DNA of 64,000 nt, taken from Planctomycetota bacterium. GTDB taxonomy: Bacteria > Planctomycetota > SZUA-567 > H5-PLA8. Of this stretch, positions 1-64,000 are shown piece by piece (position 1 is the stretch's first letter; each line of letters begins with the position of its first letter). The translations under genes were made by a program, and so were the position numbers. The notes beneath the pieces were generated by a model. It saw nothing but the letters and a program-made list of their open reading frames with translations. It had not been told where the DNA came from and ran no database searches. The stretch spans positions 96,001 through 160,000 of the forward strand of contig JBBRPR010000011.1 of the NCBI GenBank assembly GCA_038227875.1. Direction: 5' to 3'.

Positions 1-1
1 G

Positions 2-601
2 GTGAGCTGGGAAGGACTGGGCACCGACTTCGCTGCGCTGGTCACGCACCGCGACAACACGAGCCTCAAGGTACTGGTCTGCAACATTTCCGACGCGCCG
101 CTGAAGGGCGTGGCGCGCGTCTGGGCGTTGGATCACGGCGAGTACAACGTCTCGTTCACTGAAGAAGGCAAAGCCGCAGCGCCGCAAAAACTGGAGCTGG
201 CTCGCGGCGACACGGTCGCCATCGCCATGCCTAAGAAGGGCGTCTGGACACTGGAGATCACGCAGACGAAGGTGCTCGAGGCGATCTACGACCGCGCCGA
301 TCTGGCACTCTCGCCGCTCGACACGAAGTTCGAAAACGGAAAAGTCTCCAGCTTCGTGCACAATATTGGTGTAAAGGATGTCGATGAAGTCGTCGTCGCG
401 CTGGTGGACGACAAGGGCAAAACGGTGGCGACGAAAAAGCTCGGCAAGCTGGCCGCACCGATTGATCTTGTGCCGAAGTCCGTACCGTTTACATTTGAGA
501 ACGTGCCGGCGGACGCGAAGGGCTGGAGTGTGGTCGTTGATCCGGAAAACACGATCGCGGAGATCTTTAAAGGGAACAATCGCGTGACGATCGGCCAATG
601 A
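2..601 (+). CDS. 5'-truncated protein, C-terminal CARDB-like (Ig-fold) domain
   Basis: Frame open from the window edge; ends with the CARDB-like pattern ADLAL...VHNIG...VVVDPENTIAEIFKGNN. Confidence 0.7.
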   Translation: MSWEGLGTDFAALVTHRDNTSLKVLVCNISDAPLKGVARVWALDHGEYNVSFTEEGKAAAPQKLELARGDTVAIAMPKKGVWTLEITQTKVLEAIYDRADLALSPLDTKFENGKVSSFVHNIGVKDVDEVVVALVDDKGKTVATKKLGKLAAPIDLVPKSVPFTFENVPADAKGWSVVVDPENTIAEIFKGNNRVTIGQ

Positions 602-708
602 TCGCGATTGCTGAATATTCAGGTAGAAATGTTTTGAAAATCGTCTTTCGGAGTAGTACGTTTACGTACCATTGAATTCCAGCCGAAATCAGGGAGAACA
701 AATTCCTC

Positions 709-1917
709 ATGCTCACTACTCACCGCGCCCGGATTATCACGTTGTTCCTGATCGCTGGAACGTTCTGCGCTGTTGGAGCTCAAGCCGCCACCACGGTCTA
801 CTGGCTGCGCGACGGCAGCGGCATCTATCCAGACGTCACGCCGCCGACCGAATTCAACGACGGCAAGAAGGACACGGTGGTCTGGAAAGCGGTGGTGGGT
901 AAGAGCTACTCGTCTCCGATCATCGCCAATGGAACGGTCTTCATCACCAGTGAGCCGTACGATACGGTCGCGGTCGACTTCGCCTCCGGCAAGGTGCTCT
1001 GGAAAACGTCCACGGCCGTAACGGATCTGCCCAAGGATCAGCAGGGCCAAGTGGTCGAATCCCCGCACGAAAGCGGCAGCGCGGCGGCGACGCCGGCGTT
1101 CTGCGATGACATCGTCTACAGCACATTTGGCAATGGCATGGTCGTGGCGTACGAGGCGAAAACCGGCAAACGCGTGTGGACGCAGGCGATCAATGCGGCG
1201 CCGAATTCGATGGAAGGGCGCAGCGCTTCGCCGATCGTTGTCGACGACTTGCTCATCGTTCATCTGACGGATCTCTGCGGCCTGGAATTGAAGACCGGCA
1301 AGGTGCGCTGGCGGACCGACAAGGCCACGGACGCATACGGCACGCCGACGGTCTGCACGATTGGCGCCGACAAAGTCATCGTCACGCCGAAGGGCGCATT
1401 CGTGAAGGCCTCCGACGGGAAGCTCGTCGGCCAGGTGGATGCCACGATGGGCTTCGGCGGCCCGATCGTGGTCAAGAACAAGGCGTGTTTCGTCGACTCG
1501 ACGGTCGTGATCTTCGAGATGCCGGAGAAGCTCACCGACGCGCCCTTCACGAAGTTGAAGGAATACTGGGTCGAGAGCATTGAAGGCCAGACCTACTCCA
1601 CCCCGCTGTTCGTCGACGGGCTGCTCTATTCGGTCACAGCCGACGGAAAGATGACGATTTTCAATCTGGAGAAGAAGACCAAGACCGAGAAGGTGTTCGA
1701 ACTATCCAGCGACACATACCCCTCGCCGCAGCTGGCCGGGAAGAACATTTTCATCGGCAACGACAAGGGCAAGTACATTGTCCTGGAGCCCGGCGCCGAC
1801 CCGAAGATCGTGGCGACCAACGAGCTCTCCGAAGGCGGAGCGGATGCGCCGGCGTTCTCTGGCAAGAGCATCGTGCTGCGCGTTGGGGATACGCTTTACC
1901 GCTTTGAAAAGAAGTAA
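709..1917 (+). CDS. Secreted PQQ-binding-like beta-propeller protein (BamB-like)
   Basis: Signal peptide; repeated SSPII/TGKxxW/ASPIV/STPL blade motifs; GGGAG SD upstream. Confidence 0.85.
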   Translation: MLTTHRARIITLFLIAGTFCAVGAQAATTVYWLRDGSGIYPDVTPPTEFNDGKKDTVVWKAVVGKSYSSPIIANGTVFITSEPYDTVAVDFASGKVLWKTSTAVTDLPKDQQGQVVESPHESGSAAATPAFCDDIVYSTFGNGMVVAYEAKTGKRVWTQAINAAPNSMEGRSASPIVVDDLLIVHLTDLCGLELKTGKVRWRTDKATDAYGTPTVCTIGADKVIVTPKGAFVKASDGKLVGQVDATMGFGGPIVVKNKACFVDSTVVIFEMPEKLTDAPFTKLKEYWVESIEGQTYSTPLFVDGLLYSVTADGKMTIFNLEKKTKTEKVFELSSDTYPSPQLAGKNIFIGNDKGKYIVLEPGADPKIVATNELSEGGADAPAFSGKSIVLRVGDTLYRFEKK

Positions 1918-2067
1918 TGGCGTAGCGCATAGTTAGCGCGCATCAAGAACTACGCAGCGAAACCTTCAAGACACACGGTAGCAAGGAGCAAGCAAACGGC
2001 CGCTTGCTCCCTGTCACACAGCCGCACTGCGCACTATCTACATTCAACCTATTCATCAAATTCTTTT

Positions 2068-2091
2068 CTTTGCGTCTTGGCGTCTTTGCGC
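2068..2091. repeat. Intergenic octamer tandem repeat (CTTTGCGT CTTGGCGT CTTTGCGC)
   Basis: Three 8-nt units read directly. Confidence 0.7.
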
Positions 2092-2198
2092 GAGATTACA
2101 AACACGTTTTGCCGCTGCGGCGCGTCCGTTAGTCGCTTGACATTGCGCCCCGTGCACGCAACCTTGTCAGTTTTGCTGCACCCGTTACGGAGATCAGT

Positions 2199-3170
2199 AT
2201 GGCCCACGGACTCAAGCACCGCGAGCGGATTGAACCGGCGCCGCCGAGCAGGCGGGTTCAGACCGAGGCACAGTTCCGAAAATGTGACGCCTGCGGAGAA
2301 ACGCTCTTCGTTAAAGAGCTCCTGAAAGCCCTCGATGTCTGCAAGGTTTGCGGACACCACTTTAAAATCAACTCCACCCGCCGCATCGAAGTGACGCTCG
2401 ATCCCGATAGCTTCAAAGAGATCGACGCCAATCTCGAATCCATCGACCCGCTGGAATTCAAAGGTCGCCGCCCGTACCGCGAACGCTTGAAAGACGCGCA
2501 GCGCAAGACCGGCCTGAAAGACGCCGTCGTCTGCGGCGAAGGTTCGATCGAAGGCATTCCCATTGTCATCGCGGTGATGGACTACTATTTTATCGGCGCG
2601 TCGATGGGCTCGGTGGTCGGCGAGAAAATCACCCGCGCCATTGAACTGGCGACGGAAACGAAGAAGCCGGTAATCCTCGTCTGCTGCTCCGGCGGCGCGC
2701 GCATGGACGAAGGCGTGCTCTCGCTGATGCAGATGGCCAAGACCTCCGCGGCGCTTTACCGGCACCACCAGGCCGGGCTGATCTGCATTGATCTGCTGAC
2801 GGACCCGACTCTTGCTGGCGTCTCGGCCAGCTTCGCGTTTCTCGGCGACCTGATCATTGCCGAACCCCGCGCCATGATCGGCTTCACCGGCGCGCGCGTG
2901 ATCATGGACACGATCAAGAAGCAGCTGCCCGAAGGCTTCCAGGAATCCGAATTCCTGCTCGAGCACGGCCAGATCGATATGGTCGTCGAACGCAAGAACA
3001 TGCGTCAGACGCTCGCCAACATTTTAAAATACGTGGTGACGTCGGAACCCAAACCGGTGGCGGAAGTCGTCACGGAAACGGTTCGCCTGCCGCATGCCAA
3101 CGGCATCGCCAAGCGCGCGCGGCCCGTCAACAAGGCCGCCAAGAAGGCCCAGAAAAAGAAGAAGCGTTAA
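2199..3170 (+). CDS. accD: Acetyl-CoA carboxylase carboxyltransferase beta subunit
   Basis: C4 zinc finger CDAC...CKVC, GASMGSVVGEK, SGGARMDEG, LMQMAKTS. Confidence 0.97.
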   Translation: MAHGLKHRERIEPAPPSRRVQTEAQFRKCDACGETLFVKELLKALDVCKVCGHHFKINSTRRIEVTLDPDSFKEIDANLESIDPLEFKGRRPYRERLKDAQRKTGLKDAVVCGEGSIEGIPIVIAVMDYYFIGASMGSVVGEKITRAIELATETKKPVILVCCSGGARMDEGVLSLMQMAKTSAALYRHHQAGLICIDLLTDPTLAGVSASFAFLGDLIIAEPRAMIGFTGARVIMDTIKKQLPEGFQESEFLLEHGQIDMVVERKNMRQTLANILKYVVTSEPKPVAEVVTETVRLPHANGIAKRARPVNKAAKKAQKKKKR

Positions 3171-3229
3171 GCCATTCCAATTCGATTCCCGTTGACTTCC
3201 ACGGCACTGGAGCCCGACGAGCTTAAAAC

Positions 3230-4372
3230 ATGTCCACAAAAATTACCCTCAGCCAGACCCGCCAGGACGAATTCAACATCAAGCTCGGGCGCATCCGCCA
3301 ATATCTGGGAAAGAAGGGGTGGAATGGCGTTGCCCTCTCGACTCAGGCGCTGTTCGCGTTCGCGACAGCCGGGGGCGACAACCACGTCAGCCAGGCCAGC
3401 GAGTACGGCATCGCGCACGTGCTGATCACCGGCGACACAGTTACGGTGCTTTCAAACAACATCGAGATCCCGCGCCTGAAGGCCGAAGAATTCGACGGCA
3501 TCGACACCACCGGGATCGAATTCTGGGACTGTCCCTGGTACGAAGACCACAAAATCGTCGGCGAAATTGCGCGGCGCATGGGCAAGAATCCCTACGGATC
3601 AGATTCCGGGCTGCCGGGCTCGACGGGAATCAGTGATGAATTCTGGGCGCTGACCTACGGACTGACCGACCGCGAAATCGAACGCTACCGCGTCCTGGGC
3701 CGCGACTGTTCCAAGGCCATGGAAGAAGCGCTCGAACAGGTCAAGCCGGGAGTCACCGAACATTCCGTCGGCGGGCTGATCTGCAAGGCGCTGCTGGATC
3801 ATTCGGTGCGGCCGCACGTGATTCTCGTCGCGTCTGACGAACGCGTCTTCTCTTTCCGCCATCCGCCGCCGGAAGCCAAGAAAGTGAAGAAACACCTGAT
3901 GGCCGTGCTCTGCGGAAAACGCGGCGGCTTGATTATCAATCTCACGCGCATGCTTCACTTTGCCGCGAAGTTACCGCCGGATCTCGAGCGCAAACATCAG
4001 GCGGTCTGCGAAGTCGATGTCGCTTACAACGCCGGCACAAAAATCGGTCGCACCGCCAAGGATGTGCTCGCCGATGGCATTGCCGAATATGAGAAGCACG
4101 ACTTCAGCGAAGAATGGAAACTGCACCACCAGGGCGGTCCGACCGGCTATCAAGGCCGCAGTTACCGCGGCACACCGACGGAAACGCGTGTCGTGCTTGA
4201 ACGCCAGGCGTATGCGTGGAATCCGTCGATCACAGGCACCAAGAGTGAAGACACTATTCTCGTGCAGAACGGGTCGATCGAATTCCTGTCCGGCCCCACG
4301 AAAGATTGGCCCACGCTGACCGTGAAGCGTGACGGCAAGACCTACAAGCGCCCTGCGATCAAGCTGGTTTAA
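3230..4372 (+). CDS. M24 (pita-bread fold) peptidase/creatinase-like protein
   Basis: Creatinase-N-like start; PGVTE, HHQGG, WNPS, KSEDT motifs. Confidence 0.8.
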   Translation: MSTKITLSQTRQDEFNIKLGRIRQYLGKKGWNGVALSTQALFAFATAGGDNHVSQASEYGIAHVLITGDTVTVLSNNIEIPRLKAEEFDGIDTTGIEFWDCPWYEDHKIVGEIARRMGKNPYGSDSGLPGSTGISDEFWALTYGLTDREIERYRVLGRDCSKAMEEALEQVKPGVTEHSVGGLICKALLDHSVRPHVILVASDERVFSFRHPPPEAKKVKKHLMAVLCGKRGGLIINLTRMLHFAAKLPPDLERKHQAVCEVDVAYNAGTKIGRTAKDVLADGIAEYEKHDFSEEWKLHHQGGPTGYQGRSYRGTPTETRVVLERQAYAWNPSITGTKSEDTILVQNGSIEFLSGPTKDWPTLTVKRDGKTYKRPAIKLV

Positions 4373-4398
4373 CGATTCCACACGGAGAGTCCGTACAG

Positions 4399-4749
4399 AT
4401 GGAAATTCAGAAAGTTAAAGACGTCGTCATCTTTAAGCTCACGCCCGCCGACCTCTCCGACGCGCGTAACATGCAGCGCATCATCGAGAATCTGCTGAAA
4501 GTAGACGGTGAAAAGAAATTCGTCGCCGACCTTACCGCCGTCGACAGCATCTACAGCCTGCAGATCGGCACGCTGGTGACCATGCATGTCCTCTGCTACG
4601 AAAACGTGGCGATTATGAAACTCGCCAGCGTCAATCCGAAGGTTCAGAACATCCTGCGCATTGTCGGATTGGAAACGCTGATGGAAATGCACCACGGCGC
4701 GGAAATCGCGGCAGAGAGCTTCAGCGGCAAGCCGCCTAAGATTAAGTAA
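4399..4749 (+). CDS. STAS-domain (anti-sigma antagonist-like) protein
   Basis: 116 aa; VADLTAVDSIYS...VNPKVQNILRIVGL pattern; GGAG SD. Confidence 0.75.
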   Translation: MEIQKVKDVVIFKLTPADLSDARNMQRIIENLLKVDGEKKFVADLTAVDSIYSLQIGTLVTMHVLCYENVAIMKLASVNPKVQNILRIVGLETLMEMHHGAEIAAESFSGKPPKIK

Positions 4750-4842
4750 CTGCCTCTCGATTAATTCCTCCTGACCGTCTGACAACTTGAAATTATAAAC
4801 GCTTAATTTGATTGACTTTAAATTAATTCAAGCGCTAGCTTC

Positions 4843-4881
4843 TTGACAATTCAAATGTTCATTTTATATTTATGTTTGAAT
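4843..4881 (+). promoter_or_regulatory. Sigma70 promoter with overlapping putative TetR operator
   Basis: TTGACA (4843-4848), 16 nt, TATATT (4865-4870); inverted repeat ATTCAAA (4849-4855)/TTTGAAT (4875-4881) upstream of the TetR gene. Confidence 0.6.
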
Positions 4882-4894
4882 CGAGGATTTAGAC

Positions 4895-5536
4895 ATGGCT
4901 AGTCACGAGACCCTCCCCTCTACCACCCGAGAACGATTGCTGGAAGCGGCCGGTGAATCGTTTGCCGAACATGGATTTCAAGGCGCGACGATCAAGGACA
5001 TTTGTCTGCGCGCGGAAGCGAACATCGCGGCGGTCAATTACCACTTCCGCGACAAGAACACGCTTTACCTGGAGGTGCTCCGCTACGCGCAAAAGTACGC
5101 GCGCGAAAAGTACCCCAACCCGATGCCGGACTCGGGGCTCGCGGCCGAAGAGCGGCTGCGGGAGTATGTCGTGAAATTCATGATGCGAATTCTCGACACG
5201 GGACGACCCGCGTGGCATAGCAAATTGATGGCGCGCGAAATGGTCGACCCGACTGCGGCTCTGGACGAAGTCGTGAAGGAGACCATCTCACCGAACTTCT
5301 CCATCTTATTCAATATCGTTCAGGAATTGCTCGGAGAGAAATTTAATACCGAAGAGGTCAGGCTCAGCACCTCCAGTGTGCTCTCCCAGTGCCTCTTCTA
5401 CTTTCATTGCCGCAACGTGATCGAACGCCTGAATCCGGGCTTCGAATATTCCGAACCCAATATCCGCAACATCGCCGCGCACATCGCCGACTTCTCGCTG
5501 GCGGCAATCGCAAAAATCCGCGCGGACCGCGAGTAA
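4895..5536 (+). CDS. TetR-family regulator with CecR/DUF1956-like C-terminal domain
   Basis: TRERLLEAAGESFAEHGF...VNYHFRDK HTH; REMVDPT motif; heads an efflux operon. Confidence 0.9.
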   Translation: MASHETLPSTTRERLLEAAGESFAEHGFQGATIKDICLRAEANIAAVNYHFRDKNTLYLEVLRYAQKYAREKYPNPMPDSGLAAEERLREYVVKFMMRILDTGRPAWHSKLMAREMVDPTAALDEVVKETISPNFSILFNIVQELLGEKFNTEEVRLSTSSVLSQCLFYFHCRNVIERLNPGFEYSEPNIRNIAAHIADFSLAAIAKIRADRE

Positions 5537-5558
5537 GACGCACTGGGAGAACGACACC

Positions 5559-6956
5559 ATGATTACGGAAGAACTCGAATCCACCGACGCGGCCAGCCCG
5601 CCGAAAAATACGCCCCCCGCTCCGTCCCAGCCCCCAGCCGAGAAGCCGACGACTGCAGTGCCCTCGAGCCGCAGAAAGTACTTGCTTGTGTTCGGCGCGA
5701 TCATCCTGGTCGTCGCTGCCGTTGCCGGTCAGCGACTTCTCGCGTTCTGGTCCCAGTATCAGTCGACCGACGATGCGTTCATCGACGGCCACATCATTCC
5801 CACCAGCGCGCGCGTCGCCGGTCATGTGGCGAAAGTGCATGTCGAAGACAACCAGCTTGTGAAATCTGGTGATCTGCTCGTGGAAATCGATCCGCGTGAC
5901 TACGAGACCAAGCTCGCGCAGGCGAAGGCCGCACTGCAGGTGCTCGAAGCAAAGAAGAAAGCCGCTGAAGATACCGCCGCGATGACCCGCACCACTTCTG
6001 CCGCGGCCGTCGCTCAAGCGCAAGCCAATGTCGCCCTTGCCCGCGCGGCCGTGCAGACTGCCGCGGCCGACATCGAAGCCGCGAAGGGCCGCCAGGCGCG
6101 CGCGGATGCCGAGATCGTTTCCGCGAAGGCCAAGATCGAACAGGCGCAGGCACAGGCGACCGCGACCGATGCCTACGTCACGCGCACCCAGCAGGATGTC
6201 GACCGCTACAAGCTTGCCGTCGAAGCCAGCGCCGGATCGCGCCAGCAGTACGAATATGCCATCGCCGCTCACGACGCGGCCGTCGCGGTGCTCGATGCCG
6301 CGCAAAAGTCGGTTGCATCGGCGCAGGCGAATCTGAATTCCGAGCTCGCGGCGAAGTCCTCCGTTGCCGCCGAGGCCGAACAGTCGGCGTCGCGGAAGGT
6401 CGAAGCAGAGGCGCGCGTCAACGACGCTCTGGGAAAATTGGCCTCGGCACTGTCGGCGCCGCAGCAGATCGCCGTCGCCGACTCGGAAGTCGTCGCCATG
6501 GCCGCGCAAGTCGAGCAGGCCCGTGCCGCGCTGCGGCAGGCGGAGCTGGATCTTTCGTACACTAAAGTCTTCGCCACGGAAGACGGCCGCGTGACGCGCA
6601 AGTCTGTGGAAAACGGCGCGTACATCCAGGCCGGCGAAACACTGCTGGCACTGGTCCCGCAGAATGTCTGGATCACCGCGAATTTTAAAGAGACCCAACT
6701 GACCGACATGAAAGCCGGCAATGCCGTCGACGTCACCATCGACGCGTATCCCGGAAAGTCCTTCAAGGCTCATGTCGAAAGCATCCAGTCGGGAACCGGC
6801 GCGCGCTTCGCGCTCCTTCCTCCGGAGAATGCAACGGGCAACTTCGTAAAGGTCGTCCAGCGTGTGCCGGTCAAGATTACCTTCGACGTTCCCGCCAGCG
6901 CTGACGTCCTTCTGGCGCCAGGCATGTCAGTCGTTCCTGAGGTGAAAGTCAAATGA
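5559..6956 (+). CDS. emrA: EmrA/HlyD-family efflux adaptor
   Basis: N-terminal TM, STDDAF, long coiled coil, ANFKETQ, LLPPENATGNFVKVVQRVPV. Confidence 0.92.
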   Translation: MITEELESTDAASPPKNTPPAPSQPPAEKPTTAVPSSRRKYLLVFGAIILVVAAVAGQRLLAFWSQYQSTDDAFIDGHIIPTSARVAGHVAKVHVEDNQLVKSGDLLVEIDPRDYETKLAQAKAALQVLEAKKKAAEDTAAMTRTTSAAAVAQAQANVALARAAVQTAAADIEAAKGRQARADAEIVSAKAKIEQAQAQATATDAYVTRTQQDVDRYKLAVEASAGSRQQYEYAIAAHDAAVAVLDAAQKSVASAQANLNSELAAKSSVAAEAEQSASRKVEAEARVNDALGKLASALSAPQQIAVADSEVVAMAAQVEQARAALRQAELDLSYTKVFATEDGRVTRKSVENGAYIQAGETLLALVPQNVWITANFKETQLTDMKAGNAVDVTIDAYPGKSFKAHVESIQSGTGARFALLPPENATGNFVKVVQRVPVKITFDVPASADVLLAPGMSVVPEVKVK

Positions 6957-8560
6957 GCGCGGCGGCCGCCACACTCGGCGCGCGGCCAGCCTTCGCCGTC
7001 GACGAATGGAGGCCGGCGCACAATCCGTATCTCGTCGCGCTGACCGTAACGCTGGCGACGTTCATGGAAGTACTCGACACCAGCATCGCCAACGTCGCGC
7101 TGCCGCACATCGCCGGCAATCTCTCCGCGAGTGTCGACGAGAGCACGTGGGTGCTGACCTCGTACCTCGTTTCGAACGCGATCGTCCTGCCCCTGAGCGG
7201 CTGGCTCAGCAGCGTATTCGGGCGCAAGCGCTTCTACATGACCTGCGTCGCGCTGTTCACGATTAGTTCGGCGCTATGTGGATTCGCGCCCAATCTGCGA
7301 ATGCTGATTTTCTTCCGCGTGCTCCAGGGCATCGGCGGCGGCGGACTGCAGCCCAGCGAACAAGCGATACTCTACGATACGTTCCCTGCCAGAAAGCGCG
7401 CCATGGGCATGGCGCTCTACGGCGTCGCGGTCGTTACCGCGCCAATCATCGGGCCGACACTCGGGGGATGGATCACCGACAACTACAGTTGGCGCTGGAT
7501 CTTCTTCATCAACATTCCCGTCGGCATCGTTTCACTGCTGCTGACTTCGCGCATGGTCAGCGATCCCCCGCACCTCGTCCGCCGCGCCTTGAAAGACACG
7601 CGCATCGACTTCATCGGCCTGGGCCTGTTGGCGCTGGGGCTTGGCGCGCTCCAGATCGTGCTCGACAAAGGTCAACGGGAAGACTGGTTCCAATCGTCGC
7701 TGATCGTCCTCCTCACGTTGACGGCGGTGGTGGGTATCGCATCGGCGGTCATCTGGGAATTGAAACAGCGCGAACCGCTCGTTGATTTCCGGCTGCTCAG
7801 CAACCGCAACTTCGCGATCTCGACGGTGATGATGTTCACGCTCGGCTTCGTGCTCTTTGGCAGTACCGTGCTGCTCCCGCTTTTTCTGCAGACGCTGATG
7901 GGATATTCGGCGGTCTTGAGCGGCATGGCGATCTCACCCGGCGGAATTCTGACCATGTTCGCAATGCCGCTGGTCGGATGGATGATCGGCCACTTTGATG
8001 CACGCAAGCTGATCGTCGCCGGCCTGATCATCGTCTCGATCGGATTGTTCCACATGGCATCGTTCAATCTGGAAATCGATTTCAAGACCGCGATGATCGC
8101 CCGGATGATTCAGGCTTTCGGCCTCGCGTTTCTCTTTGTTCCCATCAACACCATGGCCTATTCGACGATCCCCAAGAAGGATGCCAACCAGGCCAGCGGT
8201 CTGATCAACCTCGCGCGCAACCTTGGCGGAAGTTTCGGCATTGCGTTTGTCACCACGCTGCTCTCGCGTCAGGCGCAGGCCCACCAGAATATGCTCGTTG
8301 GACATGTCACGCCTTACGATCCGGCATACAAAAACATGATGAACCACATGACCACCGTGATGCACGTAAACTCCGCCGACCCCGTGAAGGCCACGGCGCA
8401 AGCGCACGGTGTCATCAACGGCATGCTGGAACGCCAGGCCTCGATGCTCTCGTTCGTCGACGCCTTCTGGCTGCTCGGAGCGTTCGCGGTGGTGGTGATC
8501 CCGTTGATTGTGCTGATGAAGCGCCCCACGCCGGGTGCGGAACCCGTCGCGGTGCATTAG
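6953..8560 (+). CDS. emrB: DHA2 (EmrB/QacA) MFS efflux permease
   Basis: FMEVLDTSIANVALP, WVLTSYL, GPTLGGWITD, WRWIFFINIP; ATGA overlap with emrA. Confidence 0.95.
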   Translation: MSAAAATLGARPAFAVDEWRPAHNPYLVALTVTLATFMEVLDTSIANVALPHIAGNLSASVDESTWVLTSYLVSNAIVLPLSGWLSSVFGRKRFYMTCVALFTISSALCGFAPNLRMLIFFRVLQGIGGGGLQPSEQAILYDTFPARKRAMGMALYGVAVVTAPIIGPTLGGWITDNYSWRWIFFINIPVGIVSLLLTSRMVSDPPHLVRRALKDTRIDFIGLGLLALGLGALQIVLDKGQREDWFQSSLIVLLTLTAVVGIASAVIWELKQREPLVDFRLLSNRNFAISTVMMFTLGFVLFGSTVLLPLFLQTLMGYSAVLSGMAISPGGILTMFAMPLVGWMIGHFDARKLIVAGLIIVSIGLFHMASFNLEIDFKTAMIARMIQAFGLAFLFVPINTMAYSTIPKKDANQASGLINLARNLGGSFGIAFVTTLLSRQAQAHQNMLVGHVTPYDPAYKNMMNHMTTVMHVNSADPVKATAQAHGVINGMLERQASMLSFVDAFWLLGAFAVVVIPLIVLMKRPTPGAEPVAVH

Positions 8561-8564
8561 TTCA

Positions 8565-8729
8565 CTATGGTGGTCGACCCTTGTCTTTCGGAAGTTCGAT
8601 CGGCTCCCGTTTCGGCCAAAGACTGTTCTTCGTTCCCGTCCGTGAAATGCGTACCGCGTTGGCATTCAGCTGATTGAGGTTCATTTTTTGATTCACAGTA
8701 TTTCGAAACTGCACTTTAGGTCGGTGCAT
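8565..8729 (-). CDS. Candidate 54-aa basic small protein
   Basis: Hand-translated MHRPKVQFRNTVNQKMNLNQLNANAVRISRTGTKNSLWPKREPIELPKDKGRPP*; AAGAGGA just upstream; fills the gap convergent to emrB. Confidence 0.3.
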   Translation of the reverse strand: MHRPKVQFRNTVNQKMNLNQLNANAVRISRTGTKNSLWPKREPIELPKDKGRPP

Positions 8730-8783
8730 AAGATCCTCTTATTTTTGGGGTTGATGAAAAGATTCCACAGCACAATTCACGGA

Positions 8784-8811
8784 CCGCGGATGCTTCGCAA
8801 GCCATCCGCGG
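8784..8811. other. GC-rich hairpin (possible terminator or stabiliser, no clear U-tract)
   Basis: CCGCGGATG (8784-8792)/CATCCGCGG (8803-8811). Confidence 0.5.
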
Positions 8812-8836
8812 CCCGCGCGAGAGTTACCCGGTTTCG

Positions 8837-8884
8837 CTACCGACCGGCGCCCACTCCCTGGGCGTACATCTGGAAGATAAACAT
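8837..8884 (-). CDS. Candidate 15-aa micropeptide MFIFQMYAQGVGAGR
   Basis: AAAGGAGG (8899-8892), 7 nt, ATG; SD sits in hairpin CCGCCTTT-CGG-AAAGGAGG. Confidence 0.5.
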   Translation of the reverse strand: MFIFQMYAQGVGAGR

Positions 8885-8942
8885 CGTTCTTCCTCCTTTC
8901 CGAAAGGCGGGTGATAAGCCGCTGACCAGCGCAGCCAGAAGC

Positions 8943-9497
8943 TTAGCCTTTCAGCTCCAAATCGATTTCAGGTACGACTTCACTAAACGAGGAATTCGTT
9001 TCAGCTGACTTATTCCAGAGCAGGTAGCGCCGCCGAATTTCCCGCACGTGGTACGCGACGTTGGCTGACGTAAACCCCAGCTCCGCGCCGGTGTCGCGCC
9101 AGGTCAGTCCGTTGAGCAGACAGCGCAAAATCCGCTGCTGCAACGCCGTCAGTTGAGCCGAGAACTCGTCGAGTTCCACGCGGTCGTCCGGCAGAAACGT
9201 GGGCGCTGCGATATCCAGCTCGTCGACACTGGCGCAAGTCCGCAGGCGCGTATACTTCACCGCGTCGAGCATGCGCCAGCGCGCACGCTGAATCAGATAC
9301 GGCGTGAGTTCCCCGCGCGATGGATCGAAATCGTCCACCGCTTCCAGCAGCGCCAGCCACGCCTCCTGCAGCAGGTCGTCGCGATCGAGCCGCGAACAGC
9401 GGGCGTAGTGCTCCGCCATCCGAGCCACGCGCGCGTGCAGGTCGAGCATCAGTTGTTCGGACGAATGTATGGATGAAACGGTGGCATCCGTGAGCAT
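8943..9497 (-). CDS. Sigma-70 family alternative sigma factor (region 2 plus region 4 HTH)
   Basis: DDLLQEAWLALLEAVDDFDPSRG...RARWRMLD (region 2); LTALQQRIL...GLTWRDTGAELG (region 4). Start chosen at the ATG after GGAGAA; the ORF track extends to 9542. Confidence 0.85.
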   Translation of the reverse strand: MLTDATVSSIHSSEQLMLDLHARVARMAEHYARCSRLDRDDLLQEAWLALLEAVDDFDPSRGELTPYLIQRARWRMLDAVKYTRLRTCASVDELDIAAPTFLPDDRVELDEFSAQLTALQQRILRCLLNGLTWRDTGAELGFTSANVAYHVREIRRRYLLWNKSAETNSSFSEVVPEIDLELKG

Positions 9498-9590
9498 CGT
9501 CAGTCGGTTCTCCAAAGTGAAAACGTGAGCGTACCGCCGCACGGTTCACGAAGGAGAATTGAGAATCTAACGGGTCAGGAAAAGAGAAAG

Positions 9591-9647
9591 TTAGATCCGA
9601 ATGCCTTCGGAAAGTGCAGCGATGGGGTTGAACAGTTTATTTTTCAC
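9591..9647 (-). CDS. Candidate 18-aa leader peptide MKNKLFNPIAALSEGIRI
   Basis: AAAGGAGGT (9661-9653) ahead of a GTG start; SD in CCTTTGAAAGG mini-hairpin; TAA at 9593-9591. Confidence 0.5.
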   Translation of the reverse strand: MKNKLFNPIAALSEGIRI

Positions 9648-9735
9648 CGTACACCTCCTTTCAAAGGTCATGAATCGGACTTCAGAGACATATAGCGGCA
9701 GTGGATCGAATTGCTAAAGAAATCTTTTGAGATTA

Positions 9736-10104
9736 TTAGAAACGATAACTGAATATCTTACCTAACAGCATCAGCATTCTCTTTGGAAGTCCGGCTTCGG
9801 CATAGCGTTGCTGCCATACCGCTTCCTCTTGCCTTTTTCGATTAAGATACACAACCCGCTCTGTCTTGATACGTTCTACGACGTATTCTTCGACGCCACT
9901 TAGCCCGCAAATTTTTCCAAGATAGCCAGCGAAATCGCCAACAGTCTTGATCTTCACGTCGGCATCCACAAATCGAATCTCAAATTCTGCTTCGACCGCT
10001 TCCACCAAATGCGATGCAAAATCCATTTCATCGCCGTCGAGATCTTCTGAAAAAGTGGTCTCCATGAAGCCCAGTTCGGGCGCCACATCAAAAATGCGCG
10101 CCAC
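9736..10104 (-). CDS. Acyl-carrier-protein-like protein lacking the phosphopantetheine serine
   Basis: FSEDLDGDEMDF...LVEAVEAEFEIRF...IKTVGD resembles ACP FVEDLGADSLD...LVMALEEEF...ITTV; true start uncertain. Confidence 0.6.
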   Translation of the reverse strand: MARIFDVAPELGFMETTFSEDLDGDEMDFASHLVEAVEAEFEIRFVDADVKIKTVGDFAGYLGKICGLSGVEEYVVERIKTERVVYLNRKRQEEAVWQQRYAEAGLPKRMLMLLGKIFSYRF

Positions 10105-10146
10105 GATCTGAACCGTCCGATCGCACAGTTGTTGATCCGGGGCGCA

Positions 10147-10941
10147 TCACACAATCGACTGCACGCATCCACCTTCCACGCGCACGGCCGCTCCGTTAGT
10201 CGCCGATCCCTGCGGACTGCTTAGAAATACCACCATCGCCGCGACTTCATCCGTCGTAATGAAGCGTTTGAGTAGCGACGTTGGGCGCGCGGTTTTGAAG
10301 AAATTAGCTTCAATTTCCGCCGCGGTTTTTTTCTGATCGCGAGCCAGATCCTTCACGAACGTTTCCACGCCTTCCGACTTCGTCGGCCCGACCAGCACCG
10401 AGTTGACCGTCACATTCGAACCGGCCGTCAGTTGCGCCAGCCCTCGAGCGACGGCCAACTGCGCCGTCTTGGTCATGCCGTAATGGATCATCTCCTGCGG
10501 AATGTTCAGCGCCGATTCGCTGGAAATGAACACCACACGGCCCCAGTTCTGCTTCATCATCTTGGGAAAATAAAAACGCGAGAGCCGCACGCCGCTCATC
10601 ACGTTCACTTCAAAGAAGCGCATCCAGTCTGCATCAGGAATCTCGCCGAACGCTTTCGGTTCGAAGATGCCGAGGTTGTTGATCAGGATGTCGACCTCTG
10701 GAAGTTGCTCCGTGGCCTTTGCGACGCCGTCCTTCGAACCGAGGTCCGCCGCGATGCCGACGACGTCCGCGCCGCGCACATCCAGTTTGATTTTCGACAG
10801 CGCTTCATCCACGCGGTGTTGCGTCCTCCCGTTGACGATGACGCTTGCGCCTTCGCGCGCCAGCCCCGCCGCGATGGCAAAGCCGATTCCTGCAGTCGAC
10901 CCTGAGACCAGTGCACGTTTGCCGTTTAGTTTTAGATCCAT
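10147..10941 (-). CDS. SDR-family oxidoreductase
   Basis: SGSTAGIG, NNLG, YGMTK. Confidence 0.93.
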   Translation of the reverse strand: MDLKLNGKRALVSGSTAGIGFAIAAGLAREGASVIVNGRTQHRVDEALSKIKLDVRGADVVGIAADLGSKDGVAKATEQLPEVDILINNLGIFEPKAFGEIPDADWMRFFEVNVMSGVRLSRFYFPKMMKQNWGRVVFISSESALNIPQEMIHYGMTKTAQLAVARGLAQLTAGSNVTVNSVLVGPTKSEGVETFVKDLARDQKKTAAEIEANFFKTARPTSLLKRFITTDEVAAMVVFLSSPQGSATNGAAVRVEGGCVQSIV

Positions 10942-11060
10942 AATTATGCTCCCAGTTTGACCGCGGACAATACTTGCCAGTCGACCATACGTGCAACGTC
11001 TCGTCCTTCAATCCAAAATGAGCGAGGGCAATATCTGCGCGCGAAATTGGAAACGGCAAA

Positions 11061-14000
11061 TCAGCGGTCAGGCATCGTATCGACCAACTGGCAGCGCTTC
11101 CACAGCCACGGGTTGCCGAAGGGCTCCGTGTTGGGAGGCGTCAGCGTGAGGCCGCGTTTGCGGCCGTCGCCATCGTTGTCGTTAATCAGCAGCGAAAGTC
11201 CCAGAACGGTCCCGGCCCGCAGATCTACGGCGGCGATCGCGGCGGGCTGAAACGTTGCGCGAAGTTGCCAGCCGGTCGCTGTCTTCTTCCACTGCGCTTT
11301 GACCTCCGGATCCTGCCCGTTGACGGTATTGTTTGCGCCAACAAAGCGGCCACCGGGCGCTTGATCCAACCAAGCCAGAGCGGAATCGTCGTCTTTGCGG
11401 CCCAGCACCCACGTCGAGATGTTGCCATCGCCCGTCGCCATCGGCGCTCGGACGCTGGCGCGCTGGTCGAGATAAAACTGGAGCGAATCAAAATTGTAGC
11501 CGTCGGAGCCGCGGTTGGGACCGGTCACGACTCGGTCATCCGTCACTTCCGCCCAGAGATGCAAGCCGGCGGGACTCCACGCGAAAGCCACGCGGGCAGC
11601 GAGATCGGCCGGACCCTTATGCGGATGCAGCGCGTCAAAATCCTTGGATAAACTTTCTTCGCCCAAGTCCAGCCAATCCTTCGGCTGCCACGTCTCCACG
11701 TCGCCGTTCAGCCGCGGAATCAGGAGGACCGGAATGCGCAGCCGGCCCGCGTCAAGATCGTCACCGCAGGTCACTTCGTAACCCAGCACCGCATCGGACT
11801 GCCATGGAAATTTCTCCGCCGGCAGGATCAGGTCTGCGGTCCCGAAAGGAGGGAGCTCAAATTTCCATTCGTCGCGAGGCACAGTCACGCCTGCACTCGC
11901 TTCCGTCCAGTGGATCCGGCAAGCTAAGGCCCGACGCTCATGATTGTGTACTGTCACTTTGACTTTTCCGTCGAGCAATCGGGAAGCAGTGAGCCCCAGC
12001 GGAAAAGCAAAACCGCGCCAGTCGGCAGTCTGGAGACTCTGAATCGCCGTGTCCGCAGCAGTTCCAGCGGGAAAGGTGAGATACAACGGCAAATACGTCA
12101 CCGGCAAATCGTCGCCGTTCAGGGGATTGCCGTTGACGTCGAATGCGGAGCACAGTTTCGGCCGTGTCAGCATTCCCTTTTCACCGTAGACACGCGCGTT
12201 GATGGAGGCCACAAGCGAACCGTCCGCGCGCGTGAACAACAGTGCCCGGGCGGCATCGTGAACGGGCACGTTTCGTCCGCTGACGATGTTGATGCCGAGT
12301 TTGGCGATGGCTCGAAAGCCCCCCGCCGCCAGATAGAGCCAGGACGAAGAGAAAGGCGTGTGCACAAAAACGCAGGTATTTGAGGTCAACGCGCCAAACG
12401 GCGCGCCGACTGTCATGCCATGAAGCACCGTCTGCAGGATCCGGCCGGCCTGCTCCGTTTCGTTGGCGGCGAAATAGCTGCGTTCGTATTCGCCCTGATG
12501 GATTCCATTAAGGACGCCGTAGTACTGTTCGCTGTTGACGATGGGCATTCCAGGCGCAGCGCGGTCCATGATCGCGCGCAGTCGGTTCAAATCGTTCACG
12601 ATCGGCGCGTTCTCAGCGGAGTTGCGGTAGGGATGCACCGTCACCAGATCAATCAGTTTCAAGCCGCCCAGTTTGGCCACCGCGTCCACGTAGTCACAAT
12701 CGATGCCGTTCACATTTAAGGCCAGCTTTACGTGCGGAGCCACGCGGCGCACTTCCGGAGCCACCGCGGAAAGCACCTGCATGTAGCGGCTGGGCGGCAT
12801 GGCGCTCTGGCCATTGACCGTCCAGATGTTGGGTTCGTTGAGCATTTCAATCTCGTCGACGACGCCGTCCAAGGCATGAGCGACTTCCGCAAACCCGGCG
12901 ACGTAGCGCGGCAGTTCCTTCGCCACGTCCTCATCCGTGGGCGGTTTTCCGGCTTTGGACATGGTATGAAAGTTCAAGGTCGAATCGTTAGCCGGCTCGA
13001 TCACGATCATCGTCCGTTTTGCGGTGCGGTGCTGCTCGCTCAAGATCCGCGCGGCGCGTTCCAGCGCCGGATCGGCTCCGCCACCCGAATGCAATTCGTA
13101 AAATGTGCGCCGAAATCCCATGCCCAGCCGCTTGGATACAGATTCCCCGAAACGAAACAGGGCCATCGTCTGCTGCAACGGAAGGGTATCGAGTCCGATC
13201 AGCGAATTGATTTCCGGATCGGCAGCAAAGACGGCGTATCGTGCGTCGGATTCGGCCACGACTCCGCCGGCGGCGTCGGCCACACTGAGCTGGCAGGCGA
13301 TCACGCCTTCGAGTTCGTGATTTACCGGAATCGAAATGGCGCGACGCGTCTCCGCTCCGATCGCAATCTCCACCTTCGTCTCAAAAACCACTTCTGTTGC
13401 GGCGTCCACTGCGCGCAGTTTTAGCCACAACGGATCTTTAACACCTCCGGGCAGTTGGACGATCGCATTTAACTCCGCCGGACCCGGCCGCAGAATTCCG
13501 CCGTCGCCAGGGGCGTCCAATCCAACCTGCGGCCCACATGCGTACGCGGTGGCCGCATCGCCGTCTTCAACCTGGACTGAATCTACATCTATCGAGCGTA
13601 CTGGATCGATGCGCACATACACACTATTGGCATGCGGATGCCCCTCGTCCGAGGGGCGGAACGTGACGAAGAACCGTTTCCACTCCGTGGTCAGCTCGCC
13701 GGCTTTGACCGGCAGCTCTTTGAATTTCCAATTCGGAGTGATGAGAAAACAACGTGCGGCGAGATCGTCGCCGTGCGCCTCCCCAGCCCGCGTACCCGGC
13801 GACAGTCGCAGGCTGAACGAAAGCGTATAGGGATGATTGGGAATCGCCGGCATGACTGCGCTGATCAAACTGGCGCCACCGCCGGGCAAACGAATCGCAT
13901 AGGGAGCGCTTTCGGGCGCGTCGGCAATACGCGAAGGAAGCGGGGCGTCGACATCCTTGGGTGGCCAGCACTCCAGAAACCAGCCGCCGGCGCCGGCGTC

Positions 14001-14576
14001 AAAGCCAGGATTCTCAAGCATATTTTTGCGCTGAGGCCGGCGGACCTCCGCGGTCGCGCCAACCGTGGCCAATGCCAAAGACGGACCAGAAATCTCAGCG
14101 TCTCCTTGAGTGATGGAGACATGCAGAAATATAGGCCGCCCCGCCCAATCCTTTCCCGACGGTACACTGGTTGCTAAACGATACCGTCGCCACGTTCCGG
14201 TCAAGGCCACTGACTGCGGCGCGTACCAATGCTTGCCGTCGCGCGGATCGGAATAGATGATCAGCGTCAGCGCCTGGCCAGCGTGCGATGCGCGCGCGAC
14301 GATCTCGGCGGACACGGATTCGCCCGGCTTGTCGACGGAAAGCGTGGCCACCCGCAAACAGACGCCTTCTGCCGCGCCCTCCGGCACGGAGAGATGCACG
14401 ACAGGAGCGCCGCCGGGTGCGTTCGCTCCGGCTGAAATCGTTGCCGCGCCGCCAGCCTTCGCGCCATCAAATCGCGTCCAACCTTCGGGTAGCTTGGTTG
14501 GTTCCGCAGCGCGCGCTACGGATGCGCACAGCAGAATAATAGCCGCCAGAGTTAAATGTTTGCGAGGATGAGCCAT
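11061..14576 (-). CDS. Large secreted glycoside-hydrolase-like protein (CBM-like modules, clan GH-A-type core, C-terminal CBM9-like domain)
   Basis: Signal peptide; NMLENPGFD...IDVDSVQVE; EMLNEPN, VHPY, NSE; VTDD...DSLQFYLD...INDND. Confidence 0.7.
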   Translation of the reverse strand: MAHPRKHLTLAAIILLCASVARAAEPTKLPEGWTRFDGAKAGGAATISAGANAPGGAPVVHLSVPEGAAEGVCLRVATLSVDKPGESVSAEIVARASHAGQALTLIIYSDPRDGKHWYAPQSVALTGTWRRYRLATSVPSGKDWAGRPIFLHVSITQGDAEISGPSLALATVGATAEVRRPQRKNMLENPGFDAGAGGWFLECWPPKDVDAPLPSRIADAPESAPYAIRLPGGGASLISAVMPAIPNHPYTLSFSLRLSPGTRAGEAHGDDLAARCFLITPNWKFKELPVKAGELTTEWKRFFVTFRPSDEGHPHANSVYVRIDPVRSIDVDSVQVEDGDAATAYACGPQVGLDAPGDGGILRPGPAELNAIVQLPGGVKDPLWLKLRAVDAATEVVFETKVEIAIGAETRRAISIPVNHELEGVIACQLSVADAAGGVVAESDARYAVFAADPEINSLIGLDTLPLQQTMALFRFGESVSKRLGMGFRRTFYELHSGGGADPALERAARILSEQHRTAKRTMIVIEPANDSTLNFHTMSKAGKPPTDEDVAKELPRYVAGFAEVAHALDGVVDEIEMLNEPNIWTVNGQSAMPPSRYMQVLSAVAPEVRRVAPHVKLALNVNGIDCDYVDAVAKLGGLKLIDLVTVHPYRNSAENAPIVNDLNRLRAIMDRAAPGMPIVNSEQYYGVLNGIHQGEYERSYFAANETEQAGRILQTVLHGMTVGAPFGALTSNTCVFVHTPFSSSWLYLAAGGFRAIAKLGINIVSGRNVPVHDAARALLFTRADGSLVASINARVYGEKGMLTRPKLCSAFDVNGNPLNGDDLPVTYLPLYLTFPAGTAADTAIQSLQTADWRGFAFPLGLTASRLLDGKVKVTVHNHERRALACRIHWTEASAGVTVPRDEWKFELPPFGTADLILPAEKFPWQSDAVLGYEVTCGDDLDAGRLRIPVLLIPRLNGDVETWQPKDWLDLGEESLSKDFDALHPHKGPADLAARVAFAWSPAGLHLWAEVTDDRVVTGPNRGSDGYNFDSLQFYLDQRASVRAPMATGDGNISTWVLGRKDDDSALAWLDQAPGGRFVGANNTVNGQDPEVKAQWKKTATGWQLRATFQPAAIAAVDLRAGTVLGLSLLINDNDGDGRKRGLTLTPPNTEPFGNPWLWKRCQLVDTMPDR

Positions 14577-14646
14577 CGTTAGCGATTCTCATGGAAAAAG
14601 TGGGTGTTGTAGAAGAGTCGACAGTCAGGAGGCTACCGGTTGCTTT

Positions 14647-16374
14647 CTACCTTAGCAACACCTTCAATTGAGTCAGCCCGCGCAGCGGGCGGCTCTTGCG
14701 ATGGGAGATGCGCTGCGGCGGCATACGGATATCGGGAAACCGGCGCAGCAGCGTGCCGATCGCGATTGCGCCTTCCATCCGCGCCAGCGCTGCGCCGAGG
14801 CAGAAATGAATTCCCGCGCCAAACGCCAAGTGCCGGTTGTCGGCACGCGTCAGGTCCAGACGGTCGGCGTTTTCAAAATGACTCGTGTCGCGATTGGCTG
14901 ATCCGATGCTCGCCAGCACATAGTCGCCGCGCTTGATTTTCTGGCCACCGAATTCCAGATCTTCGCTGACGATACGCGCCGTCCATTGCACGGGACTGTC
15001 GTAGCGCAGCAGTTCCTCCAGCGCCGTCGGCATGATGGACGGATCGTCGCGAAGCTTTCGGAGTTGCTCCGGATTTTCGAAGAGCGCCAGCATCCCATTG
15101 CCGATCAAGTTCGTCGTCGTCTCGTGCCCGGCGGCCAGAAGCAAAATGGCGTTGGCGTACAGTTCCATTTCGCTGAGCTTATCCCCCGCGGCCTCGGCGG
15201 TGGCCATGGCGCTCAGCAATCCGCCCTTGGGTGAACGGCGCAGGTTGGCAACGACGCCCTCGAAATACTCGCGGATCTCCAGCATCGCTTTCGCGCCGTG
15301 CTTGTCTTCAGCGATGGTGTTGGTCGAAGTCAGCAACCCGGCGACGTCGTCGGACCAGCGCTTCAGATCGTCGCGATCGTCGGCCGGGACTCCGAGCATC
15401 TCGCAGATCACCACCGTTGGCAGCGGGTACGCGAAGTCGCCGATCAGATCCATCTCGCCGCGGACCGCAACGCGGTCGAGCATCTCGTCGGTGATCTCCT
15501 GAATCCGTGTGCCCATCTCGGCGATCGCACGCGGCGTAAACGCGGCGCTGACCAAGCCGCGCAGGCGAGTATGGCGAGGCGGATCCTGCAGCAGCATTAC
15601 ATTGGAGAGGTATTCGGGGATCGGGCAGAGTTCCGCGCGGATCGCCGGCGGCAGGCGATCACGGGAGAGTTCCGGCGGCACGAACTTCGCAAAATCGCGC
15701 ACGAACCGCGGGTCGCGGAGCACCGTGCCGACATCGTCGTGGCGCGACGCGATCCAGAATCCCAGCAGCGGATCGCGCCGCAGTCCTTCCTTACGCAGCC
15801 GCGCGTACGCTGGATACGGATTGCGCATGAACTGCGGGTTGACGATGCTGAGCTGCCAGAAAACTTTGCGCGCCAGGCCGACCTTTCGAAAAAGCCGAAT
15901 GGGCAGATATCCAAGGTAACGAATCGTCTTCAGAGGAAAGGGCGTATGCGAATCCCAACCGTAACTTTCAAATTCGTGGCACACTCTACAGGCGTGCAAG
16001 TAAGAAACCTTGCAATTCTTGAACGGATCTCGAAAATATCGTCGCTTCAAAATGGCGAGAAGCACATGTTGGCTGCCCACCTGTTGACTCTTACGGTCTA
16101 TAGCTACTTCAATTGCGCTGCTGAATAAATCCCGGACGCTAAAGGATTGGTGAGTTGTTTCTTTACGAGAGGTACCGAGTTCAAATGGAAAAACTCTTCG
16201 CAGATCGTCGCTGACCTCCATTCGATTCAGGATTTTTGCCGCGTGCGAATTCGGTTTTGCTAGAATCGCAATCATTAAATCGGAATGCATTATCGATGCG
16301 TTGCCGCGCGATTGAGCAATCTCGATCGCTTCGAATACGAGATTCTTTAATTCGTTGGTAAAACGATGCCACAC
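14647..16374 (-). CDS. Cytochrome P450 with N-terminal Clp-N-like double repeat
   Basis: AAGHETT, EELLRY, FGAGIHFCLG; N-terminus MWHRFT...EIAQSRG...DLMIAIL / EVAIDRK...VGSQHVLLAIL. Confidence 0.85.
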   Translation of the reverse strand: MWHRFTNELKNLVFEAIEIAQSRGNASIMHSDLMIAILAKPNSHAAKILNRMEVSDDLRRVFPFELGTSRKETTHQSFSVRDLFSSAIEVAIDRKSQQVGSQHVLLAILKRRYFRDPFKNCKVSYLHACRVCHEFESYGWDSHTPFPLKTIRYLGYLPIRLFRKVGLARKVFWQLSIVNPQFMRNPYPAYARLRKEGLRRDPLLGFWIASRHDDVGTVLRDPRFVRDFAKFVPPELSRDRLPPAIRAELCPIPEYLSNVMLLQDPPRHTRLRGLVSAAFTPRAIAEMGTRIQEITDEMLDRVAVRGEMDLIGDFAYPLPTVVICEMLGVPADDRDDLKRWSDDVAGLLTSTNTIAEDKHGAKAMLEIREYFEGVVANLRRSPKGGLLSAMATAEAAGDKLSEMELYANAILLLAAGHETTTNLIGNGMLALFENPEQLRKLRDDPSIMPTALEELLRYDSPVQWTARIVSEDLEFGGQKIKRGDYVLASIGSANRDTSHFENADRLDLTRADNRHLAFGAGIHFCLGAALARMEGAIAIGTLLRRFPDIRMPPQRISHRKSRPLRGLTQLKVLLR

Positions 16375-16597
16375 CGCTTAGTGAACTCCGCGGCTGCGAC
16401 CGAAATAGTCGGAAATGGGAACCCAAACATTCACAAAATCACTCTCTACGATCGGGCCACGCATGCAAATCCAGAGCCACGCGCGATTTCGGATCTCTAA
16501 AAATTTCCTAAAACCGCTTGAAAGCGCGCCGCTTTCTAATAACTTTTAGAGTTTTGCAAGGTCTGTACTTCTAACAGTTTGAAGGAGATGGTTTGAG

Positions 16598-17917
16598 ATG
16601 GCAGAAGAGAACCGCACCAGCGTCGTTGAAGAAGTAGGCGCCAAGTCCGCCTTGGATCTGCCGGCGATTCTGCGCCTGCGCACCGCGGCACGAAACAGCG
16701 CTGCCGAACACCGCACGCTGCAGAGCCGCTTGAGCGCGCTTGAAAACGAAAACATCAGCAAAGAAGAAAAGGGCCTCCGCTCGGCCGCTTACAATTGGAT
16801 TCTCGGCCGCCTTGAACAGGCCGAAGGCGCGGTGAAAGGCTTGCCCGCTCCCGTCATGCACCTCATCAAGGGCGGCATCGCGTATGATCGCGGCCAGTTC
16901 GACGCCGCTGTCAACGAACTGACGCAGGCGTACGAAGCCTCCGGCAACCTGATCAAGGTCGGCGCGGAACTCGCCGGCGCTCTGCGCGCCGCGGGCAAAC
17001 CCGCCGATGCGCTGAAGCTGATCGAACGCTTGGAAAAGACCGCTGGCGAAGACACCGATGTCCTCCTGCAAAAGGGCTGGGCGCTGGAAGTCTCCGGGCA
17101 GCAGGAAGCCGCCTGCACCGCGTACGAACGCGCCGTGGAACTCGACGGCCAGAACGCGCAGGCCGCGTTCCGCCTCGCGTACTATCTGGATCTCCGCGGT
17201 GAGGACGGCCGCGCAATCGAGCTCTACAAGAAGGTCACCGGACAGGGCATCGCCTTCGTCAACGCCATGATCAACCTCGGCCTGCTGTACGAGGACAAGG
17301 ACGACATGGACGCAGCGATCGCGTGCTTCAAGGAAGCGATCAAGGCCGATCCGACTAACCGCCGCGCGACGCTGTATCTCCGCGACGCCGTCGAATCGCT
17401 CGATATGTACTACGACGAAGGCCAGCGCAAGGAATCCGATCGCCTGGAAGCCGTGCTGCGCATTCCCGTCAACGACTTCGAACTCTCCGTTCGCAGCCGC
17501 AACTGCCTGGCGAAGATGAACGTCAAGACGCTCGGCGACATGGTCCGCAAGACCGAAGCCGAACTGCTGGCGTACAAGAACTTCGGCGAGACCAGCCTGC
17601 GCGAAATAAAGCAGCTCCTGGAAAGCAAGGGCCTGCGTCTGGGCATGCACAAGGAAGAAGAACAGAAGCGCGCCCGCGCTCAACGTCTGCGCCTTGGCGG
17701 TCAGGAAAACGCCGTGCTGGCCAAGCCGATCATGGATCTGGAATTGTCCGTGCGGTCGCGGAAGTGCATGCAGCGCTTGAACATTGAGACCATCGGCGAC
17801 CTCTGTGAAAAGAGCGAAGCCGACCTGCTGGCCACGAAGAACTTCGGTCAGACCAGTCTCAACGAGATCAAGCAGAAGCTCGGCGAGATCAACCTGGCGC
17901 TGAAGCAGAACGACTGA
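16598..17917 (+). CDS. TPR protein with two tandem RNA polymerase alpha C-terminal domains
   Basis: TPR motifs followed by two ELSVRSRxC...KNFGxTSLxEIK units; GAAGGAG SD. Confidence 0.9.
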   Translation: MAEENRTSVVEEVGAKSALDLPAILRLRTAARNSAAEHRTLQSRLSALENENISKEEKGLRSAAYNWILGRLEQAEGAVKGLPAPVMHLIKGGIAYDRGQFDAAVNELTQAYEASGNLIKVGAELAGALRAAGKPADALKLIERLEKTAGEDTDVLLQKGWALEVSGQQEAACTAYERAVELDGQNAQAAFRLAYYLDLRGEDGRAIELYKKVTGQGIAFVNAMINLGLLYEDKDDMDAAIACFKEAIKADPTNRRATLYLRDAVESLDMYYDEGQRKESDRLEAVLRIPVNDFELSVRSRNCLAKMNVKTLGDMVRKTEAELLAYKNFGETSLREIKQLLESKGLRLGMHKEEEQKRARAQRLRLGGQENAVLAKPIMDLELSVRSRKCMQRLNIETIGDLCEKSEADLLATKNFGQTSLNEIKQKLGEINLALKQND

Positions 17918-17949
17918 GGCGAATGCCGAAAACGGAATGTCGAATGTCG

Positions 17950-17981
17950 AAAAAACTCCCCGCGAAACGCGGGGAGTTTTT
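17950..17981. terminator. Bidirectional rho-independent terminator preceded by a heptamer array (17920-17954)
   Basis: AAAAAACTCCCCGCG-AAA-CGCGGGGAGTTTTT between convergent genes. Confidence 0.9.
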
Positions 17982-17997
17982 GTTGAATCGGTGAGTT

Positions 17998-18861
17998 CTA
18001 CGGCTTCAACGCCGCCAGCGCCGCAGCCTTCTTCTGCTTCTCCGTTTCGACCAACGTGTGCCGTTCGTCCTCCAGCCACTTCTGCCACGCAGCGATATCG
18101 TTCTTCGGCAGGTTCGGGTCGTCGGGCGCGACCTCACGGATCGTGGTGTAGTACGAGTCGCCGTCAATGTGCTGAATCTTCGTGTCGAGCACTACGCCCG
18201 TCAGAAATGTGCGCGTCACCGGTTTGTACACCGCGCCGGCGACGTCGTAATCGCCGACGTAACTGCGCTGCGTGCCTTGAAAGATGTGGTTGTGCGGGCC
18301 GGGGCCGCAGGACCACTTCCAGTGCTCGATGATCACTTCGAAAATGCGAGGGCCACCGAAAGCCTTCATCGCGGCGGCAGCGTTGTTGCGAATCTCCACG
18401 TCATCGTGATGTGCGACCGCTTCCAGCAGAGCCGGCGTGGCGTCGTCGTGGCGAGCGGTCAACGCGGTGCGCGCCAGTTCGCGAGTCTCGGCGTTCTTGT
18501 CGGCGCAGGCCGCGCGCGCGAGCGCCAACGTCGCGCGGTTTTCGGGATCGTCGCTCGATGTCACCGACACCAATTCACGCAGCGCGCGGCGGCGCGCTTC
18601 GCTCTGCTCGTCGTTTACGGCCAGTTCGCTCAGAATTCCGGCCCGTTGCGTGCCGGTCATCTCCGTCCACGATTTCAGCGCGGCGCTGTCACCCGCTACC
18701 ACTTTGCGAAAAACGTCGAGCTTCGCCTCACGCACGGCAAGCTTCGCGGCGTCCGGCGAAAAACCAATGCGCTCTTCTGGCGTCTCGGCAGAGAATACGC
18801 GAGCCGGCAACAGCAGTCCGGCGCTGACACAGAGCAAGGCGACGGATCGCGGCAGGGTCAT
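17998..18861 (-). CDS. Secreted HEAT-repeat protein (paralog 2)
   Basis: Signal peptide, HEAT-like helices, GGPRIFEVIIEHWK shared with neighbour; GGGAGG SD before MTLPR. Confidence 0.75.
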   Translation of the reverse strand: MTLPRSVALLCVSAGLLLPARVFSAETPEERIGFSPDAAKLAVREAKLDVFRKVVAGDSAALKSWTEMTGTQRAGILSELAVNDEQSEARRRALRELVSVTSSDDPENRATLALARAACADKNAETRELARTALTARHDDATPALLEAVAHHDDVEIRNNAAAAMKAFGGPRIFEVIIEHWKWSCGPGPHNHIFQGTQRSYVGDYDVAGAVYKPVTRTFLTGVVLDTKIQHIDGDSYYTTIREVAPDDPNLPKNDIAAWQKWLEDERHTLVETEKQKKAAALAALKP

Positions 18862-18877
18862 CGAACGCCTCCCTCTA

Positions 18878-19789
18878 TTATTCGTCGCGCACAGCAGCAA
18901 GCGCTTCGCGTGCGGCGCCGCGCTTTTTCTCGGCGTCAGCGGCGAGCTTCTCGCGGTCCTTGTCGACCCACTTCTGCCACGCGGCCGGGTTCTCGGGAAG
19001 CTTCACGTCGTCGGGCGCGATCTCGCGGATCGTTTTGTACCAGATGTCGCCTTCGACCTTCAGGCTCTTCACATCCAGGCAGATACCCGTGAGGAACGTG
19101 CGTACCGTCGGGTCGTACGAATCGCCGTTGATGTCGTAGTCCGAAACGTACGACCGCTGCTGACCGATGAAGACAAAGCCGCGGTTGCCTTCGCCCCAGA
19201 ATTCTTTCCAGTGTTCTATGATCACTTCAAACACACGCGGTCCGCCGATGGCCTTCAGCGCAGCCGCGGCGTTATCCCGCACGAGCACATTGCCGCCGCA
19301 CAGCGCGGGCACAAGCAGCTTCGGCGTGCGATCATCCTGGCGCATCGCCAATCCCGCGCGGGCCAGCGCGCGGAGCGCTCCGTCCTTCTCCGCAACAGCG
19401 ACCTGCGCCAGCGCCGTCAGCGCCTTGCCATCAGGGTCTTCGCTGGGTGAAAGCGTCGAGAGATCCTTGATCGCATGCGTGCGCGCGGGGCTTTCGCCGG
19501 AACTCTTCGCCAGATCGGCAAGCACTTCGGTGCGGTCGGCAGTCTTCAGCGCCGACCACGTTTTTTTCGCGGCCGAATTCCCAGCCAGCGTGCCCCGATA
19601 GACCTCCAGCTTTTCGTCGTGATCGTTTTTCTTCGCGGCGTCCTTGGAGTATGCGATGCGCAAGTCGTCGGCATCATCCTTGGCCGCCACGTTCACTGGC
19701 GCGGGATTGCCACCCACGTCCACACCCATCCCGAACGCTGAAGCGCAAAGAATTGGTCCCGAGGCCATCAGCGCTAATTTCAGATTCAT
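18878..19789 (-). CDS. Secreted HEAT-repeat protein (paralog 1)
   Basis: Signal peptide, VRDNAAAALKAIGG, GGPRVFEVIIEHWK. Confidence 0.75.
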   Translation of the reverse strand: MNLKLALMASGPILCASAFGMGVDVGGNPAPVNVAAKDDADDLRIAYSKDAAKKNDHDEKLEVYRGTLAGNSAAKKTWSALKTADRTEVLADLAKSSGESPARTHAIKDLSTLSPSEDPDGKALTALAQVAVAEKDGALRALARAGLAMRQDDRTPKLLVPALCGGNVLVRDNAAAALKAIGGPRVFEVIIEHWKEFWGEGNRGFVFIGQQRSYVSDYDINGDSYDPTVRTFLTGICLDVKSLKVEGDIWYKTIREIAPDDVKLPENPAAWQKWVDKDREKLAADAEKKRGAAREALAAVRDE

Positions 19790-19965
19790 GATCGCGGCTC
19801 CCGGAATCACAACCATTCACCATCGCAATGTTAACGAAAATTCAACATTTGCGTTACAAGAAAAGGCTTCGATAATGCAACACCCTTGTCTTCTACGGCG
19901 CAACAGGGCGTCCGGTATGACGGGCTTAGGGCGATTTTACTGCTGAAAAAAGGATGCTACTTCAC

Positions 19966-20637
19966 ATGGCAAAGAAAGCACTGATCGTCTGGGGCGGCTG
20001 GGATGGCCACGAACCCGAAAAAGTCGCCGCCATTTTCAAGAATGTCCTTTCCGAGAAGAAATTCGAGGTCGAAGTTTCCAACACGCTCGACTCCTTTAAC
20101 GACAAGGCCAAACTCGCCGCGCTCGATCTGATCGTCCCGGTTTGGACGATGGGCAAGATCAGTGGCGAACAGTGCGGCAACGTCTGCGAAGCGGTGCGCA
20201 ACGGCGTAGGCATCGGTGGCGTGCACGGCGGCATGTGCGATTCGTTCCGCGAAGCGACTGAATGGCAGTTCATGACCGGCGGCCAGTGGGTCTCGCATCC
20301 GGGCAACGACGGCACGAAGTACAAAGTTCACATCACCGGCGAAAAGCATTTCATCACCGAGGGCCAGTCGGATTTCGATGTCTCGTCCGAACAGTATTAC
20401 ATGCACGTCGATCCGGCCGTGAAGGTCTTGGCGACGACGAAATTCCCTGTCGCCGACGGCCCGCACGTCCCCAACGGTGAATTCCAGATGCCGGTGACGT
20501 GGGTGAAGTACTACGGCAAAGGCAAAGTCTTCTACTGTTCGCTGGGCCACAAGGCCGACGTCGTCGCCATGCCGCCGGTGCTCAAGCAGTGCACACGCGG
20601 ACTGCTGTGGGCAGCGAATGCGGAAAATCTCGCGTAA
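19966..20637 (+). CDS. ThuA-domain (class I GATase-like) protein
   Basis: VWGGWDGHEP, GGQWVSHP, EQYY, GKGKVFYCSLGH. Confidence 0.88.
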   Translation: MAKKALIVWGGWDGHEPEKVAAIFKNVLSEKKFEVEVSNTLDSFNDKAKLAALDLIVPVWTMGKISGEQCGNVCEAVRNGVGIGGVHGGMCDSFREATEWQFMTGGQWVSHPGNDGTKYKVHITGEKHFITEGQSDFDVSSEQYYMHVDPAVKVLATTKFPVADGPHVPNGEFQMPVTWVKYYGKGKVFYCSLGHKADVVAMPPVLKQCTRGLLWAANAENLA

Positions 20638-20655
20638 TTTATAAGAATCAAAGTT

Positions 20656-20729
20656 GGCAGAAGGCAGTGGCAGTAAGCAGTCCTGAAATTGCAACAGTCA
20701 AGGACTGCCTACTGCTGCTGCCTTCTGCT
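20656..20729 (+). repeat. 29-bp intergenic inverted repeat built from GGCAG(T/A)-type units
   Basis: Arms 20656-20684 and 20701-20729; 25 Watson-Crick pairs, 3 G.U, 1 mismatch on the + strand. Confidence 0.85.
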
Positions 20730-20753
20730 TTCTCCGTTCTGGGCACCTTCCCC

Positions 20754-21479
20754 ATGGCCAAATTTTACAGCATCGGCCGCGCCGCCATTTCCTCGAATGT
20801 CTTTCACAACCATTCGACCTGGGAAATTTCTGTCTACACGGCCGGCTCCGGCGTGGCGACGGTGGGCGAGCAGGTAATTCCCTTCAAGGCCGGCACGATC
20901 ATCTGTTATCCGCCGATCATCCCGCACAAAGAAGATTCACAGCGCGGCTACACCGAATTTTACATCCACACCAATGAACTGAAACTCGGCAGCGAAACCG
21001 TCCCCGTCTTCACCGACACACCGCATCACACCTTCGCGCGCGTTGCCGCGATGCTTCATGAAGAATACCACTTAAAGGAGCCCGGCTGGGAAGCGGCAAC
21101 GCAGGATCTTTTTGCGCTGCTGATTTTCTATCTCAACCGCTGGCGCAAGTCCCCTGTCCCGCACCCGCTGGTGGAAGAGCTCAAGCGCACACTGGTCGAA
21201 CATTTTCACGATCCGGAATTCAAAGTCGGCACAGCGCTGGATGCGCTGCCCCTGTCACGCGACCATTTGCGTGAGCGCTTCGAACTGGCGACTGGAAAGA
21301 CGCCGCTGCAGTACCTCACCGAACTGCGCATCAGCGAAGCGAAGCATCTGCTGCGCCGCGGCTTTTCGATCAAGGAAGCCGGCTCTCGCGTCGGCTATCC
21401 TGATCCGTACTACTTCTCGCGCATCTTCCTGAAAACCGCGGGGGTGAGGCCAAGCCTGTATTCGAGAGGCGGACAATGA
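20754..21479 (+). CDS. AraC-family regulator with cupin domain
   Basis: HNHSTWE cupin; TPLQYLTELRI...VGYPDPYYFSRIF; start set at MAKFY. Confidence 0.9.
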   Translation: MAKFYSIGRAAISSNVFHNHSTWEISVYTAGSGVATVGEQVIPFKAGTIICYPPIIPHKEDSQRGYTEFYIHTNELKLGSETVPVFTDTPHHTFARVAAMLHEEYHLKEPGWEAATQDLFALLIFYLNRWRKSPVPHPLVEELKRTLVEHFHDPEFKVGTALDALPLSRDHLRERFELATGKTPLQYLTELRISEAKHLLRRGFSIKEAGSRVGYPDPYYFSRIFLKTAGVRPSLYSRGGQ

Positions 21480-21484
21480 CAGAA

Positions 21485-21539
21485 AATTTTGAATTGGCAG
21501 ACGTAATTCAAAATTATGAATTCAAAATTAAAAATTACT
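21485..21539. repeat. AT-rich heptamer array (AATTNNN x5) with short inverted copy
   Basis: AATTCAA AATTATG AATTCAA AATTAAA AATTACT (21505-21539); AATTTTGAATT (21485-21495) is the inverse of 21505-21515. Confidence 0.65.
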
Positions 21540-21543
21540 CCTC

Positions 21544-22317
21544 TCACGCTAGCCACAACCCGCCATTGATCTCAATCACTTCGCCCGTAATGAACGACGC
21601 GCCCTTGCTGCACAAAAAGACAACGGCCGCGCCGTGGTCTTCAGCCTGCCCGAGCCGTTTGAGCGGCGTGGTTTGTGCTATGGTCGTGAGTCCTTCGGGG
21701 GTGCTGAAGCGTTTGTGGAAATCCGTATGCGCCACGCCCGGCGAAATCGCGTTGACGCGGATCTCCGGCGCCAGTTCCTTGGCCAGTCCGCGCGTCATTG
21801 TGTGGATCATCGCCTTGGTGCCGCCGTAAACCGTCGCGCCGTTGTTGCCGCCGTTGTGAGCCGCGACGGAGCTCAAATTCACAATGCTCGGGCTCTTCCC
21901 TTCGCGCAACAGCGGCAGCGCTTCGCGGATTGTGTACACGGCGCTGTGAACGTTAACGTGCAGGACTTGTTCGAGCAGCTCGTCCGTGAAGTCTGCAATT
22001 TTTGAGCGCTTCACCAGATCGCCGGCGTTGTTGACCAGGATATCAAGCCCCGACCAATGCGTCCGCACCGCCGCGAAAAAACGCTTCACGTCCTCGCTCT
22101 TGGTAAGATCCGCCTGTTCGGCAAACGCCTTCCCGCCAGCTTTCTGAATCTCCGCGACCGTTTCCAGCGCGCCGTCCTTGCTTGAATGATAGTGAACGAG
22201 CACTTCCGCCCCGGCCCCCGCCAGCGCCACCGCGATCGCGCGCCCAATCCCGCGCCCCGCGCCCGTGACCAAGGCTCGCCGTCCTTCGAGCGAAAAGTTA
22301 TCCGTCAGGTAAGACAT
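21544..22317 (-). CDS. SDR-family oxidoreductase
   Basis: TGAGRGIG, NNAG, YGGTK; AAAGGAG SD before MSYLT. Confidence 0.93.
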   Translation of the reverse strand: MSYLTDNFSLEGRRALVTGAGRGIGRAIAVALAGAGAEVLVHYHSSKDGALETVAEIQKAGGKAFAEQADLTKSEDVKRFFAAVRTHWSGLDILVNNAGDLVKRSKIADFTDELLEQVLHVNVHSAVYTIREALPLLREGKSPSIVNLSSVAAHNGGNNGATVYGGTKAMIHTMTRGLAKELAPEIRVNAISPGVAHTDFHKRFSTPEGLTTIAQTTPLKRLGQAEDHGAAVVFLCSKGASFITGEVIEINGGLWLA

Positions 22318-22328
22318 GCTTGCTCCTT

Positions 22329-23522
22329 TCACTTTCCGCCGGTCACGATCTCCCACTGCCTGGCCGCGTAGCGATCGGTCATGCCCGCGACATAATCGCA
22401 GATCACACGGTCGAGTGAATCGGCGTGGCGGTCGAGTCGCGTGCGTTCCTCTTCGGGAAGTTGCTTGGGATCAGCGCGGTAGGCAGCGAAGAGCGTCTTC
22501 AGGCGGTTCTGCCAGAGCTGCGTCTTCTCTTTTACGCGCGGGTTGAGGTAGAAATTGTCCATCAGAAACGCTTCGAGCGCCAGCTTCTGCGGCGCGATCT
22601 CGGGAGAAAAGCCGACGAGTTCATCGCGGCACTGCCGGGCTTCCTCAACCGATGAAATCTTTGCCGCGGCCAGACGCGCTTGTGTCTCCATGCGCAGGTC
22701 GCTGACCAGCGTCGAGATCAGCCGGCGCACGACGGCCCGCCAGCGCAGACGGCGGTCGGTTTTCAATACCTCGTATTCCTTGACCACTTCCTCTTCCGCG
22801 CGGCGCCAGAGCGGAACGGCGCGGACGTGATTTTCGTCCAGCGTCTCAGAGACCAGGCCGTCGTCGAGGTCGTGCGTATCATACGCGATTTCATCAGCGT
22901 GGCCGACGAGCTGAACTTCGAGCGTCGGCATCTCGTTGGCGGCAAAGCCGAGCATCGAACGCGGACGGCCGGGCCGGCTGTTAAGCTCGCCGCCGCTGCC
23001 ACGCGAGTCAGGACCGGGAAACGCTCCGTTGCCGGGGACGTAATTCTTGACGTACCCTTCCCGCGTTTCGTAGGTCAAATTCAAACCCGGAAAGCGCGCG
23101 TAACGGAGCTCCAGAAAATCGACTACGCGCAAGCCTTGAGCGTTATGGTCGAAGCCGCCTTCGGCGCGCATCTCGTCATTCAACGCGCTTTCGCCGGAAT
23201 GCCCGAACGGCCCGTGCCCTAAATCGTGCGCAAGCGCCAGGGCCTCGGTCAGGTCCTCGTTCAAGCTCAGCATCCGCGCGAGCGTGCGCGCGATCTGCGT
23301 GACTTCCAGGGTGTGCGTGAGCCGGTTGCGATAATAATCGCCTTCGACCACGCTGACGAACACTTGCGTTTTGTATTGCAGTCGGCGGAAAGCTGCGGAG
23401 TGGACGATGCGGTCGCGGTCGCGCTGATACAGCGACCGGAACTCTGTCTGGTGATCGGGATGCGCTCGGCCGCGTGACTGTGCTTCACGCATGGCGTATG
23501 GCGCGAGAGAATTTTCGCTCAT
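22329..23522 (-). CDS. dgt: dNTP triphosphohydrolase (dGTPase, HD family)
   Basis: RDRDRIVHSAAFRRLQYKTQV, RLTHTLEV, HDLGHGPFGHSGE, DYVAGMTD. Confidence 0.95.
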   Translation of the reverse strand: MSENSLAPYAMREAQSRGRAHPDHQTEFRSLYQRDRDRIVHSAAFRRLQYKTQVFVSVVEGDYYRNRLTHTLEVTQIARTLARMLSLNEDLTEALALAHDLGHGPFGHSGESALNDEMRAEGGFDHNAQGLRVVDFLELRYARFPGLNLTYETREGYVKNYVPGNGAFPGPDSRGSGGELNSRPGRPRSMLGFAANEMPTLEVQLVGHADEIAYDTHDLDDGLVSETLDENHVRAVPLWRRAEEEVVKEYEVLKTDRRLRWRAVVRRLISTLVSDLRMETQARLAAAKISSVEEARQCRDELVGFSPEIAPQKLALEAFLMDNFYLNPRVKEKTQLWQNRLKTLFAAYRADPKQLPEEERTRLDRHADSLDRVICDYVAGMTDRYAARQWEIVTGGK

Positions 23523-23592
23523 GAGTACGGATTACAACGGCGCGGAATCATTTTCAGATTCCGCGCCGTGACAATCCCATTGAACCTTGGGT

Positions 23593-23922
23593 TTACTTGG
23601 CGTGGCCTTCGATCCAGGTCTTGAGCTGCGTCTTGCTCTGAGCTCCGACGACCCGATCCACTTCCTGTCCGTCCTTGAACAGCACCAAGCAGGGAATCGA
23701 GCGGATGCCGAAGCGCGATGCGACGTCCGACGCCTCGTCCACGTCTACCTTGGCGATCTTGACCTTGCCGGCCATCTCGGTCGCAATCTCTTCCAGAGCA
23801 GGCGCAATCATGCGGCACGGGCCGCACCACGTCGCCCAGAAGTCCACCACGGAGACGCCTCGGTACTTTTCGATTTCGGATTCAAACGACCCATCATTTA
23901 CAGCGACAGTTGCAGCACCCAT
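23593..23922 (-). CDS. trxA: Thioredoxin
   Basis: DFWATWCGPC, SIP; GGAGG SD. Confidence 0.96.
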   Translation of the reverse strand: MGAATVAVNDGSFESEIEKYRGVSVVDFWATWCGPCRMIAPALEEIATEMAGKVKIAKVDVDEASDVASRFGIRSIPCLVLFKDGQEVDRVVGAQSKTQLKTWIEGHAK

Positions 23923-24091
23923 GACAATTTCCTCCAACAAGCGGGTTTACACACTACTAATGTATGCAATGTTCTGAGGTATTCCCGACCCAACCTACAG
24001 CATCTATGTGTGCGCGCAAGCACTAGCGGAGAACGACTCTTTCCAACTCCTGATAATCTTCATTTCGTATTCATTTTGGTATCCAATCGGG

Positions 24092-24107
24092 CGGCACGGG
24101 AAATGCA
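24092..24107 (+). promoter_or_regulatory. Candidate sigma54 (-24/-12) promoter
   Basis: CGGCACG-GGAA-ATGCA with GG-N10-GC spacing, about 37 nt before the 24144 ATG. Confidence 0.4.
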
Positions 24108-24143
24108 AAGACTACCGTGTTGGCTTACTAAGGAGACTCTAAG

Positions 24144-25454
24144 ATGAAACTGAATTTCGGTCACTTAACCCTTGCAGGACTGCTTTTTACCGCACTGAGC
24201 GGCACCGCAGCGACGGTGCAGCTGAACAACGGCAGGATCGTGGATGGCGACGTGGTGCGCCAGGATCCGCTCATGATCTGGATGAATATTAACGGCGCCA
24301 CCTATGAACTTTCCCGGTCCGATGTCCTCTGGTTCTCCAGCGACAAGGTCAGTCATAGCATGTTGCGAAACGACGATGTGGTGGGCATCCCATACCGCCG
24401 AGAACCGATGCATATATCCGGTGCGGTCGTTGAAGCCGTTCCTGTGCAGTCGAAATCCGACGTTCGAACACCGAATTTGATCAACCCAAATCAGCGTGTC
24501 GCCGTGGAAGTTCCACTGCCGGCAACGGCTTCGCAGGTTCCTGCACCAATGATCCGCAATCCAAAGGATGAAATACCAATCAGCACCAACTATGTTGCCC
24601 CGTCTGCACCCGTCGCGGTTCCCGTTACGCCGGGCAAACCTGAAGTTCTGCCGCATCTCGGCACCTCATTGATTCCCACGACCGCAACCACCGTCCCCGT
24701 CACTGCACCGCGAACAGAAGCGGACATCAACCGGCTGCGCCGCGCTATTCCGCAGCTCAGCGATGCAGCGGATCCGGCCGATAATCGAGAAGCGTCGGAA
24801 GCGCTCCGCGCCTCAGGCGATACCGGATTGGCGATGCTGATCCAGGACGGCCTTTACAACTCCATCCCCAGTGTCCGTACGCATTCGGTGGAATTGCTGG
24901 CGACGTTGGGAGGCACGCGGGTTCTCAAACCGCTCATCGAAGCCTTCCATGCGGCGGCGGTGCCCACGATTCCCTCTTATCAAGTGGGATATGTCACCAC
25001 GCTGACCGGACAGATTTCACGCCTGACGGGTCAGGACTATTACTTCTACGCCCGCCGCACCGCGCGCGCGCCGGAAATCGCAGCGCAGATGGTCTCCTGG
25101 TGGAATGTGAACCTGAATCGCTTCCCGCAATTGGGTGAAGCGCCGATCGATCCGAACGCCCCGAACGCTGCGCAGCTGGTACGCCAGGCACGGACGTTGG
25201 TGCTGATCCATCGGGATTTCGGCGGCGCCAATTTGCCGCAGGAAGTCGCCCCCCAGTTGACCGTCGACGACGCTACGACCTTGTTGAATGGAGTAAACGG
25301 CATCCCGCGCGCCTCCGACAACAGCTTCACCGACCGCCTCAACACGGCGCAGGAACCGTCAGTGCCGAAGATTCCCGACGACGCACTCTCGGCTCCAGGC
25401 AAGTGGCGGGAAGAACAGCAGGCCGAACGACTGCGCGAAGAAAAAGCGCGCTAG
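24144..25454 (+). CDS. Secreted hypothetical protein (small beta domain, Pro-rich linker, HEAT-like region)
   Basis: Signal peptide, VQLNNGRIVDG, VRTHSVELLATLGG; AAGGAG SD. Confidence 0.7.
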   Translation: MKLNFGHLTLAGLLFTALSGTAATVQLNNGRIVDGDVVRQDPLMIWMNINGATYELSRSDVLWFSSDKVSHSMLRNDDVVGIPYRREPMHISGAVVEAVPVQSKSDVRTPNLINPNQRVAVEVPLPATASQVPAPMIRNPKDEIPISTNYVAPSAPVAVPVTPGKPEVLPHLGTSLIPTTATTVPVTAPRTEADINRLRRAIPQLSDAADPADNREASEALRASGDTGLAMLIQDGLYNSIPSVRTHSVELLATLGGTRVLKPLIEAFHAAAVPTIPSYQVGYVTTLTGQISRLTGQDYYFYARRTARAPEIAAQMVSWWNVNLNRFPQLGEAPIDPNAPNAAQLVRQARTLVLIHRDFGGANLPQEVAPQLTVDDATTLLNGVNGIPRASDNSFTDRLNTAQEPSVPKIPDDALSAPGKWREEQQAERLREEKAR

Positions 25455-25476
25455 TTCCGATTCCAATCTCAATGCT

Positions 25477-25510
25477 CGAAGCGACGGAGGAAACCGCCTC
25501 CGTCGCTTCG
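25477..25510. other. Perfect 14-bp intergenic hairpin
   Basis: CGAAGCGACGGAGG-AAACCG-CCTCCGTCGCTTCG, no U-tract. Confidence 0.7.
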
Positions 25511-25577
25511 TCACATGACTTGACATTCCTGCGGTAGAACAAAGACTGAATACTCCTCACTCCTCAGGAGCATCAGC

Positions 25578-26288
25578 ATGGATCGCGCAAAGATGAAATC
25601 CGTGGCGTTCATCGCGGAGGATTACGTCAAAGGGCCGATTTCCGGCGTCATCGTCTGCTTTCATGGCCTTGGCGATCCTGGTTTGCGCACCGTTGCCACC
25701 TACACCGAGAATGAATGGGCCGACGCCGGCGGATTGGTGGTGATGCCTTACGCCGGTCCGTGGTCGTGGATGAACCGACAGGCGCGCGCGATGGTCGAAG
25801 ACCTGATCGAATCGATTTACTACGAGTACAAACTGGCACCGACCGTTCCACTGATCTTCAACGGCGGCAGCATGGGCGGATACTGTTCACTGCTGGCCGC
25901 GCGCTACACGCGCCATCCGCTGAAAGCCTGTGCCGCGGTGTTTCCCGTCTGCGATTTGAAGTACCATTTCTCAGAGCGCCCCGACCTCCCTCGCACGATT
26001 TATCACGCCTTCGCCGGTTATCCGGAGCCTCTCGATGCCTTGTTCGCCGAGCATTCGCCGGTCGAGCAGGTCGAGAAAATGCCGCGCGTCCCGTATTTCC
26101 TGCTGCACGGCGATGCGGACAAGTCCGTGAACAAGGCCGCGCACTCCGACCGCATGATCGCCGCGATGCGGCAGCACGGGCATAACGTTCAGTACGTGGA
26201 AGTCCCGGGGATGGGACACCACGATATTTCGTCGTACAGCGCGTACCGGACGTACGTCGATTTCATCAAAGGGCAGTTCGCCCGTTGA
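25578..26288 (+). CDS. Alpha/beta hydrolase (S9 peptidase/esterase-like)
   Basis: FHGLG, GGSMGG, LLHGDADKSV, GMGH. Confidence 0.88.
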   Translation: MDRAKMKSVAFIAEDYVKGPISGVIVCFHGLGDPGLRTVATYTENEWADAGGLVVMPYAGPWSWMNRQARAMVEDLIESIYYEYKLAPTVPLIFNGGSMGGYCSLLAARYTRHPLKACAAVFPVCDLKYHFSERPDLPRTIYHAFAGYPEPLDALFAEHSPVEQVEKMPRVPYFLLHGDADKSVNKAAHSDRMIAAMRQHGHNVQYVEVPGMGHHDISSYSAYRTYVDFIKGQFAR

Positions 26289-26302
26289 TAGAGGAGTAGT
26301 TC

Positions 26303-26881
26303 ATGAAACTCTTGCTTAAAACCGCGCTCGCCGTAATTGTGCTTTGCGTTTCGAACGTCAGCGCCGCCGATGCGCCACCAAGCAAGGGCGACCCCACGCC
26401 CGCGCCGCCCGTCCGCACCATGGAAGTGAAGCTGCCAAAGAATTCCTGGGAGAGCTCACACGCCAACGCGATGAAAGTCGGCGATTGGATCGAAGTGGAG
26501 ATGACGCTGGTCCAGGGCACAAAGATGCGGCAGGAATGCATCGAAGTCGGCGACCATTACACGGTGATGCTCGTCCGCAGCTCCATCGGCGGACGGCAGA
26601 TGGAGCAGAAGATCAAATCGCTCTACACCGAAGCAAATCCCGACGAAGAGGAGGCCGCGAAGCTGCGCAAGGAACAGAATATCGAAATCAAGGACATCGA
26701 CGACAAGGTAAAAGTGAAAGACAAGGAAGTGAGCGCCAAGCGCCACGAAGTCTATCAGAACGGAAAGCTGACCTCGCGTACCTGGATCAGCGCCGAAATT
26801 CCAATGGGCGGGCAGGTCAAGACCGAAGGCGCCGACGGCAAAATTGTCACGCAGATCACGGACTACGGCGTCGGAAAATAG
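26303..26881 (+). CDS. Secreted hypothetical protein
   Basis: Signal peptide, host-like codon bias, GAGGAG SD. Confidence 0.75.
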   Translation: MKLLLKTALAVIVLCVSNVSAADAPPSKGDPTPAPPVRTMEVKLPKNSWESSHANAMKVGDWIEVEMTLVQGTKMRQECIEVGDHYTVMLVRSSIGGRQMEQKIKSLYTEANPDEEEAAKLRKEQNIEIKDIDDKVKVKDKEVSAKRHEVYQNGKLTSRTWISAEIPMGGQVKTEGADGKIVTQITDYGVGK

Positions 26882-27044
26882 TCGACGTATTCACGCCCAG
26901 CTCCGTATTGTTCAATCCATTAAGAATACAAAGTCGGAATCGTCTCTATTTTGGACGGAATTAACACGGTCGGCAGTGTTGTACTTTGGTGTACGCTCAA
27001 TTGTGGCCGGGAATTATTCCCAAATGCTGCAGAGGAGAAATTCA

Positions 27045-29564
27045 ATGCGCAACTTTCATGCGATTCTCAGTGCGCTCCTGCTGGCAGGTTTTGTTCGCGC
27101 TGAAACTGCCACGATGACCGTGCCGACGGTGGAGCTCATCTGTAAATTCAACACACACGACAAGGAAATGCCGAGGACCTTCAAGATCGGTCAGGGCTTT
27201 CAGCGGATCGGCGACTATCTGTACATCACTACGCCGATGGATGGGACCATTCAGTATTTCAAATGGAATGCGCAAACCAGCAAGATTTCGTATGTCGACT
27301 CCGTCACCAACCCGGTCGTGGACGGCCAGACCCTCTGCGCCGCTGGTGGCAGGATGTACGGCCTAGGCCTGAACGTTGATCCCCGGCCAGTTCGGGAGGC
27401 CACCGGTTTCACCTGGTACGATATCGAGAAGGAAACAGGCAAACCAATTGTAAAAGGCTCACTGCCCGAAATCGGCGGCTGGGGCAACTTAATCACCAGC
27501 CCAGACGAAAAGGATCTCTATTTTGTCGGCAGTGGCATTCAAATGTATTGGATGAAAATTGGCGCGGACGGCACGCCGACCAAATCCGCAAGCTTCGCCG
27601 GTGCGGGAATTCGCGGCAATCTTCGAATGAGCCCGGACGGGAAGAACATCTATTCGATCAACGAGGGCAAGATCGGCATCGTCGATCGCAAACCGACCGG
27701 AGAGATTGCGTACAAGAAAGCAATTCCGCTGAACGTTCCCGTCACTGATCCCGAAGCCATGCGATTGGACGCCACCCCGACGATCGCCGGAATCTCTCCC
27801 GATGGCCGCTGGCTCTATATCGAAGTGTACAGCGGCCATCCCCGCACCCCCTGCCATTTCAACATCTTCAAACGCGATCCGGAAACCGGCGACCTCGCTT
27901 TTTCGGAAGGCGGATCCGACTACGATCCGAAGTACAACAAACTGGCCACCCTGCCCTTCATGAACCTCATCTTTGCGCCCGATGGCAAAAGCGGATTCAT
28001 TTCCACCGGCGGCGACCTGCTGCAGACGTTCAGGTACGACGAAAAAACCGGACACCTCACGGACATCACCAGCGTCATTGTGCCCACCGACAAATTCGGC
28101 CCCTGTCTGAATGTCTCTTACGATGCGAAGAACAACCTGCTCTTCGGCCTGGGCTGGTGGCAGCACTACGCCTACGGAGATGTCTGGAACGGATTCTGGG
28201 TCGCCAAAACAGGCACCGCGCCGGCCCCTCAGCGCGATCGCTCCGACATCAAAGCCACCCACGCCGCCGCCGACGCCAAAGTCACCAACACAGATGATTG
28301 GCCCTGCTGGCGTGGCATTCACGGCGACGGAAAGAGTCCGCTCAAGGGAATCCGCAAAGACTGGACCGGCGGTCTTAAGGAGGTCTGGCGTGTCTCTGGA
28401 CTCAGTCCCGTCTCGGCGACCTGGTCCGCGCCCACCATTAAAGGCGACAAGCTCGTCGTTCTCGGCAAGCACGGCTGGACGGACGAAGCGCTCTGTTTTG
28501 ATGCCGACAAAGGCGGCGAGCCACTCTGGGTGACGCAACTTCCTGGGACCAACGGCGGCGATTCATGGGCCGGCGGCCCCACTGCCACCCCCTATATCGA
28601 CGGCGACAAAGTTTACCTGTCGCAGAGCAATCACTATGTCTGCCTGAATGTGGCGGACGGGAAAGTGGTATGGAAACAAAACAGTTTCAGCACCGGACAT
28701 GCGCCGGGCCATAGCCCCCTGGTCTGGGAGGATCTGGTCATTCTTCCCAATGTCATCACGCCCGACAACAAATGGCCCTGGCTCAAGCAGGTGCAACTCT
28801 GCGCGCTCAACAAGAACACCGGCGTACAAGTGTGGGGATATCAGGAGAATTCCAAACTCAGGTTCGAAAGCTACACCTCGCCGCTGCTCTTGAAGATCGA
28901 TGGGAAGGATCAGGTTGTCTACACCGCGACGGGTTATGCCTGCGGTCTGGATCCGCGTACGGGCAAACCGTTCTGGGAATACGTCCTGGACCCCAAATAC
29001 ACCACCGGAGGGCTCGGAAGTCCTGCTCCTTTGACCGACGGCTCCAATCTGGTTGTATCACCCGGCTTTCGAATCGCCGCGGACCCCGCGTCGGAAAAAG
29101 ACAAGATTCCGGCTGTCGTAAAAATTGAAAACGGCCAGGCCAAAACCGTCTGGGAAGGCGAATACAGAAACATGTGGAGTGCCGGGATCTTAAAGAATGG
29201 CTTTGTGTACTCGTTCTGCAGCGATGGTCTGTACAACGGCGCGCGCAGCACCTTCCGCTGCGTGGATTTATTGACCGGAACACCAAAATGGGTTCAGGCC
29301 AATACGGGCAGCGGCTCGCTGGTTGAAGTGGACGACTACCTTCTGTGTCTGACCTATGGCGGCGATCTTTGGCTGCTGATTCCAACGCCCGATGGCTTCA
29401 AAAAAGTCACGGAATGGACGGTTCCTCTCAAGCACGAAAACTGGGTCGTTGCCGGCGCTCCGGACATTCCCATCCTGCCGTTCTGGACCGTCCCCGTCAT
29501 CGCGCACGGCAGACTGTACGTGCGCTATAGCGATGTGATGATCTGCTACGACCTACTGAAATAG
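27045..29564 (+). CDS. Secreted tandem beta-propeller protein (lactonase-like plus PQQ-like)
   Basis: SPDG repeats in the N-half; DWPCWRG, DGKVVW, TGKPFW in the C-half; GAGGAG SD before MRNFH. Confidence 0.8.
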   Translation: MRNFHAILSALLLAGFVRAETATMTVPTVELICKFNTHDKEMPRTFKIGQGFQRIGDYLYITTPMDGTIQYFKWNAQTSKISYVDSVTNPVVDGQTLCAAGGRMYGLGLNVDPRPVREATGFTWYDIEKETGKPIVKGSLPEIGGWGNLITSPDEKDLYFVGSGIQMYWMKIGADGTPTKSASFAGAGIRGNLRMSPDGKNIYSINEGKIGIVDRKPTGEIAYKKAIPLNVPVTDPEAMRLDATPTIAGISPDGRWLYIEVYSGHPRTPCHFNIFKRDPETGDLAFSEGGSDYDPKYNKLATLPFMNLIFAPDGKSGFISTGGDLLQTFRYDEKTGHLTDITSVIVPTDKFGPCLNVSYDAKNNLLFGLGWWQHYAYGDVWNGFWVAKTGTAPAPQRDRSDIKATHAAADAKVTNTDDWPCWRGIHGDGKSPLKGIRKDWTGGLKEVWRVSGLSPVSATWSAPTIKGDKLVVLGKHGWTDEALCFDADKGGEPLWVTQLPGTNGGDSWAGGPTATPYIDGDKVYLSQSNHYVCLNVADGKVVWKQNSFSTGHAPGHSPLVWEDLVILPNVITPDNKWPWLKQVQLCALNKNTGVQVWGYQENSKLRFESYTSPLLLKIDGKDQVVYTATGYACGLDPRTGKPFWEYVLDPKYTTGGLGSPAPLTDGSNLVVSPGFRIAADPASEKDKIPAVVKIENGQAKTVWEGEYRNMWSAGILKNGFVYSFCSDGLYNGARSTFRCVDLLTGTPKWVQANTGSGSLVEVDDYLLCLTYGGDLWLLIPTPDGFKKVTEWTVPLKHENWVVAGAPDIPILPFWTVPVIAHGRLYVRYSDVMICYDLLK

Positions 29565-30584
29565 CGGCAGGCTAACCCGCGCGGCGCTCTGCATGCTGCG
29601 CGTCACGGCCTCCGTGAACTCCATGTACTTCACGCCATCCTCAAACGTGGTCCGCGTGATCGGCTCCAGACCGCGGATCGCATTGACGAACTCCTCTTCG
29701 ACGCGCCAACGGCCTTCGTCAGCCGATGGAATGGCCACTTCCTTCAATTCCGTCTCGCCGCGCTTGCCACTGAACAGTTTGTTCTGCGAAAACCGCAGCG
29801 TGCCTTCGCTGCCGAAGATGAACGCTTCGGCCGGCCCGGACAGACCGGTGACGCTCGAAATCTGCAAATGCAATTGCGCGCCACAGGCCAACTCGGCGAT
29901 GACATCGACGTGCTCCGGTATGCGGATCGCCTTCGGCAGGCCCGCGTCGTCCTTGCGCAGTTTCTGAAAAACTTTGCCCGCCGCCGAAACGTTGACCGCC
30001 TCCCCCAACCAACGCGTCAGCGCTTCGTACCAGATCCCCAAGCTCATGATGTTATAGCCGCTGTAATCGAAATTCTGACGCCACGACTGCACGGCGTCGC
30101 GATTCAGGAATGCTCCGCCGCCACGAATTTCCACTGCGAGCACCTCGCCGATCGCACCGGCGCCGATCAGCTTCTGAATCGTCTTGTCCACGCGCAACGT
30201 GAACGGCGACGGCACGACTTGCGCGATCAACTCGGGATGCTGCTGCGCGGCGTCGCGCATCGCGTGCGCTTCTGCTGCGTTGAGCGCCATGCGCGCTTCG
30301 CACGACACGTGTTTCCCCGCATTCAACGCGGCCACGGTCACGGGACAGTGCATGTACGGCCACGTCCCGATGACAACGGCATTGACGTCCGAGTCTGCAA
30401 CCAGTTCCCGATAATTGGCGTACGTTTTCTTAAATCCGAATTGCTTCGCCACACGTTCGGACGACTCGCGCGAACGGTTGCAAATGCCGACCAGTTCCAC
30501 TCCCGGAATCTTCAACAGATTCGGAATGTGTTGGGTGCGCGTATTGTCGCCAGCGCCAAAAACTGCAACGCGAATGTCTGCCAT
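29553..30584 (-). CDS. Gfo/Idh/MocA oxidoreductase
   Basis: VAVFGAG, AGKHVSCEARMA. Confidence 0.92.
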   Translation of the reverse strand: MADIRVAVFGAGDNTRTQHIPNLLKIPGVELVGICNRSRESSERVAKQFGFKKTYANYRELVADSDVNAVVIGTWPYMHCPVTVAALNAGKHVSCEARMALNAAEAHAMRDAAQQHPELIAQVVPSPFTLRVDKTIQKLIGAGAIGEVLAVEIRGGGAFLNRDAVQSWRQNFDYSGYNIMSLGIWYEALTRWLGEAVNVSAAGKVFQKLRKDDAGLPKAIRIPEHVDVIAELACGAQLHLQISSVTGLSGPAEAFIFGSEGTLRFSQNKLFSGKRGETELKEVAIPSADEGRWRVEEEFVNAIRGLEPITRTTFEDGVKYMEFTEAVTRSMQSAARVSLPLFQ

Positions 30585-30744
30585 GTGACCTCCCTGTTCA
30601 GCATTATGGCCAATTGTCCATATGCTGACTTTTGATCAAGCCAGTAGATATGAACCCATCGTATTCAGAGATCCCACGCGCACAAAGCGAAACGCCTCAA
30701 GCAAGCTCGAGGCGTTTTGCAAAATCACCAATTACCATCCAGAT

Positions 30745-31419
30745 TCATCGCCCGTCGTATTCACCCAGCGGCTTTTTGTCCTGAGGATTGCCGGGCGTAT
30801 TGTGGTAGCACCAGCGGTAGACCGGTGTCGAACTTTCATGATTGAGGTACGGCGGAATGATGCGCTGCTCCTGCGCCGGATCGTAGTAGCCTACGTTCAG
30901 CATGATAAAGCCCAACGAGCCCGAGAAGGTCAGCACGATGGCGTTGAGCAGCAGCACCGCCGTCATCAGCGGATTGGCCGGCTTGTAGCGAAAGACCGGC
31001 GCGGTGCGGCGCGAACTGGCCGGATTCATCCCAACGCGGCTGCCCGGTGTGCGGATGCGCGAGACCGATGATTTCCTCGCCGGGTTCTCCAGCGGCAATC
31101 CCGTGTGCACGACACTTTCAGAAACGCGGGTGATCACGCCGCTTGGCGATTCTTCCAATTTCTCGATCAACTCCGGCGTAATCCGTTCCAGCGGTACCAG
31201 GATGCCACTTTCGCCGGGCCGGGTGACGGTGGGCGGAATGATGATCGGCATGTCGCTCTGCAATTTCACAGTGGCCAGATCTTCCCGCCGGAACTTCATC
31301 GTCCCCGCCGAGCGGTACGCACGCAACGCGCCGCTGGCCACCAGCATCTGCAGCTCACCTTCTTTGATCCCCAGAATCCGCAGTGCCTCGCCTGCATCCA
31401 ACCATTCCTGTTCAGCCAT
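30745..31419 (-). CDS. Excisionase-like HTH protein with C-terminal transmembrane segment
   Basis: EALRILGI...GALRAYRSAGTMKFRREDL; hydrophobic LMTAVLLLNAIVLTFSGSLGFIML. Confidence 0.7.
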   Translation of the reverse strand: MAEQEWLDAGEALRILGIKEGELQMLVASGALRAYRSAGTMKFRREDLATVKLQSDMPIIIPPTVTRPGESGILVPLERITPELIEKLEESPSGVITRVSESVVHTGLPLENPARKSSVSRIRTPGSRVGMNPASSRRTAPVFRYKPANPLMTAVLLLNAIVLTFSGSLGFIMLNVGYYDPAQEQRIIPPYLNHESSTPVYRWCYHNTPGNPQDKKPLGEYDGR

Positions 31420-31695
31420 GTGCGTGACCCTCGAGAGAAGTGGACGAACGCAAAGACAACACAGTTTTTGAGGAATAGATCAGGCAAGTTCGACGAGCAG
31501 AAGAAGGCTCTCGTCGTACAATCATCTCTAAATAACTTGGCGCGTTTGCTGATGAAAATATTAGCGGCGATATTTATGAAATCCGTTGCGCGAGTGCAGA
31601 CGAACAAACTGCCGGCTCCCGATTGGAATCCGTCGCATCAAGTTCAACATTGGAGGGGGTTCTGAGCAATTGCTCAGCCCCCTTGTGCTACGAAT

Positions 31696-34464
31696 TCACT
31701 TCGGCGGAATCACTGTCACCGGCGCAATCTTCTCCAATGCGTCTTTCAGCACCTTCGCATCGCCAACCACGATAATGGTCAACTTTGCCGGATCGACGGC
31801 CGACTGCGCCAGCTTGGCACAATCTTCCGCGGTTGTGATAGCGACGGTCTCCATCATCTTGCTGAAATAATCCGGCGGCAGCCCATTGGTCTCGATCACC
31901 CACAGATCGTTTGCGACAGCCTGCGGCGTCTCGCGTTCGCGGACGAAACTGCCTTGTGTGTACGCCTTCTGATCGTCGAGTTCCCGGACCGTCGGCGGCT
32001 CATCGCGCAGGCGCTTGATTTCATCCAGCACCGCCTGAACGGCCTGCGCGGTCGTCTCGTTTTTGCTGAACGTCGAGACATGAAAATCGCCGGCGAAGCG
32101 GCGCGCCGAGAAGCCGCCGTGCGCGCCATACGTCAGTCCCTTCTTGACGCGGATCACTTCATTCAAGCGCGAACCGAACGCTCCCCCGAAGTAACCGCTC
32201 ACAACCGTGGAGGTAAAGAACTTCGGATCGCGCCGCGTCAATCCCAGCTGGCCGACGCGAATCTGGCTCTGCACGCTTCCCGGCCGGTCGACCAGATAAA
32301 TGTGGGTCACCTGCGGTGCCGGGATTTCGGCGAGCTTGAATTCTGGCTTCGCACCTTCGGACTTCCACGTGCCCAGCGCGTTCTCAGCCAGCGCGACGGC
32401 CTGGTCGAGTTCAACGTCGCCGGAGAAGATCAGCGTCGCCATGTCCGGCCGCGCGATCTGCGTCCACCACGGCTTGAGCTCCTCGACTTTCAACGCGTCA
32501 AGGTCCGCCATCTCGCCACTTTCCGTGCGCGCGTACGGATGCTTGTCGTAGAGCTGCTTGCGGAGCGCTTTTTCCGCGGCGTATTCGGCCGTGCCTTCGG
32601 CCACGGCCAGTCCGGCGCGACTCTGCGCCTTGAGCTTGGTGAATTCTTTCTCATTGAACGTCGGCGTAAGCACAGCTTCAGCCATTAAGTTGACGGCGCG
32701 TTCGAGATGCTCGGTCATGCAGTCGGCCTCAACGCTGGAACTGTCGAGCGACGCGTTGCCATTAAGCGAGATGCCGTAGGTTTCCATCTCCAGCGCCAGC
32801 GCTCCTTCGTCGTGCTTGGCGGTGCCCTTGGTCAACATCTGCATCGTCATCAAAGCCAGCCCCGGCTTGGGTTCCGTCCACGCGCCACACTGCAGCCCCA
32901 GCCGCGCGGAGACAAACGGCACGCCGTGCTTGGTGATCACGACGACCTTCAGTCCGTTCGCCAGCGTCTTGGTCGTGAATTTCGGCGTGACATCCAGCTT
33001 CGTGGCCGGAGCGGCCGGTGGTTCGACAGGGAATCCATCCGGACGCTTCACGCCGGCACGGCCGGGCGGCGGCGCTTCCTTCTCCGGCGTCGCGGTGACC
33101 GGCGCGTCTTCTTCCTTGCCCCATTTTCCGAACAGCGTGCCGAGCAGATTGCGCTCGATGTTGAAGGTCATCTTGTGTTCCGGCGTGAAGTACTTCTGCG
33201 CCACGCGTTGAACGTCCGCGATGGTCACCGCGTTGATGCGCGAAAGCTGCTTGTTGACGTTGTCGACGTTGCCTTCCAGCACCGCAGCCCGGCCGATCTT
33301 GAACGCTTTGCTCTCCACCGTGAGGCTTTCGAACACAATCGTCTTGCGCAATTGCGTGCGCGCTTTATTCAGCTCGGCGTCGGTGACGGGCGTCGTGCGG
33401 ATCTTTTCAATTTCCTCTTCCAGTGCCGTTTGCGCTTTCTTCGCGTCGCCACCCAGCGGCGAGAGAGCCGCGCCGATCGCAAACAAACCATCCTGTTCCA
33501 ACGAAAAGTCGATTCCCTGCGCGAACGCCGCGGACTGATCGTTGGCGACCAGACGCCGGTAGACGCGGCTGGAATTTCCTTCGCACAGGATCTGCGCCAG
33601 CACCTGCAGCGCTACATAATCTTCATGGCCCAGCGGCACGGTGCGGTATACCAGCGCCAGCAGCGGCGTGGGCGCGTTCTGTTCCTTGATCTTCACCGCC
33701 TTCGGCGCCGTCGGCATCGGCTCAACCACTGTCACGCGCGGCGGGTCGGGATACTTGGGAATCCAGCCGAAATACTTCTTCGCCAGCACTTCGACGTCGC
33801 CCTGCTTCACCGCGCCCACGATCACCAGCGTGGCGTTGTTGGGAACGTAGTAGCGCGTCCAGAATTCACGCAGTTCGCTGACGGCCGCCGCGCGAAGGTG
33901 CGGGATCTGGCCGATCGGCGTCCAGCGGTACGGATGGACCGTGTAGATTTCCGGCAGGACTTTGTCGAAGAGCGTCCCGTACGGCTGGTTCACGCCCATA
34001 CGGCGCTCTTCTTCGACCACCTTGCGCTCGGTGTCGAACGAATGCTGATCGATCTTCAAGAACGCCATGCGCTCCGATTCCAAATACATCGCCAGTTCCA
34101 GCTGGCTGGCAGGAAGCGCTTCGAAATAAACTGTTTCGTCGAAATTCGTGTACGCATTGCAGCCGCCGCCGACGCGGTGAACGCTGTCGAAATGCCCAGT
34201 CGGGCCAACGCGGTCGGTGCCTTGAAACATCATGTGCTCGAACATATGCGCGAAGCCCTGGCGTTCCGGCTTCTCGTCCTTCGAGCCGACGTGGTACCAG
34301 AGCTGCACCGAGACCACCGGGCAGGCGAAGTCTTCGAGCACCACCACCTTCAGTCCGTTCTCCAGCGTGATCACTTTGAAATCGTAAAGTGGTTTGTCTT
34401 CACCACGGCACTGGAACGAGCAGAGCAATGCGACGGACAGTATCGAAAGCAGCAGCGTTTTCAT
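31696..34464 (-). CDS. M16 (pitrilysin-family) zinc protease, two-domain, secreted
   Basis: GFAHMFEHM (HxxEH), NAYT, VVEEERR; second half with RVKKGLTYG. Confidence 0.93.
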   Translation of the reverse strand: MKTLLLSILSVALLCSFQCRGEDKPLYDFKVITLENGLKVVVLEDFACPVVSVQLWYHVGSKDEKPERQGFAHMFEHMMFQGTDRVGPTGHFDSVHRVGGGCNAYTNFDETVYFEALPASQLELAMYLESERMAFLKIDQHSFDTERKVVEEERRMGVNQPYGTLFDKVLPEIYTVHPYRWTPIGQIPHLRAAAVSELREFWTRYYVPNNATLVIVGAVKQGDVEVLAKKYFGWIPKYPDPPRVTVVEPMPTAPKAVKIKEQNAPTPLLALVYRTVPLGHEDYVALQVLAQILCEGNSSRVYRRLVANDQSAAFAQGIDFSLEQDGLFAIGAALSPLGGDAKKAQTALEEEIEKIRTTPVTDAELNKARTQLRKTIVFESLTVESKAFKIGRAAVLEGNVDNVNKQLSRINAVTIADVQRVAQKYFTPEHKMTFNIERNLLGTLFGKWGKEEDAPVTATPEKEAPPPGRAGVKRPDGFPVEPPAAPATKLDVTPKFTTKTLANGLKVVVITKHGVPFVSARLGLQCGAWTEPKPGLALMTMQMLTKGTAKHDEGALALEMETYGISLNGNASLDSSSVEADCMTEHLERAVNLMAEAVLTPTFNEKEFTKLKAQSRAGLAVAEGTAEYAAEKALRKQLYDKHPYARTESGEMADLDALKVEELKPWWTQIARPDMATLIFSGDVELDQAVALAENALGTWKSEGAKPEFKLAEIPAPQVTHIYLVDRPGSVQSQIRVGQLGLTRRDPKFFTSTVVSGYFGGAFGSRLNEVIRVKKGLTYGAHGGFSARRFAGDFHVSTFSKNETTAQAVQAVLDEIKRLRDEPPTVRELDDQKAYTQGSFVRERETPQAVANDLWVIETNGLPPDYFSKMMETVAITTAEDCAKLAQSAVDPAKLTIIVVGDAKVLKDALEKIAPVTVIPPK

Positions 34465-34547
34465 CGAACTCTCCAAATAGTGAAACACCGGCGGTTGTGA
34501 ACCACCGGTGTCATGACACTCTAAAATGAAGCAAGTGGCGTGAAAAA

Positions 34548-35015
34548 TTATTTATCTTTCACTTCGGCTTTGTCGCCGACCTTCAGCGTTCTGATTTTAG
34601 CTTCGACTTCGCGAATCTGGCGGCGCAGCAGGTTGACCTTCTTGACCTGATCCTTGACGTCCGAATCGTGCGCCGAAACGCCGATGTCCGGCGCCGCGTC
34701 CCAGCAGCGCGCCACGTTTTCGCCCAGCTTCTGATACGCGGACTTCAATTCCAGGCGCAGCTTTTCCAGCTCTGCCATGGTGATGCCGATGCGCGTGTAT
34801 TTTTCCGCTGTCTGTCCGGCCGCCTTCAGGCTGTCGCCCATCTGCTGGAAGAAGCCCTTCGACTTGGGCTGATCGCCCGCGGGATCAGTCTTGGATTTGG
34901 CCCGGTTGTCGTATTCTTTCTCTTCGTCCTCGAACGGCTCCGCCTCGATAATCTCGTCGTCTTCGTCTTCCTCTTCTTCACTGCGCTGCTTTTTCGACTT
35001 CCGAGACTTGGCCAT
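34548..35015 (-). CDS. Hypothetical protein, acidic N-terminus and coiled coil
   Basis: Host-like codon usage; AAGGA upstream. Confidence 0.7.
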   Translation of the reverse strand: MAKSRKSKKQRSEEEEDEDDEIIEAEPFEDEEKEYDNRAKSKTDPAGDQPKSKGFFQQMGDSLKAAGQTAEKYTRIGITMAELEKLRLELKSAYQKLGENVARCWDAAPDIGVSAHDSDVKDQVKKVNLLRRQIREVEAKIRTLKVGDKAEVKDK

Positions 35016-35166
35016 GAGGACCTGTCCTTTCTAAAGCGTATGCAGTATGGAAGAAGACGCCGGACGCCAGCTCGTTGAAAAAAGTCTATTCCCGCCTGGT
35101 TTCTCCGTGAAACGCCTGGCAGTAAAGGCGTTTCGCGGCGCAGGCCAGGGGTTTATCAACGGGCTG

Positions 35167-35412
35167 TTAGTGCCGTCGGGCAGCCTCACGCGCGGCATCT
35201 CTCGCTGCGTCGCGGGCCTTTTCTTCCTCAATCAGCTTCTGTTCCTTCTCTTCCTTGATCTCGTCCGGCGTCAATGGCCGGATGAATCCGGGCATCGACC
35301 ATAGAAACCAAACCACTCCGAGGAGGATCAGGCCACCACCAATCATGAGTAAATTTTGTTTTGGTTTGGGTGCGTTGGGATTGGGCTTCTTTTCGGCAGG
35401 GCCGGTAGCCAT
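35167..35412 (-). CDS. Small single-pass membrane protein
   Basis: 81 aa, one TM helix, GAGGGA SD. Confidence 0.65.
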   Translation of the reverse strand: MATGPAEKKPNPNAPKPKQNLLMIGGGLILLGVVWFLWSMPGFIRPLTPDEIKEEKEQKLIEEEKARDAARDAAREAARRH

Positions 35413-35522
35413 GGCGATTTTCCCTCGAACCAGAACGTGGCATGATGCAAAACGTTATGGAACTTTACGAAGTGCCTTTGGAAAAAGCAAGTCCCTTGCG
35501 CACACATCGTGCAACGCACCCG

Positions 35523-36668
35523 TTATTTCGTTGTGGGCTTAAAATCTTGCGTCCAAACCCACGTGCTGAGCGCCCCCGACATCAGCACGTCCGGTCCGAT
35601 CAGATCCACCCGCGGCGCGCGCAGTTCCAAGCTCTCCGCGACACGCGACACGCCCCGGCCTCCCACCGCCGTGGCGCTGCCGATGCCGCCGACGATCTTT
35701 GGCGCAATAAAGATGTACGCCTGATCGGCCAGGCGGCTGTCCGCGAAGGAACCGAGCACCGCGCTGCCGCCTTCTACCAACACCGATTGAATCCGCTCCT
35801 TCACCAACGCCTTGAGCACCGCCTCGAGCGGCAACGTGAAATTGCGGCGTTCCACGCTGATCACTTTGGCACCGCGCGCCGTCAGCGCCGTGACGCGCTC
35901 GGCCGGAGCATCCGTCGCGCAGACGATCAACACCGCCCCACCCTCGGCGCTCCACAGCGGCGCGTCCAGCGGCGTCCGTGCGTTGGAGTCGAGAATCACA
36001 CGGCGCGGCTGCCGCACTTTCTCGCCCGTCTCGTTGCGCGCATTGAGCCGCGCGCCATCGGCGATCAGCGTATTGATGCCGACCAGCACTGCGTCGTGAG
36101 CCGCGCGCAGACGATGCACCAACGCGCGTGACGCGTCCGACGTGATCCATTTCGAATCGCCACCTACCGCCGCGATTTTTCCGTCCGCCGACATCGCCCA
36201 TTTCAAGCTGACGAACGGCAGCCCCGTCTGCAGCGTTTTGAAAAACGGCGCGTTCAGCGCTTCGCATTCTGCCTCGAGCACATCGGTGATCACGTCGATC
36301 CCCGCGTTGCGCAGCGTCGTGATGCCGCCACTCGCCACGGGATTGGGATCCAGCGACCCGATCACCACCGTTTTAACACCTGCCGCAATGATCGCCTGCG
36401 CACACGGCGGCGTTTTTCCCGTGTGATTGCAAGGCTCGAGCGTGCAATACAACGTCGCCCCGCGCGCGCGGTCGCCAGCTTCCTGAAGCGCAAACACTTC
36501 CGCGTGCGGCCCGCCGTACTGCTGATGCCAGCCTTGACCGGCAATCTGGCCGTCTTTCACAACGACCGCGCCAACCTGCGGATTGGGACTGACCCAAGCG
36601 CCGCCCCGGCACGCCAGCGTAAGCGCTTCCCGCATAATGTGGTCGCGACTCAAACCGTCACTCATCAT
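35523..36668 (-). CDS. ribD: Riboflavin biosynthesis deaminase/reductase
   Basis: PNPQVG, HAE, TLEPCNHTGKTPPC, VEGG. Confidence 0.97.
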   Translation of the reverse strand: MMSDGLSRDHIMREALTLACRGGAWVSPNPQVGAVVVKDGQIAGQGWHQQYGGPHAEVFALQEAGDRARGATLYCTLEPCNHTGKTPPCAQAIIAAGVKTVVIGSLDPNPVASGGITTLRNAGIDVITDVLEAECEALNAPFFKTLQTGLPFVSLKWAMSADGKIAAVGGDSKWITSDASRALVHRLRAAHDAVLVGINTLIADGARLNARNETGEKVRQPRRVILDSNARTPLDAPLWSAEGGAVLIVCATDAPAERVTALTARGAKVISVERRNFTLPLEAVLKALVKERIQSVLVEGGSAVLGSFADSRLADQAYIFIAPKIVGGIGSATAVGGRGVSRVAESLELRAPRVDLIGPDVLMSGALSTWVWTQDFKPTTK

Positions 36669-36688
36669 TCGTCACTCATCGCCGCCCA

Positions 36689-37456
36689 TCACTCCACCAC
36701 ACCTTCGTGCCAGCGGAACGCACCGCGCAGCGCCAGCATCCGTCCTTTTTCCGGAACGCTCTTGAGCGACTTCGCGTCGAGGCAGACCAGCGAAATGCGG
36801 CTCAGTGTCGTATCCGCCAGTGCGCCCCAGCTGACGTTGGTCTGCAGCGACGGATACCCCGCCAGCCCACCGATCACCACCGCCTGCTTGGGCGAATCGA
36901 GTTTCTCTTCGATATCCTGAAACGGTCCCGGCTCGATCACGCCGTCTTCCTGTTTGCGCACCACCAGCTCCGGGCCGTTGGCGGAAGGAAATATCGCGGT
37001 GCGCTGTTTCATCACGCTGAAGAGCCGCTGGGCATTTGTGCGCGAAAGCGGCACAGGGTACTTCGCGTCCATCGTCAGCATGTCCGTGCAGCAGATCACG
37101 TCTCCGACGGCCACGAACGTGGGCCGCGCGTTGATCCACTCGGCTTCCTCGCGCGTGATCACCGAAAGAAAGCTGCGGACATTACGGCGGATGTACCCGG
37201 TCGTATTCGCCAGCCCCTGCAGCCGCCAGCCGGCGATCTGCCGGTCGGTGTCGTTGGCCAGCGTCTGGATCTCCTCGGTGCGCAGCCAGCGGATGATCGT
37301 CGCCGGAGGATCGACGTCGGTCTGATTAGTCTTACCGCTCCAGACCAGCCCGCCCAGACAGATCAACTGCTCCGCTCCGCGCTTGCGCAGTTCGGCCACC
37401 ATCGCCTGGACCAGTTTGAGATTTTCCCCCGGGTAGCCGAACACGCCGATTTTCAT
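36689..37456 (-). CDS. Degenerate calcineurin-like metallophosphoesterase homolog
   Basis: MKIGVFGYPGENL...LICLGGLVWSG...TLANDTD follows the family scaffold without DxH/GD/GNHD. Confidence 0.6.
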   Translation of the reverse strand: MKIGVFGYPGENLKLVQAMVAELRKRGAEQLICLGGLVWSGKTNQTDVDPPATIIRWLRTEEIQTLANDTDRQIAGWRLQGLANTTGYIRRNVRSFLSVITREEAEWINARPTFVAVGDVICCTDMLTMDAKYPVPLSRTNAQRLFSVMKQRTAIFPSANGPELVVRKQEDGVIEPGPFQDIEEKLDSPKQAVVIGGLAGYPSLQTNVSWGALADTTLSRISLVCLDAKSLKSVPEKGRMLALRGAFRWHEGVVE

Positions 37457-37532
37457 GAATACTCCGTTCACGGGTGATGGGATTCAATGGACTCTGGTTG
37501 GACGAAAGGTGCGACTTCTTCGTTAGAACGTA

Positions 37533-38660
37533 TTACCGAAACGGGTTCTCGAATTCCATCCGTCTCAACAATTCTTCGGCCGTGCGCCCGATCGGCCCGC
37601 TGGCGTCCAGGCTCCGCGCTTTGATGAAATCCGCGCGCGCCCCCGCCCGTTCGTTGCGCCGCAGCCGCCGCTCTGCGCGGATCAGCAGCGGCACCGGATC
37701 GCGCGGCTGCAGATGCACGAGCACCGTCGCCACACGTTCGGCTTCCAGCGAGCGCTTCTGGTGGTCGAAGAGCGCCAGCAGATTGTTGCACATCCGCGCC
37801 AATATTTCGATCGGCGAGCTGGCTTTGAGATGTTCGTCGGGCACAAACGGCTGGCCGTGGGACTCCACCGTCTGACGGCAATCTTCGACGTTCATCGCAC
37901 GCGCGCCGCGGAACGGATCGATCAGCACGAATTGTTCGCCATCCTTGGTTGCCACTTTTACGCGCACGATAAAATGGCCCGGCATCCCCACCCCATCGAC
38001 AGAAAGAAACAAGCGTCGCGCGACCGCGAGATACAGCACCGACAGCGCGATCGGCAAGCCCGTACGGCGTTCCAGCACGTCGGGAATGTAGCTGTTGCGG
38101 TCGCTGTAGTAGTCTTCGACGTTGCCGTGAAAACCTTCGTCGCGCCAGAATTCGCCGAGCAGCCGGATCACATCGAGCGGCTGCTTGGAGGCCACGATTT
38201 TCGCTTCCTGTTTCTGCGCGCCCAGCTGCCCGCAAATAAACGTGCCGGCCTTCTTCGCCAGAGCATCGATGTCGCGCATCACGCGCTGGACGGGAAGGTT
38301 GGGATACGACAGCCTCGAAAGCAGCACCGCACCGTGTTCAACGGCGTAGTTGCGCTTGTCGCGCAACATCGCCTGGTAGATCTGGCGGCCGATCTCGTCC
38401 GGGACGAGCAGGCGAATCAACGAGCGCGCGGCGGCGGCAGCATTTTCGTGCCGGCTGGCGGCGGCCTTCGACAGCGCCGGCAGCGCGTCGGCGCCCATCA
38501 CCAGAATTTCGCGCGCGATTTCCGCGCGGCGTTCCGTGTCCACGTTCTCGCACATTTCCATCAGCACGTACGCGCGGCATTTGCGGCGGTACATTTCCGC
38601 TTCCGGCGCAGGCAGTTGGCGGGGGTCCGGGCCATGCAAGGGAAGCGGCAGATCGTCCAT
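37533..38660 (-). CDS. SirB1/transglutaminase-like domain protein with C-terminal TPR
   Basis: GFHGNVEDYY...NSYIPDVLERRTGLPIAL, GMPGHF, IDPF, ILARMCNNL. Confidence 0.88.
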   Translation of the reverse strand: MDDLPLPLHGPDPRQLPAPEAEMYRRKCRAYVLMEMCENVDTERRAEIAREILVMGADALPALSKAAASRHENAAAAARSLIRLLVPDEIGRQIYQAMLRDKRNYAVEHGAVLLSRLSYPNLPVQRVMRDIDALAKKAGTFICGQLGAQKQEAKIVASKQPLDVIRLLGEFWRDEGFHGNVEDYYSDRNSYIPDVLERRTGLPIALSVLYLAVARRLFLSVDGVGMPGHFIVRVKVATKDGEQFVLIDPFRGARAMNVEDCRQTVESHGQPFVPDEHLKASSPIEILARMCNNLLALFDHQKRSLEAERVATVLVHLQPRDPVPLLIRAERRLRRNERAGARADFIKARSLDASGPIGRTAEELLRRMEFENPFR

Positions 38661-38920
38661 GGTGACCACTTTCCTTAAAGAGTTGTAAGCTGTCAAGCAC
38701 TACAGATCGCGCCGGAATTATTGTTGCAAAGCGCGTCCGAAAAACGACTCATTCATACACTAGCCGTTGAAACTGCCAGACTTTAATTTCGTGATCACTG
38801 CCGTGACTGTTTCTTTACTTGAAAAGTCTGAAGGTGGTGGAAGATGAGGCGTCTTAACAAACGTAAGCTTTAAAAAATCGCGTCGAACACCATCGTTACT
38901 GTGGATTCGAACAAGGGACT

Positions 38921-39910
38921 ATGGCCGAAGACATTCTCGTCAACGTTTCGAACCTGATTAAAACCTACGGCCCGCTCCGCGCGGTGGACGACCTGACTTT
39001 CCAGGTCCGGCGCGGTGAAATCGTCGGGCTCCTGGGTCCCAACGGCGCCGGCAAGTCCACGACGATGAAGGTGCTCACCTGCTACCTTGTCGCCGATGGT
39101 GGCACCGCTTCCGTCTCCGGCGTCTCGATCGACGTCGACCCCGTCGAAGTCCGCCGCCACATCGGTTACCTCCCCGAAAACGCACCTCTTTATACAGAGA
39201 TGCGCGTGAAGGAGTACTTGGCGTTCGTCGGCAACATCCGCGGTCTCGGCGCGCGCCGCAACCAGCGCATCGATTGGGCCGTCGAAGCCTGCGGTCTCCA
39301 GGCCAAGTATATGTCGCCGATCAGCAATCTCTCGCGCGGCTACCGCCAGCGCGTGGGCCTGGCTCAGGCGGTGCTCCACGATCCGGATCTACTCATCCTC
39401 GACGAACCGACCAGCGGTCTGGATCCCATTCAGCTGATCGAAATCCGCAAGCTGATCATGGAAATTGGCAAGACCAAGACCGTCCTCTTTTCAACTCACG
39501 TGATGCAGGAAGTCGAAGCCGTCTGCAGCCGCGCCATGATCATCAACAAGGGCAAGCTCGTCGCTGACGGCGCGCCCAGCGAACTGAAAGCGAAGATCGG
39601 CCGCGAACAGCGCGTGATCGCGCGCCTGAAAGGCCCGACGGTGGCCGAACTGGAATCCGCCGCGAAGTCGCTTTCTCACGTCTCCGGCGTCAAAGTGCAG
39701 AAGCTCCCCAATAAAGGCGGGAGCAGCGGAGACGGCTGGATGGAATGCAGCCTGCAGAGCCTCAACAACGGCTCCGGCGATCCGGGCGCGAGCGAGCAGC
39801 TATTCACGATCTGCAAAGAGAAAAACTGGTCAGTCCAGGAGATCCGCGTCGAAGCGTTGTCGCTGGAAGACGCATTCCTGAAGGCGACCGGGCACGAAGC
39901 GTTGAAATAA
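38921..39910 (+). CDS. ABC transporter ATP-binding protein (GldA-like)
   Basis: GPNGAGKST, LSRGYRQRVG, LDEPTSGLDP. Confidence 0.93.
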   Translation: MAEDILVNVSNLIKTYGPLRAVDDLTFQVRRGEIVGLLGPNGAGKSTTMKVLTCYLVADGGTASVSGVSIDVDPVEVRRHIGYLPENAPLYTEMRVKEYLAFVGNIRGLGARRNQRIDWAVEACGLQAKYMSPISNLSRGYRQRVGLAQAVLHDPDLLILDEPTSGLDPIQLIEIRKLIMEIGKTKTVLFSTHVMQEVEAVCSRAMIINKGKLVADGAPSELKAKIGREQRVIARLKGPTVAELESAAKSLSHVSGVKVQKLPNKGGSSGDGWMECSLQSLNNGSGDPGASEQLFTICKEKNWSVQEIRVEALSLEDAFLKATGHEALK

Positions 39911-39929
39911 GAGGGATCAACAACCGATC

Positions 39930-40643
39930 ATGAGCGCAACACTCAGTATCACCCGGCGCGAACTGGGGGCGTACTTCAATACGCCCATCGGTTACGTCTT
40001 CATCATTTTTTTCCTGGTGCTCACCTGCTACCTGTACGTGCAGCAGTTGTTCATCAGCAACAGCGCCGACATGCGCGGCTACTTCGCCAATCTCACGTTC
40101 ATGTTCCTCTTCTTCATTCCCGCGATCTCCATGCGCCTGTGGGCCGAAGAACGCAAGCTGGGCACGCTCGAACTGCTGATGACCATGCCGATCAAGACCT
40201 GGCAGGCCGTCCTCGGAAAGTACCTCGCCGGGATGATCGTAATTGCGCTGATGCTGGTGCTCACCCTGCATCTTCCCATCACGCTGGCGGTGATGGGCAA
40301 TCCCGACGCCGGCCCGATCATCGGCGGCTACATCGGCTCGATGATCCTCGGCATGATTTACCTCGCGATCGGCGCGTTTGCCTCCAGCGTCACGTCCGAC
40401 CAGATCGTCGCCTTCATCATCGCGCTCTCGATCAACTTCTTCTTTTACATGCTCGGCATGCTGGCGATGTGGGTGAAGGATTACAGCGCCACGCTGGCGA
40501 ACGTGATTGAACGTTTCGGCGTCGATCCGCATTTCACCAGCATCGCGCGCGGCGTGATCGACACCCGCGACATCATCTACGCGGTCACCGTGTCGGGCCT
40601 GTTTCTGCTGTTGAACATTTTGATCGTCGAACGGCGGCGCTAA
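39930..40643 (+). CDS. ABC-2 permease (GldF-like)
   Basis: RRELGAYFNTPIGY, SMRLWAEERKLGTLELLMTMP. Confidence 0.9.
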   Translation: MSATLSITRRELGAYFNTPIGYVFIIFFLVLTCYLYVQQLFISNSADMRGYFANLTFMFLFFIPAISMRLWAEERKLGTLELLMTMPIKTWQAVLGKYLAGMIVIALMLVLTLHLPITLAVMGNPDAGPIIGGYIGSMILGMIYLAIGAFASSVTSDQIVAFIIALSINFFFYMLGMLAMWVKDYSATLANVIERFGVDPHFTSIARGVIDTRDIIYAVTVSGLFLLLNILIVERRR

Positions 40644-40646
40644 CCC

Positions 40647-42383
40647 ATGGCAACCAATAAAGCTTCCCGGGATTCAATGGTCGTAATCGCGGTGATCGTC
40701 GCCGCGTGCGTGATGATTCTGGCCAATCTGCTGGCCGATAAAAAGTTCGCCCGCATCGACCTGACCAAAGAAGGCCGCTACAGCCTCAGCCAGCCCTTCA
40801 CCAACATCATCGGCCGGCTCGACGACACGCTGCGCGTCACTTACTACGTCAGTGAAAAAGGGCCGGAAGGTTTCGAGCAGATCAAGCGCGACATGCTCGA
40901 CAAGCTCCAGGAAATCGAAACCGCCTCGAAGGGCAAGATCAAGGTCACGGCCATCGATCCGACCAACAACAAGGATCTTCGCGAACGCCTGACCAAAGAG
41001 AACTTCCTGATCGAACTGATGGGCTTCCAGAAGGACCAGAAAACCATGTCGCGCGTCTTCAGCGGCCTGGAAATCACCTATCAGGCCAAGGACAAGATTC
41101 CGATCCCGCAGATCGGCCAGCCGGAAATGCTGGAGTACGCCATCGGCAGCAGCATCGTCGACCTGACCACGACCAAGAAGCCGATCATCGCCGTCTACGC
41201 GCCGCGCGGCGCCGGCGGTGGCCCGATGATGCCCGGCCAGCCTCAGGAAAGCGGCTTCGAGTGGATTTCGCAGGGACAGTGGGATCAGGAGAAGAAGTTC
41301 GACATCAAGCAGGTCGACCTGACCGAAGGCAACACGATTCCGCCCGACACGTCGCTGTTCATGATGTTCCGCCCGCGCGATCTCAACGAGCGCCAGAAAT
41401 ACGAAGTCGCCAGATACCTCGCCGGCGGTGGCAAGATGCTGCTGGCCGCCAGTTCGTTCAACGTCTCCTACGAATTCGGCGCGCGCGTCGAGAAGACGCC
41501 CTCGGGCCTCGAAGACTACCTGAAGGAACTGGGCGTCACGATGGGCCAGGATTTCATCGCCGACAACTCCAGCTTGAAGCTGCCCGTCCGCGACCCGTTC
41601 AACCGCAACAACATCGTGCTGAAAACCTTTCCGCTCTTCATCAACATCCTGCAGGAAAACATCGACCAGGAATCGGTGCTCACCAAGCTGCTGCCCAACA
41701 TGGTGGTTTTAAGCCCCGCCGCCATTGCGCTCGACAACGCCAAGCTCGAAAAGAACAGTCTGAAAGGCACCGTGCTGGCGAAGACCTCCAAGCAGACCTG
41801 GGTCATTCCCTACGCCGACGGCATCGATCTGAACCGCGAAACGGAAGACGACGAAAACCGCAAGTACGACGGCTCCCGCAACGTCTTCGTGATGCTCGAC
41901 GGACAGTTCCCGTTTAACTACGAAGGCAAGCCCGTGCCGGCGTGGGACCATGGCGGCGCGCCACCACCGCCCGATCAGAAAGACAAGAAGGACGAGAACG
42001 CCACCGTCGTCAAGAAACCCGGCTGGTTGGCGATCTTCTCCGGCCCGGAAGCCTTCCAGTCGCTCTACATCAATTCCCGCGACCTGGGTCAGTTCATGCA
42101 GAACAATGTCATGGTCGTGCGCAACATCACCGACAACTTCGGCATGGGCGACGACCTGATCCGCATGCGCACCAAGACTTACGAAGCGCGCACGATCAAG
42201 GCGCTGGGCGGAGCCGAGAACGACGTCAAACGCACTGTCCTGAAAGTGGCGCTGATTGGCGGGACGGCCACCGCCCTGTTCGTCTTCGCTTTGGGCTGGT
42301 TCCTCTTCCGCCGCGCAGCGCAGACGCGCTACGAACGCAGCTTCGCTCAAACCATTGGACCGTCGAGCTTCACCAATGATTAA
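40647..42383 (+). CDS. GldG-family ABC auxiliary component
   Basis: RIDLTKEGRYSLS, YLAGGGK, TM helices at both ends. Confidence 0.85.
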   Translation: MATNKASRDSMVVIAVIVAACVMILANLLADKKFARIDLTKEGRYSLSQPFTNIIGRLDDTLRVTYYVSEKGPEGFEQIKRDMLDKLQEIETASKGKIKVTAIDPTNNKDLRERLTKENFLIELMGFQKDQKTMSRVFSGLEITYQAKDKIPIPQIGQPEMLEYAIGSSIVDLTTTKKPIIAVYAPRGAGGGPMMPGQPQESGFEWISQGQWDQEKKFDIKQVDLTEGNTIPPDTSLFMMFRPRDLNERQKYEVARYLAGGGKMLLAASSFNVSYEFGARVEKTPSGLEDYLKELGVTMGQDFIADNSSLKLPVRDPFNRNNIVLKTFPLFINILQENIDQESVLTKLLPNMVVLSPAAIALDNAKLEKNSLKGTVLAKTSKQTWVIPYADGIDLNRETEDDENRKYDGSRNVFVMLDGQFPFNYEGKPVPAWDHGGAPPPPDQKDKKDENATVVKKPGWLAIFSGPEAFQSLYINSRDLGQFMQNNVMVVRNITDNFGMGDDLIRMRTKTYEARTIKALGGAENDVKRTVLKVALIGGTATALFVFALGWFLFRRAAQTRYERSFAQTIGPSSFTND

Positions 42384-43635
42384 ACCTGGACTGATCTTCC
42401 TTCTCTTCGGCGCGTGCGTACTGCTCACGCTGGGCTTCTTTCTGGTTCAGGGACGCCGCGAGCCGCAGCTTCCCACCGAGCCGGGCAAGCCCATCGTCAA
42501 GCCCTTCGACATCAACTCGCCGCAGACCATCACCATCAAGAAGGGCGACGTCACGATCAAGCTCGAGAAGAAAGACAAGAACTGGATCATGACCAGCCTG
42601 AAGGATCGCGCTGTTAACAACGAGCGCGTGGTCATGCTGCTGAGCAACCTGAACATGGCCAAGATCGAAGACACGCGCGAGGGCAAGGAGACGGCCTTCT
42701 CGCTGGATGAAAAGAACCGCACCGAACTGACCGTCGATCGCGGCACGGAAAAAACCGTCCTCTACCTCGGCAAAACCGTCGAAGGCCTGAAGTGCTTCGT
42801 GCGCCGCGAACCGGCCGGCGAGATTTACGAAGTCGACAAGGCGCTCGATCAGAACTCCGGCGTCCGCGCCGAGAAGACCGACGAACGCCTGCTCGACCCC
42901 GCGTACTTTTTCGATCTGAAAATCCTCGCGATCAATCCTGACGACCTGATTGACATCGTCATCAAGAAAGACCACGACGTCGTCCGCCTGCAGAAAGTCG
43001 TCGCCGGCAAAGGCCCGCTGCAGCCCAAGCAGGAACTCGGCAAGGACGACCCCAAGCCCGTCTGGTGGCTGACCGAACCGGAAGGCTCCGCCGTCGACGA
43101 CGGTGCTGTCAACCGCATCACCTCGCAGCTGAACATCAATGCCAAGAGCTACGCCGACATGGTTCCCGAGAAGGACCGCGGTTTCGACAAGCCCACCGCG
43201 AAAGTAAAAGTGCGTCTCAAAGACGGCAGCGAACACACGCTGGTCTTCGGCAAAGTCGACAACCAGGACGTGATCCTGCAGGTCGAAGGCCGCAGCGATC
43301 CGTACAAGATCGACAAGTACGTCTACGACGCACTGGTCCAGAACGCCGCCGACCTGAAAAAGAAGGACATCGCCGATCCGACCGAGTCCAGCAAACCGCG
43401 CAGCGACGCCCAGCCACCGCACGGCCCGCCCCACGCTCCACCGAACGGTCAGCCCCAGCTCACGCCCGAGCAGATCGAGATGATCAAGAAGCAGATCCAG
43501 GCCCAGCGCCCGTCGATCCCCGCTCCCCCACCCGCCGTCCCCGAGCAGAAACCCGCGCTTCCCCCCGCCGTCGTCAAGCCCGGCGAGGAGCAGAAGAAGG
43601 TCGACATGCCCAAGGGCGATGAGCTTAAGAAGTAG
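42376..43635 (+). CDS. DUF4340-like protein with Pro-rich tail
   Basis: N-terminal TM, two repeated modules (W..., GFDKP, LVFGK), usual position after gldG. Confidence 0.75.
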   Translation: MIKPGLIFLLFGACVLLTLGFFLVQGRREPQLPTEPGKPIVKPFDINSPQTITIKKGDVTIKLEKKDKNWIMTSLKDRAVNNERVVMLLSNLNMAKIEDTREGKETAFSLDEKNRTELTVDRGTEKTVLYLGKTVEGLKCFVRREPAGEIYEVDKALDQNSGVRAEKTDERLLDPAYFFDLKILAINPDDLIDIVIKKDHDVVRLQKVVAGKGPLQPKQELGKDDPKPVWWLTEPEGSAVDDGAVNRITSQLNINAKSYADMVPEKDRGFDKPTAKVKVRLKDGSEHTLVFGKVDNQDVILQVEGRSDPYKIDKYVYDALVQNAADLKKKDIADPTESSKPRSDAQPPHGPPHAPPNGQPQLTPEQIEMIKKQIQAQRPSIPAPPPAVPEQKPALPPAVVKPGEEQKKVDMPKGDELKK

Positions 43636-44070
43636 CGCGCTGACGCGCGAGGGGCGAGGGGCCAGAGATAGGCGCGTGCACGGAAACCATAAACTTAACG
43701 CCGAGGCAACTCAGCGATAAATGTTCCATTGAAATCAAAGGCTAAAAATCGAATTGTCGAATCCAAGTTCGATGATTTCGCAAAATCTGCTGCCTCCTCA
43801 AGCCGGTTAAAAATTCTATAAGGAAGCTGCTGGTCTACAGAGCGGAAAACGGCGCGGCGACTCTGAGCTCGCCCCCCGTTTGTGCCATGTCAACAGGCCG
43901 TGACTAATCCAATTCCAATAAAATAATCCGAACTTTTTGTCGTCCGCAACTCATTTAATTTCAATTACTAACGACCAAATATCAATCTCATATTAGGAAT
44001 CTATTTGGTTTTGTCTTGAACTTCGGTCTATTCATGGCGTATACTCTTAGTATCAGGTTCTCAACCGGAG

Positions 44071-44100
44071 GACCTATTTTATAAGGAGTAGGTTGCCATG
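44071..44100 (+). promoter_or_regulatory. SD-sequestering hairpin, fourU-thermometer-like
   Basis: ACCTATTTT-ATAA-GGAGTAGGT just before the ATG at 44098. Confidence 0.4.
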
Positions 44101-45096
44101 CAACCCCTTCACGAAACTGCGGCTCAGTCCGCGAACAACAGCAACACAGGGGCTCCCGCCGAATCAGCCCCGCAGACACAACCGGTCTTGGAAACCGGAC
44201 CGGAATTGCCGATCCACGCTTCAGCGGCGATCTTCCCGCCGATGCGCGAATCGGAGTTCGAAGCGCTCGTCGCCGACATTCGCGAAAAGGGCCAGCTCGA
44301 AGCCGTCTGGCTCTGGCAAGGCCAGGTCATCGACGGCCGCCACCGCGTGCTCGCATGTCAGAAACTCGGCCTGACGCCGAAAACACGCGAGTGGGATGGG
44401 CAAGGCTCGCTGCTCGAATTCATCGTCTCCGCAAACCTGCGGCGGCGGCACTTGAAGGAGAATCAGCGCGCGATGGTGGCGGCGCGGATGTTGCCGCACT
44501 TCGAAGAGGAAGCATTCCTGCGCAGGAATGTCAAAGGTGTGGTCAAAAGCCAACATGGGGAAAATTTTCCCCATCCTGACCTCGGTCGAGCGAAGGACCA
44601 CGCGGGAAGAGTCCTTAACATTTCCGGTAAGAGTGTGGGCTTTGCTCGCAATCTTCTCGACCACGGCATCCCCGCTCTGATCGCCCGCGTCGACACCGGC
44701 CAACTCGCAGTCTCGACGGCCGCGAAGATCGCCGCGCTTCCGTCGGAGGAACAAACCCGGCTGCTCGCGCTGAGCAAACGCGAGTTGCTACAGGCGTTAC
44801 GGCCGGAGGTTTCCGCGCCACCGGAAACACCACCAGTGCCGCCTGCTCCGCAATGCCTGCGCACCGAAGCTGAAAAGCAGTTCGATTGGGACTTGTTGCG
44901 CAAGTTTGGCCCGGAGGGCGAGGCCACGTTCGACGTATGCGACGATGGCATTCATTTGAGCGTGCCGGAGCGCTGCGCGAAGATCGAACTGATTCGCATT
45001 GTCCAAAACCCTCACTTCCACGAGCTGCTCAAACACGGCCCGCTGGTCTTGCGTTTTCAGGAGATGTGGACCCCGTTGCCAGGCTCATCAACCTGA
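44098..45096 (+). CDS. ParB N-terminal (ParB/Srx) domain protein, orphan
   Basis: LVADIREKGQ, IDGRHR, SANLRRRHL. Confidence 0.8.
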   Translation: MQPLHETAAQSANNSNTGAPAESAPQTQPVLETGPELPIHASAAIFPPMRESEFEALVADIREKGQLEAVWLWQGQVIDGRHRVLACQKLGLTPKTREWDGQGSLLEFIVSANLRRRHLKENQRAMVAARMLPHFEEEAFLRRNVKGVVKSQHGENFPHPDLGRAKDHAGRVLNISGKSVGFARNLLDHGIPALIARVDTGQLAVSTAAKIAALPSEEQTRLLALSKRELLQALRPEVSAPPETPPVPPAPQCLRTEAEKQFDWDLLRKFGPEGEATFDVCDDGIHLSVPERCAKIELIRIVQNPHFHELLKHGPLVLRFQEMWTPLPGSST

Positions 45097-45106
45097 AGTC
45101 ATCGTT

Positions 45107-45142
45107 AAAAAAAAATCCCCCGCAGCATGCGGGGGATTTCTT
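45107..45142. terminator. Rho-independent terminator (strong for ftsK on the - strand) with adjacent heptamer array 45141-45168
   Basis: A9-TCCCCCGC-AGCAT-GCGGGGGA-TTTCTT. Confidence 0.88.
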
Positions 45143-45171
45143 GTTCGCCATTCGACATTCCGTTTTCGACT

Positions 45172-48129
45172 CTATTCCTCGGCTTCGTCCTCGACGTCCT
45201 TCACGCCATCAACGTCGTCCAGCTGCGCGATCAGAGCGGGATTCAGCTCTTCGCCGACTTCCGTGCCGGGGTTCTCAGCGGCGACGCTGGCGGCGACGCT
45301 CGACTGCGGACCCGGGTTGTCCTTGCTGCCCAGCGCGCCGAACGCGGAGCCGTTGTTGTTGGCGCGGACGCGCTTGAACTGATCCCAGCTGTCCTGCGTG
45401 ATCAGCAGCTCGCGGCCCTTGGCGCCGCGATCCGGACCGACAATGCCGCGCGCTTCCATCTGGTCGCAGAGCTTCGCGGCACGGGTATAACCCAGTCCCA
45501 TGCGGCGCTGCAGCAGCGAGGTTGAGGCGCGTTTCATCACCAGGAACACTTCCACGGCTTCGTCGAACTTCTCGTCGAGCTCGATGGCCTGGCGGTTGTT
45601 CTCCGGCGCGTCCTCGTCTTCGCCGCTGCTCAGGACCTGAGCGGCGACGCGTTCGACTTCTTCGCTGTATTCCGGTTCCGCCTGGTCCTTGCAGAACTTC
45701 ACCACGTTGCGGATTTCATCGTCGGCGATGTAGACGCCCTTGGCGCGGGTCAGGTTCGAATTTCCCGCTCCGATGTAGAGCATGTCGCCCTTGCCGGCCA
45801 GCTTGTCGGCGCCGCCCTGATCCAGCACGATGCGGCTGTCGATCTTGCTCTTCACCTGGAAGCAGATGCGGCAGGGCAAGTTGGTCTTGATCAAGCCCGT
45901 GACCACATCGGCGCTCGGACGCTGCGTGGCGAGGATCACGTGAATGCCGGCGGCGCGCGCCTTCTGCGCCAACCGGGCGATGGCCTGTTCGATTTCCTTG
46001 CCGGCGGTCATCATCAGGTCGGCGAATTCGTCGACGATGATCACGATGTACGGCATCGGATCGATGTAGTCGTCGGCATCCGCGCCTTGCGGCAGACGCG
46101 CCAGCCGTTCTTCGCGCGGCATCTTGTTGAACGTCGCGATGTTGCGCACGCCCACGTGGCTCATGCGTTCGTAGCGCTGTTCCATCTTCTGCACAGCCCA
46201 CGTCAGCACGCCGGCGGCCAACTTCATGTCGGTGACGACCGGCGAGAGCAGATGCGGAATGCCCTTGAAGTCCGTCATTTCGACCTGCTTGGGATCGACC
46301 AGGATCAGCTTCACTTCATGCGGCTTGCGCAGGATCATGATGCTCAGGATGATCGAGTTCACGCAGACGGACTTTCCGGAACCGGTCGTTCCGGCGATCA
46401 ACAAGTGCGGCATCGTGGCCAGGTCGGCGACCAGGGGATTGCCGACGGCGTCGCGGCCCAGGATCAACGGCAGCGTCCACTGCTTGCTGCGGAACTGCGG
46501 CGATTCCAGGATCGGGCGCATGCGCACGGTATGGTCTTCGGTGTTGGGAATTTCGATGCCAATCGTGGCCTTGCCCGGAATCGGCGCGATGATGCGCACG
46601 CCGTTTTCGGCCTTCATCGCCATCGCCAGATTGTCCTGCAGGCTGACGACGCGCTGAACCTTGATGCCCGGGTCGAGTTCCAGTTCATACATCGTTACTG
46701 TCGGGCCGCTCTGAATGCCCGCCAGCTTCGCGCCGATCTTGAAGTCCCACAGCGTCTGGATCACCGTCGCGCCGCGGTCCTTCAGCGATTCGCTGGTGAC
46801 CGGCGGCGTGATGTCGTTGGGGATCAGCACGTCGTACTTGGGCAAATCGTAGTTGATCGGCAGCTTGGGCTTGGGCGGCGCTTCGACGGCATCGCCGTCC
46901 TCTTCCGCGCCCTCTTCGGTCTTCGGAGCGTGCTTGGCCGCTTCTTCGGCCATCGCAGCGGCGAACTTCTCCTGATTCTTCGCCTTCTCCTTGTCCTGAA
47001 CCGCGCGCTCTTTCTCAAGCTTCTCCAGAGCCTTGGCTTCCTTGGCGTACTGTTCCTTCTGCTGCTTCTCGCGGGCGAGGCGTTCGTTCTCGGCGGCTTC
47101 GGCTTGGCGTAGAGCTTCCTGGCGGCGGCGTTCGGTTTCGTCGGCGTCGCTGGCGGCCTGGATTTCAGCCTTGGACAGTTTCTTCTCGGCCTTGGCGTTG
47201 TCGATTTCTTCCGTGTTGCGGGCGTTCAGCAGCGGAATCTTGCGCTCGGCCGTTTCGGTCTCCTTCGGAGCCTTCTTCCGTTCGGCGCGTTCAGCCTTCT
47301 CCAGTTTATCGACCTGCGCGGCCAGTTCTTCGGCGGCGATCTCGGCCTTCGAACGGCCGTCGCTGGCACCGCGCGCCTTGGCGGCGGCATTTTCAGCGAA
47401 GACATTCACGCGGCTGACGTTCTCTTCGACCTGCGGCTTGGCCTGCTGACCGCGGAGGCGCAGTATATCGTTGGCCGAGGTGTTGGCGATGCTTCCGGCA
47501 GTTCCGGCCACAGCGGGAGTCATCGTATTCGGCATGCGGCCGATCACCCAATCCGCCACGACATGCGCGGTCGCGGTGATGCCGCGGCCGAGCAGCGACA
47601 GTCCCACTTCCGTTGCACGGGGCGCCATTAGCAGACAGGAGAGCAGGCTGATCAACCCCAGGACCAGGAAGACGCCGACGTTTCCAAAGTAGTTGATGAG
47701 TGTAGGTGCGAGCAGTTGGTTGCCGAGCAATCCGCCAGCTCCGGCGGGATAGTCAGCAACATGCAGCGCAGCCGGGCGGTCCATCGCGCCGCACCAAGCA
47801 CACACCAGCGCGATCACCAGCGCCGCTCCAGCGCAGCGGATGGCGATGTTGGAGATCGACTTGGTGACGCAAATGATGCCGCCAAAGACGACCGCCAGCG
47901 CCATGATCACCCAGGCGCCGACGCCGTACATGCAAAGTGTATAATGAGCCAACCAGGCGCCGATCCACCCCGCCTTGTTTTCAATTTCGCCCGAAGCTCC
48001 GGCGTGATAATCCATCACGTCAAACGGCGAATTCGAATACAGACTGACGAGCAGAAACAGACCTACGCAGACGAGACCCAACCCGGTGACCACAGCCGTG
48101 GACTCGCGGGTGTTTTCGCTGTTCATCAC
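45172..48129 (-). CDS. ftsK: DNA translocase FtsK
   Basis: N-terminal TM domain, PHLLIAGTTGSGKS, IVDEFADLMM, ATQRPS, gamma domain ASTSLLQRR. Confidence 0.97.
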   Translation of the reverse strand: MMNSENTRESTAVVTGLGLVCVGLFLLVSLYSNSPFDVMDYHAGASGEIENKAGWIGAWLAHYTLCMYGVGAWVIMALAVVFGGIICVTKSISNIAIRCAGAALVIALVCAWCGAMDRPAALHVADYPAGAGGLLGNQLLAPTLINYFGNVGVFLVLGLISLLSCLLMAPRATEVGLSLLGRGITATAHVVADWVIGRMPNTMTPAVAGTAGSIANTSANDILRLRGQQAKPQVEENVSRVNVFAENAAAKARGASDGRSKAEIAAEELAAQVDKLEKAERAERKKAPKETETAERKIPLLNARNTEEIDNAKAEKKLSKAEIQAASDADETERRRQEALRQAEAAENERLAREKQQKEQYAKEAKALEKLEKERAVQDKEKAKNQEKFAAAMAEEAAKHAPKTEEGAEEDGDAVEAPPKPKLPINYDLPKYDVLIPNDITPPVTSESLKDRGATVIQTLWDFKIGAKLAGIQSGPTVTMYELELDPGIKVQRVVSLQDNLAMAMKAENGVRIIAPIPGKATIGIEIPNTEDHTVRMRPILESPQFRSKQWTLPLILGRDAVGNPLVADLATMPHLLIAGTTGSGKSVCVNSIILSIMILRKPHEVKLILVDPKQVEMTDFKGIPHLLSPVVTDMKLAAGVLTWAVQKMEQRYERMSHVGVRNIATFNKMPREERLARLPQGADADDYIDPMPYIVIIVDEFADLMMTAGKEIEQAIARLAQKARAAGIHVILATQRPSADVVTGLIKTNLPCRICFQVKSKIDSRIVLDQGGADKLAGKGDMLYIGAGNSNLTRAKGVYIADDEIRNVVKFCKDQAEPEYSEEVERVAAQVLSSGEDEDAPENNRQAIELDEKFDEAVEVFLVMKRASTSLLQRRMGLGYTRAAKLCDQMEARGIVGPDRGAKGRELLITQDSWDQFKRVRANNNGSAFGALGSKDNPGPQSSVAASVAAENPGTEVGEELNPALIAQLDDVDGVKDVEDEAEE

Positions 48130-48282
48130 TCCCCTCCCCCATCATGAAGAAATGACGTACCGCTTGAGCCCGCAGAAAAACTCCCCGCGGACTCCTCTCT
48201 TGAATTGTCAAGACAGCAAGCTCATATCGGCATTTCAAGGTGCAGACGTTAGCGGAATAGAATGGGGGAATCTTCCCCAAGA

Positions 48283-48452
48283 GGGTGGGTGCGTAGCGAA
48301 CAAGAACCTCGTCGGCACGCTGGCGTCAACGAGCAAGGGTGCCGAGAAGACGGAAGGCCGGTTCGGCCTAATCGCTCTTCCGTGTTCTCGGGACCCAAAT
48401 TTGACTAAGCAGAGGCACGGCCGAAGTTCTTGTTCGTTCTGATCACCCATCC
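48283..48452. ncRNA. Candidate 6S-like rod-shaped RNA
   Basis: Nested stems 48283-91/48444-52, 48295-307/48426-38 and 48337-56/48377-96 around an internal bubble of about 21 nt per side; 170 nt; strand unresolved. Confidence 0.5.
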
Positions 48453-48591
48453 GATTTCTTCGAAATCGGATGGGCTACCCTCGCGGGTAAATCAGGCACA
48501 TAAATCGAAGTCACTCCGACTAAATTGTACTGAGTCACGCGGCAAGTTTGACAACTGTTCAAAAAACTACGGTCGGTTCTGCTGAATTAGC

Positions 48592-48620
48592 TTGACCGCC
48601 AGCAAAGCAAGGGCTACTCT
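48592..48620 (+). promoter_or_regulatory. Sigma70 promoter for ffs-dnaX
   Basis: TTGACC, 17 nt, TACTCT. Confidence 0.65.
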
Positions 48621-48676
48621 TTTGGCATACGGAGTGCGTAAGCAGCAGGATCAGTTTGGCAACATCGGAGGCGTCG

Positions 48677-48799
48677 GGAGTTTCGATCCGGAGCCAGGCC
48701 CCATGATATGAGGGGGGACGAACCTGGTCAGGGCGAAAGCAGCAGCCATAAATCTTTCTACTCATGTTCGTGGGTCACCTGGCTCTGGTTTGAAACTCC
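48677..48799 (+). ncRNA. ffs: Signal recognition particle RNA (small type)
   Basis: GAACCTGGTCAGG-GC-GAAA-GC-AGCAGCC helix-8 motif within a long hairpin (GGAGCCAGG/CCTGGCTCT); directly upstream of dnaX. Confidence 0.88.
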
Positions 48800-48963
48800 T
48801 TACCCTCGCAAGTACATAGAAGTATTGAAGTAGCAACGACGGACCAGACGAAAACGCCCCTCAGCTTGCAGATGTGCAATGCGGACAGCCGCTTTGTTGG
48901 GTATGTTTTTGTCTTTTCGCTTAGTTCGGCAGTTTTGGCTGGTTTTGAGTTGATCGGAGCAGT

Positions 48964-51189
48964 ATGGCGGCGAAAAAGGCAGCGATTACCAAGGCTGAAA
49001 AAGGAGCCGAAAGGGGCGGCGGTACGGCGGAAGCCGAACCGGCAAAGACCAACGCACCTTATATAGTCTTCGCGCGGCGCTTCCGTCCGAATACCTTCGC
49101 CGAAGTTGCCGGCCAGACGGCCGTGACGAATGCGCTACGCCAGGCTCTGAAAACCGGACGATTGGCGCAGGCCTACCTTTTCTGCGGACCCCGCGGCGTC
49201 GGCAAAACCAGTCTCGCCCGCATCGTCGCCAAGTCGCTCAACTGCCTGAATGGCTCCGGCCCCGGCGGCATGGCCGAAGAGCCCTGCAACAGTTGCGACT
49301 CGTGCACCGAAATTCAAAACGGTCATTCGTTCGACGTGATCGAAATGGACGCCGCCACCAACCGTGGCATCGAAGAGATCCGTTCGCTGCGCGACAATGT
49401 CGGACTCGCGCCGGCCAAGTCGCGCTTCAAAGTCTACATCATCGACGAAGTTCATATGCTCACCAAGGAAGCATGGAACGCGTTCCTGAAGACGCTGGAA
49501 GAGCCGCCGCCGCACGTCAAATTCATCTTCGCCACCACCGATCCCAACAACGTTCCCGAAACGATCCTGAGCCGCTGTCAGCGCTACGACCTGCGCCGCA
49601 TCGGTCCGGCCGACATCATCAAGCGCTTGAAACAGATCTGCGAAATGGAGAGCGTCGAGTTCGAAGAAATGGCGCTCTCCCGCATCGCGTCGCTCTCCCG
49701 CGGAGGTCTGCGCGACGCCGAAGGTCTGCTCGACCAGGCCGTCAATCTCGGCTCGGGGAAAGTAACCGACACGGTCGTACGCGATCTTTCCGGCGCGGCG
49801 CCCGATGAGCTGGTCTTCGAGATGCTGAAAAGCTGCGCGCAGGGCAACACCGGCGACGTGCTGATCAAAACCCACACCGCGCTGGAAGCCGGCGCCGATC
49901 CCGACGACATGCTCGAATCGATGGTCGAACGCCTGCGCGCGACACTGCTGGCGAAAGTCTGCGGCCCCGATTCGCCGCTGCTGGAAGGCCAGCTCCATCT
50001 CAAAGCGCTGATGGTCGAACTCGGCGGGCTGCTGAGCGAAGATCAGATCCTGATGTTGATTCAACTGTTCACCGCCGCGCGCCGCCAGGCCCGCGACGCG
50101 GCGCAGGCGCGCTTGCCGCTGGAGATGGCGCTGATCCGCGCGTCCCGCGCCGGCGATCTGGTGGAACTGGGCAAGCTGGTGAAGGCGATGGAGTCGGGCG
50201 CGGCCATCGGAGGGTCTGCGCCCAAGCCGGGCGGCCCCGGTGGTTCGGCCAGTCCGCCCGCGCGGGAGGCCCCCCGCCCAAATTCGGAAGGCCGCTCGGC
50301 GGGCGATAACACTGCCCGTCCGGCGGCCGCATCGATCTCCGCCCCGGCGCCACGTCAGAGCGCCCCGGCTGCTCAAAATCCGTTACCGGTTGAAGGCGAC
50401 GCGTGGGCCCAGGTGCTGATCAGTATGAAGAATCTGAAAGGAGGAGCCTTCCTGCACGGCGCATTGACTCACGCGCGGACCGTGCGGTTGAACGCGCCCA
50501 ACGGCACGCTGCAACTCGGCTTCACCTCCGATCAGTTGCTCTACAGCGACGCGCTGGACAAACCGCACAACCGCGCCGCGCTGCAGAACGTCTGCAAGGA
50601 ACTCTTTGGCCGCGAGTTTGAAACGACCGTGTCGCGCGTCAACGACGTGGCGGAAGTACGCGAAATCAACGCGCCGAATTTTTCCGCGCGCGTGACCATC
50701 GCCAAACCGGTTGCGCCGCCGCCTCCCCCGCCCTCTCCGGCTGCTCCAGCAAGGCCGCAAGCCTTTCAGCACAAGACCGCGCCGAGCGAAGCCGACGCGG
50801 AGAACATCAACATCGAAGATTCGAACGGCGGCGAAGCGGACGTCGAATTCGATGAACCCGGCGCGTTGCCACTGCCGGCGACGCAGGCCTCGAGCGACGA
50901 AGACGTCGGCCCCGCGGATCACGGCGACGCCGACGACGGAGACGTTCCCAGCACGCGGCCGGTTCCGGTCCCTCCAGTTCCGCCGGTGGCGATGAGTTCC
51001 GCGGCCCGCGAGGCGGCCGGACGCGCAGCGCGCGCCGCCACCGATCCGACGATGCTGAAGTCTGTCGCGGAACATCCGCTGGTTCAGTTGATCTTGAAAG
51101 AAACGGGCGGCACGGTCATGAACGTGAACCGCACGGCACCGAAGTCCGAGAAGCAGAAGGCAAAGCAGTCCGAAAAGAAGCCCGAATAG
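48964..51189 (+). CDS. dnaX: DNA polymerase III subunit tau/gamma
   Basis: GPRGVGKTS, Zn-binding Cys, IIDEVHML, LKTLEEPP, TILSRCQ. Confidence 0.97.
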   Translation: MAAKKAAITKAEKGAERGGGTAEAEPAKTNAPYIVFARRFRPNTFAEVAGQTAVTNALRQALKTGRLAQAYLFCGPRGVGKTSLARIVAKSLNCLNGSGPGGMAEEPCNSCDSCTEIQNGHSFDVIEMDAATNRGIEEIRSLRDNVGLAPAKSRFKVYIIDEVHMLTKEAWNAFLKTLEEPPPHVKFIFATTDPNNVPETILSRCQRYDLRRIGPADIIKRLKQICEMESVEFEEMALSRIASLSRGGLRDAEGLLDQAVNLGSGKVTDTVVRDLSGAAPDELVFEMLKSCAQGNTGDVLIKTHTALEAGADPDDMLESMVERLRATLLAKVCGPDSPLLEGQLHLKALMVELGGLLSEDQILMLIQLFTAARRQARDAAQARLPLEMALIRASRAGDLVELGKLVKAMESGAAIGGSAPKPGGPGGSASPPAREAPRPNSEGRSAGDNTARPAAASISAPAPRQSAPAAQNPLPVEGDAWAQVLISMKNLKGGAFLHGALTHARTVRLNAPNGTLQLGFTSDQLLYSDALDKPHNRAALQNVCKELFGREFETTVSRVNDVAEVREINAPNFSARVTIAKPVAPPPPPPSPAAPARPQAFQHKTAPSEADAENINIEDSNGGEADVEFDEPGALPLPATQASSDEDVGPADHGDADDGDVPSTRPVPVPPVPPVAMSSAAREAAGRAARAATDPTMLKSVAEHPLVQLILKETGGTVMNVNRTAPKSEKQKAKQSEKKPE
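50264..50328 (+). other. Putative -1 programmed ribosomal frameshift signal in dnaX
   Basis: Internal GGGAGG (50264-69), in-frame C_CCA_AAT (50277-83), 6-nt spacer, hairpin 50290-50328, -1 frame TAA at 50307-09. Confidence 0.65.
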
Positions 51190-51200
51190 GAGTACGCCCC

Positions 51201-51530
51201 ATGTTCGATGGCCTAAAAGGCATGTCCGATGTGATGAAGTTGATGGGCCAGGCTGGCAAGATGAAAGAAAACATGGCCCAGGCGCAGGAACGCGCGCGCA
51301 ACCGCATGGCCGTCGGCGAAGCGGCGGCGGGACTGATCAAGGTGACGGCCAACGGCATCGGCGAGATCATCGCCGTGCGGGTCGATCCGGAAGCGCTGAA
51401 AGATCCGGAATTGCTGGGACCGCTGGTCGTCGCGGCGACGAATGCGGCGCTGAACAAGGGCAAGGAAGTGCTGGCGGAAGAAATGCGCACAGCGATGAAG
51501 GGCATCGATCTACCACCAGGACTGATGTAA
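51201..51530 (+). CDS. ybaB: YbaB/EbfC nucleoid-associated protein
   Basis: GEAAAGLIKVTANG, LVVAATNAAL; lies between dnaX and recR. Confidence 0.93.
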   Translation: MFDGLKGMSDVMKLMGQAGKMKENMAQAQERARNRMAVGEAAAGLIKVTANGIGEIIAVRVDPEALKDPELLGPLVVAATNAALNKGKEVLAEEMRTAMKGIDLPPGLM

Positions 51531-51532
51531 AC

Positions 51533-52168
51533 GTGGCCAAAAGTGCGCAGCGGACAATCGACGCCGGACCTCCCGCCGACAGTTTCGAGCGGCTGATCCG
51601 GGAAATGGAAAAGCTGCCCGGCATCGGCCGGCGCTCGGCGGAACGCATGGCGTATCACGTGCTCGGGGCGAGCAAGGACGAAGCGATGGCGCTGGCGTAC
51701 GCGATCCGCGATGTGAAGCGCAACCTGCATCCCTGCGCCATCTGCGGAGACCTGACCGAAGGCGCGCAGTGCGCCATCTGCGGCGACGCGCGCCGCGATG
51801 GCAGCCTGATCTGCGTGGTCGAGTGGCCGCGGGACGTTCGCGCGATCGAGAAGTCCGGCGAATTCAAAGGCCGCTTCCACGTGCTGATGGGCCGGCTCTC
51901 ACCGCTCAGCGGTGTGGGGCCCGACGACCTGCGCATCGGATTGCTGCTCGAGCGAATCAAGCGCGGCGGCGTGACGGAATTGCTGCTGGCGACGAGTCCT
52001 TCGGTGGAAGGCGACGCCACGGCGGCGTTTCTCGCGCAGCAGGTGAAGGCTGCGGACGCCCATGTCCGCACTACGCGCCTGGCGCGCGGCGTGCCGGAAG
52101 GCAGTGAATTGAGTTTTGCGCAGAGCGGCACGATTGGTGAAGCGCTGCGCGGTAGACGGGACGTGTAA
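51533..52168 (+). CDS. recR: Recombination mediator RecR
   Basis: LPGIGRRSAER, C4 zinc finger, ICVVE, EGDATA. Confidence 0.96.
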   Translation: MAKSAQRTIDAGPPADSFERLIREMEKLPGIGRRSAERMAYHVLGASKDEAMALAYAIRDVKRNLHPCAICGDLTEGAQCAICGDARRDGSLICVVEWPRDVRAIEKSGEFKGRFHVLMGRLSPLSGVGPDDLRIGLLLERIKRGGVTELLLATSPSVEGDATAAFLAQQVKAADAHVRTTRLARGVPEGSELSFAQSGTIGEALRGRRDV

Positions 52169-52232
52169 GTCCGACGTTTGACGTTCAGGTGTTGTGCTGT
52201 GTCAGTGGTCAATAGGCGAAGCGAGGTGTTGC

Positions 52233-53714
52233 ATGCAGATCTCACAGAACTTCTCACAACGGATGGAACAGAAGCTGGTCATGACCCGGCAGATGATCCA
52301 GTCGATCGAGATGCTGCAGTTGCCGTTGATGGACCTGATGCAGAACATCAATCAGGAATTGGTCGCCAACCCGTGGCTGGAACAGCGCGACGGCGAAGTG
52401 ACCACCGAAGCGCCCGAGCTTGGCCCCAAGGAACAGGCCGAAGCCGACCGCAAACAGAAGGAAGCGACCAGCGAGACAGATGCACGCGTCAAGCGCCTGG
52501 AAAGCCTGATGCGCGAATGGAACGACCCGAACACGCGTTCCAGCAGCGGCATGGTCCGGCGCGGCGGCGAAGACGACGCGAAGATGGAAGCGATGCAGAA
52601 CACCGCCGCGCCCTCCACGTCACTCGAAGAACATCTATTGCAGCAGCTCCACCTCAGCCGCGAAGAACCGCGCTTGAAGGAACTGGCGGAAGTGATCGTC
52701 GGTTCGCTGGACGTCGACGGCTACCTGAAAGTGCCGCTGATGGATCTCTTCTACAAAACGTCCGACGGCATCCGCCAGGAACTGGTCCCCGGCGGCGCGA
52801 CGGAAGAAGAGGCGGAGTTCAGCCTTGAACTCGTCCAGAGTTTCGATCCCGCCGGCGTCGGCGCGCGCAACATGCAGGAGTGCCTGATTCTGCAGCTCCG
52901 CCGCCTGACGGAAGACACGGAGTTCGAAGAGCAGCTCATCGAGAAACACATGGACGACCTCGGCCACAACCGCCTGCCGAAGATCGCCAAGGACATGGGC
53001 GTGAGCGTTGACCGCATCAAGGAAGGTCTCGCGCACATCGCCCATTTGAATCCCAAGCCCGGCCGCGGCTTCGGCGGCACGCGCCCGCAGTACGTCGTGC
53101 CCGACGTTCATGTCGAAGAGATCGACAACCAGTTCGTGATCCGCATCAACGAGCACTTCCTCCCGACGCTGCGCATCTCCGGCGATTCGCTGCAGCTGCT
53201 CAAGAAAGAAGCGAAGGACGCGGCGGTGCGCGATTACATCATGGGCAAGCTGGGTTCGGCGGTGTGGCTGATGGAATCGGTGATCCAGCGCCGCAATACG
53301 CTCTACCGCATCACGCAGCAGATCGTCGACATTCAGAAGGACTTTTTCGAACACGGCCCGTCGCATCTGAAGCCGCTGATGATGCAGGAAGTCGCGGAGC
53401 GCATCGGCATGCACGTGTCGACGGTCTCGCGCGCGCTGGCCGGGAAGTACATCCAGACGCCGCAGGGACTGTTCCCGATGAAGTACTTCTTCACGGGCGG
53501 ATTCTCGACGCAGGACGGTGAAGCCGAATCGAATCGTGCGATCATGCTCAAGATCCAGGAGATGGTGAAAGGCGAAGACAAACACAATCCACTGAGCGAC
53601 CAGGAAATCGTCGCTCGGCTGCAGTCCGACGGCGTGGACATCGCGCGCCGCACGGTGGCGAAGTACCGCGAGAAGCTGAATATTCCGAGCAGCCGGCAGC
53701 GGAAGGAATACTGA
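52233..53714 (+). CDS. rpoN: RNA polymerase sigma-54 factor
   Basis: Q/L-rich region I, DPAGVGAR, HVSTVSR, RpoN box ARRTVAKYRE; GAGGTG SD. Confidence 0.97.
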   Translation: MQISQNFSQRMEQKLVMTRQMIQSIEMLQLPLMDLMQNINQELVANPWLEQRDGEVTTEAPELGPKEQAEADRKQKEATSETDARVKRLESLMREWNDPNTRSSSGMVRRGGEDDAKMEAMQNTAAPSTSLEEHLLQQLHLSREEPRLKELAEVIVGSLDVDGYLKVPLMDLFYKTSDGIRQELVPGGATEEEAEFSLELVQSFDPAGVGARNMQECLILQLRRLTEDTEFEEQLIEKHMDDLGHNRLPKIAKDMGVSVDRIKEGLAHIAHLNPKPGRGFGGTRPQYVVPDVHVEEIDNQFVIRINEHFLPTLRISGDSLQLLKKEAKDAAVRDYIMGKLGSAVWLMESVIQRRNTLYRITQQIVDIQKDFFEHGPSHLKPLMMQEVAERIGMHVSTVSRALAGKYIQTPQGLFPMKYFFTGGFSTQDGEAESNRAIMLKIQEMVKGEDKHNPLSDQEIVARLQSDGVDIARRTVAKYREKLNIPSSRQRKEY

Positions 53715-53728
53715 GCGACGTCTCCGTC

Positions 53729-53763
53729 AGTTTTGAGTTTTTAGTTTTGAGTTTTGAATTTAT
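53729..53763. repeat. Heptamer array AGTTTT(G/T) x4 after rpoN
   Basis: AGTTTTG AGTTTTT AGTTTTG AGTTTTG AATTTAT. Confidence 0.8.
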
Positions 53764-53814
53764 ACTGCCGCGGCAGTTCGATGCTCATTTCCCTACGGCA
53801 GGTACGTTTTTCAG

Positions 53815-54687
53815 ATGTCCGAAATCTCACCAGAAATCAAATGCGAACGCTGTTCCCGTTCGCTCCACGCTGAACGGCCCGTGCGGCTTCCCGATACTCA
53901 CATCTACTGCGCGGCGTGCTGTGAGAGCATGGCGGCGGCGGATTTTGAGATGGAGACGGGCGAACTTTTCACGCGCTGGATTGAGAAGCACCCCGAATTG
54001 GTGATGAAGTATCAGCCGCTGGAACTGACCGTGCGGCGCTTTGGGTTTTTCTTTCCGATGGTGCTGGCGCTGCTGGGCCTGGCGCTGATCGGTTACGGCA
54101 TCGTGCAGAGCATTCGACAGGAGGTTCCGGCGCTCTTTCTTGCGGCCGGATTGCTCGTACCCATCGGCGTCGGGCTGCTCTGGTACGCCTTCGAGCAGGA
54201 TTGGCTGAAGAAGGTGCTGCCGCTGAAGATTCTCGGCTTCCTCTTCATCGCGGCGATTCCCGTGTACGGCTTCATGGGATGCATGAAGTTCGGATTTGCG
54301 TTCGGATATATCGTTCTGGGCGCGGTGGTGATGGCGTTTTTCGCTCTGCTGGCGGTCAACGGCCTGCAGGCCTATCTGCGCGCGTTGAATTTCAAGCTCT
54401 CGCTCAAGGAAGGCATATTTTATCTCCAGCATGGCTCGCGTTCGGAGACCTTCTCCGCCGACGAGGTCACGAAAGCCTGCATCGTCCGTCCCGGCACTGT
54501 AGGCGCGACCGAAGGAGCGCTGGAACTGCGCGATGGCCGCATGCTGACGCTGGATACGTGCCTCTCCGACCTGCATGCGCTGGGCGTGGTGATGGATCTG
54601 CGATTCCGCCAGGAATTTCCGCCGAGTGCCGACGATCTGGCGCGGATCCGGCGCGAGAATCTCCGCAAGATACGCGGCTTGAGTTAG
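53815..54687 (+). CDS. Membrane protein with N-terminal Cys4 zinc finger
   Basis: CERC...CAAC, about four TM helices. Confidence 0.7.
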   Translation: MSEISPEIKCERCSRSLHAERPVRLPDTHIYCAACCESMAAADFEMETGELFTRWIEKHPELVMKYQPLELTVRRFGFFFPMVLALLGLALIGYGIVQSIRQEVPALFLAAGLLVPIGVGLLWYAFEQDWLKKVLPLKILGFLFIAAIPVYGFMGCMKFGFAFGYIVLGAVVMAFFALLAVNGLQAYLRALNFKLSLKEGIFYLQHGSRSETFSADEVTKACIVRPGTVGATEGALELRDGRMLTLDTCLSDLHALGVVMDLRFRQEFPPSADDLARIRRENLRKIRGLS

Positions 54688-55091
54688 GGCATTTAGATCG
54701 ATTTGAATAATTCGGTGATGAACGTTGCGTCTGGAATTCGGTCTTTGCTCGTCTGAATATCGATGGATTTCATGTCGGCTTATTCATTTCAATCTACCAC
54801 GCGAAACCGGCGTGGGCGCCGGAATTATTTTCTCCATTTTCTCTTTCGCGCCTTAACACCTTGAGCTCTCTCATTTAGCGACGCGAAACTTTCTTCTCAA
54901 TTCCGTTTAAAGCGGACGGCTGTGAAATTGCATGGTTTCCTATTGGTGTGAATGGGGTTTTTCGCCTGTGGAGGCTTAAAGCTATGAATCGCACACTATT
55001 CAAAAGCGGGATTTTCGATCCGAGCGAACACAACACAGTTACGCCGATGATGTCCATGGCGCATCTGAATGACAAACCGGAGGACTTTCAA

Positions 55092-55856
55092 ATGGAACGT
55101 CACTTTAGCGTTGGACTCTTCGATACCCTGTCCCAAGCCCAGAACGCCGTCACCGACGCAGTGACCCACGGCGTGGAAAAGCGCGATATCACCGTGGCGG
55201 TTTCCGATGATATTCCGGAAGCAACCCGGGCCATCTGGAACGATATCAACGTAATCCATCCCGGTGCCGATTCACTCCGCGGCTACGTCGCCGGCGGCAT
55301 TGGCGGCGCGGTGGGCGCGTTTGCCGGTTCGTTAAGCATGTTTTTTCTGGGCCAATCGGCCGTGCTGCCGCAAATGCCCGGCGCGGCGCTGGGGATTGGA
55401 GCGCTGTTCGGTGCGCTGGTCGGCGCAGGCCTGGGCGCGGGAGTGGCCCGCATGTGGCCCAGTATCATGTCGGAACTGATGCATCGCCCGCTGTCTGAAG
55501 CGGCGATGAATCAGCTCGGCACTTATTCCGATAACAACCGTTCGATGGCAGCCGGAATGCTCGGCGGCCTGTTCGGCTCGGTGGCGGGAATCCTGGCGAG
55601 CTATCTTGTCGGCATTCAGGACATGTACTTCTTCGTCGGAATGGGTTTCTTTGCCGGAGCTTCGGCGACGGTGGTGGGCAGTCTCGTCGGCGGCATGAGC
55701 GGACGGGGTCTTTCATCCAAGGCGCTGGGCAATACGGAACAACTGGCGGACGCCGGGCATTCGGTGCTGGTCTCCATCAATTGCGCCGACACCAGGCGCT
55801 CGGAAATTGAAGCCATGCTGCTCAACGACGGCGCCAAGCTGGTGCGCGACGCGTAA
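55092..55856 (+). CDS. Glycine-zipper membrane protein (general-stress-like)
   Basis: VGLFDT...A, G-rich hydrophobic repeats; GGAGG SD; alternative start at 54984. Confidence 0.7.
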   Translation: MERHFSVGLFDTLSQAQNAVTDAVTHGVEKRDITVAVSDDIPEATRAIWNDINVIHPGADSLRGYVAGGIGGAVGAFAGSLSMFFLGQSAVLPQMPGAALGIGALFGALVGAGLGAGVARMWPSIMSELMHRPLSEAAMNQLGTYSDNNRSMAAGMLGGLFGSVAGILASYLVGIQDMYFFVGMGFFAGASATVVGSLVGGMSGRGLSSKALGNTEQLADAGHSVLVSINCADTRRSEIEAMLLNDGAKLVRDA

Positions 55857-55900
55857 ATCAACACGGGGGGAATCCAAGCCTTTCATTGAGGAGAATGAAC

Positions 55901-56335
55901 ATGGACCTGCTGAATGTAGCGCGCGTGCCGCCGGTAATGGCCGCGCCCACGATGACCATCGCCGAAGCCCTGAAGCGCATGGTAACGTTCAATGTCGGTG
56001 CCGTCGTGGTCGTCGACAACGAGCGGCGCATCATCGGCATCTTCAGTGAACGGGACGTCGTCCGCCGCGTCGCGATCAAGCATCTGGACGTTGAAAGCAC
56101 GCCGATCTCTCACGTGATGTCTTTAAACGTGGAGACGGCGACGCCCGAAACAACGATTGAGGAGGCGCTGACACGGATGATCCGCGGCCACTTCCGGCAC
56201 CTGCCGATCGTGGACACGCTCAACCGCGTGATCGGGATCGTCTCCGTGCGCTACCTGCTGATGCGGCAACTCGGAGAGAATCGGTTGATGCGACGGATCA
56301 TGGAATCGGAATTGGAACTGGCGGAAATGGTTTAA
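55901..56335 (+). CDS. CBS-domain protein
   Basis: VGAVVVV...GIFSERDV; FRHLPIV...GIVS. Confidence 0.9.
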   Translation: MDLLNVARVPPVMAAPTMTIAEALKRMVTFNVGAVVVVDNERRIIGIFSERDVVRRVAIKHLDVESTPISHVMSLNVETATPETTIEEALTRMIRGHFRHLPIVDTLNRVIGIVSVRYLLMRQLGENRLMRRIMESELELAEMV

Positions 56336-57532
56336 CTAAAACGGGTAGAACGAAACCACATCGCCCGCTTTCAATTCCGTATCCACGCGCTGCACAAACA
56401 AACCATCTGCTCCGGCTAACGCGGCCAAATGACCGGAGCCGTGCCATTCCAGCGGCGCGACGGCGGCCAGACCATCCTTGGTCGTCAGTTTGCAAGGCCG
56501 GAAGGTCGGGCGGTCGCCACTGGCTTTTAGGTCCGCGGCGATCGGCAACGGAATCCAACGCGGCAACGGATCGGCAGCGCCCATGCGTTGTCGTAGCGCG
56601 GTCATGACGAAGAGATGAAAGCAGACCAGCGCCGCGACGGGATTGCCGGGCAGGCCAAATACAATCCGGTCGCCGCGCACGCCGAAGGTCGTGGGCTTGC
56701 CGGGTTTCACGGCGATCTTGTCGAAGCGAATGTCGACGCCCAATTCCGTCAACGACGCGCCGACGTGATCGTGAGCGCCAACACTCACGCCGCCGGTTGA
56801 GATCAGTACGTCCGATTCCAAACCCGTTTCGATCAACTTGCGTGTCTGCTCGCGTTCGTCGCGCGCAACGCCGAGGTATTTCGCAGCGAAGTGATTGGCG
56901 GCGCACTGCGTCAGCAATTGGTAGCTGTTGGAATTGCGGATCTGCGCCGCGCCGGGTGTCTCGCTGGGTTCGACGAGTTCATTGCCGGTGCCCAGCACCG
57001 CGATCGTCGGCCTGCGGCGCACGGGAACCTGGGCACAGCCGACGGTCGCAAGAATTCCCACTTCGGCCGTGCCGATATACGCGCCCTTCGTCAGCACGGC
57101 CTGGCCCGTGCGCGCATCTTCGCCGCGCGGCGACACGTTCTGGCCGCTGCGCATCTTCATTTCGAAGCAGACATATCCGGGCCTCGGAATGGACGTGCGC
57201 TCCTGCATGATCACGGCGTCGGCTCCCGGCGGCAGCGGAGCTCCGGTCATGATGCGGATGGCTTGACCGGGCTTCAGCGGATTCGTGGCGCTGGCACCGG
57301 CGGCGACTGCTTCGATCACCTCCAGCACATCCGGCGCGCTGCGCGTGTCGCTGGCGAGAACCGCGTAACCGTCGACGGTGCAGCGGTCGAAGGGCGGCAG
57401 ATCGCGATCGGCCAGCACATCTTCCGCGAGGTAGTGACCGAGCGCTTCGGTCAGCGGGACGCGGACGATGGGGGCCTGCGGCGTGTGTTCGAGGATCAGC
57501 GCAAACGCGCGTTCGACGGGGATCAGAGCCAT
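56336..57532 (-). CDS. moeA: Molybdopterin molybdotransferase
   Basis: PPFDRCTVDGYA, IMTGA, TGGVSVG, KPGKP, GLPGNP. Confidence 0.96.
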   Translation of the reverse strand: MALIPVERAFALILEHTPQAPIVRVPLTEALGHYLAEDVLADRDLPPFDRCTVDGYAVLASDTRSAPDVLEVIEAVAAGASATNPLKPGQAIRIMTGAPLPPGADAVIMQERTSIPRPGYVCFEMKMRSGQNVSPRGEDARTGQAVLTKGAYIGTAEVGILATVGCAQVPVRRRPTIAVLGTGNELVEPSETPGAAQIRNSNSYQLLTQCAANHFAAKYLGVARDEREQTRKLIETGLESDVLISTGGVSVGAHDHVGASLTELGVDIRFDKIAVKPGKPTTFGVRGDRIVFGLPGNPVAALVCFHLFVMTALRQRMGAADPLPRWIPLPIAADLKASGDRPTFRPCKLTTKDGLAAVAPLEWHGSGHLAALAGADGLFVQRVDTELKAGDVVSFYPF

Positions 57533-57562
57533 GCCGGGGTTTTACTCGTAACGCAGCAGGAT

Positions 57563-58474
57563 TCAAACGTTCTGCGCCATCTTGCGAAACGTTCCGGGCG
57601 GCGCGCCCTTGTATTTCTTGAACATGCGCGAGAAGAAATAGATGTCCGAAAAGCCCACCTGGTCGGCGATCGTCTTGATCGGCTGCTCCGTCGTGAGCAG
57701 CAGATTCGCCGCAGCCTGCATGCGAAGCCGGTGCTGATAGGTGATCGGCGTCGTACCGTAGCGAGCCTTGAAACGGCGCGAGAAATAATTGGGCGTGAAG
57801 CCGATCATCTTCGCCAGATTCTCGAGTGAATGATGCTCGGCGTAGTGCAGATGAATGTATTCCTGTACCTGCTGGAGCGGATCATCCGTCGATTCCGGCG
57901 GTCGCTCGCGGAAAACGTGGGCGTAGAGCAGCAACAGCAGGCGCGCGAGACTCTCGTTGAGGAACAATTCCACGTCCGGCTGCTGCGAGAATCCCAGCCG
58001 GACCATGCGCTCTATTTCGCTCATGACCAGGCCGTGGACTTCGGCGCTGAGCGTGGCACGCAGGATCGGCTGACAGCGCTTGCCCGTCCACGCCGAGAGC
58101 ATGGCCTGAAACGGAATCGTGAGCAACCGTTGGGCTCGGTCGCGGAATTCGAACGTCGCTTCGCAGTACTCCGCCGACTCGCCCGGCGCATTGCCGAAAC
58201 TGTGCCACTCGCCCGGCGAGGTCAGGAACACGTGTCCGGCTTCGACGGCGTAACTTTTCTTCCCGACGACAAACGTCCCCTTTCCGCTGGTCACCAGGAC
58301 CACGTGATAGAGATCGTGAACGTGCGTCTTCCGCGCTTTGGGATGAGGAACATTGACGTTGCGAAACGTGCAGTGCAGCAGCTTGGCGAAATACGGCACG
58401 CGCTGCGGAATCACGAGCACGCCGCCGGGTCCGGACTGGGCGCTGGTGGTGAACATGCGGTTGATGACGGACAC
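57563..58474 (-). CDS. AraC-family regulator
   Basis: HVHDLYH cupin; YFSRRFK...VGFSDIYFFSRMFKK. Confidence 0.92.
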   Translation of the reverse strand: MSVINRMFTTSAQSGPGGVLVIPQRVPYFAKLLHCTFRNVNVPHPKARKTHVHDLYHVVLVTSGKGTFVVGKKSYAVEAGHVFLTSPGEWHSFGNAPGESAEYCEATFEFRDRAQRLLTIPFQAMLSAWTGKRCQPILRATLSAEVHGLVMSEIERMVRLGFSQQPDVELFLNESLARLLLLLYAHVFRERPPESTDDPLQQVQEYIHLHYAEHHSLENLAKMIGFTPNYFSRRFKARYGTTPITYQHRLRMQAAANLLLTTEQPIKTIADQVGFSDIYFFSRMFKKYKGAPPGTFRKMAQNV

Positions 58475-58510
58475 GGGGGGCGGCTCCTAGCGCGGCTGGT
58501 GGGAGTCCTT

Positions 58511-58651
58511 AACGGAGTCATTGGTCATTGGGCATTCGTCATCGGTCATTTTTCAATTACGAGGAGCGTAGTGCTAAGCGAAGAACCTGTGCGCCGCTCC
58601 CCGTAGATGACAAATGAAAAATGACCAATGCCCGATGACCAATGATTCTGT
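58511..58651. repeat. Palindromic heptamer element, copy A
   Basis: AACGGA-(G[TG]CATTG-like)x6 ... (CAATGAC-like)x6-TCTGT. Confidence 0.8.
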
Positions 58652-58765
58652 ATCTGTGCTAAATCGTACAAATCAACGTACTTTCAGTCCATTGCCGTTC
58701 TGGGCTTTCGGAGGCTATATTGTCCAGCGTTGCGGGTGAAACGAATCTCTTACAGGAGAATTGCG

Positions 58766-59662
58766 ATGAAGCTGAGCCAGGCGCAGGTCGAAGAATTCCG
58801 GGACCAGGGCGTGTTGATCGTCAAAGATGTGCTCAACGATTCCGACTTCGCGCCGGTGGAAGCCGAGCTCACTGAATTCATCTCACGCCGCGCGATCGAG
58901 CTGAAGGCGGCGGGCAAGATTAAGGAGCTTCACGAGAATGCGCCGTTCGATACGCGCATCGCTCTGCTCTTCGCTCAGTGCGAAGAGATTGTGGGCGGCA
59001 TCGACATCATGCATCTGCGCGGCAAGGCGGCCTTCGCGTTCCTGTATAATCCGAAGGTGCTCGACGTGGTCGAATCGATCATCGGCTCAGAAATTACCTG
59101 CAGCCCCATTCAGCATCTGCGCCCGAAAGTGCCGAGCAACCTGGGCAAGGGCAACTACGAGCTCGTGCCGTGGCATCAGGATTCGGCCGTGACGTGGGAA
59201 GAAGCGGACTCTGCCGACATCGTCACCTGCTGGATTCCGATGGTCAACGCGACGGTGGAGACCGGCTGCATGCAGATTCTGCCCGGCATCTCCAAGCACG
59301 GCTACATCGAACACGTCGCGGAAGGCGGCACGACCATCCGCCCCGACCTGCTGCCCAAGACGCCGCCGCTGAATGCCGAATGCCCGCGCGGCGGAATCGT
59401 GCTGATGACCAAGCTCACCCCGCACCGCGGTCTGCCCAACGTCAGCAACAAGGTCCGCTGGACGATCGACCTGCGCTACCAGACCACCGGCACGCCGACG
59501 GGCCGCCCGTTCTTCCCAGATTTCCCGGTGCGCTCGAAGCTCAATCCCGAGAGCGTCAAGATGGATCACGCCGACTGGTGCCGCCGCTGGCTGGAAGGTT
59601 TCGAAGCCGGCAAGAGCCAGCACTGGCATCGGACGCAGAAAAAGGCCGCGATGGCGATGTAG
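58766..59662 (+). CDS. Phytanoyl-CoA dioxygenase (PhyH) family Fe(II)/2OG enzyme
   Basis: PWHQD, CWIP, TPHRG...N...R; AGGAG SD. Confidence 0.92.
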   Translation: MKLSQAQVEEFRDQGVLIVKDVLNDSDFAPVEAELTEFISRRAIELKAAGKIKELHENAPFDTRIALLFAQCEEIVGGIDIMHLRGKAAFAFLYNPKVLDVVESIIGSEITCSPIQHLRPKVPSNLGKGNYELVPWHQDSAVTWEEADSADIVTCWIPMVNATVETGCMQILPGISKHGYIEHVAEGGTTIRPDLLPKTPPLNAECPRGGIVLMTKLTPHRGLPNVSNKVRWTIDLRYQTTGTPTGRPFFPDFPVRSKLNPESVKMDHADWCRRWLEGFEAGKSQHWHRTQKKAAMAM

Positions 59663-59860
59663 AACGGAGTCATTGGGCATTGGGCATTGGGCATTGGGCA
59701 TCGGTCATTTTTCATTTAAAAGCGCTTCGCCATTGGCGAAGCGTTTTTATTTGGGACACTTAGCAGGAATTTCGCGCCAATTCCACTTCCGCGTAAATCA
59801 ATACTCTTCGTAAATGACCAATGAAAAATGACCAATGACCAATAACCAATGACTCTGTTC
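59662..59860. repeat. Palindromic heptamer element, copy B
   Basis: GAACGGA-(G[TG]CATTG-like)x7 ... (CAATGAC-like)x6-TCTGTTC. Confidence 0.85.
59718..59748. terminator. Terminator inside element B
   Basis: AAAA-GCGCTTCGCC-ATT-GGCGAAGCGT-TTTT. Confidence 0.8.
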
Positions 59861-59869
59861 CCGACTCTG

Positions 59870-60733
59870 TTAAATGGTGTCCAGTTTCTCCGGCACGTCA
59901 TCGAGAGTGACGGTCGGGATCGCCTTCCATGACCAATCTTTGTCGTCGGGACCGCTTTCGGTTTCGAAGCGGTGCTTCCATTTCTTTTTGAACTTCAGGC
60001 CATTCTTCACCGTCAGGTACGGATAATTCAGCGCGGCGCTGCGGCCGCTCGTCACGTTTTCGAAATGGTAGAGTTCCACGCCCGGCTCGTAGCGGCAGGT
60101 GAATCCCAATTCGCGGATGCGGTACGAGTAGTCGATGTCCTCAAACTGCACGGGCGAGAATTGTTCGTCCAGCGGCCCGACCTGGCGCGCGACGTCGGCG
60201 CGCATCATCCAGCAGGCGCTGATCAACGTCTGGCAATCGGCGGGAACCGTGTAGGTCGGATGATCGCGCGATTCGCCGCGGCCGCGAAAGATGACCTGGC
60301 CGCCTTTCGTCACAGCGCAGCCGGCGCACTGAATGTTGTGCGGCGCGAGCGGATAAACGAGCTTCGGGCTGACGGCGCCGACCTTCGGATTTTCATCGAG
60401 CACCGCGCTAAGCTTTTCCAGCCAGCCGCGCGTGCGTACCACGGCGTCGTTGTCGAGCAGCACCCAATACTTTCCGCGCATTAATTCCATGCCGCGGTTG
60501 CGACCGACAATCGCGCCTTCGTTCTTTAGCGTCAGTTGCGAGACTTCGATGCCCTCGCGTTGCGCGGTCGTTTCAAATTCCGAAAAGACCGCGGGCGTGT
60601 CGTCGGTCGAACCGTTGTTGACCAGCACCACCTGAAACGGGCGCAGGGTACTCAACGGCAACGACGCCAGACACCGCCGCGTGTACGCCGATTTGTTGAA
60701 CGCGAGAATGAGAATCGAAACATTGGCCGACAT
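59870..60733 (-). CDS. Family 2 glycosyltransferase
   Basis: VNNGSTD, LLDND, FEDIDYSYR. Confidence 0.92.
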   Translation of the reverse strand: MSANVSILILAFNKSAYTRRCLASLPLSTLRPFQVVLVNNGSTDDTPAVFSEFETTAQREGIEVSQLTLKNEGAIVGRNRGMELMRGKYWVLLDNDAVVRTRGWLEKLSAVLDENPKVGAVSPKLVYPLAPHNIQCAGCAVTKGGQVIFRGRGESRDHPTYTVPADCQTLISACWMMRADVARQVGPLDEQFSPVQFEDIDYSYRIRELGFTCRYEPGVELYHFENVTSGRSAALNYPYLTVKNGLKFKKKWKHRFETESGPDDKDWSWKAIPTVTLDDVPEKLDTI

Positions 60734-60790
60734 AAACGCGTTCTATCCCCACTCCCAGAAGCCAACAGTTAACAGCCAAGAGCCGCCACA

Positions 60791-63592
60791 CTATCGCGCG
60801 CCGCGGACCACGTAAAGGCCGAGTAGCAGCGCCAGCGCCAAACCCAGCAACCACGGAGCCAGTGGCGCAGACGATTGTGCCAGCGCTTTGCTCTCTTCCC
60901 AATCGCGCAAGTGTTGCGGCCGGTCGATCACACGCGACCCGCCGCCGGCCTTCTGCACCAATTCCTGCATCGCGGTGCGGTCGACGCCCAGTTGCGTGGT
61001 CTCGGCCGAAAACGGAATCGTCACGAAGCGCTCCGGAAATCGCGTGGTCCCTTCGGACACATTTAGGCTGTGCACGTGGCCTGCCGTCGGCGATGAGAAT
61101 GTGGCACGATAGACGCCCGGCGCGGTGGGAATCAGCGGCGCTTCAAGCGGCGCCTTCTCCGATTCCACGACGCTCAATTGCGCCCGCGGGGCCAGCCCGT
61201 TCACCGGCGCGTGCGTTCCCGGATCGATCGAACGCACTTCCACGTCGAGCGCGCCATCGGCCGCAACGCGGGTGCTCAGCGACCAACCCGGCGGCATCGG
61301 TTCGTTGCGCGCTTCGGCCCATTCCATCAGCGCGGGGAGCAGCTTTTGACCGGCCGGAGTTTTCAATAGCACGTCGCCGTCCGCGCCATCGTAGCTCAAC
61401 GCCAGCGCCGCGACGCGCGCGGTGCCTGGCCACGCGGATCCGGAGAGCACCAGCAGCGGATCGGGCCGGCGCGCGCCTTTTTGCGTGGCCTCCTGCAGCG
61501 GCGCGCTGAGCAGCAGCGTTTCGGCCGCGGGCTTGGCTTTCACGCGGTTGCGGAACGGCAGCGGGGTCCACTCCTTGCCGATGTTCGCCAGCAATGGATG
61601 GTCGAGCGCCGAGCGGACACCGAAGCGTTCGCGCCGCTTGAAGAAATCTTTTTTCTGACTGTCGAAGGCCTGCTGCAGCCGCTCGGCGAGCCGGTCGAAC
61701 TGTTCGGAGAACTTTCCGCCGCCCGCGGCGGCGATGTCGCGCATCAAGGCGTCGCCCTTCGCATTTTCGGCGGGATTGGTGCCGATACCGAACGTGAAAA
61801 TCGTTCTCCGCCGCGTCGCACCCGGTTCCAACGGCTGCGCCGGTTCCGGACACAGCGCCCGCGCGCCGGCAATGGTCTGCGCATCCGTCGTTCCCGACGT
61901 CACCTGCCCGTCGCTCAGCAGCACGACCAGCTGCTCTTCGGCATCGTCCTTGTCGAGTACTTCCTGCGCTTTCTTGATGGGAGCAAGCAGGTCGGTGCTG
62001 TTGACCCTTTTAATTCGGGTCAGCGCGTCGCGAAATTTTGCCCGCTCCGGATCAGTGTTCAATTCCACCAGGTAGTCGGCCGTATCAGAGAACGTGATCA
62101 GGCCCACGCGGTCGAGCGGTTTCAAATGTTGCGCGGCCATCGACAATTGTTTGGCGGCAAAGTCGAATTTCTCGCCCTCCCCCATCTTTTCGCTCATCGA
62201 CGACGAGATATCGATCAGGAACAGTACCGAACGCGTCCGGTCGTCTTCAGGCGTCATCGCAATGGGCAGCAGCGACTCCCATTTTCCGTCGGTCAGATGC
62301 CCGCCCGCGCCAAATGCGTTCTCGCCGCCAACGGCGATCAGCCCCTTGCCCGCATCGAGCGCATCGGAGATTGCCGCGAGTGCCGGATCGGGCAGGTCTT
62401 TCGCCGCCAGGCCATCGACAATGATGCCGGAGTAGGCAGAGTAGTCCGACCCGCGCGTCTTAAAGCGACCGGGCTCGAAGACATCCGTCTGGACGCCCAG
62501 GCCATTGGCGGCGGCCAGATGAGAGAGCGTGGAATTCTTCGCCGCGAGCACGGCCCAGCGCGAGGGACCCGTCACGCGCACGGCCGCGGAAAGCGTGTCC
62601 ATCGAATTCACATCGCCGGCCGGCGTCGCCTGCTCCGAGCCGATCCGTGCGGCGTACATCGATACGCCAATAATGTCCGGTACATCGATGAAGCGGATCG
62701 TCTTCTGCAGTTCACCGCCTGATGGTCCTGACTCGCGCGTCAGTTCGACTTTTTCCGAATGGTAATGCTTCACCTTTTGACCCAAACCGCGCGACCACAG
62801 CTCCACGCGCACCGGTCCGGGGGTGAGTGCCGAGACGGTGACTTCCACCGGAATCGCGCGGCCGATCTGCGCGGTGTCGGGTACGTGAATTGAACGGATG
62901 TGCGCGTCAGCCGGCGTGCCCACGATCACCGGCGTGCAGAGCAGGTCGATGCCCGATCCGGATAACGCCGCGGCGGCCGCCGCCGCGTGGCCTTGCGTGT
63001 CGCGGAAATCACTGAACAGCAGAATCGCGCGGCTTTTGTCGGGATCGGGAAACAGATTGCGCGAGACGCCGATCGCGTTGCCAATGTCCGTGGACTCGGT
63101 GTCGATCACCGATGTGCGCTTTTCCTTTTCCAGAGACGGCAGCGGCGGCAGCACGTCCCGCTTGGCTCCCGGTGAGCCGGGCCGGCTGCGCGCAGAGCTT
63201 CGTGTGGACGCGTCGGTCACTTCCGGCAGCGGCAGCAGCGGGCGTTCGGTCGCCGCCGTTCCGCCAAAGACGACCACGCCGACATCGGTGTGCTTGCGAT
63301 CGAGGACGCCGAGGAGTTCGGCGATGCGGTTGTTCTGCGTCGGCAGGTAGAAGACGCTGACACTGTTGCTCACATCCGCCGCAACGATGAGCTGCACATG
63401 GCGGGAAAGGGCCGCCAGTTGCGGACCCATCGCGGCCAGAATCAGCAACAGACAGGCGGATGCGTGGACGGCCAGGGGTTTCCAACTGCGGCGGCGAACT
63501 ACCGATTGGGCGACAAATTGCCGATACCTGACGAAGAACACCCCATATAGAAGGGCGATCAGGATGAATGTGGGGTTGGCAAAATGCATCAT
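60791..63592 (-). CDS. Membrane-anchored double-VWA protein with GATase-like domain
   Basis: MIDAS motifs DVSNS and DISSS, LFSD/LLSDG, GGENAFGAGG, terminal TM helices. Confidence 0.85.
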   Translation of the reverse strand: MMHFANPTFILIALLYGVFFVRYRQFVAQSVVRRRSWKPLAVHASACLLLILAAMGPQLAALSRHVQLIVAADVSNSVSVFYLPTQNNRIAELLGVLDRKHTDVGVVVFGGTAATERPLLPLPEVTDASTRSSARSRPGSPGAKRDVLPPLPSLEKEKRTSVIDTESTDIGNAIGVSRNLFPDPDKSRAILLFSDFRDTQGHAAAAAAALSGSGIDLLCTPVIVGTPADAHIRSIHVPDTAQIGRAIPVEVTVSALTPGPVRVELWSRGLGQKVKHYHSEKVELTRESGPSGGELQKTIRFIDVPDIIGVSMYAARIGSEQATPAGDVNSMDTLSAAVRVTGPSRWAVLAAKNSTLSHLAAANGLGVQTDVFEPGRFKTRGSDYSAYSGIIVDGLAAKDLPDPALAAISDALDAGKGLIAVGGENAFGAGGHLTDGKWESLLPIAMTPEDDRTRSVLFLIDISSSMSEKMGEGEKFDFAAKQLSMAAQHLKPLDRVGLITFSDTADYLVELNTDPERAKFRDALTRIKRVNSTDLLAPIKKAQEVLDKDDAEEQLVVLLSDGQVTSGTTDAQTIAGARALCPEPAQPLEPGATRRRTIFTFGIGTNPAENAKGDALMRDIAAAGGGKFSEQFDRLAERLQQAFDSQKKDFFKRRERFGVRSALDHPLLANIGKEWTPLPFRNRVKAKPAAETLLLSAPLQEATQKGARRPDPLLVLSGSAWPGTARVAALALSYDGADGDVLLKTPAGQKLLPALMEWAEARNEPMPPGWSLSTRVAADGALDVEVRSIDPGTHAPVNGLAPRAQLSVVESEKAPLEAPLIPTAPGVYRATFSSPTAGHVHSLNVSEGTTRFPERFVTIPFSAETTQLGVDRTAMQELVQKAGGGSRVIDRPQHLRDWEESKALAQSSAPLAPWLLGLALALLLGLYVVRGAR

Positions 63593-63836
63593 TTCACATC
63601 ATTCTGAGTACACGAAATGTTCATGCAACCAGAGAAGCCCCAATGAGTTAATTTCACGAGCGGCAGTGCGCAAAATCTGCTCCGAAAGCAAGATTTACCT
63701 CAGAAAGCGTGTCCTTCATACGTCAGAAAAGGGAAGACGGTTGAAACATGTGCCCAAATCCTTAAGTTGGTGTCCCGCCGCTCCAACAGTAAATCGGGAA
63801 GTTGGATTGTAAGTCATTTGGCAACTGGGAGTACCG

Positions 63837-64000
63837 ATGAAGAATCCGAATCAAAACGACAAATCCAGCGGCGGTATGCGCCCCGAGTGGAAGGCCAAGC
63901 AAGTGCGCAACAGTGTCATGGGCGCGCTGAAAATGTTCGTCGGGGTGGTCATCCTCGGTGTCATCGTTGGGATGGGTATCGTGTATCGCGAAAAGTGGAT
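63837..64000 (+). CDS. 3'-truncated membrane-anchored protein
   Basis: GGGAG SD; MKNPNQ...MFVGVVILGVIVGMGIVYREKW, open to the window end. Confidence 0.65.
   Translation, partial: MKNPNQNDKSSGGMRPEWKAKQVRNSVMGALKMFVGVVILGVIVGMGIVYREKW

Follow-up and report, generated by a model that had tools for sequence, protein, structure and literature searches.

We have characterized a compact locus in which a gene for an ECF-like sigma factor lies between two micro-ORFs, ORF1 upstream and ORF2 downstream, each preceded by a maximal Shine-Dalgarno (SD) sequence, and, as judged from sequence comparison, dozens of genomes share this three-part arrangement. The locus lies in the window, by which we mean the whole 64-kb stretch of DNA that was analyzed. 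We consider it about an even chance that the unit encodes an auto-activated ECF-like sigma factor gated by a ribosome-dependent leader, which would replace an anti-sigma factor, together with a small, constitutively terminated, translated RNA that serves as output or feedback. For many ECF-like sigma factors, no anti-sigma factor is known, which raises the question of how they are controlled. The module would provide a concrete answer for one widespread sigma group, namely a translated leader whose ribosome-binding site is part of the switch. The two mini-cistrons (11–35 codons), conserved across a poorly studied phylum, are well suited to experiments that distinguish action as RNA, as peptide, or as both, and the cassette is shorter than 1.1 kb and appears self-contained, so that it could easily be moved into a reporter system.

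The sigma gene and its flanking micro-ORFs

The features of the module are listed in Table 1. What is given below about sequence features and how far they are conserved, about complementarities, and about how rare the motifs are was observed directly. The initial annotation had placed two micro-ORFs around a sigma gene, each behind a AAAGGAGG SD at canonical spacing and within a shared CCTTT-N-AAAGGAGG motif; the positions and lengths of both ORFs were as claimed, the spacing was confirmed (6 nt for ORF1 and 7 nt for ORF2), and both copies of the motif were found where they had been reported. A search for CCTTT-N1-3-AAAGGAGG returned two matches in the 64-kb window, compared with 0.01 expected, and the whole 9.3-Mb genome holds the same two matches only (reversed control, 0). 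The 8-mer AAAGGAGG is itself scarce, with 98 genomic copies compared with 225 of the reversed control, and a start codon lies behind 44 of the 98. Further, a GGAGG core is present at positions −18 to −4 in only 5.3% of 4904 long ORFs of this genome. Strong SDs are rare here, and the initial annotation had rated the two SDs of the module above most annotated starts in the window.

Table 1. Positions of the module's features in the window (all on the minus strand)
Feature	Position	Strand	Description
P1 promoter-like motif	9691..9718	-	TTTAGC, 17 nt, CTATA; 29 nt upstream of SD1
SD1 region	9654..9667	-	CCTTTG + AAAGGAGG
SD1	9661..9654	-	AAAGGAGG, 6 nt before the GTG of micro-ORF1
Micro-ORF1	9647..9591	-	GTG start, 18 codons + stop, MKNKLFNPIAALSEGIRI; candidate leader peptide
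Anti-SD segment	9604..9622	-	Within ORF1 (3' part); predicted partner of the SD1 region
Long hairpin	9500..9572	-	Between ORF1 and sigma; encloses sigma's own SD
TTCTCC box	9558..9553	-	Pairs with sigma's SD GGAGAA
Inner GC hairpin	9549..9525	-	T-rich tail at 9524..9514
Sigma's SD GGAGAA	9513..9508	-	Paired by the TTCTCC box
Sigma gene	8943..9497	-	Between both micro-ORFs; ECF-like, sigma-70 family; best start ATG 9497, stop 8943, 184 aa
SD2 region	8892..8907	-	CCTTTCGG + AAAGGAGG; kept in relatives
SD2	8899..8892	-	AAAGGAGG, 7 nt before the ATG of micro-ORF2
Micro-ORF2	8884..8837	-	ATG start, 15 codons + stop, MFIFQMYAQGVGAGR
Hairpin T2	8778..8817	-	18 bp, −32 kcal/mol, 19 nt past the ORF2 stop; without a clear T run
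54-codon ORF	8565..8729	-	Own SD-like site; 108 nt after ORF2

We considered whether two strong SD-like 8-mers simply happen to flank a gene. The 98 copies in 9.3 Mb lead one to expect about 0.5 same-strand pairs within 1 kb genome-wide; however, the same layout is found across dozens of genomes, although the sigma proteins encoded there share only 41–55% identity with that of the window, and, because the layout is conserved, chance is already refuted, its probability being very small.

Other proposals of the initial annotation were altered by the analysis. First, a local CCTTT/AAAGG hairpin around each SD is not kept in the two closest relatives and is absent from the predicted minimum-energy folds, in which both SDs pair with segments within their own ORFs and not with CCTTT. 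The shared CCTTT motif is a peculiarity of the window's genome and not the conserved feature; conserved instead are the maximal SD, the ORF frame, the position of the stop codon relative to an anti-SD segment, a promoter-like motif, and terminators or a sequestering hairpin. Second, the idea of a compact regulatory module stands insofar as the arrangement is non-random, the sigma factor is an orphan, the layout is conserved, and ORF1 is leader-like, whereas a role of the peptides as anti-sigma factor, effector, or signal found no support.

The sigma factor and its relatives

The sigma factor of the window matches Sigma70_r2 of Pfam (3.6e-13) and TIGR02937 of NCBIfam, a sigma70-ECF superfamily model (50.7 bits; cut-off, 42.9). 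Its region 4 matches in Pfam are under the cut-off (Sigma70_r4_2, 0.0066; GerE, 0.005), and none of the NCBIfam subfamily models reaches its cut-off with this protein. A co-encoded anti-sigma factor is typical of ECF sigma factors, if not universal. Searches for anti-sigma families gave no match, either among the neighboring ORFs in the window or, at E <= 1e-5, among 118 ORFs from the flanks of 35 related loci, which bears out the initial view that no anti-sigma gene is adjacent. The protein resembles ECF sigma factors in its two-domain shape (regions 2 and 4 only, ~170–200 residues), and the promoter-like motif upstream may be an autoregulated promoter. It differs from them in a region 4 match under the Pfam cut-off and in having neither an NCBIfam subfamily nor an adjacent anti-sigma gene, and the promoter-like motif of the module is unlike the AAC/CGT type usually quoted for ECF promoters.

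The loci compared were the window and 50 sigma-homologue loci (51 in all); two of the 50 carry distant or unrelated sigma factors, and almost all are from Armatimonadota, plus two relatives labeled Planctomycetota. MAG labels among them include Capsulimonas, Chthonomonas, and Abditibacteriaceae. Upstream of sigma, ~40 of the 51 loci carry a short ORF preceded by the same strong SD (18–38 codons in the relatives), and a downstream ORF of 11–15 codons was present in 29 (the window and 28 relatives). In the two closest relatives, L004 and L005, AAAGGAGGTG is followed after 6 nt by a GTG or TTG micro-ORF on both sides of the sigma gene, and AAAGGAGG(TG) is kept in these two and in most other loci. 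Thus, the layout of strong SD plus short ORF on both flanks, which the initial annotation had suggested looking for, is kept among sigma homologues. As to its remark that it knew of no described system with this layout, Rfam gave no match at E <= 5 on window positions 8400–10200 and no relevant match at E <= 1 among 12 related loci, and we found no description of this sigma/two-mini-cistron module in the literature. In a quick tree, the window, L010, and L032 cluster (SH-aLRT 85) inside an unresolved Armatimonadota polytomy, and horizontal transfer is no more than suggested.

Contigs from RNA libraries of three studies overlie the stretch from ORF1 through the 5' end of sigma and that from the 3' end of sigma through ORF2; these contigs have low depth and partial cover, may include DNA carry-over, and are uninformative about the parts they do not cover. 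When metagenomes were scanned for proteins close to the window's sigma factor, only four distant loci (41–45% identity) were returned. Closer sigma homologues (57–86% identity) were also seen.

The promoter-like motif, the leader, and the hairpins before sigma

The motif TTTAGC-N17-(C/T)(G/T)ATA is present upstream of the leader, at an equivalent place and on the sigma strand, in 37 of the 51 loci; the strict form is missing in the other 14. A second copy (P2) is found ahead of SD2 and the second mini-cistron in 16 loci, with variants seen by eye in more, and in the window no recognizable copy lies between sigma and SD2. On the opposite strand, the related sigma loci carry no motif, the sole minus-strand match among the 50 being in the unrelated L056. 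The motif is rare genome-wide and not enriched in the window's genome (10 matches compared with 7–11 at other spacings), where P1 was the only copy adjoining the module in the genome scan and a look-alike on contig C10 precedes a 67-codon ORF. Complete Armatimonadota genomes hold 0–6 matches each, and module sites make up 7 of the 13 matches. In one of them, two extra sites precede genes for a GNAT acetyltransferase and a SAM methyltransferase. Among five genomes searched (the four other complete genomes and that of the window), the former has no homologue and the latter one distant match (33% identity); we regard both as leads to regulon members. From the position and rarity of the motif, we infer that the sigma factor itself may read P1 and P2.

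In 24 of the 37 loci with P1, ORF1 starts 5–12 nt past the SD, no other frame stays open as far as the anti-SD segment, and 7–14 nt separate the anti-SD helix from the ORF1 stop codon (10 nt in the window) despite an ORF length of 18–35 codons. Pairing of SD1 with the anti-SD is present in the minimum-energy fold of the window leader. The corresponding duplex is weak in the window as computed by RNAduplex (−15.3 kcal/mol, z −1.1); duplexes of the relatives range from −20 to −34 kcal/mol with z down to −7.3, and 22 of 36 duplexes have z <= −2 versus shuffled targets. The conserved ORF1 residues, S/L-P-R-x-G, coincide with RNA segments that pair with the SD region.

The stretch between ORF1 and sigma is occupied by hairpins of two kinds. 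In the window, L010, and L032, i.e. all three loci of the window's clade, the SD of sigma is predicted to be paired with a probability of ~1.0; the inner hairpin of the window, taken as a terminator, is weak (−11.7 kcal/mol) and not above background. A terminator threshold of −12 kcal/mol does not discriminate between leaders (37 of 48) and two sets of controls (26 and 38 of 48). At <= −20 kcal/mol, hairpins are present in 17 of 48 leaders versus 4 of 48 in each control, and at <= −25 kcal/mol in 12 of 48 leaders versus 0 and 1. As modeled, a strong terminator parts ORF1 from sigma in about a third of the relatives, and, in the window's clade, a hairpin predicted to hide the SD of sigma stands in for the terminator. 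When SD1 and 8 codons were masked in equilibrium folding, the predicted terminator collapsed in 8 of 27 leaders, and no mask led to a predicted antiterminator in 10 or more relatives whose terminators are very strong.

In the trp, leu, erm, and cat leaders, an ORF and a terminator or a hairpin that sequesters the SD precede the regulated gene, and the RNA can pair in alternative ways. The leader of the module likewise has a short ORF, with its own ribosome-binding site, and, between that ORF and the gene, a terminator or a hairpin predicted to sequester the SD; alternative pairings are predicted, and the 1:2/3:4 versus 2:3 logic of classical attenuators is predicted in the 8 of 27 leaders. It differs from these in that segment 1 is the SD of the leader itself, in the absence of a regulatory codon run, and in that many relatives have no predicted antiterminator. 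WhiB7 activates its own promoter. In the WhiB7/WblC leader of actinobacteria, a uORF in a long 5' leader and then an intrinsic terminator precede a transcription regulator, and read-through is thought to depend on translation of the uORF (PMC10274678). The module shares with this system the short uORF and the intrinsic terminator before a regulator. Unlike it, the module has an ECF-like sigma factor in place of a WhiB protein, a uORF whose maximal SD finds its pairing partner at the 3' end of the same uORF, a second mini-cistron after the gene, and hosts among Armatimonadota and Planctomycetota; a link to antibiotics or amino acid starvation is not part of the case for the module.

We propose that the parts could work together as follows. 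In order, the parts are P1, a leader with a short ORF and a maximal SD, a terminator or SD-sequestering hairpin, sigma, and a second mini-cistron with a strong hairpin. The sigma factor would read P1 and, in relatives with the second copy, also P2, resulting in positive autoregulation, and the amount of sigma would be set by ribosomes on ORF1. An SD1 without a ribosome would pair with the anti-SD in the 3' end of ORF1, and the terminator, or in the window's clade the hairpin hiding the SD of sigma, would then form. A ribosome held on SD1 or the early codons would free the anti-SD to invade the terminator or sequestering hairpin, and sigma would be transcribed or translated. In this way, a leader controlled by ribosomes would stand in for an anti-sigma factor by sensing translation status. 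We infer this mechanism as a whole.

A maximal SD close to the predicted 5' end could also be read differently, i.e. the strong SDs and short ORFs might be mRNA stabilizers of the kind known from Bacillus, in which bound or initiating ribosomes block a 5' exonuclease; a 3' hairpin would guard the other end, and no sensing would be involved. The STAB-SD of cryIIIA is a strong-SD mRNA stabilizer. Another precedent is hbs of B. subtilis, in which ribosomes initiating at a strong SD are reported to block RNase J1 and the 5'- and 3'-UTRs to interact (PMC5737220). The module has in common with such stabilizers a maximal GAAAGGAGG-type SD close to the 5' end, and it also has a strong 3' hairpin; behind its SD, however, lie a conserved ORF, an anti-SD, and a terminator. 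Stabilization would leave unexplained the anti-SD inside ORF1 with its fixed 7–14 nt to the stop codon, the terminator or SD-sequestering hairpin before sigma, and the separate promoter copy before the second unit in 16 loci, and we consider it quite unlikely.

The downstream mini-cistron

ORF2 starts with ATG in 22 of the 29 loci, TTG in 5, and GTG and CTG in 1 each; all three stop codons are in use, and lysine is the consensus second codon of the alignment. Sequence beyond the 3' end of sigma is present for 48 loci, and 19 of these lack a recognizable ORF2. In the predicted folds, codons 3–9 of ORF2 occlude SD2; in the window, codons 3–5 pair with the SD2 core and the start codon is in the loop (−22.8 kcal/mol, z −2.36), a fold matched by 3 of 200 shuffles. 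Single-sequence folds of the unit recurrently contain three elements: a hairpin at the 5' end, a second one that occludes SD2 and places the start codon in its loop, and a terminator, the last with a probability of 0.9–1.0 under every mask. Hairpins equivalent to T2 (−22 to −39 kcal/mol, mostly with T-rich tails) are present in 17 of 24 scored loci, including the window. One helix, analyzed in fixed register, is 70% paired with 15 double-sided changes, which 6–7 of 500 shuffles reach; covariation of two further helices (CGCCC/GGGCG and GGAGCA/UGCUCC) was no better than that of shuffles. RNAalifold gave no consensus structure for the 29 units because the MAFFT alignment was too gappy. As with ORF1, the conserved residues (P-A-P-G-A-G) coincide with RNA segments that pair with the SD region. 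The downstream unit would be a small, constitutively terminated, and probably translated RNA, acting as the output of sigma or as a feedback element.

The conservation of the peptides is fully explained by RNA pairing, so we argue for translation only from the pattern of start codon, frame, and stop codon. This bears on a further possibility, that the micro-ORFs are translated to no purpose and the SD/anti-SD-like boxes build two structured RNAs, one a 5' UTR acting in cis and the other a small RNA of its own, whose binding partner would be a protein, a ligand, or a further RNA; start and stop codons would then be by-products. It would account for why every conserved “peptide” residue falls on a pairing segment, why the N-terminal residues are variable, and why complementary pairs of the GGAG/CTCC type recur, once in the ORF2 unit's 5' hairpin and once where the internal GGAGC faces a GCUCC box. 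By-products, however, would hardly be expected to show a start codon 5–12 nt past a maximal SD in nearly all units, with ATG, GTG, and TTG exchanged without loss, an ORF frame that alone stays open across 18–35 variable codons, and stop codons that vary in type and hold their position. Further, the ORF2 frame stays open in one relative through a compensated pair of indels seen in the RNA-library contigs, and both the consensus lysine at the second codon of ORF2 and the absence of an Rfam match count against this reading. Purely structural RNAs are, in our judgment, unlikely.

A direct action of the peptides on sigma, as mini anti-sigma factors, effectors, or signals, would fit with the ORFs always adjoining the sigma gene and with the absence of an anti-sigma gene. 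The peptides have only 11–35 residues and variable N termini, however, and RNA pairing accounts for the residues that are conserved, making such an action very improbable.

For the downstream RNA, we used as a comparison set the sigma-28-dependent sRNAs and the rnTrpL/peTrpL of Sinorhizobium, the latter with a 14-residue leader peptide (PMC10578931, PMC7298713, 10.1101/864512). The likeness to sigma-dependent sRNAs and dual-function attenuator RNAs would lie in a small terminated transcript under a promoter of the alternative-sigma type, and, as in the dual-function RNAs, the ORF2 RNA possibly acts both as RNA and as a peptide of ~13 residues. The small gene of the module differs from sigma-dependent sRNAs in being physically attached to the sigma gene and, in the window, in having no recognizable promoter of its own.

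A more specific version of the ribosome-gated leader, which we regard as a long shot, is that the two maximal-SD mini-cistrons, as SD/anti-SD mimic pairs, report mature 30S subunits with a free 16S 3' end and so set the level of a sigma factor that lacks an anti-sigma factor. The outputs would include the attached 13-codon RNA or peptide and, in some genomes, neighboring 30S-related or modifying enzymes (RsgA, a RIO-type kinase, GNAT acetyltransferases, and methyltransferases), and a Planctomycetota lineage with otherwise little use of strong SDs would have acquired the whole cassette horizontally from Armatimonadota.

Finally, the 54-codon ORF downstream of T2 has no match in Pfam or NCBIfam and is possibly downstream cargo of the module; several relatives carry a co-oriented gene 93–137 nt after ORF2.

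Architecture and conservation of the sigma factor cassette

The sigma gene is flanked on each side by a strong Shine-Dalgarno sequence and a micro-ORF (SD1 and ORF1 upstream, SD2 and ORF2 downstream; see table). The initial annotation ranked both SDs above most annotated starts of the window, and genome-wide counts bear this out. In the window's genome (G000), the strong SD 8-mer is ~2-fold under-represented (98 copies compared with 225 for the reversed control), a start codon follows 4–10 nt later at just 44 of the 98 sites, and a GGAGG core lies at −18 to −4 in only 5.3% of 4904 long ORFs (a crude ORF set), indicating that G000 seldom uses strong SDs. The window holds two matches to CCTTT-N1-3-AAAGGAGG (0.01 expected), and a search of the 9.3-Mb genome returned these two module sites only.

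Features of the cassette and its immediate surroundings in the window
Feature	Position	Strand	Basis or remark
122-codon ORF, directly upstream of P1	9736-10104	-	weak acyl-carrier-protein similarity (NCBIfam, below cut-off)
Promoter-like motif P1, TTTAGC-N17-CTATA	9718..9691	-	sequence reading
SD1, AAAGGAGG with CCTTTG in front	9661..9654	-	sequence reading
ORF1, GTG start, 18 codons	9647..9591	-	sequence reading
Spacer ORF1-sigma, 93 nt		-	sequence reading
Sigma gene, 184 aa	ATG 9497 to stop 8943	-	own SD GGAGAA, weaker
Spacer sigma-SD2, 35 nt (43 nt including the CCTTTCGG box)		-	sequence reading
SD2, second AAAGGAGG with CCTTTCGG in front	8899..8892	-	sequence reading
ORF2, ATG start, 15 codons	8884..8837	-	sequence reading
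18-bp hairpin, -32 kcal/mol	8817..8778	-	folding prediction
HlyD-type membrane-fusion gene and 14-TMS-type MFS transporter gene, EmrAB-like pair	5559-8560	+	converge on module

The sigma protein matches Pfam Sigma70_r2 at 3.6e-13, with region-4 matches under the cut-off; in NCBIfam, it passes the sigma70-ECF superfamily model alone (50.7 bits compared with a cut-off of 42.9) and reaches none of the subfamily models. No anti-sigma family match was found among the neighboring genes in the window, which comprise the acyl-carrier-protein-like ORF, a short-chain dehydrogenase, a 54-codon ORF, and the convergent HlyD/MFS pump pair. The 122-codon acyl-carrier-protein-like ORF has no Pfam match and, by eye, its attachment-motif serine seems to be replaced. 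The 54-codon ORF, unassigned to any family, begins 108 nt past ORF2 and lies just 5 nt from the end of the HlyD/MFS pair.

We found a homologue of the sigma factor in 2 of 60 related genomes, both of the window's family (55% and 49% identity). In both, AAAGGAGGTG is followed after 6 nt by a GTG-started 21-codon ORF upstream of the sigma gene and, downstream, by a GTG- or TTG-started 13-codon ORF at the same distance, a hairpin, and then a GC-rich terminator with a T run; neither relative has the CCTTT half of the initially proposed shared motif. A profile scan using one genome per species yielded 50 loci, of which two are the family relatives again (Planctomycetota-labelled) and nearly all others are Armatimonadota metagenome-assembled genomes; L054 and L056 carry distant or unrelated sigmas. 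When the flanks were surveyed by reading and scripted scans, an 11–15-codon downstream ORF behind a AAAGGAGG-type SD was seen in 28 of the 50, bringing the count to 29 of 51 loci once the window is included; three loci stop at the sigma gene and could not be scored. These ORFs start with ATG (22 loci), TTG (5), GTG (1), or CTG (1), use each of the three stop codons, and encode the consensus M-K-x-x-x-P-A-P-G-A-G-x-R. About 40 loci (two surveys pooled) have an upstream short ORF behind a AAAGGAGG-type SD, its C terminus mostly reading (S/L/P)-P-R-x-G plus 3–6 residues. We conclude that the layout observed initially, with strong SDs and short ORFs on both flanks of homologous sigma genes, is real and conserved.

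In a quick tree, the three Planctomycetota-type sigmas group together (SH-aLRT 85) within Armatimonadota diversity without resolved order, which is compatible with a single transfer of the entire cassette. Gene neighborhoods vary from locus to locus, and a co-oriented gene begins 93–137 nt past ORF2 in about a dozen loci. Flanking genes that recur are RsgA (4 loci), a RIO-type kinase (2), a GNAT acetyltransferase (3), a SAM methyltransferase (4), and a convergent NIF3 gene (5), and this recurrence is at least partly shared synteny. An nhaA-I riboswitch match (49 bits, gathering score 37) lies ~2 kb from the module in L010, the closest relative (4896-4946, − strand).

The upstream unit as a probable leader

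Toward its 3′ end, ORF1 carries a conserved stretch that is nearly complementary to the SD1 region, and the conserved peptide motif is therefore the translated anti-SD. The SD1:anti-SD duplex has energies of −15 to −34 kcal/mol, scores z ≤ −2 against shuffled targets in 22 of 36 cases, and co-varies on its two sides from subgroup to subgroup. Even so, ORF1 is probably read by ribosomes, judging by its constant frame and stop position: a start codon 5–12 nt past the SD, a frame open to the anti-SD, and a stop 7–14 nt past the helix (10 nt in the window) occur together in 24 of 37 loci with P1, where ORF1 ranges from 18 to 35 codons with the frame still open to the anti-SD.

Between ORF1 and the sigma gene, 17 of 48 leaders have a predicted hairpin of ≤ −20 kcal/mol followed by a T-rich tail, whereas two controls have 4 of 48 each; at ≤ −25 kcal/mol, the figures are 12 of 48 for the leaders and 0 and 1 for the controls. 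A looser terminator threshold did not discriminate leaders from controls. To model a ribosome held at the start, SD1 and the first eight codons were masked in equilibrium folding. The predicted terminator was then lost in 8 of 27 leaders, since its 5′ arm is invaded by the released anti-SD region, and persisted in leaders carrying the strongest terminators. No convincing terminator lies between ORF1 and sigma in the window or in its two closest relatives; there, folding pairs sigma's own SD to a TTCTCC-type box past ORF1 with a probability of about 1.0. As modelled, the upstream unit is a predicted attenuator-like leader. Of the initial proposal, the leader peptide holds up as a cis-acting translated leader; the effector or anti-sigma peptide found no support.

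The downstream unit as a probable small RNA

Single-sequence folds of 24 ORF2 units share four recurring elements: a 5′ hairpin immediately upstream of SD2; a second hairpin, formed by codons 3–9 with either the SD2 core or the flank 3′ of it, whose loop exposes the start codon; a hairpin containing the stop codon; and a terminator of −22 to −39 kcal/mol. The terminator forms with a probability of 0.9–1.0 under every ribosome mask, which suggests that it is constitutive and not an attenuator. The SD2-occluding helix changes register from one subgroup to another; with the register fixed, pairing reaches 70% and 15 changes are double-sided, values that 6–7 of 500 shuffles also reached. Two further helices are conserved, but their co-variation is not significant, and fold z-scores are modest (−2.8 to +0.8). 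In a relative known from a low-depth RNA-library contig alone, a 1-base deletion and a 1-base insertion three bases apart keep the ORF2 frame and leave the stop position unchanged. The downstream unit is probably a small, terminated, translated RNA.

In L008, L009, L021, and L039, simple repeats lie in the interval from the sigma stop to the ORF2 unit. CACTCC/CATACCCC-like runs make long palindromes, and these account for microRNA-like Rfam matches from a permissive search, which we rejected as spurious. In L017 (3090-3150), the stretch from ORF2 to its terminator contains a 15-nt unit repeated four times.

The promoter-like motif and related systems

TTTA(G/C)C-N17-(G/C/T)(G/T)ATA stands upstream of SD1 on the sigma strand in 37 of 51 loci and is absent from the opposite strand of every related locus. 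In 16 loci, the motif recurs between the stop of the sigma gene and SD2, and in several this copy overlaps the stop codon; the window has no recognisable second copy there, although P1 is present, and several module elements are weaker in the window than in its Armatimonadota relatives. In the window's genome, the motif has 10 matches at N17 compared with 7–11 at other spacings (reversed control, 21 at N16). Across five complete Armatimonadota genomes, the narrower form TTTAGC-N17-CGATA has 0–6 matches per genome (control, 1–3), and module sites make up 7 of the 13; such rarity indicates that this is no housekeeping promoter. Because the sigma factor is the sole regulator in the cassette, we infer that it reads the motif. 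RNA-library contigs, which can derive from DNA, span the sigma 3′ end to SD2/ORF2 and are compatible with sigma-ORF2 co-transcription in the window. In the proposed mechanism, the sigma factor would be autoregulated and gated through ribosome occupancy of a self-pairing leader, and the ORF2 unit would accompany it as a companion mini-cistron RNA.

No Rfam family matches either unit, and full-text literature searches of incomplete coverage turned up no account of this cassette or of leader-ORF gating of a sigma factor. The nearest analogue is the whiB7 leader, where a uORF together with a rho-independent terminator controls a transcription activator, and the outcome depends on uORF translation (PMC10274678). 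Further analogues are classical attenuators, sigma-dependent sRNAs, the trans-acting trpL leader RNA and peptide, and strong-SD mRNA stabilisers.

Elsewhere in the window's genome, a single site (contig C10, ~181069-181340, + strand) pairs a P1-like motif (TTTAGCA ... TCTATA) with a strong SD ~30 nt later, preceding a 67-codon ORF without family assignment. In one complete Armatimonadota genome, the motif also stands upstream of two more genes (L058 626-1423 and L069 717-1469, both − strand), one a GNAT acetyltransferase with a 5′ hairpin like that of the ORF2 unit and the other a SAM methyltransferase. Five other genomes searched held no homologue of the former and a single distant match (33% identity) to the latter. 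Finally, GTTTACC...GGTAAAC-type paired inverted repeats lie ~100–150 nt upstream of P1 in L017-L022, L031, and L044-L046 (Capsulimonadaceae-type) and look like a putative operator for a different regulator.
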